A DNA stretch of 24,931 nucleotides, taken from assembly GCA_937965925.1 (NCBI GenBank), contig CALCME010000033.1, forward strand, positions 1 to 24,931. Direction: 5' to 3'. Positions 1 through 24,931 of this stretch are shown in pieces (position 1 is the stretch's first letter; the number at the start of each line of letters is the position of its first letter). Origin of the DNA: Candidatus Absconditabacterales bacterium (GTDB lineage: Bacteria; Patescibacteriota; Gracilibacteria; Absconditabacterales; Absconditicoccaceae). The notes below the pieces were generated by a model, which saw only the letters and a list, made by a program, of their open reading frames with translations, did not search any database and was not told the origin of the DNA. The translations under genes and the position numbers were made by a program.

Positions 1-96
1 CGTGTAAACGAGTCCAATAGATTACTTCTACCTAAAAAGACAAATTCTGCAAGAGAAAGTAAGAAGAAGAAAGTGAGAAGAAATTTAAAAATGTAA
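1..96 (+). CDS. 3' end of a CDS entering from the left edge (partial, unidentified)
   Basis: Frame 1 is open from base 1 (RVNESNRLLLPKKTNSARESKKKKVRRNLKM) to TAA at 94-96, convergent with the glmS stop. Too short to identify. Confidence 0.45.
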   Translation, partial: RVNESNRLLLPKKTNSARESKKKKVRRNLKM

Positions 97-97
97 T

Positions 98-1924
<1,827 letters not shown>

Positions 1925-1960
1925 AACAAAAAAATGAAAATAAAACGTTAGACTTACTAC

Positions 1961-2005
1961 AAGATATAAATTAAAAACAACATGTCAATCATAATTCATT
2001 GACAT
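1961..2005. promoter_or_regulatory. Back-to-back TTGACA hexamers forming the palindrome ATGTCAAT-N8-ATTGACAT; candidate sigma70-type promoter for glmS
   Basis: Minus strand: TTGACA (1988-1983), 16-nt spacer, TATCTT (1966-1961), about 37 nt before the glmS ATG. A second TTGACA (1999-2004) points toward the divergent gene at 2160. Confidence 0.4.
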
Positions 2006-2159
2006 AATTAAATAAAAACACTTATGCAAATTATTTTCTCATTAGAAAGAAGAAAAAACACAGAATTAGCTAGTAGATATAGTTCTCTGCCTTGAAATAC
2101 TATCAAACAACCCTATATATTTAACAATTAGAATAGTTTTTGTATACATACAATGAGAC

Positions 2160-2630
2160 ATGAAAAAATTAAAACGATGACTAGCTGCCCTACTTGTATG
2201 AGAACTAGTTACCCTTCGATACAAAGACGAGAAATTCAAAACTAATATCACAAATGCGAACAGTCCTCTAGATAAAATTAAAGTAGCTTTTGATGGACTA
2301 TTTACATTCAATAAAGAAATCATCCAAGAAGCCCAACAAGCAAACTATGAAGAACTGAAGAAAAAAGCATTAGCACGATTTGACAAAGAAAGGATTTTGC
2401 TTGAAGACAAACTAACGAGTCGAGAACAAAACGTAGAAACCCGATCAAAAGAAAAAGCACCAATATATCTAATGGGTCTAGAAGATCAATTTAATAAATA
2501 TGAGTCTAAGGCACTAGCTCGAAAAGATAGATTAGTCCATGAATATGATCTTGAGGATACTGTCAAAAATTTAGAACACCGTATAGATAAAGCTCGCAAG
2601 AATTTGACTGATAAAAAAGATTCAGTATAA
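2160..2630 (+). CDS. Hypothetical protein, short N-terminal hydrophobic segment followed by charged coiled-coil-like region (156 aa)
   Basis: ATG 2160 to TAA 2630 is open with TGA=Gly and contains track ORF 2397..2630. MKKLKWGLAALLVGELVTLW then a K/E-rich helical region. Confidence 0.8.
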
Positions 2631-2645
2631 TCATACTATAACCAT

Positions 2646-2679
2646 GCTTCCTAGTAATCTTCACTAGAGGCTCTTTTAT
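2646..2679 (+). terminator. Possible weak intrinsic terminator
   Basis: GCTTC(C)TAGT-loop-ACTAGAGGC stem with one bulge and one G-U pair, followed by TCTTTT, just after the stop at 2630. Confidence 0.3.
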
Positions 2680-2696
2680 ATTATATTACAACACAT

Positions 2697-3287
2697 ATGT
2701 TATTTGATTTTCAAAAATTCATAGCAGATCTTAGAGAAAACGAAGAGAAAAAAGAAGTAGTTGAAAAATTTGAAAAATATTTTGGACCAATCTGATGAGG
2801 AATCAAAGATCAGAATCGATATAATATTTACGTAAATAAATTCAAACCACTTTCGTATTCAGTTCCTGATGAACTTAAAGATGATTTTGACCGATCGTTG
2901 CTTATGCAACTTGTTGCTGCATCATTTTCAAGTGATGGACTTGTTGATTCAGTGGAGGAAAAAGACGCTCCTGAGTTTGTTATCTCAGTTCAAAGTTGAG
3001 ATCAAGTTGTCGTTAAAAAAGTATCAGAACTTCGATGATTTCAGATATTGAGACTGTACGAAATCTACCTTGAGGAGCAAATGAACCTACAGATACTTAT
3101 AGCGGAAGATGATGAGCAAAAAGAAAAAGAAGAGGAAAAAAATGAAAAGAACGCAATTCTTGCACAAAGGGACAGTAGAGTACATAGACGATCAATAGTG
3201 CTTGATAATCTAGATAAAGACATCAAGACAAAAGAATATGAAGGTGAAAAGGCCTGAAAATTAGATGATCTCATGGGGCAACTGTAA
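2697..3287 (+). CDS. Hypothetical acidic soluble protein (196 aa)
   Basis: ATG 2697 (MLFDFQKFIADLRENEEKK) to TAA 3285-3287 is open with TGA=Gly and absorbs track ORF 3048..3257. Confidence 0.85.
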
Positions 3288-3315
3288 GAAAAATTAATTA
3301 CAGGATATTTTATAT

Positions 3316-3365
3316 AATTACTGAGATAGACTACGTAGTAAATCTAGTCTACATTATATAATAAT
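3316..3365 (+). repeat. Copy A of a 50-bp dispersed element (core GATAGACTACGTAGTAAAT, 3325-3343)
   Basis: 19-bp core identical to the reverse complement of 21983-22001; flanks also similar. Contains the palindrome ACTACGTAGT and the dyad TAGAC-N15-GTCTA. Confidence 0.85.
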
Positions 3366-3425
3366 TTGTATAATAATTAACTAGAACAGAAATTGCACCT
3401 TTATCATGAAGTTCTCATTAACTCT

Positions 3426-3821
3426 ATGTTTACAAAAATTTTTTGATCACTTTCAGTTCATCATATTATTAAAACACTTACGACGCTTACCGCACTCGTT
3501 TCCCTTTGAGTGATAATCCATACTGCTATCATGAGTTCCTTGATTACAGATGAGGAATACCTCTCAGGAAGTCGAGACACGTATCAGATGAGTGAGTGTG
3601 AATATCGCTGGGACAATACATGAGCTGAAAGTCTCTGAGCAAATCTGACCCCAAAACAAATTGAAAAGAAAATCAGTGAATGTGAAAGAAATGCACGTCA
3701 AGATATCCTTTCAAGGAGAGCTTATCAAAGCAAAACAATGCTCATTTCATCTTCCATTCGATTTATTTTTGCACTCATTATTTATGTTGTAAATAATGGA
3801 TATATGAGAAGTGAACCATAG
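3426..3821 (+). CDS. Hypothetical membrane protein, two hydrophobic segments flanking a loop with two Cys (131 aa)
   Basis: ATG 3426 to TAG 3819-3821 is open; hydrophobic stretches TLTTLTALVSLGVIIHTAIM and MLISSSIWFIFALIIYVV. Confidence 0.8.
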
Positions 3822-3840
3822 AAGGAGAAAGATCAGATAT

Positions 3841-6156
<2,316 letters not shown>

Positions 6157-6244
6157 AGAGATACAAGTGTGTACTAAAGAGTACATATACAATACATATC
6201 TTTTTGATCAAACAAAACAAAAAGCTAGTTAATAATAATAAAAG

Positions 6245-6271
6245 AAAACCATGTCTTGTAGACATGGTTTT
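6245..6271 (-). terminator. Intrinsic terminator-like hairpin after the TM_helix gene
   Basis: Perfect 12-bp stem AAAACCATGTCT / AGACATGGTTTT with a 3-nt loop, followed by a T-rich tract on the minus strand, 47 nt after the stop at 6318. Confidence 0.7.
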
Positions 6272-6317
6272 AGATAAGCAGTAATTAAAATCAATCTATT
6301 AAATAGGATATTTCATA

Positions 6318-7004
6318 TTACATCCACTTGTCTAATGTATCTTTAGCTTTATCTTTTCAACCAAGACCAAATGCTAGTCAAAGAGCAAGCATAATTCACA
6401 TAACTATAGTGTTAACATTATCTGTCAAGAAACTGATATCAACTTGTGCTTGCTTAAGTGCAGTAATAACTACAAAAAACATAACAGCGATATATCCAGC
6501 TTTTCCTGCCCAGTTAATAGGAGAATTTGATGCAGCTACTGCTCCATTAATTATATCTCTAATGAATTTTGCAATAAACGTTCAGATAAGAATAATTACT
6601 ATTGCAACGAATAAATTAGGAATATAAGCAATGAGATCTGATATAAGTTGTGAAACAACATCAAGTCAGAGCGTATCTAATGAAATATTTATACCAATTA
6701 AATAGATTACCCAATATACTATTTTTCAAAACAGTCCACTCAGTCAAGATTTTATATTTGCTTGTTGAAGAAACGTATTCATATTAACCTTATCTGCTAA
6801 TTTCTCAACTCACAAAGTATGAGCCAATCTTGTTACAATTCCTTTTACAGCTTTTGCTAAGAACCAAAAGACAATCCAGATTAAAATTGCTAATCATAAC
6901 TTTGGAAGAAACTCAGCAGCCATTCACAACAGATCTGCGGTAAATCATTCCTTAAATCAAGAATTCAACGTATTGACAGCTCAATCTACAATAGTATTAG
7001 CCAT
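6318..7004 (-). CDS. Conserved TM_helix repeat membrane protein (CmpX-like / MscS-associated TM helix family), 228 aa
   Basis: EFLPKLGLAILIWIVFWFLAK and AYIPNLFVAIVIILIGTFIAKFIRD repeats, C-terminal GLAFGLGGKDKAKDTL; no MscS beta/C-terminal channel domain. Confidence 0.8.
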
Positions 7005-7087
7005 GTATAAAATAAGTATATAAAGAGTAAAAGATGCTCCTGTATTATTAATGAATATTAATAATCTTAATGAATGTAGATAATTGA

Positions 7088-7675
7088 TTAAAGTATAACA
7101 GCATCAGCTTCATTCAGTCTTAGTATATCTCAAAGCCTTTTACTCAGTTTATTTGGGTCTGTAATGTAGTTTAAGGTAATATCACCATTTTTATCATCTC
7201 ATTCAGAGAAAAAAACAATAGATCAATAATTAAACATACTATGCAAAATTCATTTCTTCATCACACGAATTGATTTTATTTTCGAGATATCAAGTGCCCT
7301 TTCTGATCTCGTAAAAATTCATGTCTGATCATATGCAGTAATACGCTTAGGAGTGATTATGGTAAAATCCATGTAATAGTCAATAAACTTACCTGTCATC
7401 ACCCAAGCAAGAACAAGTCAAGAAAATCAAATACATATCCAGATGAAAATTTCAAAACTAGATCAAAGAAGTTCTCAAAATTCAGTTCAATACACAAAAG
7501 CTAACAACAACATTGCAGTAATAATCCAAAGAAAGATTGGAATGAGAATCTTGAAAACGATATATATCTTATCTCTACGAACAAAACAAACATGTTCATC
7601 TCAAAATTCTTTCTTTGCTTTAAGCAAAGCTACATCATCAAAAGTAGAATCAAAATTCGAGAAAATTTTTACCAT
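7088..7675 (-). CDS. Membrane protein with bacterial PH (bPH_2-like) domain, 195 aa
   Basis: Two TM segments then DYYMDFTIITPKRITAYDQTGIFTRSERALDISKIKSIRVMKKGILHSMFNYGSIVF, the typical bPH_2 pattern. Confidence 0.8.
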
Positions 7676-7703
7676 AAGGTTCTAGTAGATAATGTACTTA
7701 AAA

Positions 7704-8054
7704 TTATTGGAGAACTGCATCATCACCTATTATAGAAGGAACAGACTCATTCTGAACAGGTAAATCACTTGTTGGCAGATTTGGATCAATATCAAATAAA
7801 GGAAAAACCTTTTCTAGAAATCCAAAATCAGATAGACGGGAAAATTCAGCTGGAAATGTTTCATTTCAAATTTCTCGAAGTTCTTGAGGAGGAAGATCTC
7901 ACTTGACATAATAATAGAGTACTCAAGCTATGAGTACTCAAAAAAATAAAAAAGTTATGAATCGTCAAATTCAAGTAATGAGTATTCTCAAAAATGTAAG
8001 TACTCACAGTACAACGGTGTCGACAAGATCAACTAGAGATCGAAAGATATTCAT
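7704..8054 (-). CDS. Hypothetical membrane protein (116 aa)
   Basis: ATG 8054 to TAA 7704-7706 is open; hydrophobic N-terminal half (VVLGVLTFLRILITGIGWFITFLFFGVLIAGVLYYYV), acidic Pro-rich tail. Confidence 0.7.
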
Positions 8055-8127
8055 ACAGAAGAATGAAAAAAAGTGAGTTCCTTTACACCTTTTGTAAACA
8101 AATTAGTAAAATCTTCAAGACAGGGAA

Positions 8128-8967
8128 CTAATTTTTAGATGACATCACTGAATAAATCAATGCACCTCAGCTAGCTATCAACACAATACTCATCCACTGA
8201 CTGATACTCAATATTGAATACATTTCTGTTACAGGTAGATCTTTTACGTATTCAGCAATAAATCTAACCGTTCAGTACCCCATCAGATAGACTCACGACA
8301 GTAATCAGACACGAGTATATCACTCTTTATATTTCAGTAAAAAAATAGTCCGTACGATACATAAGAGCAAAAATCATTCCAGAAAAGATTGAATGAGGTT
8401 TACGTTAACTCTCTGTAACATATCTCGCTGATCATAAATATAAACAACTCATCGTCTAGAAAATGTATCTGATCGTCAAACAGAAAATGAGTCTAACGTT
8501 CTTCATATGAGTTCCTGATTGAGAAAATTTCATATTCTTCATAAGAGGCTTCATAAAGGAACAATACATAAAACAACATCTCAGAGTAATCTAAACTCTT
8601 TCCGCGAAAGAAGGTGCTTTTTTGTGATATATATAAGTCATATCACTACTCATAGTATTCCTCATACAAAACTCATTCATCATTTATTGAACTGTAGAAT
8701 CTCAACAAGGTGATCCTGGTAGTAGTATCGTTCATAAAAGAACACATGTCAAAGTCTTCATCCTAAAATCACTCACAACATACACACAAGAAACAAATCA
8801 TCTACAGAATTCTGTAAGAGAGAATAAAGTCTTTTGTAGTTTTTACCTCAGGCAAAAATGGAATGATTTGGTAATCGAGTTAGAAAAACATATCCAACAA
8901 GAAACGTAATACAGTAAAAAATACCATACCAGTATATTGGCCATCAAAAAATTTCGAATGCTACCAT
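8128..8967 (-). CDS. lgt: Prolipoprotein diacylglyceryl transferase (279 aa)
   Basis: IYWYGIFY, GVILGGRLGHVFFY, GGMSFVGG, GRIGNFLNQEL, FLEG, YGTVRFIAEY motifs; open to TAG 8128-8130. Confidence 0.95.
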
Positions 8968-9093
8968 AGTTCATATTAAGAAATAAGAAGTATGTGAAAG
9001 GAGAAAACCTTAACTCACTTGAAAACTATACGAAAATTCATATCTATGTTAATAGATAAACCACAGAGATAATTTTACATTTTACATTATATC

Positions 9094-9600
9094 ATGGATA
9101 CAAAAGATACAGCACAGAAAATATCAGACACTGCCAAACAAGCTGAAGGTGCTATAGATGATGTCGTGTGAAAAGCAACTGCAAAAGTCGGTGAAGCACT
9201 TCCTGATAATGCAAAAAAGACAGCTCAAGACGTTGTTAATAAAGCTCACGAATTTGCTGGTAAAGTAGATAATCTGACATGAAAGGTTGATGAGTTTGCA
9301 GATAGCATTCTCCCAGCACAGTCATGAACAGATGTTGAATTTCAACCTCAGTGGAATGATTCTATTTCTCGTGTCTTCATTATAAGGCTCCTTTGGATTA
9401 TCATTCAGTATCCAATCATTGCTGTTCGATGATTCATAACATTCTTTGCAACGATTATCAATCGAGTATATATGCTTGTTACATGATCGAGAAATCGTTT
9501 CCTACGAAATGGAATCGTAAGATACTACCGTCATTTCACAAAACGATCACTGTTCATTGCATGAATCATAGACAAGAGACCAGAGATTATTGAGAAGTAG
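9094..9600 (+). CDS. DUF4389-like membrane protein with an Ala/Lys/Asp-rich N-terminal extension (168 aa)
   Basis: C-terminal SRVFIIRLLWIIIQYPIIAVWG...INWVYMLVTGSRNRFLW...IDKRP matches the DUF4389 pattern when CGA=Trp; N-terminal about 70 aa is helical and LEA/CsbD-like in composition. Confidence 0.7.
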
Positions 9601-9754
9601 ATTTTTCAGACTTCTCTAACATCCCCTTACACAGATCATAACATTCCTTAGCCTCCTCTTGGAGGGTAAGGATTTTTTCTATATCAATAAGTTCATCAGA
9701 CTGTAAGAGACGATGTATTTCTTCAAGACGTATATACGCTTTTTCAAAAGTCAT
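9587..9754 (-). CDS. xseB: Exodeoxyribonuclease VII small subunit (55 aa)
   Basis: MTFEKAYIRLEEIHRLLQSDELIDIEKILTLQEEAKECYDLCKGMLEKSE fits the XseB FE-A--RLEEI...L pattern; xseA is present in the window. Overlaps the convergent DUF4389 gene by 14 nt. Confidence 0.85.
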   Translation of the reverse strand: MTFEKAYIRLEEIHRLLQSDELIDIEKILTLQEEAKECYDLCKGMLEKSEKSTSQ

Positions 9755-9781
9755 AAGTGGTATTCAAAAATTTAAATGATC

Positions 9782-10456
9782 CTAATCTAACGTATCTTTA
9801 ATCAGTCAAATGAATGATCTAATTTCATGTTCATATTTCTCCACATAATATTTCAAATCATAGGTAAACATAGCAGGATATAGCTTCATTTCCTCTAAAA
9901 GATCATCAAATGTATAATATAATAATCACATCGCTTCCTTATCAATATTTTTAAGTCTTCATCAGTAAACACCCATATAAAGGTATTTCTTATTCGCTAT
10001 CGTAATAGTTCATTCTTTCATTTGTTTATCCATCATTATAATATCTGTATCTACATGGCTAATAATTGCTAATGTTTTTACATAGTCTTTTAATAAACGT
10101 AATCTTTGCTCAAAATCCTCTTCTTCCTTTACGACTAGACTAGGACACTGAAGCTCTTCTACCGTCTCAACCATTACGGTATAGTCAATTGGATCTCAAT
10201 ATTGTACATGTCATCCTACAGCTTTATCAAGAAGTCAAGGATTATGATTCTTGTGTTTTGAACGCTTCTGGATAATTAAATCTCATGATTCATTAAACAA
10301 AAAAACATCAATTACACTTACAGCCATACTTGGTTTTCAGGTTTCAAGAAATTGCTTAGTTTGCTCAGAGTAGAACTTACTTCTATCATATGTAATTGCT
10401 CATTTATGCTTATTTCATAGAATCCAACAAATAACTTGTTCTGTTTTTGACGACAT
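9782..10456 (-). CDS. Nudix hydrolase (IDI/YfcD-like), paralog B, 224 aa
   Basis: VFLFNESGDLIIQKRSKHKNHNPGLLDKAVGGHVQYGD...VETVEELQ; open to TAG 9782-9784. Confidence 0.85.
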
Positions 10457-10492
10457 GTATATTTCAACAATAAAAATAATGGAGGTTAAGTT

Positions 10493-11164
10493 TTAGACAA
10501 CAATTTTCTTTATCAAAGAGATAAATGATCTAATATCCTTTTCGTAAGTTTTTAACATATACTTTAGATCATACGTAAATAACGCAGAATGATCTTGTAT
10601 TTCACGTAAAAGATCATTGAAATCATAATACAAGATTCACATTGCTTCTTTATCTACATTTTTAACTCTTCATCAATACACACCAAAATATACATAGATT
10701 TTATTTGCAATTACAATTGTTCATTCTTTCATTTCTTTTTCCATGAGAACCGTATCTGTATCAATATGACTAAGTACAGCAATAGTCTTTACATAATTTT
10801 TCAATAATCAGAGTCTTTGTTCGAAATTTTCTTCATCTTTAACGACAAGACTTGGTGCTTGAAGTTCTTCTACTGTTTCAACCATAACTGTGTAATCAAT
10901 GGGATCTCAATATTTTATATGACCTCAAACAGTTTTATCTAACAGTCATGGATTATGATTCTTATGCATTGCACGTTTTTGAATCAAGAGTTCTCAAGAC
11001 TCATTAAACAAAATCACATCGACTATACTCACGACCTTAGTTGGAGTTGCGTTATCAAGAAAAGCTCTTGTTTGTTCCTCATAAAAGTCGCTTCTATCAT
11101 AAGAAAACGATCATTTGTGTTTATTCTCTAAATCCCATACGATTACTTGTTCTTCAGTTGACAT
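10493..11164 (-). CDS. Nudix hydrolase (IDI/YfcD-like), paralog A, 223 aa
   Basis: VILFNESGELLIQKRAMHKNHNPGLLDKTVGGHIKYGD...VETVEELQ; open to TAA 10493-10495. Confidence 0.85.
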
Positions 11165-11165
11165 T

Positions 11166-11199
11166 TAGTATAAAAAGTATGAATAGTATAAAAAAGTAT
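11166..11199. repeat. Tandem imperfect direct repeat TAGTATAAAAAGTAT / TAGTATAAAAAAGTAT directly upstream of Nudix paralog A
   Basis: Copies at 11166-11180 and 11184-11199 differ by one A; each gives TATACT on the minus strand. Confidence 0.55.
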
Positions 11200-11225
11200 T
11201 CCTAAAACAATTGAATCATTTATTC

Positions 11226-11636
11226 TTATTTACCACCAATAGAAAATGGATTCACTTTTTTTCATGTTACCGTTTGATGCTGTCATTCAAAAGAAGATGA
11301 ACTTTCACCGTTCATTGATGATGAAGAATTGTGTGTTAAGGCAGCTATGGAATCAGGTAAGGATTGTCTTTGCGTATTTTCTCTTAAGGGCTTCGTTGGA
11401 GTTCAAGATGGAATCACTTGTTTATAAAGTCACGAGGCTACTTTTTCACTGAGAGAAGTTCATCACATCACCTTAAATACAGATCAAATCAAAAGAAGAC
11501 TTGCTGGAAAAATACCAATATAAATTGCTTCAGGTGGAACTCCTAAACTGAGAAAAAACTGCTCTGCATCTTTCCAAAAGAACAAGCAAATAAAGAACAA
11601 TCGTACTCGTTTATCTTTTTTGAGTTTATCTAGCAT
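11226..11636 (-). CDS. Hypothetical membrane protein with Ser/Pro/Gln-rich tail (136 aa)
   Basis: ATG 11636 to TAA 11226-11228 is open; MLDKLKKDKWVWLFFICLFFW and IYIGIFPASLLLIGSVF hydrophobic segments. Confidence 0.7.
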
Positions 11637-11728
11637 TATCTAGCTATTGATCTATAAAAGACTATCTTGTCAGTATATATCTACAAAAAGTATACGATTT
11701 CTTTTTAGATTATCAAACGTTGTTGTAC

Positions 11729-12130
11729 ATGGCTACATCTGAAGTACTCTTTATTTGAATCCTGTGAGCTGGGATTTGACTCTTTATATGATTTCTGCTC
11801 TCCAAAGTGTATTTTCAGCAACAGATCAAAACTCATCGTAAATCGGCTGTTAAAAAATCCAAAGAAGTAACGTTATGATATGTCAGTGAGAAACTTGCTC
11901 CTATTATGCCAAATTTCCCATATAATTACAAAGATTTGACCTTTTTATGAAAATGAGTAGATTATGTCGTATTTGATTGACTATCTACCTGAAACCTTAA
12001 ACAGATAATCTTCCTTGAAGTAAAAACTTGATGATCGAGAATGAATGCAAACGAAAAAATGATTCAAAAGATAATAGAAACAAAACGTGTGAGACATGAA
12101 GTTCTTAGAATAAAAGATATGACACTGTAA
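11729..12130 (+). CDS. Holliday junction resolvase-like PD-(D/E)XK nuclease (Endonuc_Holl family) with N-terminal TM helix, 133 aa
   Basis: SKEVTLGYVSEKLAPIMPNFPYNYKDLTFLGKGVDYVVFDGL...IIFLEVKTG matches the family pattern (SR-V--GQV-E-LAP-LP-FPY...D-RFLG--VDYVVF-GL...EVKTG). Confidence 0.85.
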
Positions 12131-12206
12131 GTAGTATACTACACTACTCTTCCTGTATTACTCTCCTATATTTCTCTATTTAGATCTAGAATAAAACTTT
12201 GTACAT

Positions 12207-14465
12207 ATGAGTCTTAAAAGAATTTTCTGGCTACTTTTTTTTGCTATCATTGTGTCATTACTGGTATGAGGGTGAGTTTTTGTTTATAAGTACATATTTG
12301 ATGATCTTCCAGAAATTAGTATGGAGACACTTGTCGATATTCCAGAAAAAACTGCGATCACAGATAGAGATTGAAATGTCTTGTATAACTTCTTTGAAGA
12401 AGATAGAACGTATGTTGAGTATGAAGATATACCTAGGCAGGTAATTCATGCATTTTTGAGTAGTGAAGATCGTAATTATCGAGATCACGAATGAATAGAC
12501 TGATGGGGAGTAATTAGAGCTGTGATCAATAACCTAGAACGTGAATTTCTCAATAAAGACCTAAGACTACAATGAGCATCAACGATAACTCAACAACTCA
12601 TAAAAAACATATACCTAACAAATGAAAGAACACTAAAGAGAAAAATACAAGAACTGATTACTACACGTAAAGTATACAAACTTTTATGAAAAAATTATAC
12701 TGATGAGTTCTCAGATGCTACTGATGAGGAAATAGACATTATGGTGAAAAAGAAAATCCTTGAAATTTATCTTAATCTTATCTTCTTGTGAAACAACTCG
12801 TACGGAATTGAAACTGCTTCCAGACGCTACTTCAATAAATCATTACAAGACATATCACTTTTTGAAGCTGCACTATTATGATGACTTCCTCAAGCTCCAT
12901 CAAGTTACAATCCTTTGACTAAAAGAAAAAAAGCGATGGGAAGCTGGAAGGTTGAAGATGGTGAAGAAACATACTTACTAGAAAATACATGAGAACTTAC
13001 TGAAACATTTGAGAAACTTATCAAAGATCGTATTATTAAGAAGATCGAAACAACAAAAATAGATTTAGCAAAGCCAAATCGAATCACTGAATTTTGGCAA
13101 GATGATTTTGAAAACAATAATACAACCTACACATATACGTATACTCCAGGAAGAAAAGATTACGTTCTTCGAGCTATGTATCAAGAAGGACATATTTCAG
13201 CTAATCAACTTCTGGATGCTTTTGTAGAAGGAGTAGATTATACGTTCTCTAGATATAGTTACAACATTTCAGCTCCACATTTTGTTTTCTATGTCAAAGA
13301 ACTTCTTATCAATAGTGATATGTTTGATGAAATTGATCTCACTGAAGATAAACTTTTAAAATGATGATATACAATCCAAACATCTCTAGATGCCGATATT
13401 CAATCATCTTTAGAGAAAACTTGAGAGTGAAATATTTGAACATTGAATAGGTACTGATGATCAAGTAGATCAGCACTTCACCTAAATAGTACAAATTGAG
13501 ATATCTTAGGATATTTATGATCACTCAATTATTTCGATGCAGAAACAGATGGACAATACGACCTAATTCATGCTAGAAGACAACAATGATCATCATTAAA
13601 ACCATTCATCTTTGCGAAACTTTTTGAAACGTTTCCTCTCAAACCTTCGTCTAGTATCATAGACGAAGAACTTGATGTGTGAAATTCATATACTCCAGGA
13701 AATTCAGATGGAACATTTCGAGGTATGATGACAATGTCAAAAGCACTAAACAATTCAAGAAACCTACCTGCAATTAGAGCTCTGTATGCAATAGGATGAG
13801 AAAGCGTTGTAAAACCGTTTCTACAATCCTTATGACTATCAAATATCAAAACTGATCATCCATACTGATACACCCTTACCCTATGATCTGCAGAAGAGTC
13901 TTTGTATAACTTATGACAAGCATATCTACAACTTAGTTCTCCTCACTCAACAGTACCCAGAATTAATCCAATTCTCTCTATAAAAGATAGACATGGGAAA
14001 ACTATCTATTCTAAAGATTGAGAGAATGTAAACAGAATCATACCAAGAGCAATTTCTAAACAACTTCGGAATATGCTCACTAAACGTGAAGAAGTAAACA
14101 ACTCACGAAGACACTATACCCAGTTCGAGTGAATTCCTAAATATGCATATAAAAGTGGAACTTCTGACACAAAAAGATGAGGAGTTACCTATCCAAAAGA
14201 TTGATATATAACAGTCTACACTCCTAAAGATACGATCATTACGTGGGCATGAAATATTGACAGTAAACCTCTTTGACCAAAAGGATTGTGAAGTGTTATC
14301 AATAAAGATTTTATGCAATCATATATAGATGAGCTTTGAGTCGATTTTCGAGGATATGATGAATGATATTTCTGAAATTACCATGAATGAGATGAAGACA
14401 CCTATGCTTTTACAACGTATTCAGATGTATCCGACTGAGCTGCGAATGTCTTATGGTATAAGTAA
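12207..14465 (+). CDS. Class A penicillin-binding protein (transglycosylase + transpeptidase), 752 aa
   Basis: N-terminal TM; TG motifs EDRNYWDHEGID, QGASTITQQLIKN, RKIQE, KILEIYLN, LGGLPQAPS; TP motifs SSLK (SxxK), SRN (SxN), KSGT. Confidence 0.95.
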
Positions 14466-14558
14466 AAACTGCACAAACTAAGTACAAACAGTATTCATGT
14501 ATGGTTATGTTACGATAATAATAGACAATCGAATTTACTTACCATCATCTACTTATTC

Positions 14559-15539
14559 ATGAAAAAAAATGTTTTCTTCTTTACGTGAGAATGAGTATAC
14601 AACCTCAAAAATGAAATTTCACGTTGGAAAAATAGTTTTATCCAAAAGTATTGATCTCAAGGAATTTATATTTTTCGTCATGGGGAAATTGATTTTTCAC
14701 AAATGAGAGATGCCCTCTTATGATGAGGATTTTTTGCACAGAAATCATTAATTGTTGCATATGGAATTCCAAAAGACCTCACGTATTGAAAAGAAGCATA
14801 CACTTCGTCAGAAATTGAGGATTTTCTTAAAAAAAACATAGAACATATTCCATCAGATAATATTCTCATTCTTGTTAGTTATAAGCCCGATAAAAGAACA
14901 TCTGGGTATAAGTTTTTTTCAAAACAAGCAACATTAAAACAATTTTCTCCACTTAAAACTCCTGCTCTGTTGCAATTGATACATGAAAAATCTCATTGAA
15001 AATTATCTTCTTCTGATATTACCTATCTTTTGGAAATAGTATGAACTGATGCATGAAATATTGTCCAAGAGTGTAAAAAGTTGATAGCATATGCCGATTT
15101 TCATTCCAAAGAAAAAATCTCAAGAGAAGATATTGATCATATTGTCGTTCGTCATACTCAGCATGATAACTTTAAAATATTAGACACAATACTTACGGAT
15201 CCACAGAACACACTTCTCTCACTGCAAAAAGCACAAGACCAGTGAACAAATATTTTTGAACTTATGTGATTACTGTTACGATGATTAAAATTACTTATAG
15301 GAATAGCTGATCACCTAGAACAATGAATAACCTCTTCGAAGGATATTGCTTCATCACTAAAGGCTCATCCATTCGCTGTAAAAAAACATCTTAGTAAATC
15401 AGTTCAGTTAACAAAAAAAAGTAATGAGATTAAAAAATTATTTTCATATTTTTTAGAAGTAGATCGGAAAATTAAAACTGGTCAACTACCAGCAGAGTCA
15501 CACCGAGTACTTCTTAAAAAAGCTATTAGTGAAATGTAG
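14559..15539 (+). CDS. holA: DNA polymerase III subunit delta (326 aa)
   Basis: NVFFFTGEGVYNLK N-terminus, LLGGGFFAQKSLIV, KAHPFAVKK and EVDWKIKTG-type C-terminus; length typical of HolA. Confidence 0.85.
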
Positions 15540-15565
15540 ATCAATGGAAAGAAAGTGGTTTCTAT

Positions 15566-16642
15566 CTATTTATAAAACCAACTTTTCCAAAAAAGCTCTT
15601 TAAGAATTTTTAATGCGTTTGAGCTTGATTGCCCTTTTGCAAGACTATATTCAGTATAGGAGATATGTACTGGAATTTCTGTATACACAAGTCATTCTCT
15701 ATACATAGAATGAACAATATCATTCTGGTATGTAAACCCATCGGATTCTATATGTATTTTTTCTAAGATATCACTTCTATACATTCTATATCATGTCGAG
15801 ACATCAGTAAGCCAAATTCAATTAAAAATATAAGTAATAACTCTTGCTCACTGTAAAATACATTTCCTAACAAAAGGAATATTCTTTGCAGATCATCATT
15901 CAATAAATCTACTTCAAATAATAACTTCTAAAGAGCAATCTCAGTCAATTGCTCTTTCGAAAGTTTTCATATCAGCAATATTCATTTGACCGTCAGCATC
16001 ATACGTTACTCGCCGCTGAATTCAATTTTCATGGGAATTACTCTGAGCGTAAGCAAACAATGTTTTGTTTGCTGCTCATCATCATCTATTAATTAGATGA
16101 GAAAGTAAAACTATATCAGCCTCATGTTTATATTTCTTCTGTAAATTTCTAACAATATTATTTGTGCTATCTGTTGATCAATCGTCACATACTACAATGA
16201 ATGTATATCATCCTTGTACGATTTCTTCAATAACTGATCATATTGTAGACTCCTCATTATACGCTCTGATTAAAAAACCAATCGGTTTATGTTGATCTAT
16301 TAGTGATTTTTTTTGTTTAATTGGATTGGTTACAGAAAAAGCTGTGCATAATTTTGTTATTTGTAAATCCTTTTTCGTGTCAGTATTTACAAGTTCTATG
16401 TACAAATAGGTTAGAAAAATGATACTCATGTAGACAATAAGATCAGCACCACGAGCAAGTCAAAAATACTTTCAAAACGTTTCTAATGCTTTTGGAAAGA
16501 GAATAAAAAAAATTATTACTCATGTTCCTCAAGCAAAAACCATGAAATGTAAAAAATTGAACTTCCTTCTTTGAAAGAGATCAATGAAAAACAAGATAAA
16601 TACAAATCATATTATTATAACAATTACATCAAGTCGCTGCAT
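15566..16642 (-). CDS. Fusion of an N-terminal DUF2304-like membrane domain and a GT2 polyprenol-phosphate glycosyltransferase (358 aa)
   Basis: N-terminal about 95 aa: ILFP...FGKYFGLARGADLIVYMSIIFL-type DUF2304 pattern; same frame continues into IRAYNEE, VCDDGSTD, HLINRGGGAA, TYDADGQ (DxD), IGSRF, YTEYSLAKGQS. Confidence 0.88.
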
Positions 16643-16655
16643 ATCTCATATATAC

Positions 16656-16684
16656 AAAAAAAGCACCCTCTCTCAAGGATACTT
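16656..16684 (-). terminator. Intrinsic terminator after the DUF2853 gene
   Basis: Minus strand AAGTATCCT-TGAGAG-AGGGTGCTT stem (two G-U pairs) followed by a T run. Confidence 0.65.
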
Positions 16685-16723
16685 TTCTCTTAGATAAGAG
16701 TATAAAATACTAGATCTTCAGGT

Positions 16724-17080
16724 TTATTCATATAGACTATCCAGTTTTCAAAATTTGTTAGCTAATAGATAATAGAATCCACATCTCTCTTTGTTTCTAA
16801 ATTGAGACATTTGCTCAGCCACTTCCTTTATAGCTGTCATTCATTCATCTGCGTTTTCTACTCAAAGTCTTTTTTGAACAAAATTTCTCCACACTGTTTC
16901 TAGTTCATTTTTGTCAGTTCCAGAAACAAGCATTGCATCTCTATTTCAAATAACTGTTTTCATTCTGTTTACAATCTTCATAAGATTTTCATCACTCACT
17001 TCAATTCATAATTCTTGAAGCTGAGACTTAGATGCGTCAAATCTTTTTTGCATGTGCTCTTGTTCATTAATATCTGCCAT
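16724..17080 (-). CDS. DUF2853 family protein (118 aa)
   Basis: LVSGTDKNELETVWRNFVQKRLGV...RNKERCGFYYLLANKFGK matches the DUF2853 pattern (SELETVK-NFL-KKLG...RNK-R---YY-L---FGK). Confidence 0.8.
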
Positions 17081-17212
17081 AGTTCTTGAATAGAATAGAT
17101 AAAAGTACATGAACTTCATGTAGTGATCAAATCATAAGAATAGAGATTTATAGTTCAAGAAACAAATAACAAAACCCATTTATTTTAGCTTGTCAACTAT
17201 CTTGTCAATCAT

Positions 17213-18478
17213 CTAGTCGACTTCTCATCTATTTACTTGTGTAGTTTCCTCTCTGTTGCTGACTTCTACTATTTTAACTGAAAATTCTTTTTCTTGAGTC
17301 TGTATTATAATTTCATCTGATCAAGTAAGTGACAGAAGCTTCTTTCTAGTAAGTAGCTCTCATCAAGAGGAACGAAGCAACGCAAATCATTTTGACAAAA
17401 TAGAATCAACTGAATAGCTACGAATAGATCCATACATATGTTCAATACTCGTCGAGAGAAATTTCATTTTTGTTGCTACCAAAGAACTAATTGTAGGTTT
17501 CAAAAATTCTAAACGCTCACGATACATTGATAGTTTTGACTGAGCATTCCTATTAATTGTATCAATCATAATTTTCAATTTCTGTGAAAATATTGTCGTT
17601 AATGTCTGTATGTAGTATCACACATCTGTAGGCGTTTTACAGGTATGATAACAGACATGATCTAGTACTGAAGTATCTGTTGTGTGTCATACAGCAAGAA
17701 TGACGGGAACTGGGAAACGACATATTTCTTCAGCAATTGCAGCATCATTTTGCCAGAGCATTCATTCTTTTCCTCATCATCCACGCAAAATAACTACTCA
17801 ATCAAATCCTTTATGATCGGAGAAAGAGAAAAGTGATCACTGTCATTGTTCCGATCAATCTTGATATATTGAATGAATCTGCTTCAGAGAAGTAAGTACA
17901 GATTTTTTTGCAGCATTTCAGTGGACCGTTGTATCAAAAATTTGATAGGTAGAAGAAGATCACTCTTGAGCAAGAATAGATTGAAAATCTTTGAAACCTT
18001 CCGAACGTGCTGAAGTGATTATTGCAAAATGGTATGGAGGGTAACCAAACGATGTTTGCTTATTACGTTCTAGAATTCATTTACGTTTAAGTTCAAGCAG
18101 AATATTTTTTGACTGTTTTTGCAGTTGACCTAACGTGTATTCTGCTGATAACTCATGGACACGTAAACTAAATCATCGCAAATGATGAAAGGTGCAAGAC
18201 ACATACACATGGATCTTTTTTCAAAGGAGATCTTTCGTTGTTACTCAGGTTTCTTTGAGAAAATCATCTAATAAGTTAGTTTCTCGTACTATTCATGTCG
18301 TTTTGGTACGAACTGTTCAAGAGGTATCATATTCAACAAAATCGATATATACACGATTTGGATAGACATTAACTTTTACTATTTCTGCTTCAACTCGGGT
18401 AGAAAAATCATCGAACAGCTGACCAAATCAACTTTCAACGATATGCATAATCTCAGATAATGAGAGTGTTTTTTTCAT
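17213..18478 (-). CDS. xseA: Exodeoxyribonuclease VII large subunit (421 aa)
   Basis: N-terminal OB-fold region, FAIITS, VHGNAA, VILRGGGG, FPVPVILAVGHTTDTSVLD, KTPT, C-terminal ILSKGFAL. Confidence 0.93.
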
Positions 18479-18664
18479 AGATTACATCCAAAAAATTACT
18501 AGAAACAATTGACATAAACCGATAAATACTATTTCATTTGATTTTCATCTCATAACTCCTATATATACATATATAAACTGATACATCAAATCATTACAGG
18601 AGAATACATTCACATACATCTAATATACTGACATGTGAATCACATTTTTACAAACTGCTGGTGA

Positions 18665-19708
18665 ATGAATACACGTAAAACGTTACTAAGTAACATGAAC
18701 AGTTCTATTTTTTCCTTTTTCATTTGAGTTCTTATCATGCTATGACTTTTGGCATGATGCTCAAAACAGCTTTCTGCACCATCATGATTTTTTTGAATGG
18801 TGTATGATAAGCTCCCAAAACACTCTCTGGTTAGCATTGTTCAGAAAATTGAATCAACACCTTCTTTTTCAGCAAAACAACAGTATGAATCGACTCGAGC
18901 TATACTTCCAGAATTACTCGACTGATATGTTAATCAAGATTCAGAACTAACCTGAGACTTACATATTGAGGTACATTCTGAAGGAAATCACTATGATTCA
19001 TACTCATATAGTATAGATTTCGATATTCTAGCTAATTGATTCCTTTCAAAAAAGAAGAAACTCAACATACACTGAAATATACTCATTATACTCAAAGACA
19101 ATTCATTATATACCTATATAGAATCTCTTGAATATACACCTGTAGGAAATGAATTACAGTCAGTCCATCTTCGATGACTCTTACTCAAAAGATATAAAGA
19201 GACTCGAATACGTCGAGATATCCCTACTCAAATAGGTTATTTCGTCCCTACTCGACGAAAAGATCGTATCAATTCAAATATGATCTCATCGCATATGGTA
19301 TCTAATATGAGTAATGGTTGGTATGCTGCAACAACTGGAGAAACACTATGGTTGGAGGATACAATTACTGAACTAACTGAACATATCGATATAACACTAG
19401 TTCCAGAAAAACTCGCGATTTCACTTATACACGATAGTGAGGAGAATAAACAGAAGAAAAAATCATATATCACTGATATACACACAACAGGAGATATACA
19501 TATATCATCAACTTGAACAACTCAATTTTCATCATCACGTTCAGGATATACATCATCGTTCGATTGAAATATTCTGATCCCATCAGGTATAAAATCAACA
19601 CTTTCATTTGACTCAACATATACGCCAGTAAGGGTAAGTAAACACATACCCCTTCCAGTAAGTTTCATCGAATGATCAACAATATTAGTAGATCAAATTT
19701 CTAATTAA
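18665..19708 (+). CDS. Predicted lipoprotein of unknown function (347 aa; alternative start 18695)
   Basis: Basic N-terminus, hydrophobic core and lipobox LAG-C (TTG GCA TGA TGC, 18749-18760); open to TAA 19706-19708, includes track ORF 19280..19516. Confidence 0.8.
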
Positions 19709-21258
19709 GTGAGTGGTTCTAGCTCATATCATCAGGAGACATCCTTTACAGTTCGTCATTCATTCGTAATCTGTTCTCTAAGAGAATCAGCTTTTTCATA
19801 CTCTTTTGCTTTCTTTGCAGATTGACGTTGCTCAGCTAGTTCCTTAATAGAATCTGGAGCATCAACATTTTTTTGCGTAAGGACTTCTTTCACGAGATCT
19901 ATGAGTCATATCTTTAAGATAACTTGATCAAGAAGCAAAGCATCCATCGCATCTTCATGTGACGATCATGCGTGAGAATGAAGAAGCGTAAGAACCGAAA
20001 CCGTATCAAGATCATCAGCAAGAGATGCTTCTGCCTTTTTATACAAAGGATACGGGACATAACTATCCAGAAGCTTAATATCTTCTAACGAAACTTGTGA
20101 ACTAATTTTTTTTGCTAAATTTGATCTCGTTTTTTTTGCGCTTTCCATTGCTTCCCAAGAAAAATCAAGGAAGTTTCTATAATGTCAGGTCAGATAGAAA
20201 TATCTTAGGTCAAGAGCATCATATCACTTAGCGATAATACCTGGAATACTTAAATCATCTCATTTAGACTTACTCACCTTTCATCCATCAATATTAAGAA
20301 ATTGATTATGCATTCGTCGATTTACCCATTTTGAACATCATAAACTACATTCTGCTTGAGCAATCTCATTGGTATGATGAACCGTAACATGATCAATTCA
20401 TCACGTATGTATATCAATATGTTTTCATAGCTCTGCATTTGCCATTGCACTACATTCTATATGTCGTCAAGGAAATCATCTTAAACGTTCTTCTTCATCG
20501 GTTACTTCAGATCTTTTTACAAAAACAATATCTCCTTGGTAATCACTTTTCAATCTAAAATCGTTCTCATTAAACGTGTCGTCAACGACCATTGCTCAAC
20601 TCCTGTCTCCATCATACACCCATTCCATAGATCTTTGCTCATCTTTTGGTGATATTTTCCAGAGTGCAAAATCCGAGAGATTTCTTTTCTTACTCGAATC
20701 GATTTTTGCACCATCTCATCTATGATCAGAATTCATTCACTCAAAATCTAGCTGTGCAAGTTTTCCATAGTCTTGTACTTTGGAGGTATCCATATATACC
20801 CCATCTCATTCTATAACGTATGTGAATCACTTTTCAGTAAGTGCTTGTACCATATCGATCTGTTCTTGAATATATTCTGTAGCTCTTGTATACACATCAG
20901 GATGAGAAATCATCAACTCAGACATATACTTCTTGAAGTTGTTCTCATACATTCTCGCAACTTCCCAAACCGTCTTATTCTCTCTTCTCGCTCACTTTTC
21001 CATTTTGTCTTCTCATTGATCTCCATCATCTGTCAAGTGTCCAACATCAGTAATATTCATAACATGATTCACTGTATATCATCATACAGACCTAAGGGTT
21101 GATTTTAAGATATCTACAAACATATATGCCCTCATATTTCAGATATGAGGATCTCCGTAGACAGTAGGTCCACAACTATATAGCTTTATTTCATCTTTAG
21201 AAAGAGGAACAAAGAGTTCTTTACGACGAGTGAGGGTATTATACAAATGAATGTCCAT
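19705..21258 (-). CDS. cysS: Cysteine--tRNA ligase (517 aa)
   Basis: [70 protein letters not shown]. Confidence 0.97.
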
Positions 21259-21317
21259 CTAATTGAGATATCAATAATAAATTATACATGTATAGTAGTG
21301 AAAGTTCTTTATATATC

Positions 21318-21346
21318 AAAAAAGACACTACATGAGTGTCTTTTTT
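21318..21346. terminator. Hairpin terminator, potentially bidirectional
   Basis: AAAAAAGACACT-ACATG-AGTGTCTTTTTT perfect 12-bp stem, 51 nt after the stop of the 21397..21912 gene. Confidence 0.7.
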
Positions 21347-21396
21347 CTTCCCAAAAGAAAATTTATGAGATATAGTTTAGACACGATCATGGAGAA

Positions 21397-21912
21397 CTAA
21401 TCACTACAAGATTCTTGAATCTTGGTAGCATAACTTCTCGCGTATCACTCATAGACCTGTCTACTTTTTGTAAACTGCTCTGATGAAAATGATTCTAACG
21501 ATTCCAATCTCTTTTTTGCCTGTTCTAATGTCTTTACGTTCACACATTTTCAAGCATCCATTGTAGAAATCAGTTCTTTAAAATATCTTTCAAGCTCGTG
21601 TTGTTTCCTTACCTCTTCACCATTTTTCCCTGTTATGTTTCAGAGAAAGACTTCTGCTTTCTGAAGAAGAACCTCTACTCCTGCGAAGATAGATGTTTTT
21701 TCTGCAGGATGCGTCTTGAGATAGTTAAAAGCAATAACCAAAAGAATACATCATATGATAAATTCTACCATGTTCATGCGAAATCTTTTCTTCTTTTCTG
21801 CAAGACTTCATCTCATTTCTAGAAGAGTGTCATCTACATTATCTGTTTCAATATGTACTTCATTTACATTATTTTCGTTCTTTCATTCAAGAGTAGTTGC
21901 TTCCGTAGACAT
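21397..21912 (-). CDS. Hypothetical single-pass membrane protein (171 aa; possible GTG start at 21918)
   Basis: Acidic N-terminus, TM MVEFIIGCILLVIAFNYL, helical C-terminal part with two Cys; open to TAG 21397-21399. Confidence 0.8.
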
Positions 21913-21960
21913 AGACACTAATAATATAGTAAATAAACTTTAAATTTGAATGTATAGTAA

Positions 21961-22010
21961 ATTAATATTGAATTTAGACATAATTTACTACGTAGTCTAT
22001 CGCCGTAAAT
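21961..22010 (-). repeat. Copy B of the 50-bp dispersed element (core 21983-22001)
   Basis: Reverse complement ATTTACGGCGATAGACTACGTAGTAAATTATGTCTAAATTCAATATTAAT aligns without gaps to 3316-3365. Confidence 0.85.
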
Positions 22011-22133
22011 GCAATTAAGAACTTCTATTTGGTCTAAATGTAAGAGTACTTTAAACGTCTAAATTTATATGCGATATACTATAATAAATTGCAATCACAA
22101 TACTGATATTTGAAAAGAACTCAAAGAGAAAAT

Positions 22134-23288
22134 CTACCTAGTTACTCTTTTATAGTTCCCATACCAGTCATCAAAAGATCCATCTTCTATCTTCGTTTGC
22201 ATACGACGCATAAGACGATAATAGAAATCTAAATTTTGAAGCGTTGCAAGACGTTTACCAAGAAGTTCTTTTGCTCTCATCAAATGTCTTAGATATGCTT
22301 TGGAGTACGTACGTAGCTCTGGAATGATGGAATCTGGAGAGATTGGGGAGAAATCAAACTCATATCTCTTCCCAACAATACGGACACACTCATAATGATT
22401 CTCATCTACTTCAAATATCAGTGATCAATGACGAGCACTACGAGTCGGATAGACACAATCAAACAAATCGATTCATGCTGCAACACACTGCACTAGTTCT
22501 CTTGGAGTCCCGACTCATAACAGATGACGAGGCTTATGAGCTTCTAGAATGGTAGTCTGTGTTCTCACTTCCATAAGAGTTGTCTCTTCAGAGTTTGTAT
22601 TACTTGCGATTCATCAAATAGAATATCCAGGAAAATCAAATTCTTGAATAGACTCTGCATGAGCTTTACGTATGTCTGGATAATGCATTCATTGTGGAAT
22701 TCATCGAAGCATAGGCATAGATCCGTCTTTGGTATAGTCAGGATGTAAGTTCTCCCGTTCCTGTACTGCTCTCCTCATCCATCTATCAGTTCTACGCACC
22801 GAATCCCATGTCTCATTCACCGAAGGCTGTGCTGGTAAGACATGGTCTAGGATAAGCGCTACATCTGATCATAAGGTCGTTTGTATTCTCATACTTTCTT
22901 CAGGAGAAAGAAAGTACTTCTTTCCAGATCTTTCCTCACGAAACATCACCCCTTCTTCAGTTATCTTACGTAATGCTCAAAGACTAAACACTTGATATCC
23001 TCATGAATCAGTCAAGATAGGTTTATTCCATGAATTAAATGCATGTAATCATCATGCAGCATCTATAACCTTAGTTCAAGGTCTTACCCATAAATGATAT
23101 GTGTTTCACAGAATTATCTCAGCTCACAACCTAAGCATATCTTCCATAGAGAGCGCCTTGATAGCTCCCTGAGTTCCTATTGGCATAAAATTTGGCGTCT
23201 GCACAACTCCACGAGACATGGTAACCTCGCCGCGACGAGCCATCGTTTTTGTTGATTTTGCTTTGATGGTAAAAATTCAGGAAGACAT
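22134..23288 (-). CDS. tgt: tRNA-guanine transglycosylase, atypical (384 aa)
   Basis: [72 protein letters not shown]. Confidence 0.95.
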
Positions 23289-23446
23289 AGCTTATAAGGA
23301 TATACAAAGATACATAGACTAACGTATAGGTTACTTTCGGTTAGTATATATTCGAATCATAGTGATACTCAGAAGAAGAAACAAGTGATTTTCATTCCAT
23401 GTACAGTATATCTCATGTAAAGATCATCATAATATCACTTATTCTT

Positions 23447-24931
23447 CTAGTTCACAATAACCATCGCATGATGATCAATATCCAATCCATCTTCATTATG
23501 TAACATAACTCAAACGTTTACCCATGGGGCAGGTCAGAGATTTGGAGCATACGTAAAGGATCAACCACTGTCAGTGGACGTATAAAATACGTCCCTACTT
23601 CCTGCTGTATCCTCAAAACATATCGCTACCTCACTATTTGGTTGACTACTCGTTCATGCAATAACGGTTGGACTCAGATCTGTGATGACGAAGTTTTTGC
23701 TCGTATCATGTAATGGAGCATCGTCTCGGCAATATTCTATTTTACATTCTGATGAACATCAGTCATGAGAAGTGAGATTACCATCATCGCACTCTTCATC
23801 TACGTCTATAGTTCAATTTCAACAAGGAGCACAGCTCGAAGCTGGAGTCAAGAGATTTCATCCTATGATACTAAACTCTGGTGATACGGCTCATCAAGGA
23901 CAAGAATGAGTTACTCATGAACCTATTCAATAGCAATCTAAATCTTGATATCATGAAAGATGTCCTGGTGCCCAGAGGATTTCCAGGGGATCTATAGTAC
24001 ACAGAGCATTTGACATCCAAAGAATTTCTATCGGATACTTCCCTGGTTCTGGAAAGGTCACTCGGTGATATTGCTTTCGATTTCATCACGGTGATTCGGT
24101 CAACCGACTATACTCAAATAATTGATTATCTCATATAGTCAGACGTAAACCATCATTCACATGAGATCAAATAGTTCGTTCGACTGGACTTCAAGGAGTT
24201 CATGGAACATTCAGAAATCATGTAAGACGCATCGCATTCAACTGTGTAGTTTGCGTTGGTCGAGAAGCTCATCAAGGAAAATTCCCCGGTGATGTACAGC
24301 TAGGAGAAAGGTAAGAATAATCAAGCGCAGGTTGAATATTTCACGTACTACTATACATAATATCGTTGAGCGTCATATCATCTAATCTTTCTATATAATG
24401 AGGAAAATTTTCTTCGTTGTATGCTATTGGTCAAGTTGAAAGAGAGACTGCTTCTTCACAAAGTCCTATAATAACAGGCTCATCTACGAATTCTCAGCTT
24501 TTGTCTCAGGTATCAAGGATATTCTCGCACAATGTTGGGGATCATCAATCACACACAAATCCGTCATTAATAGTACAATCATTCGCACACCCATCATCAT
24601 TTTCGACATCTCAATCATCGCATTCTTCACTTCACTCCACTCTTCAATTTCCACAATAAACGGTCTCGACTTCTCCACAATATTCTGTTGCCCAGGGTGA
24701 TCATGATCCATCACCACTCGCTCTTATATAACATTGAAAATCATATGCGTCACTAGTTGGGATGGTATATAATACAGGGTTATTTGTTGTATATCGTGAA
24801 AAAGCATCTCGTGTAGTGGATGATATTGGTTTCGCTCTCATCGCATATAACTCAGCATAGGTTCCATCACACGACATCTCAACCTGATCTCACATTTCCA
24901 GTTGAGTTCAAGAAACATCTACTCATCACAA
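23447..24931 (-). CDS. C-terminal part of a large extracellular protein with two myxococcal-type Cys-rich repeats (DUF4215-like), a PA14-like domain and a terminal Ig-like domain (partial, starts beyond the window)
   Basis: Frame open from 24931 to TAG 23447-23449. CGNGRVEGSEECDDGDVENDDGCANDC (24655 down) and CGNGTIDVDEECDDGNLTSHDGCSSEC (23824 down); between them RLTGFLNVP...HVNDGLRLTIG...GKYPIEILW. Confidence 0.88.

Follow-up and report, generated by a model that had tools for sequence, protein, structure and literature searches.

A putatively acquired second Tgt lacking the four zinc ligands in an Absconditabacterales genome

The four zinc ligands of Tgt have been described as "absolutely conserved" throughout the three domains of life (PMC3074131), and mutation of these ligands is reported to abolish the function of the E. 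coli enzyme, as summarised in PMC9894224 with reference to Chong et al. 1995. No published report of a natural zinc-free Tgt was found in the literature, the nearest case being DpdA of phage 9g, in which two of the four zinc ligands are missing (PMC5699537). The residues that govern the choice of base have been addressed by mutagenesis, in which Cys145 favours preQ1 and Val161 favours queuine (PMC3074131); the Y106F/C158V/V233G mutant of the Z. mobilis TGT has a structure with queuine bound (PDB 4hqv), and GG[LS][AS]G has been published as the signature of queuine use (PMC11570991).

The window analysed in the present study, that is, the whole stretch of 24,931 nucleotides from an Absconditabacterales bacterium, carries a gene for a Tgt (P0001, hereafter referred to as the window Tgt) that departs from this description at all four ligand positions. 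The best overall explanation, and one considered likely, is that the gene encodes a working zinc-independent bacterial Tgt, which was acquired horizontally and adds the salvage of a bulky base. For this protein, we infer the absence of the metal, the enzymatic activity and the base specificity. The reading frame, the former zinc site, the base pocket and the genomic setting of the gene are discussed below, together with the other explanations that the same observations may bear.

Reading frame, genetic code and family membership

The Tgt gene is uninterrupted solely with code 25, in which TGA encodes glycine, and then yields a protein of 384 aa. The gene, its two unusual codons and the two catalytic aspartates are located as follows.

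22134..23288, minus strand: gene of the zinc-ligand-free Tgt (P0001), 384 codons followed by a TAG stop, with 16 TGA codons read as Gly and matches to PF01702 and TIGR00430
22755..22757, minus strand: CGG codon 178, at a column occupied by F/W/Y in the homologues
22704..22706, minus strand: CGA codon 195, at a column occupied by F (44/45) in the clade and by W in P0003 and P0005
23007..23009, minus strand: D94 (equivalent to Z. mobilis D102) of the TDSGG motif, invariant in alignment A1
22458..22460, minus strand: D277 (equivalent to the nucleophile D280) of the FDCV motif, invariant in alignment A1

The 16 in-frame TGA codons account for more than half of the glycine codons of the gene (16/30), and all of them fall at conserved Gly columns such as those in TDSGG, GYSIGG and LLGVGTP. 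In a family search of the whole genome, PF01702 was matched along 349 of its positions in a single frame, which contains 15 TGA codons, and the longest ORF in the Tgt region under table 11 is at most 96 aa. A pseudogene or an intron-split gene was also considered and was rejected, as all the fragments lie in one frame and are joined by TGA codons at Gly positions. A tRNA-Gly with the anticodon UCA, encoded at C36:4345-4418 as the first member of an eight-tRNA cluster, accounts for the reading of TGA as glycine in this genome. In the available proteins of the homologues P0003 and P0004, W stands at conserved Gly columns, from which it follows that TGA was translated there as Trp by the gene caller (code 4).

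Recoding of CGA and CGG to Trp is known for the Absconditabacteria lineage. The occurrence of codons 178 and 195 at aromatic columns fits this recoding, and both codons are probably read as Trp and not as Arg in the real protein. The codons at the former ligand positions are TCC, ATT, CTA and CAA, all four of which are left untouched by the CGA/CGG recoding. Taken together, the 16 TGA-Gly and the two CGR-Trp codons imply that the Tgt gene would have had a long stay in code-25 hosts.

The predicted protein scores 390.2 bits on TIGR00430, the NCBI Tgt equivalog model (cut-off 306.75), and 391.6 bits on PF01702 (cut-off 26.3), and is by these model scores a bona fide bacterial-type Tgt. An AlphaFold model, for which the alignment of 53 sequences (A1) served as the input, has a mean pLDDT of 92.1, rising to 98 over the C-terminal 90 residues, with TM values of 0.89-0.93, and presents the (beta/alpha)8 barrel with the inserted tRNA-binding loops and the C-terminal subdomain. 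It superposes on the Z. mobilis TGT with Z 51 and an rmsd of 1.6 Å over 367 residues, model residues 4-383 matching 14-383, a stretch that takes in the entire former zinc subdomain; AlphaFold works without metals and would be expected to return the family fold either way, so the model says nothing on the absence of zinc.

In addition to the two catalytic aspartates, the guanine-binding residues D148, Q199 and G226 (equivalent to Asp156, Gln203 and Gly230) are invariant in A1, as are the tRNA-binding K44, R283 and R286 and the dimer-interface Y332, H335 and E341 across the 53 aligned sequences. The view of the initial annotation that the YSKAYLRHL flank and the catalytic Asp residues (D94 of TDSGG, D148 of LD and D277 of FDC) are intact thus holds for every one of them. 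The tRNAs that are the usual substrates of Tgt, tRNA-Tyr(GTA), tRNA-Asn(GTT) and tRNA-Asp(GTC), are all present in the genome.

The former zinc site and its loss in Patescibacteria

The ligand positions of the window Tgt are occupied by the following residues, as placed by the alignments and by the composition of the clade to which the protein belongs.

22314..22331, minus strand: S320-I-I322-P-E-L325, replacing C-x-C-x-x-C
22236..22238, minus strand: Q351, replacing the fourth zinc ligand His; the corresponding clade column holds N in 49, Q in 40 and H in 30 members

In the alignment to the E. coli Tgt (PDB 10fb), the three Cys correspond to S320, I322 and L325 and the His corresponds to Q351, without any insertion or deletion, and the same mapping is obtained from the alignment to the genome's own canonical Tgt. 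It had been proposed from the DNA that all four zinc ligands of the TGT are lost, the Cys cluster having given way to SIIPEL at 22314-22331 and the His to Gln at 22236-22238. The residue-by-residue alignment bears out the loss at all four positions (S320, I322, L325 and Q351), and both sets of coordinates are exact.

The loss is a property of a large group of proteins. The Cys triad is absent in 120/120 of the best homologues from a collection of 5.8 billion proteins, and the former ligand columns of these clade members hold Ser in 120/120, one of F/I/L/V, Leu in 120/120 and one of N/Q/H, respectively. In a tree of 206 rows, the zinc-free sequences form a monophyletic clade of 47 rows with a support of 100, within which the window gene is nested together with P0003, P0004 and P0005, and the sister of the clade (support 99) carries CCCH. 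The four substitutions are thus fixed across a whole clade, which argues that they did not arise by chance. Pairwise dN/dS values range from 0.09 to 0.24, with dS saturated, among the clade members outside the subclade of the window Tgt for which DNA was available; given the saturation, the true ratios are probably lower. As judged from these sequence comparisons, the values support purifying selection on the zinc-free clade.

Among 300 Patescibacteria genomes, this type of Tgt occurs in at least 11 of the 15 genomes of GTDB family f27 and in one of f96, and it is the sole Tgt match in those genomes (genome G187 is counted in the phylum-wide tallies of Tgt type and QueA only). No conserved neighbourhood of the zinc-free clade was found, the neighbours including an oxidoreductase, a tRNA synthetase/NUDIX protein, a Mur ligase, ribosomal protein S9 and an MscS channel. 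A search of genome contigs with P0001 returned two canonical Bacteroidota Tgts only, at 40-41% identity. Some members of the clade, namely P0122 (530 aa), P0123 (440 aa) and the G097 and G217 loci, have two separated match stretches or are 60-150 aa longer, which suggests an insertion near residue 185, possibly an intein or an extra domain.

Binding of zinc by alternative residues was considered for the C-terminal subdomain. No alternative ligand set was found there, the only conserved Cys/His column in the 120 clade members being H335, which is the dimer-interface His and is present in the zinc-containing Tgts as well; binding of the metal by other residues is therefore judged unlikely from the sequences. 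The initial annotation had read the concerted loss as a stable zinc-free subdomain and not as decay, and had named a phylogeny of the TGTs lacking CxCxxC and a structure prediction among the means of checking it, with an inactive enzyme under relaxed selection or zinc held by alternative residues as the contrary outcomes. The mapped phylogeny places the window gene in one supported clade whose loss is shared by the 120 best homologues, the structure is predicted with high confidence and can be laid over the zinc subdomain of the Z. mobilis TGT, dN/dS stands at 0.09-0.24 in the zinc-free clade instead of indicating relaxed selection, and the C-terminal subdomain offers no other conserved Cys/His set. 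The proposal of stability accordingly agrees with the conserved residues at the former ligand positions, the clade with a support of 100, the purifying selection and the confident fold, and also with the finding that in f27 the zinc-free type is the genome's only Tgt. Compensation for the loss of the ligands is assumed in this clade.

Tgt is usually treated as an obligate zinc metalloprotein, whereas zinc losses are many and independent and concern about a quarter of the sampled Patescibacteria Tgts. The Cys triad is absent, in many different forms, in 16 of 60 Tgt loci drawn at regular intervals from the Patescibacteria hit list, and in about 35 of the 150 nearest representatives of 50%-identity clusters in a library of 1.8 billion proteins. 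On the 206-row tree, 22 changes of zinc state are needed, and well-supported branches make at least 11 of them unavoidable. Zinc-free Tgts with the canonical GGL[AS]VGE pocket were observed in six genomes that also bear QueA (G132, G153, G173, G297, G322 and G328), a combination that favours a functional role of the zinc-free Tgt in the usual pathway. The existence of a large clade under selection suggests that the Tgt fold can be held without the metal, and the zinc-free sequences provide natural starting points for the study of zinc-knot replacement.

A further Tgt lineage without the zinc cysteines was noted in GTDB family f42 (loci L111, L112, L114, L119, L121, L132 and L133). The pocket wall of these proteins reads GGEL followed by Q/R-E/D, and QueA is present in two of the 15 genomes of the family.

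The base pocket and the proposed substrate

Two segments of the base pocket differ from those of the canonical enzyme.

22839..22847, minus strand: D148-H-V150, in which D156 is retained, E157 is replaced by His and C158 by Val
22593..22616, minus strand: GGIASNTN, residues 225-232, where the pocket wall is rebuilt and GGL[AS]VGE is replaced, with the equivalent of Glu235 lost

The parent clade has LDEC and GGVANGGE, the latter one residue longer than GGL[AS]VGE, and the subclade of the window Tgt (P0001, P0003, P0004 and P0005) has LDHV and GGIASNTN, with Val at the position of Cys158, Ser at that of Val233 and no equivalent of Glu235. The features of a preQ1 pocket, Cys158 and GGL[AS]VGE with Glu235, are thus absent from the window Tgt. 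When its wall is set against the published queuine signature GG[LS][AS]G, GGIAS has Ser for Gly, Ile for Leu/Ser and one extra residue, and Val150 is present. Without an equivalent of Glu235, base exchange might also be weak or absent. In the zinc-containing sister clade, a different variant was observed at the Asp156-Cys158 motif, where LDDFPG stands for LDEC (loci L045, L047, L050, L052, L053, L056, L058 and L060), and the genomes that host this variant mostly have QueA.

The gene content of the host genomes was examined in parallel. QueA occurs in one of the 15 f27 genomes, but in 35 of the 41 genomes related to that of the window, all four same-genus genomes included; QueC occurs in none of five f27 genomes, including one that is assembled as a single contig. 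In the window genome, which is 66% complete, QueA, QueC and YhhQ were not found. The f27 genomes, having the zinc-free protein as their only Tgt and mostly lacking QueA, suggest the direct salvage of a larger base. The pocket with Val at position 158 and a small residue at 233, in combination with this gene content, leads to the hypothesis that the acquired window Tgt inserts a ready-made bulkier base. Annotation pipelines name such proteins "Tgt" and miss both the loss of the zinc site and the altered base pocket, and reconstructions of the queuosine pathway in these symbionts may consequently be wrong.

Second copy, insertion and relation to known systems

The genome carries a second Tgt on contig C65, which has the canonical CCCH, LDVCSP and GGLSVGE and is 36% identical to P0001. 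This copy groups with the same-genus Tgts on the tree and is on that ground the vertically inherited one. At E <= 1e-100, the 400 sampled genomes of the class, 64 of them from the family of the window organism, yielded no P0001-like gene, and none was found in four genomes of the same genus; the 40 nearest relatives have one Tgt-type gene each, with CCCH in nearly all the loci examined. The features that flank the window Tgt are as follows.

23447..24931, minus strand: C-terminal part of a DUF4215-repeat protein, inserted together with the Tgt relative to the same-genus genomes
21397..21918, minus strand: 173-aa gene with no function assigned, first gene of a conserved syntenic block that borders the insertion
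19705-21258: cysS, member of the conserved syntenic block beside the 173-aa gene

In three same-genus genomes, cysS and the 173-aa gene directly adjoin homologues of the genes of contig C8, whereas in the window genome (G000) the zinc-free Tgt and the large DUF4215-repeat protein stand between the cysS/173-aa block and the C8 genes. Since the two blocks are contiguous in the relatives, the Tgt is part of a lineage-specific insertion, and the DUF4215 protein is likewise absent from the insertion site in the same-genus genomes. The N-terminal part of the DUF4215 protein lies at the end of contig C8 (C8:9307-11559, plus strand), the two parts comprising at least 751 and 494 aa. A repeat of 79% identity, common to both ends of the protein at the C8/C33 break, probably caused the assembly to break there, and a very large DUF4215 protein appears to span it. 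AT-rich inverted repeats with 20-nt arms are found at 21927-21990, between the stop codon of the Tgt and the next gene, and may mark the edge of the insertion.

The genome is a bin of 139 contigs, and the assignment of both Tgts to one organism depends on this binning. The binning checks are consistent with one organism, as code 25 is shared and the GC content of contig C33, 0.335, lies within about 1.3 SD of the mean (0.354±0.015); the single-copy genes cysS, xseA and holA of contig C33, which holds the window, have no second copy in the bin. The residual possibility that contig C33 is a co-binned contaminant was found to be unsupported, there being no duplicate single-copy genes and the GC being near the mean. 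Judged from tree and synteny, the zinc-free Tgt is best classed as a horizontally acquired second copy beside a vertical zinc Tgt, and the genome thereby offers the two side by side for comparison.

A pair of this kind could have been assembled for reasons other than base salvage. The zinc-free copy may be a non-catalytic or regulatory partner that heterodimerises with the C65 Tgt, as QTRT2 does with QTRT1, and tunes tRNA binding or the choice of base. Two Tgts as divergent as 36% identity in one genome, the retention of the interface residues Y332, H335, E341 and K44 in both copies, and the dimeric state of bacterial Tgt, in which a single subunit is active (PMC5699537), are in keeping with such a role. 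It is nevertheless thought unlikely, as all the catalytic and guanine-binding residues are kept, unlike in QTRT2, the donor-type clade has the protein as its only Tgt, so that it must work there as a homodimer, and the zinc/zinc-free pair occurs in no other genome among the 400 of the class.

The coexistence of zinc-containing and zinc-free copies also brings to mind the zinc-sparing backup paralogues, such as the C-minus ribosomal proteins, FolE2 and QueD2, which do the same job and are expressed at low zinc; QueD2 is known in this same pathway (PMC9894224). A backup function is regarded as quite improbable for the window Tgt, for no Fur/Zur-family regulator (PF01475) was found in the 66% complete genome and the region upstream of the Tgt holds no convincing operator-like palindrome, only weak AT-rich inverted repeats. 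Moreover, the base pocket differs from that of the canonical copy, so that the two would not be interchangeable, and among the 400 same-class genomes the pairing is unique to the window genome.

A recently transferred gene that is drifting to loss, inactive but still unbroken, would be expected to show the patchy occurrence seen here, with no such gene found in the four same-genus or the 64 same-family genomes, a location in a variable island, and the loss of Cys158 and of the Glu235 equivalent. Drift is considered very unlikely on account of the intact frame of 384 codons and of the three code-25 lineages (P0001, with P0003 and P0004 at 79% and 75% identity), which are full-length and keep every catalytic residue; the conversion of 16 Gly codons to the host-specific TGA implies long residence, and the DHV and GGIASNTN motifs are shared with P0005 at 67% identity. 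Action on another target or base (another RNA position, rRNA or DNA as the target, or a 7-deazaguanine distinct from queuine as the base), to which the rebuilt wall that matches neither preQ1 nor the published queuine signature and the TGT-family paralogues with new targets, DpdA (PMC5699537) and, according to a preprint, Cap10 (bioRxiv 10.1101/2025.04.06.647259), lend some plausibility, is held to be highly improbable in view of the score above the Tgt equivalog cut-off, the lack of a match to any PADLOC model (E <= 0.01), the Tgt-like tRNA-binding residues and whole-length fold, and the neighbours (DUF4215 protein, unassigned gene and cysS), which form no conserved neighbourhood pointing elsewhere.

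The favoured explanation, a working zinc-independent Tgt that adds bulky-base salvage, may be set out as a series of steps. The Cys3His zinc knot would have been swapped residue for residue, with no insertions or deletions, for Ser, F/I/L/V, Leu and Asn/Gln/His, and the replacing residues are predicted to pack as a small hydrophobic plug that keeps the same fold. As the catalytic machinery and the tRNA-binding and dimer-interface residues are unchanged, the enzyme should carry out the ordinary covalent exchange of the base G34 in tRNAs with GUN anticodons. The donor-type clade would be found mostly in a Patescibacteria family that has this protein as its only Tgt, mostly without QueA. From it, an organism of the SR1/Absconditabacterales type using code 25 would have acquired the gene horizontally, within the inserted island, and the gene would since have been kept in code-25 hosts beside the vertical zinc Tgt. 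With Val at Cys158, Ser at Val233 and no Glu235, preQ1 would be a poor fit, and the gene most likely adds the direct salvage of a bulkier ready-made 7-deazaguanine base, for example queuine.

A broader proposal, that the gene is a mobile salvage module for a host-made base and that zinc has been dispensed with at least 11 times in the Patescibacteria Tgts, is tentative and leans towards the doubtful. If true, an SR1 epibiont would place queuine or some other bulky 7-deazaguanine straight into its tRNAs, alongside its own preQ1/QueA route, the rule of the absolutely conserved ligands would be overturned and natural templates for a metal-free TGT fold would be at hand.

Among the known systems, the window Tgt stands closest to the E. 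coli and Z. mobilis Tgts (EC 2.4.2.29), to which it is 37-41% identical over the full length. It shares with both the TIM barrel and the C-terminal subdomain, the catalytic Asp pair, the guanine-binding Asp/Gln/Gly, the tRNA-binding Arg/Lys and the dimer-interface Tyr/His/Glu; unlike them, it has S, I, L and Q for the four zinc ligands, Val for Cys158 and the wall GGIASNTN for GGL[AS]VGE. With the queuine-using TGTs, eukaryotic QTRT1 and bacterial Tgts like that of Chlamydia trachomatis, it has in common Val at the 158 position and a small residue at 233, and its source clade is hosted by genomes that carry tgt and mostly lack queA and queC. However, QTRT1 and the Chlamydia-type enzymes retain both the zinc site and Glu235, with GG[LS][AS]G as the wall (PMC3074131, PMC11570991), whereas the window Tgt has GGIAS-NTN and its parent clade GGVANGGE, and the same-genus genomes of the window organism have QueA.

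QTRT2 (QTRTD1), the non-catalytic subunit of the eukaryotic TGT, likewise accompanies a canonical TGT as a divergent protein of the same fold, but it has kept the zinc site and lost the catalytic aspartates, the reverse of what is seen in the window Tgt. DpdA of phage 9g, a DNA 7-deazaguanine transglycosylase, is archaeal-TGT-like, distant and active on DNA, whereas the window protein is of the bacterial type. FolE2, QueD2 and the C-minus ribosomal proteins resemble the arrangement in the window genome in that a zinc-free version stands beside a zinc-containing one; unlike these, the window Tgt is without evident Zur regulation, is foreign rather than a local duplicate and differs in its pocket. 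The window Tgt is thus a new structural variant of a well-known enzyme and not a new kind of system.

Follow-up and report, generated by a model that had tools for sequence, protein, structure and literature searches.

A zinc-less tRNA-guanine transglycosylase homologue with a rebuilt base pocket in an inserted block of an Absconditabacterales genome

The window (the whole stretch of 24,931 nucleotides analysed here) contains just two open reading frames of at least 100 amino acids under genetic code table 11. With TGA read as glycine (table 25) it is densely coding, and a tRNA-Gly(UCA) was found in the genome. A gene for a tRNA-guanine transglycosylase (TGT) homologue, here named TGT2, lies in the right-hand part of the window together with the following features.

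19705..21258, minus strand: cysteinyl-tRNA synthetase (CysRS), a syntenic anchor, 53-64% identical to orthologues from the same genus
21397..21918, minus strand: TM173 (small membrane protein), the final gene of the syntenic run that precedes the insertion (synteny with four genomes of the same genus)
21947..22093, no strand: REP-like dispersed repeat of about 135-147 bp, bordering the insertion on the left, immediately downstream of TGT2
22134..23288, minus strand: TGT2 (P0001), a TGT homologue of 384 amino acids from the zinc-less Patescibacteria subfamily (TGA as Gly; profiles, AF2 model, tree)
23447..24931, minus strand: gene of a secreted, Cys-rich repeat protein (DUF4215), truncated at the end of the contig, in the same inserted block as TGT2

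The TGT2 reading frame is intact and has 16 in-frame TGA codons, several of them in conserved glycine motifs such as TDSGGYQ, GNTYH and LLGVG. The minus strand and the need for code 25 had been omitted from the initial annotation, as had the loss of all four zinc ligands described below. Promoter and terminator scans around TGT2 gave the same counts as shuffled sequences.

The gene order GT2-XseA-hyp-CysRS-TM173-MBL is kept in four genomes of the same genus, and only in the window genome do TGT2 and the DUF4215 gene lie between TM173 and MBL. TGT2 has a higher GC content and a lower TGA-Gly usage than the neighbouring genes, and the GC content of the DUF4215 gene (0.397) is similar to that of TGT2. 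The REP-like repeat has 18 matches on 16 contigs of the bin, at identities of up to 93%; no match was found in 268 kb of the related genome G003. No TGT of this type was found in 140 other species of the order, where other matches were all at most 41% identical; all of these species have a canonical zinc-binding TGT. We also considered that the window contig might have been mis-binned. This was rejected: no other copies of the contig's single-copy genes occur in the bin, the contig is compositionally central, the REP family is common to it and 15 other contigs, and the identity of CysRS declines with kinship.

TGT2 scores 390.2 bits against the NCBIfam Tgt equivalog TIGR00430 (cutoff 306.75), 391.6 bits against the Pfam family TGT (PF01702), and 110 bits against the ArcTGT model TIGR00432, far below the cutoff of 350. 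Its AF2 model (pLDDT 90.2) has the TIM-barrel fold of TGTs. Foldseek aligns the model with TGT of Z. mobilis, including the tRNA-bound structure 1q2r, at TM 0.88-0.91, and the closest match among solved structures is the TGT of E. coli, aligned over the full length (E 1.6e-89). Like these bacterial enzymes, TGT2 has the TIM barrel with the C-terminal subdomain, the catalytic and guanine-face residues, the tRNA-contact motif PTRxxRxG, and the aromatic residues of the dimer interface (Phe92, Tyr330 and His333 of Z. mobilis). By inspection, the latter are retained also in a canonical TGT encoded by another contig of the bin, C65. Unlike the bacterial enzymes, it has no zinc site, its preQ1 sub-pocket is rebuilt (Val158, Ser233, Asn234, an extra Thr, Asn235, Leu260, His258 in Z. 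mobilis numbering), and it seems to have been acquired horizontally, at a site without tgt in any relative. A preference for preQ0-like bases might be shared with ArcTGT and DpdA. However, TGT2 is much nearer to bacterial Tgt, and has neither their PUA or C-terminal domains nor dpd neighbours. It also differs from non-catalytic partners of the QTRT2 type, as both catalytic Asp residues are kept, whereas in QTRT2 they are replaced by Cys and Glu (PMC6165067).

Residue equivalences were taken from the alignment of TGT2 to the TGTs of E. coli and Z. mobilis (Zm). The main sites, all on the minus strand, are listed below.

23007..23009, minus strand: Asp94 = Zm Asp102 (TDSGGYQ), catalytic general acid/base, kept
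22839..22847, minus strand: D148-H149-V150 = Zm Asp156-Glu157-Cys158; guanine-binding Asp kept, Glu replaced by His, Cys by Val
22686..22694, minus strand: Q199-G200-M201 (QGM); Zm Gln203 kept
22593..22616, minus strand: G225-G226-I227-A228-S229-N230-T231-N232, the rebuilt 7-substituent loop, aligned with Zm 229-235 plus one inserted residue
22515..22526, minus strand: H255-L256-L257-G258 = Zm Tyr258-Leu259-Met260-Gly261, common to the whole zinc-less subfamily
22458..22460, minus strand: Asp277 = Zm Asp280 (DLFDCV), catalytic nucleophile, kept
22314..22331, minus strand: former CxCxxC zinc motif, S320-I321-I322-P323-E324-L325 (Zm Cys318/320/323 replaced by Ser/Ile/Leu)
22236..22238, minus strand: Gln351, in place of the fourth zinc ligand, Zm His349

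Residues D94, D277, D148, Q199 and G225/G226 (Zm Asp102, Asp280, Asp156, Gln203 and Gly229/230) are invariant within the TGT2 clade. The same holds for D148-H149-V150, where the parent family has DEC, DEL, DEA or DQC. Gln203 is followed by Met-His-Tyr in TGT2 and by Ala-Gln-Phe in the parent family. In the 225-232 loop, Ala232 is kept, Leu231 is replaced by Ile, Val233 by Ser, Gly234 by Asn and Glu235 by Asn, and a Thr is added; the equivalence of Asn232 and Glu235 rests on the alignment, the loop having a one-residue insertion and a model pLDDT of about 76. Thus the preQ1 sub-pocket is not preserved: V150, S229, N232 and L257 stand at the positions of Cys158, Val233, Glu235 and Met260.

The structural zinc site has been described as a hallmark of TGTs (PMC6165067, PMC3074131), and the metal of the zinc subdomain is said to help form the tRNA-binding scaffold (PMC6165067). 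In TGT2 all four ligands of the CxCxxC...H site are replaced (C318/C320/C323/H349 by S320/I322/L325/Q351), and the former zinc region is modelled without metal at pLDDT 90-98.

The same loss is seen in TGTs of other Patescibacteria ('Parcubacteria/Paceibacterota' MAGs), annotated as Tgt. We define this zinc-less subfamily by the loss of the four ligands, the motifs HLLGVG and IPQG, a loop longer by one residue, and nesting in the tree; TGT2 has all these features. The best 120 homologues of TGT2, which are 46-59% identical to it outside the TGT2 clade itself, all lack the zinc ligands and share HLLGVG and IPQG, and nearly all of them have GGVANGGEP. In the tree, the zinc-less family has a support of 100, and the TGT2 clade (99) is nested within it. 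Against the subfamily profile TGT2 scores 516 bits, as compared with at most 454 bits for canonical TGTs. The zinc-less TGTs share with TGT2 also (R/K)HLLGVG and DxFDCVY. However, TGT2 departs from their consensus in the pocket, where LDE(C/L/A), QGAQF and GGVANGGEP, with Glu235 kept, correspond to LDHV, QGMHY and GGIASNTNS. No description of a zinc-less TGT subfamily was found in the searchable literature.

The combination of DHV, QGM and GGIASNTN marks a rare subclade, with only 4 clusters among the matches in a set of 5.8 billion proteins. Its motifs are invariant despite overall identity of 66-79%. Eleven of the 16 clade-defining substitutions fall within the 39 pocket positions (P = 9e-9). 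Such a concentration of conserved changes argues for selection towards a new specificity, and the initial suggestion that the pocket is remodelled is borne out. At least three pocket variants were observed in the zinc-less family (TGT2, P0030 and P0107/113/117). Genomes of this lineage have one TGT each, always of this type; the parent family is mostly 'tgt-only', with QueA in one of five genomes. The hosts of the TGT2 clade are code-25 genomes, as judged by in-frame TGA at glycine positions. When contigs were searched for related loci, genome contigs yielded canonical TGTs of Bacteroidota only, and metagenome contigs yielded no members of the TGT2 clade.

The alignment also confirms each of the substitutions listed in the initial annotation (DEC to DHV, QGG to QGM, YLMG to HLLG, Ser for Val233, loss of Glu235). 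The replacement of GGLAVGE by GGIASNT is real as well, but the inserted residue had been overlooked, and the full loop is GGIASNTN. The region assigned to the pocket, 22596-22850, covers residues 147-231 and leaves HLLG outside. Of these motifs, DHV, QGM and GGIASNTN alone are specific to the small clade of this gene, HLLG being common to the whole subfamily. A larger pocket, as had been proposed, is not supported by the residues: Ser is smaller than Val233, but Asn in place of Gly234, the extra Thr and Met201 are larger.

We infer the catalytic activity, the tRNA target and the base of TGT2 from the retained and altered residues. Most likely it is still a tRNA-guanine(34) transglycosylase acting on GUN tRNAs (Tyr, Asn, Asp, His); the tRNAs for Tyr, Asn and Asp of this genome have U33-G34-U35. 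Asp277 would attack C1' of G34, forming a covalent enzyme-tRNA intermediate, with Asp94 as the acid/base; the base that enters would be bound through its 2-amino-6-oxo face to Asp148, Gln199 and Gly226. The sub-pocket for the 7-substituent is rebuilt by Val for Cys158, Ser for Val233, Asn for Gly234, the extra Thr, Asn for Glu235 and Met-His-Tyr after Gln203, and preQ1 is therefore expected to be a poor substrate. Indeed, in the enzymes from Z. mobilis and E. coli, Cys158Val increases KM(preQ1) 10- to 55-fold (PMC3660597, PMC3074131), and Glu235 backs a peptide switch in the carbonyl-out conformation with which the 7-aminomethyl group of preQ1 is described to bind (PMC3660597). In TGT2 this partner of the Leu231/Ala232 peptide is lost, and Asn at its position should favour the NH-out form instead. 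This suggests that TGT2 prefers bases carrying a hydrogen-bond acceptor at position 7. Candidate bases are preQ0-like ones or plain guanine; they could be salvaged from the host, and neither QueA nor QueH would be necessary.

TGT2 naturally pairs Cys158Val with an amide at position 235, and in this it resembles the Z. mobilis specificity mutants Cys158Val, Val233Gly and Glu235Gln (PDB 4gd0, 4hqv, 2z1v). However, the mutants keep the zinc site and the native loop length, whereas TGT2 adds Ser233/Asn234, the inserted Thr and the changes after Gln203. The loss of Glu235 makes preQ0, or another base with an acceptor, a tentative candidate. In the study of Z. mobilis E235Q, an amide at position 235 reportedly moved selectivity toward preQ0. 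On the other hand, the polar Ser/Asn/Thr/Asn side chains of the loop could just as well accommodate the queuine diol. Overall, TGT2 probably inserts into tRNAs a salvaged base other than preQ1, in line with the possibility of a different substrate raised initially.

The absence of que genes from the window, noted initially, extends to the bin (66% complete, 1.4% estimated contamination), where none of QueA, QueC, QueF, QueH, QueG and the transporter YhhQ was found. QueA is present in 21 of the 24 sampled genomes of the same family and QueH in three of the four of the same genus. Close relatives carry canonical TGT, QueA and QueH, that is, a gene set for preQ1 salvage. The genes flanking QueA and QueH either lack conservation or run off the contigs.

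The native tgt locus was reconstructed by joining contigs C73 and C134 through an exact overlap of 141 bases; the join depends on this overlap in the assembly, where the graph may fork or strains may differ. The gene pair that flanks tgt in the relative G002 is 923 bp apart in the window organism, with no tgt remnant in between, and each relative has just one copy of the membrane protein that flanks it. Thus the ancestral tgt slot is empty, and the ordinary TGT appears to have been lost. A canonical tgt moved to another site, or queA or queH, may be encoded in the third of the genome that the bin lacks. On balance we lean towards TGT2 being a member of the zinc-less Patescibacteria subfamily that was gained by horizontal transfer, a xenologous replacement of the native canonical zinc-binding enzyme with its preQ1-type pocket, rather than the lineage's own drifting TGT, as it had been taken to be.

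The canonical TGT on C65 was tried as a paralogue from the same genome and rejected. In the tree it is nearly identical to the TGT of G003. C65 is 90.5% identical to G003 at the nucleotide level (95% for the protein), whereas most contigs are 65-75% identical. Four duplicated gene pairs in the bin are divided in the same way, and no REP copies were found on the contigs of the second, G003-like organism. The canonical TGT belongs to this second, co-binned organism, and 'two TGTs in one genome' is a binning artefact. The presence of both genes in one bin with low estimated contamination, and the dimer-interface aromatics kept in both proteins, would fit an unmixed bin with a true second paralogue, forming a QTRT1/QTRT2-like heterodimer or serving a second substrate. 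However, this is very improbable, given the above division of contigs, duplicates and repeats, the window organism's own, empty tgt locus, and the catalytic Asp residues, which are all retained in TGT2 but not in QTRT2 (PMC6165067). Still less probable is that TGT2 is not a tRNA enzyme, having been retargeted to DNA or protein, or not an enzyme at all but a decaying remnant. The TGT fold has been retargeted to DNA in DpdA (PMC10484667) and to protein in Cap10 (bioRxiv 10.1101/2025.04.06.647259), and the metal of the zinc subdomain is lost here. However, E. coli TGT is the best structural match over its full length, PTRxxRxG is kept, and the neighbourhood (CysRS, the small membrane protein, the DUF4215 protein) contains no dpd, CBASS or preQ0-synthesis genes. 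Besides, this is the sole type of TGT in genomes of the zinc-less lineage, the reading frame is intact, the clade motifs are invariant, and the former zinc subdomain is confidently modelled.

Two readings retain a known substrate. The first annotation proposed queuine salvage, host-derived queuine being inserted directly into G34 as by QTRT1 or the bacterial TGTs of the Chlamydia trachomatis type. Val158 (V150) is as in queuine-using enzymes, the host is reduced and host-dependent, and QueA, QueH, QueG and the de novo genes were not found in the bin. The mostly 'tgt-only' parent family keeps Gly-Gly-Glu behind the inserted Asn, and the polar loop side chains could form hydrogen bonds with the cyclopentenediol. 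However, we consider this unlikely, as the defining Gly233 is missing. The bacterial queuine-type signature GG[LS][AS]G has Gly at 233 (PMC11570991) and human QTRT1 has Gly232/Gly233 (PMC6165067), leaving room for the cyclopentenediol, whereas TGT2 has the side chains of Ser229 and Asn230 at 233 and 234. Queuine, like preQ1, carries a 7-aminomethyl group, and the binding mode of this group in preQ1 is described as dependent on the conformation backed by Glu235 (PMC3660597). Moreover, the zinc site is absent from TGT2, and the YhhQ/QPTR transporter was not found in the bin. The Glu235 equivalent, lost in TGT2, is present in the aligned Z. mobilis mutant that mimics the eukaryotic enzyme and, to our knowledge, in the known queuine-type enzymes. 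The substitutions go beyond those of such enzymes, as originally stated. It is distinctly unlikely that TGT2 is functionally an ordinary preQ1 enzyme with substitutions that are neutral or compensated on a divergent scaffold, and with queA and queH in the unassembled third of the genome. This would agree with its score above the Tgt equivalog cutoff, with the frequency of QueA and QueH in relatives, with QueA in one genome of the zinc-less family, and with the incompleteness of the bin. On the other hand, Cys158Val is costly by itself, Glu235 is lost, the pocket changes are concentrated and conserved, and replacing a working native preQ1 enzyme by a foreign equivalent brings no obvious gain.

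A bolder reading, which we regard as rather doubtful, is that the zinc-less TGTs form a distinct, undescribed lineage that has retuned its pocket repeatedly, and that TGT2 installs in SR1 tRNA a 7-deazaguanine which is neither preQ1 nor queuine. If so, the base might be preQ0, a derivative with an amido or carboxy group at position 7, or an unknown base from the host, and the wobble modification would be undescribed for bacterial tRNA.

Few tRNA-modifying enzymes have been studied as well as TGT, for which the zinc site and the residues of the preQ1/queuine pocket count as hallmarks. A natural zinc-free lineage, with a subclade that has a rewritten specificity loop and intact catalytic machinery, would widen the sequence space of base specificity and supply natural counterparts of the engineered mutants Cys158Val and Glu235Gln. 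It also suggests that, by exchanging their transglycosylase, host-dependent CPR bacteria can change which intermediate of the queuosine pathway they salvage. Automatic pipelines label all such proteins 'Tgt', and this annotation should be treated with caution.

Under translation table 11 the window has almost no open reading frames; with TGA read as sense, long frames open on both strands. The TGT gene (TGT2, encoding protein P0001) contains 16 TGA codons in frame, including several at conserved glycine motifs (such as TDSGGYQ, GNTYH and LLGVG), and tRNA-Gly(UCA) is encoded in the same genome. The genetic code is therefore table 25. The features considered are as follows.

22134-23288, minus strand: TGT2 gene, encoding the 384-aa protein P0001 with TGA as sense.
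21947-22093 (also about 3318-3367): REP-like dispersed repeat of about 135-147 bp; the copy at 21947-22093 is at the exact left edge of the TGT2 insertion.
23447-24931, together with 9307-11559 of contig C8 of the same bin: very large gene, or two tandem genes, for a DUF4215 Cys-rich secreted repeat protein.

P0001 scores 390 bits against the NCBIfam Tgt equivalog (cutoff 306.75) and passes the Pfam TGT profile. Its closest relatives of solved structure are the E. coli and Z. mobilis TGTs. The AlphaFold model (pLDDT 90.2, pTM 0.91) fits onto Z. mobilis TGT structures, among them the covalent tRNA complex 1q2r, with TM 0.88-0.91; pLDDT is 90-98 in the former zinc subdomain and about 76 in the rebuilt pocket loop.

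Residue-level alignment with the E. coli and Z. mobilis TGTs bore out the pocket substitutions described in the initial annotation, namely DEC to DHV, the QGM motif, GGLAVGE to GGIASNT-N with loss of Glu235, and YLMG to HLLG; of these, HLLG falls just outside the range 22596-22850 assigned to them. The loop alignment includes an insertion of one residue, and the assignment of Asn to position 235 is alignment-based. Asp102, Asp156, Gln203, Gly229/230 and Asp280 (Z. mobilis numbering) are kept. The annotation did not mention that the zinc ligands Cys318/Cys320/Cys323/His349 are gone, being replaced by Ser/Ile/Leu/Gln. By profile TGT2 is a bacterial Tgt and it would work like one, yet two features generally regarded as defining are missing, the preQ1 sub-pocket and the zinc-binding site. 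In an older paper the residues that bind zinc are credited with 'absolute conservation' (PMC3074131), and our literature search found no description of zinc-less TGTs.

The zinc ligands are absent from all of the best 120 homologues outside the TGT2 clade (46-59% identity), which are named as Parcubacteria, Paceibacterota, Patescibacteria or SR1 MAGs. Common to these homologues are (R/K)HLLGVG, IPQG and DxFDCVY, which marks HLLG and zinc loss as traits of the whole subfamily; nearly all have LD(E/Q)(C/L/A) and (I/V)GGVANGGEP. Among the homologues compared, LDHV, QGMHY and GGIASNTN occur together only in P0001 (database copy P0002) and in P0003-P0005 (66-79% identity). P0003 and P0004 have Trp at conserved Gly positions, that is, TGA translated as Trp, so that they too come from code-25 organisms. 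The subfamily profile gives its own members 680-717 bits, TGT2 516 and canonical TGTs at most 454. In a survey of 200 Patescibacteria, the zinc-less type was found in 7 genomes, essentially of one family, and is the sole TGT in each of them.

A quick-search maximum-likelihood tree nests the TGT2 clade (support 99) within the zinc-less family (support 100), far from the canonical SR1 TGT clade (support 100); the sister of the TGT2 clade is P0030, another pocket variant. Sixteen positions are fixed in the TGT2 clade and in 44 parent sequences, yet differ between the groups. Eleven of them lie among 39 a priori pocket positions, against 1.6 expected (P = 9e-9), and the remodelled motifs are invariant throughout the clade, which argues for a directed and conserved change of the pocket, not decay. 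Other pocket variants in the subfamily are LDEIS/QGMG/GGIAPQHNT and LDSLP/QGAR/GGMAMGPEP (P0030; P0107, P0113, P0117), and the subfamily appears to diversify its base pocket repeatedly.

In Z. mobilis TGT, Cys158Val increases KM(preQ1) 10-fold and leaves KM(guanine) unchanged, and the equivalent Cys145Val in E. coli TGT increases KM(preQ1) 55-fold (PMC3660597, PMC3074131). The Leu231/Ala232 peptide is backed by Glu235. In deprotonated form this residue keeps the peptide carbonyl turned to the 7-aminomethyl group of preQ1; in protonated form it leaves the peptide NH exposed to N7 of guanine (PMC3660597). For queuine, positions 233/234 must be free of side chains (PMC6165067), and bacterial queuine salvagers have GG[LS][AS]G (PMC11570991). 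TGT2 has Val158, Ser233, Asn234 and Asn235. With these residues it would bind preQ1 poorly; the known queuine solution, and with it the queuine-type signature, is absent as well, Ser233 and Asn234 standing where side chains are excluded. An amide at 235 would favour the NH-out state of the 231/232 peptide. From this we favour the inference that TGT2 prefers a base whose position 7 carries an acceptor (preQ0 or similar), or performs mere guanine exchange. Part of the basis for the acceptor base is that E235Q in Z. mobilis TGT is reported to shift selectivity toward preQ0.

QueA co-occurs with the canonical TGT in 21 of the 24 same-family genomes sampled, among them the four same-genus ones. Three of these four encode QueH, as do 6 of 15 same-family genomes searched, and YhhQ is sporadic in the family; no QueG and no true QueC was found in the same-family genomes sampled. 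By gene content (QueA, QueH), this lineage probably uses salvaged preQ1 and processes it to Q. In the genome check for que genes and transporters proposed in the initial annotation, none of QueA, QueH, YhhQ, QueC and QueG was found in the bin, which is only 66% complete. Among five zinc-less-family genomes, QueA and YhhQ occur in one each, and neither is in the closed 1.3-Mb genome. tRNA-Tyr, tRNA-Asn and tRNA-Asp are present, all with U33-G34-U35. Our literature search found no paper that connects queuosine or queuine to CPR, SR1 or Gracilibacteria.

The window belongs to the core chromosome, with genes for GlmS, LigA, Lgt, PBP1, HolA, XseA and CysRS. The order GT2-XseA-hyp-CysRS-TM173 (TM173 being a small membrane protein gene) is kept in four same-genus genomes, where MBL-fold, NUDIX and HrcA genes follow directly. 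In the window organism the latter are on C8, and only here do TGT2 and the DUF4215 gene(s), split over two contig ends by internal repeats, stand between them and TM173. TGT2 and the DUF4215 gene(s) form part of one inserted block, which is specific to this genome. Within the bin the REP-like repeat has 18 matches, spread over 16 contigs; the 268 kb sampled from the same-genus genome G003 contain none. GC in the window is highest in TGT2 and the DUF4215 gene, and among the window genes compared TGA makes up the smallest share of the Gly codons in TGT2. Representatives of 140 further species of the order were found to have no P0001-type gene, all matches being at most 41% identical.

A canonical TGT is also found in the bin, on contig C65; it has LDVC, QGG, GGLSVGE, YLMGIG and an intact CxCxxC...H zinc site, and in the tree it is almost identical to that of G003. 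When all bin contigs were compared with the 268 kb of G003, nucleotide identity was 65-75% for most and 83-94% for C65, C70, C87 and C100. These four carry no REP copies, and the C65 membrane protein, the C87 Lgt and the C70 genes have separate, much more divergent counterparts on C134, the window contig C33 and C22/C108, respectively. Therefore the four contigs come from a second, G003-like SR1 organism, despite the contamination estimate of 1.4%, and the C65 copy was rejected as a second TGT of the window organism, being a binning artefact.

A membrane protein gene, single-copy per relative, is head-to-head with tgt in every relative; its product and the C134 copy share 54-57% identity. The gene on the far side of tgt in genome G002 has an 83% identical copy in the window organism. 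Contigs C73 and C134 share an exact overlap of 141 bases, and in this assembly-overlap join the G002-type flanking gene and the membrane protein gene are 923 bp apart; the gap (GC 29%) contains no tgt remnant. The simplest reading, based on this overlap in an incomplete bin, is replacement: the native tgt was deleted and TGT2 inserted elsewhere.

Native Absconditabacterales TGTs (L017-L032) mostly have LDVC (Glu157 to Val) and GG(L/V)SVGE (Ala232 to Ser); the Z. mobilis Ala232Ser mutant shows a 100-fold kcat drop (PMC3660597). In one SR1 genus (g39) and others, the TGT match of many genomes is broken in two (residues ~10-107 and ~107-366) although the frame stays open throughout (e.g. G046:C16:12279-13373), which suggests that about 20 residues have been inserted behind the TDSGG region. 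The otherwise canonical-type TGTs of loci L011, L014, L016, L020 and L031, from other lineages of the class and family, lack some or all zinc-binding cysteines, and the zinc site seems to have been lost several times in the phylum. Finally, two tandem NUDIX-domain paralogues adjoin Lgt (9782-11164); G002 has the same Lgt-NUDIX-NUDIX arrangement, but contiguous with the CysRS region, which indicates a rearrangement in the window genome.
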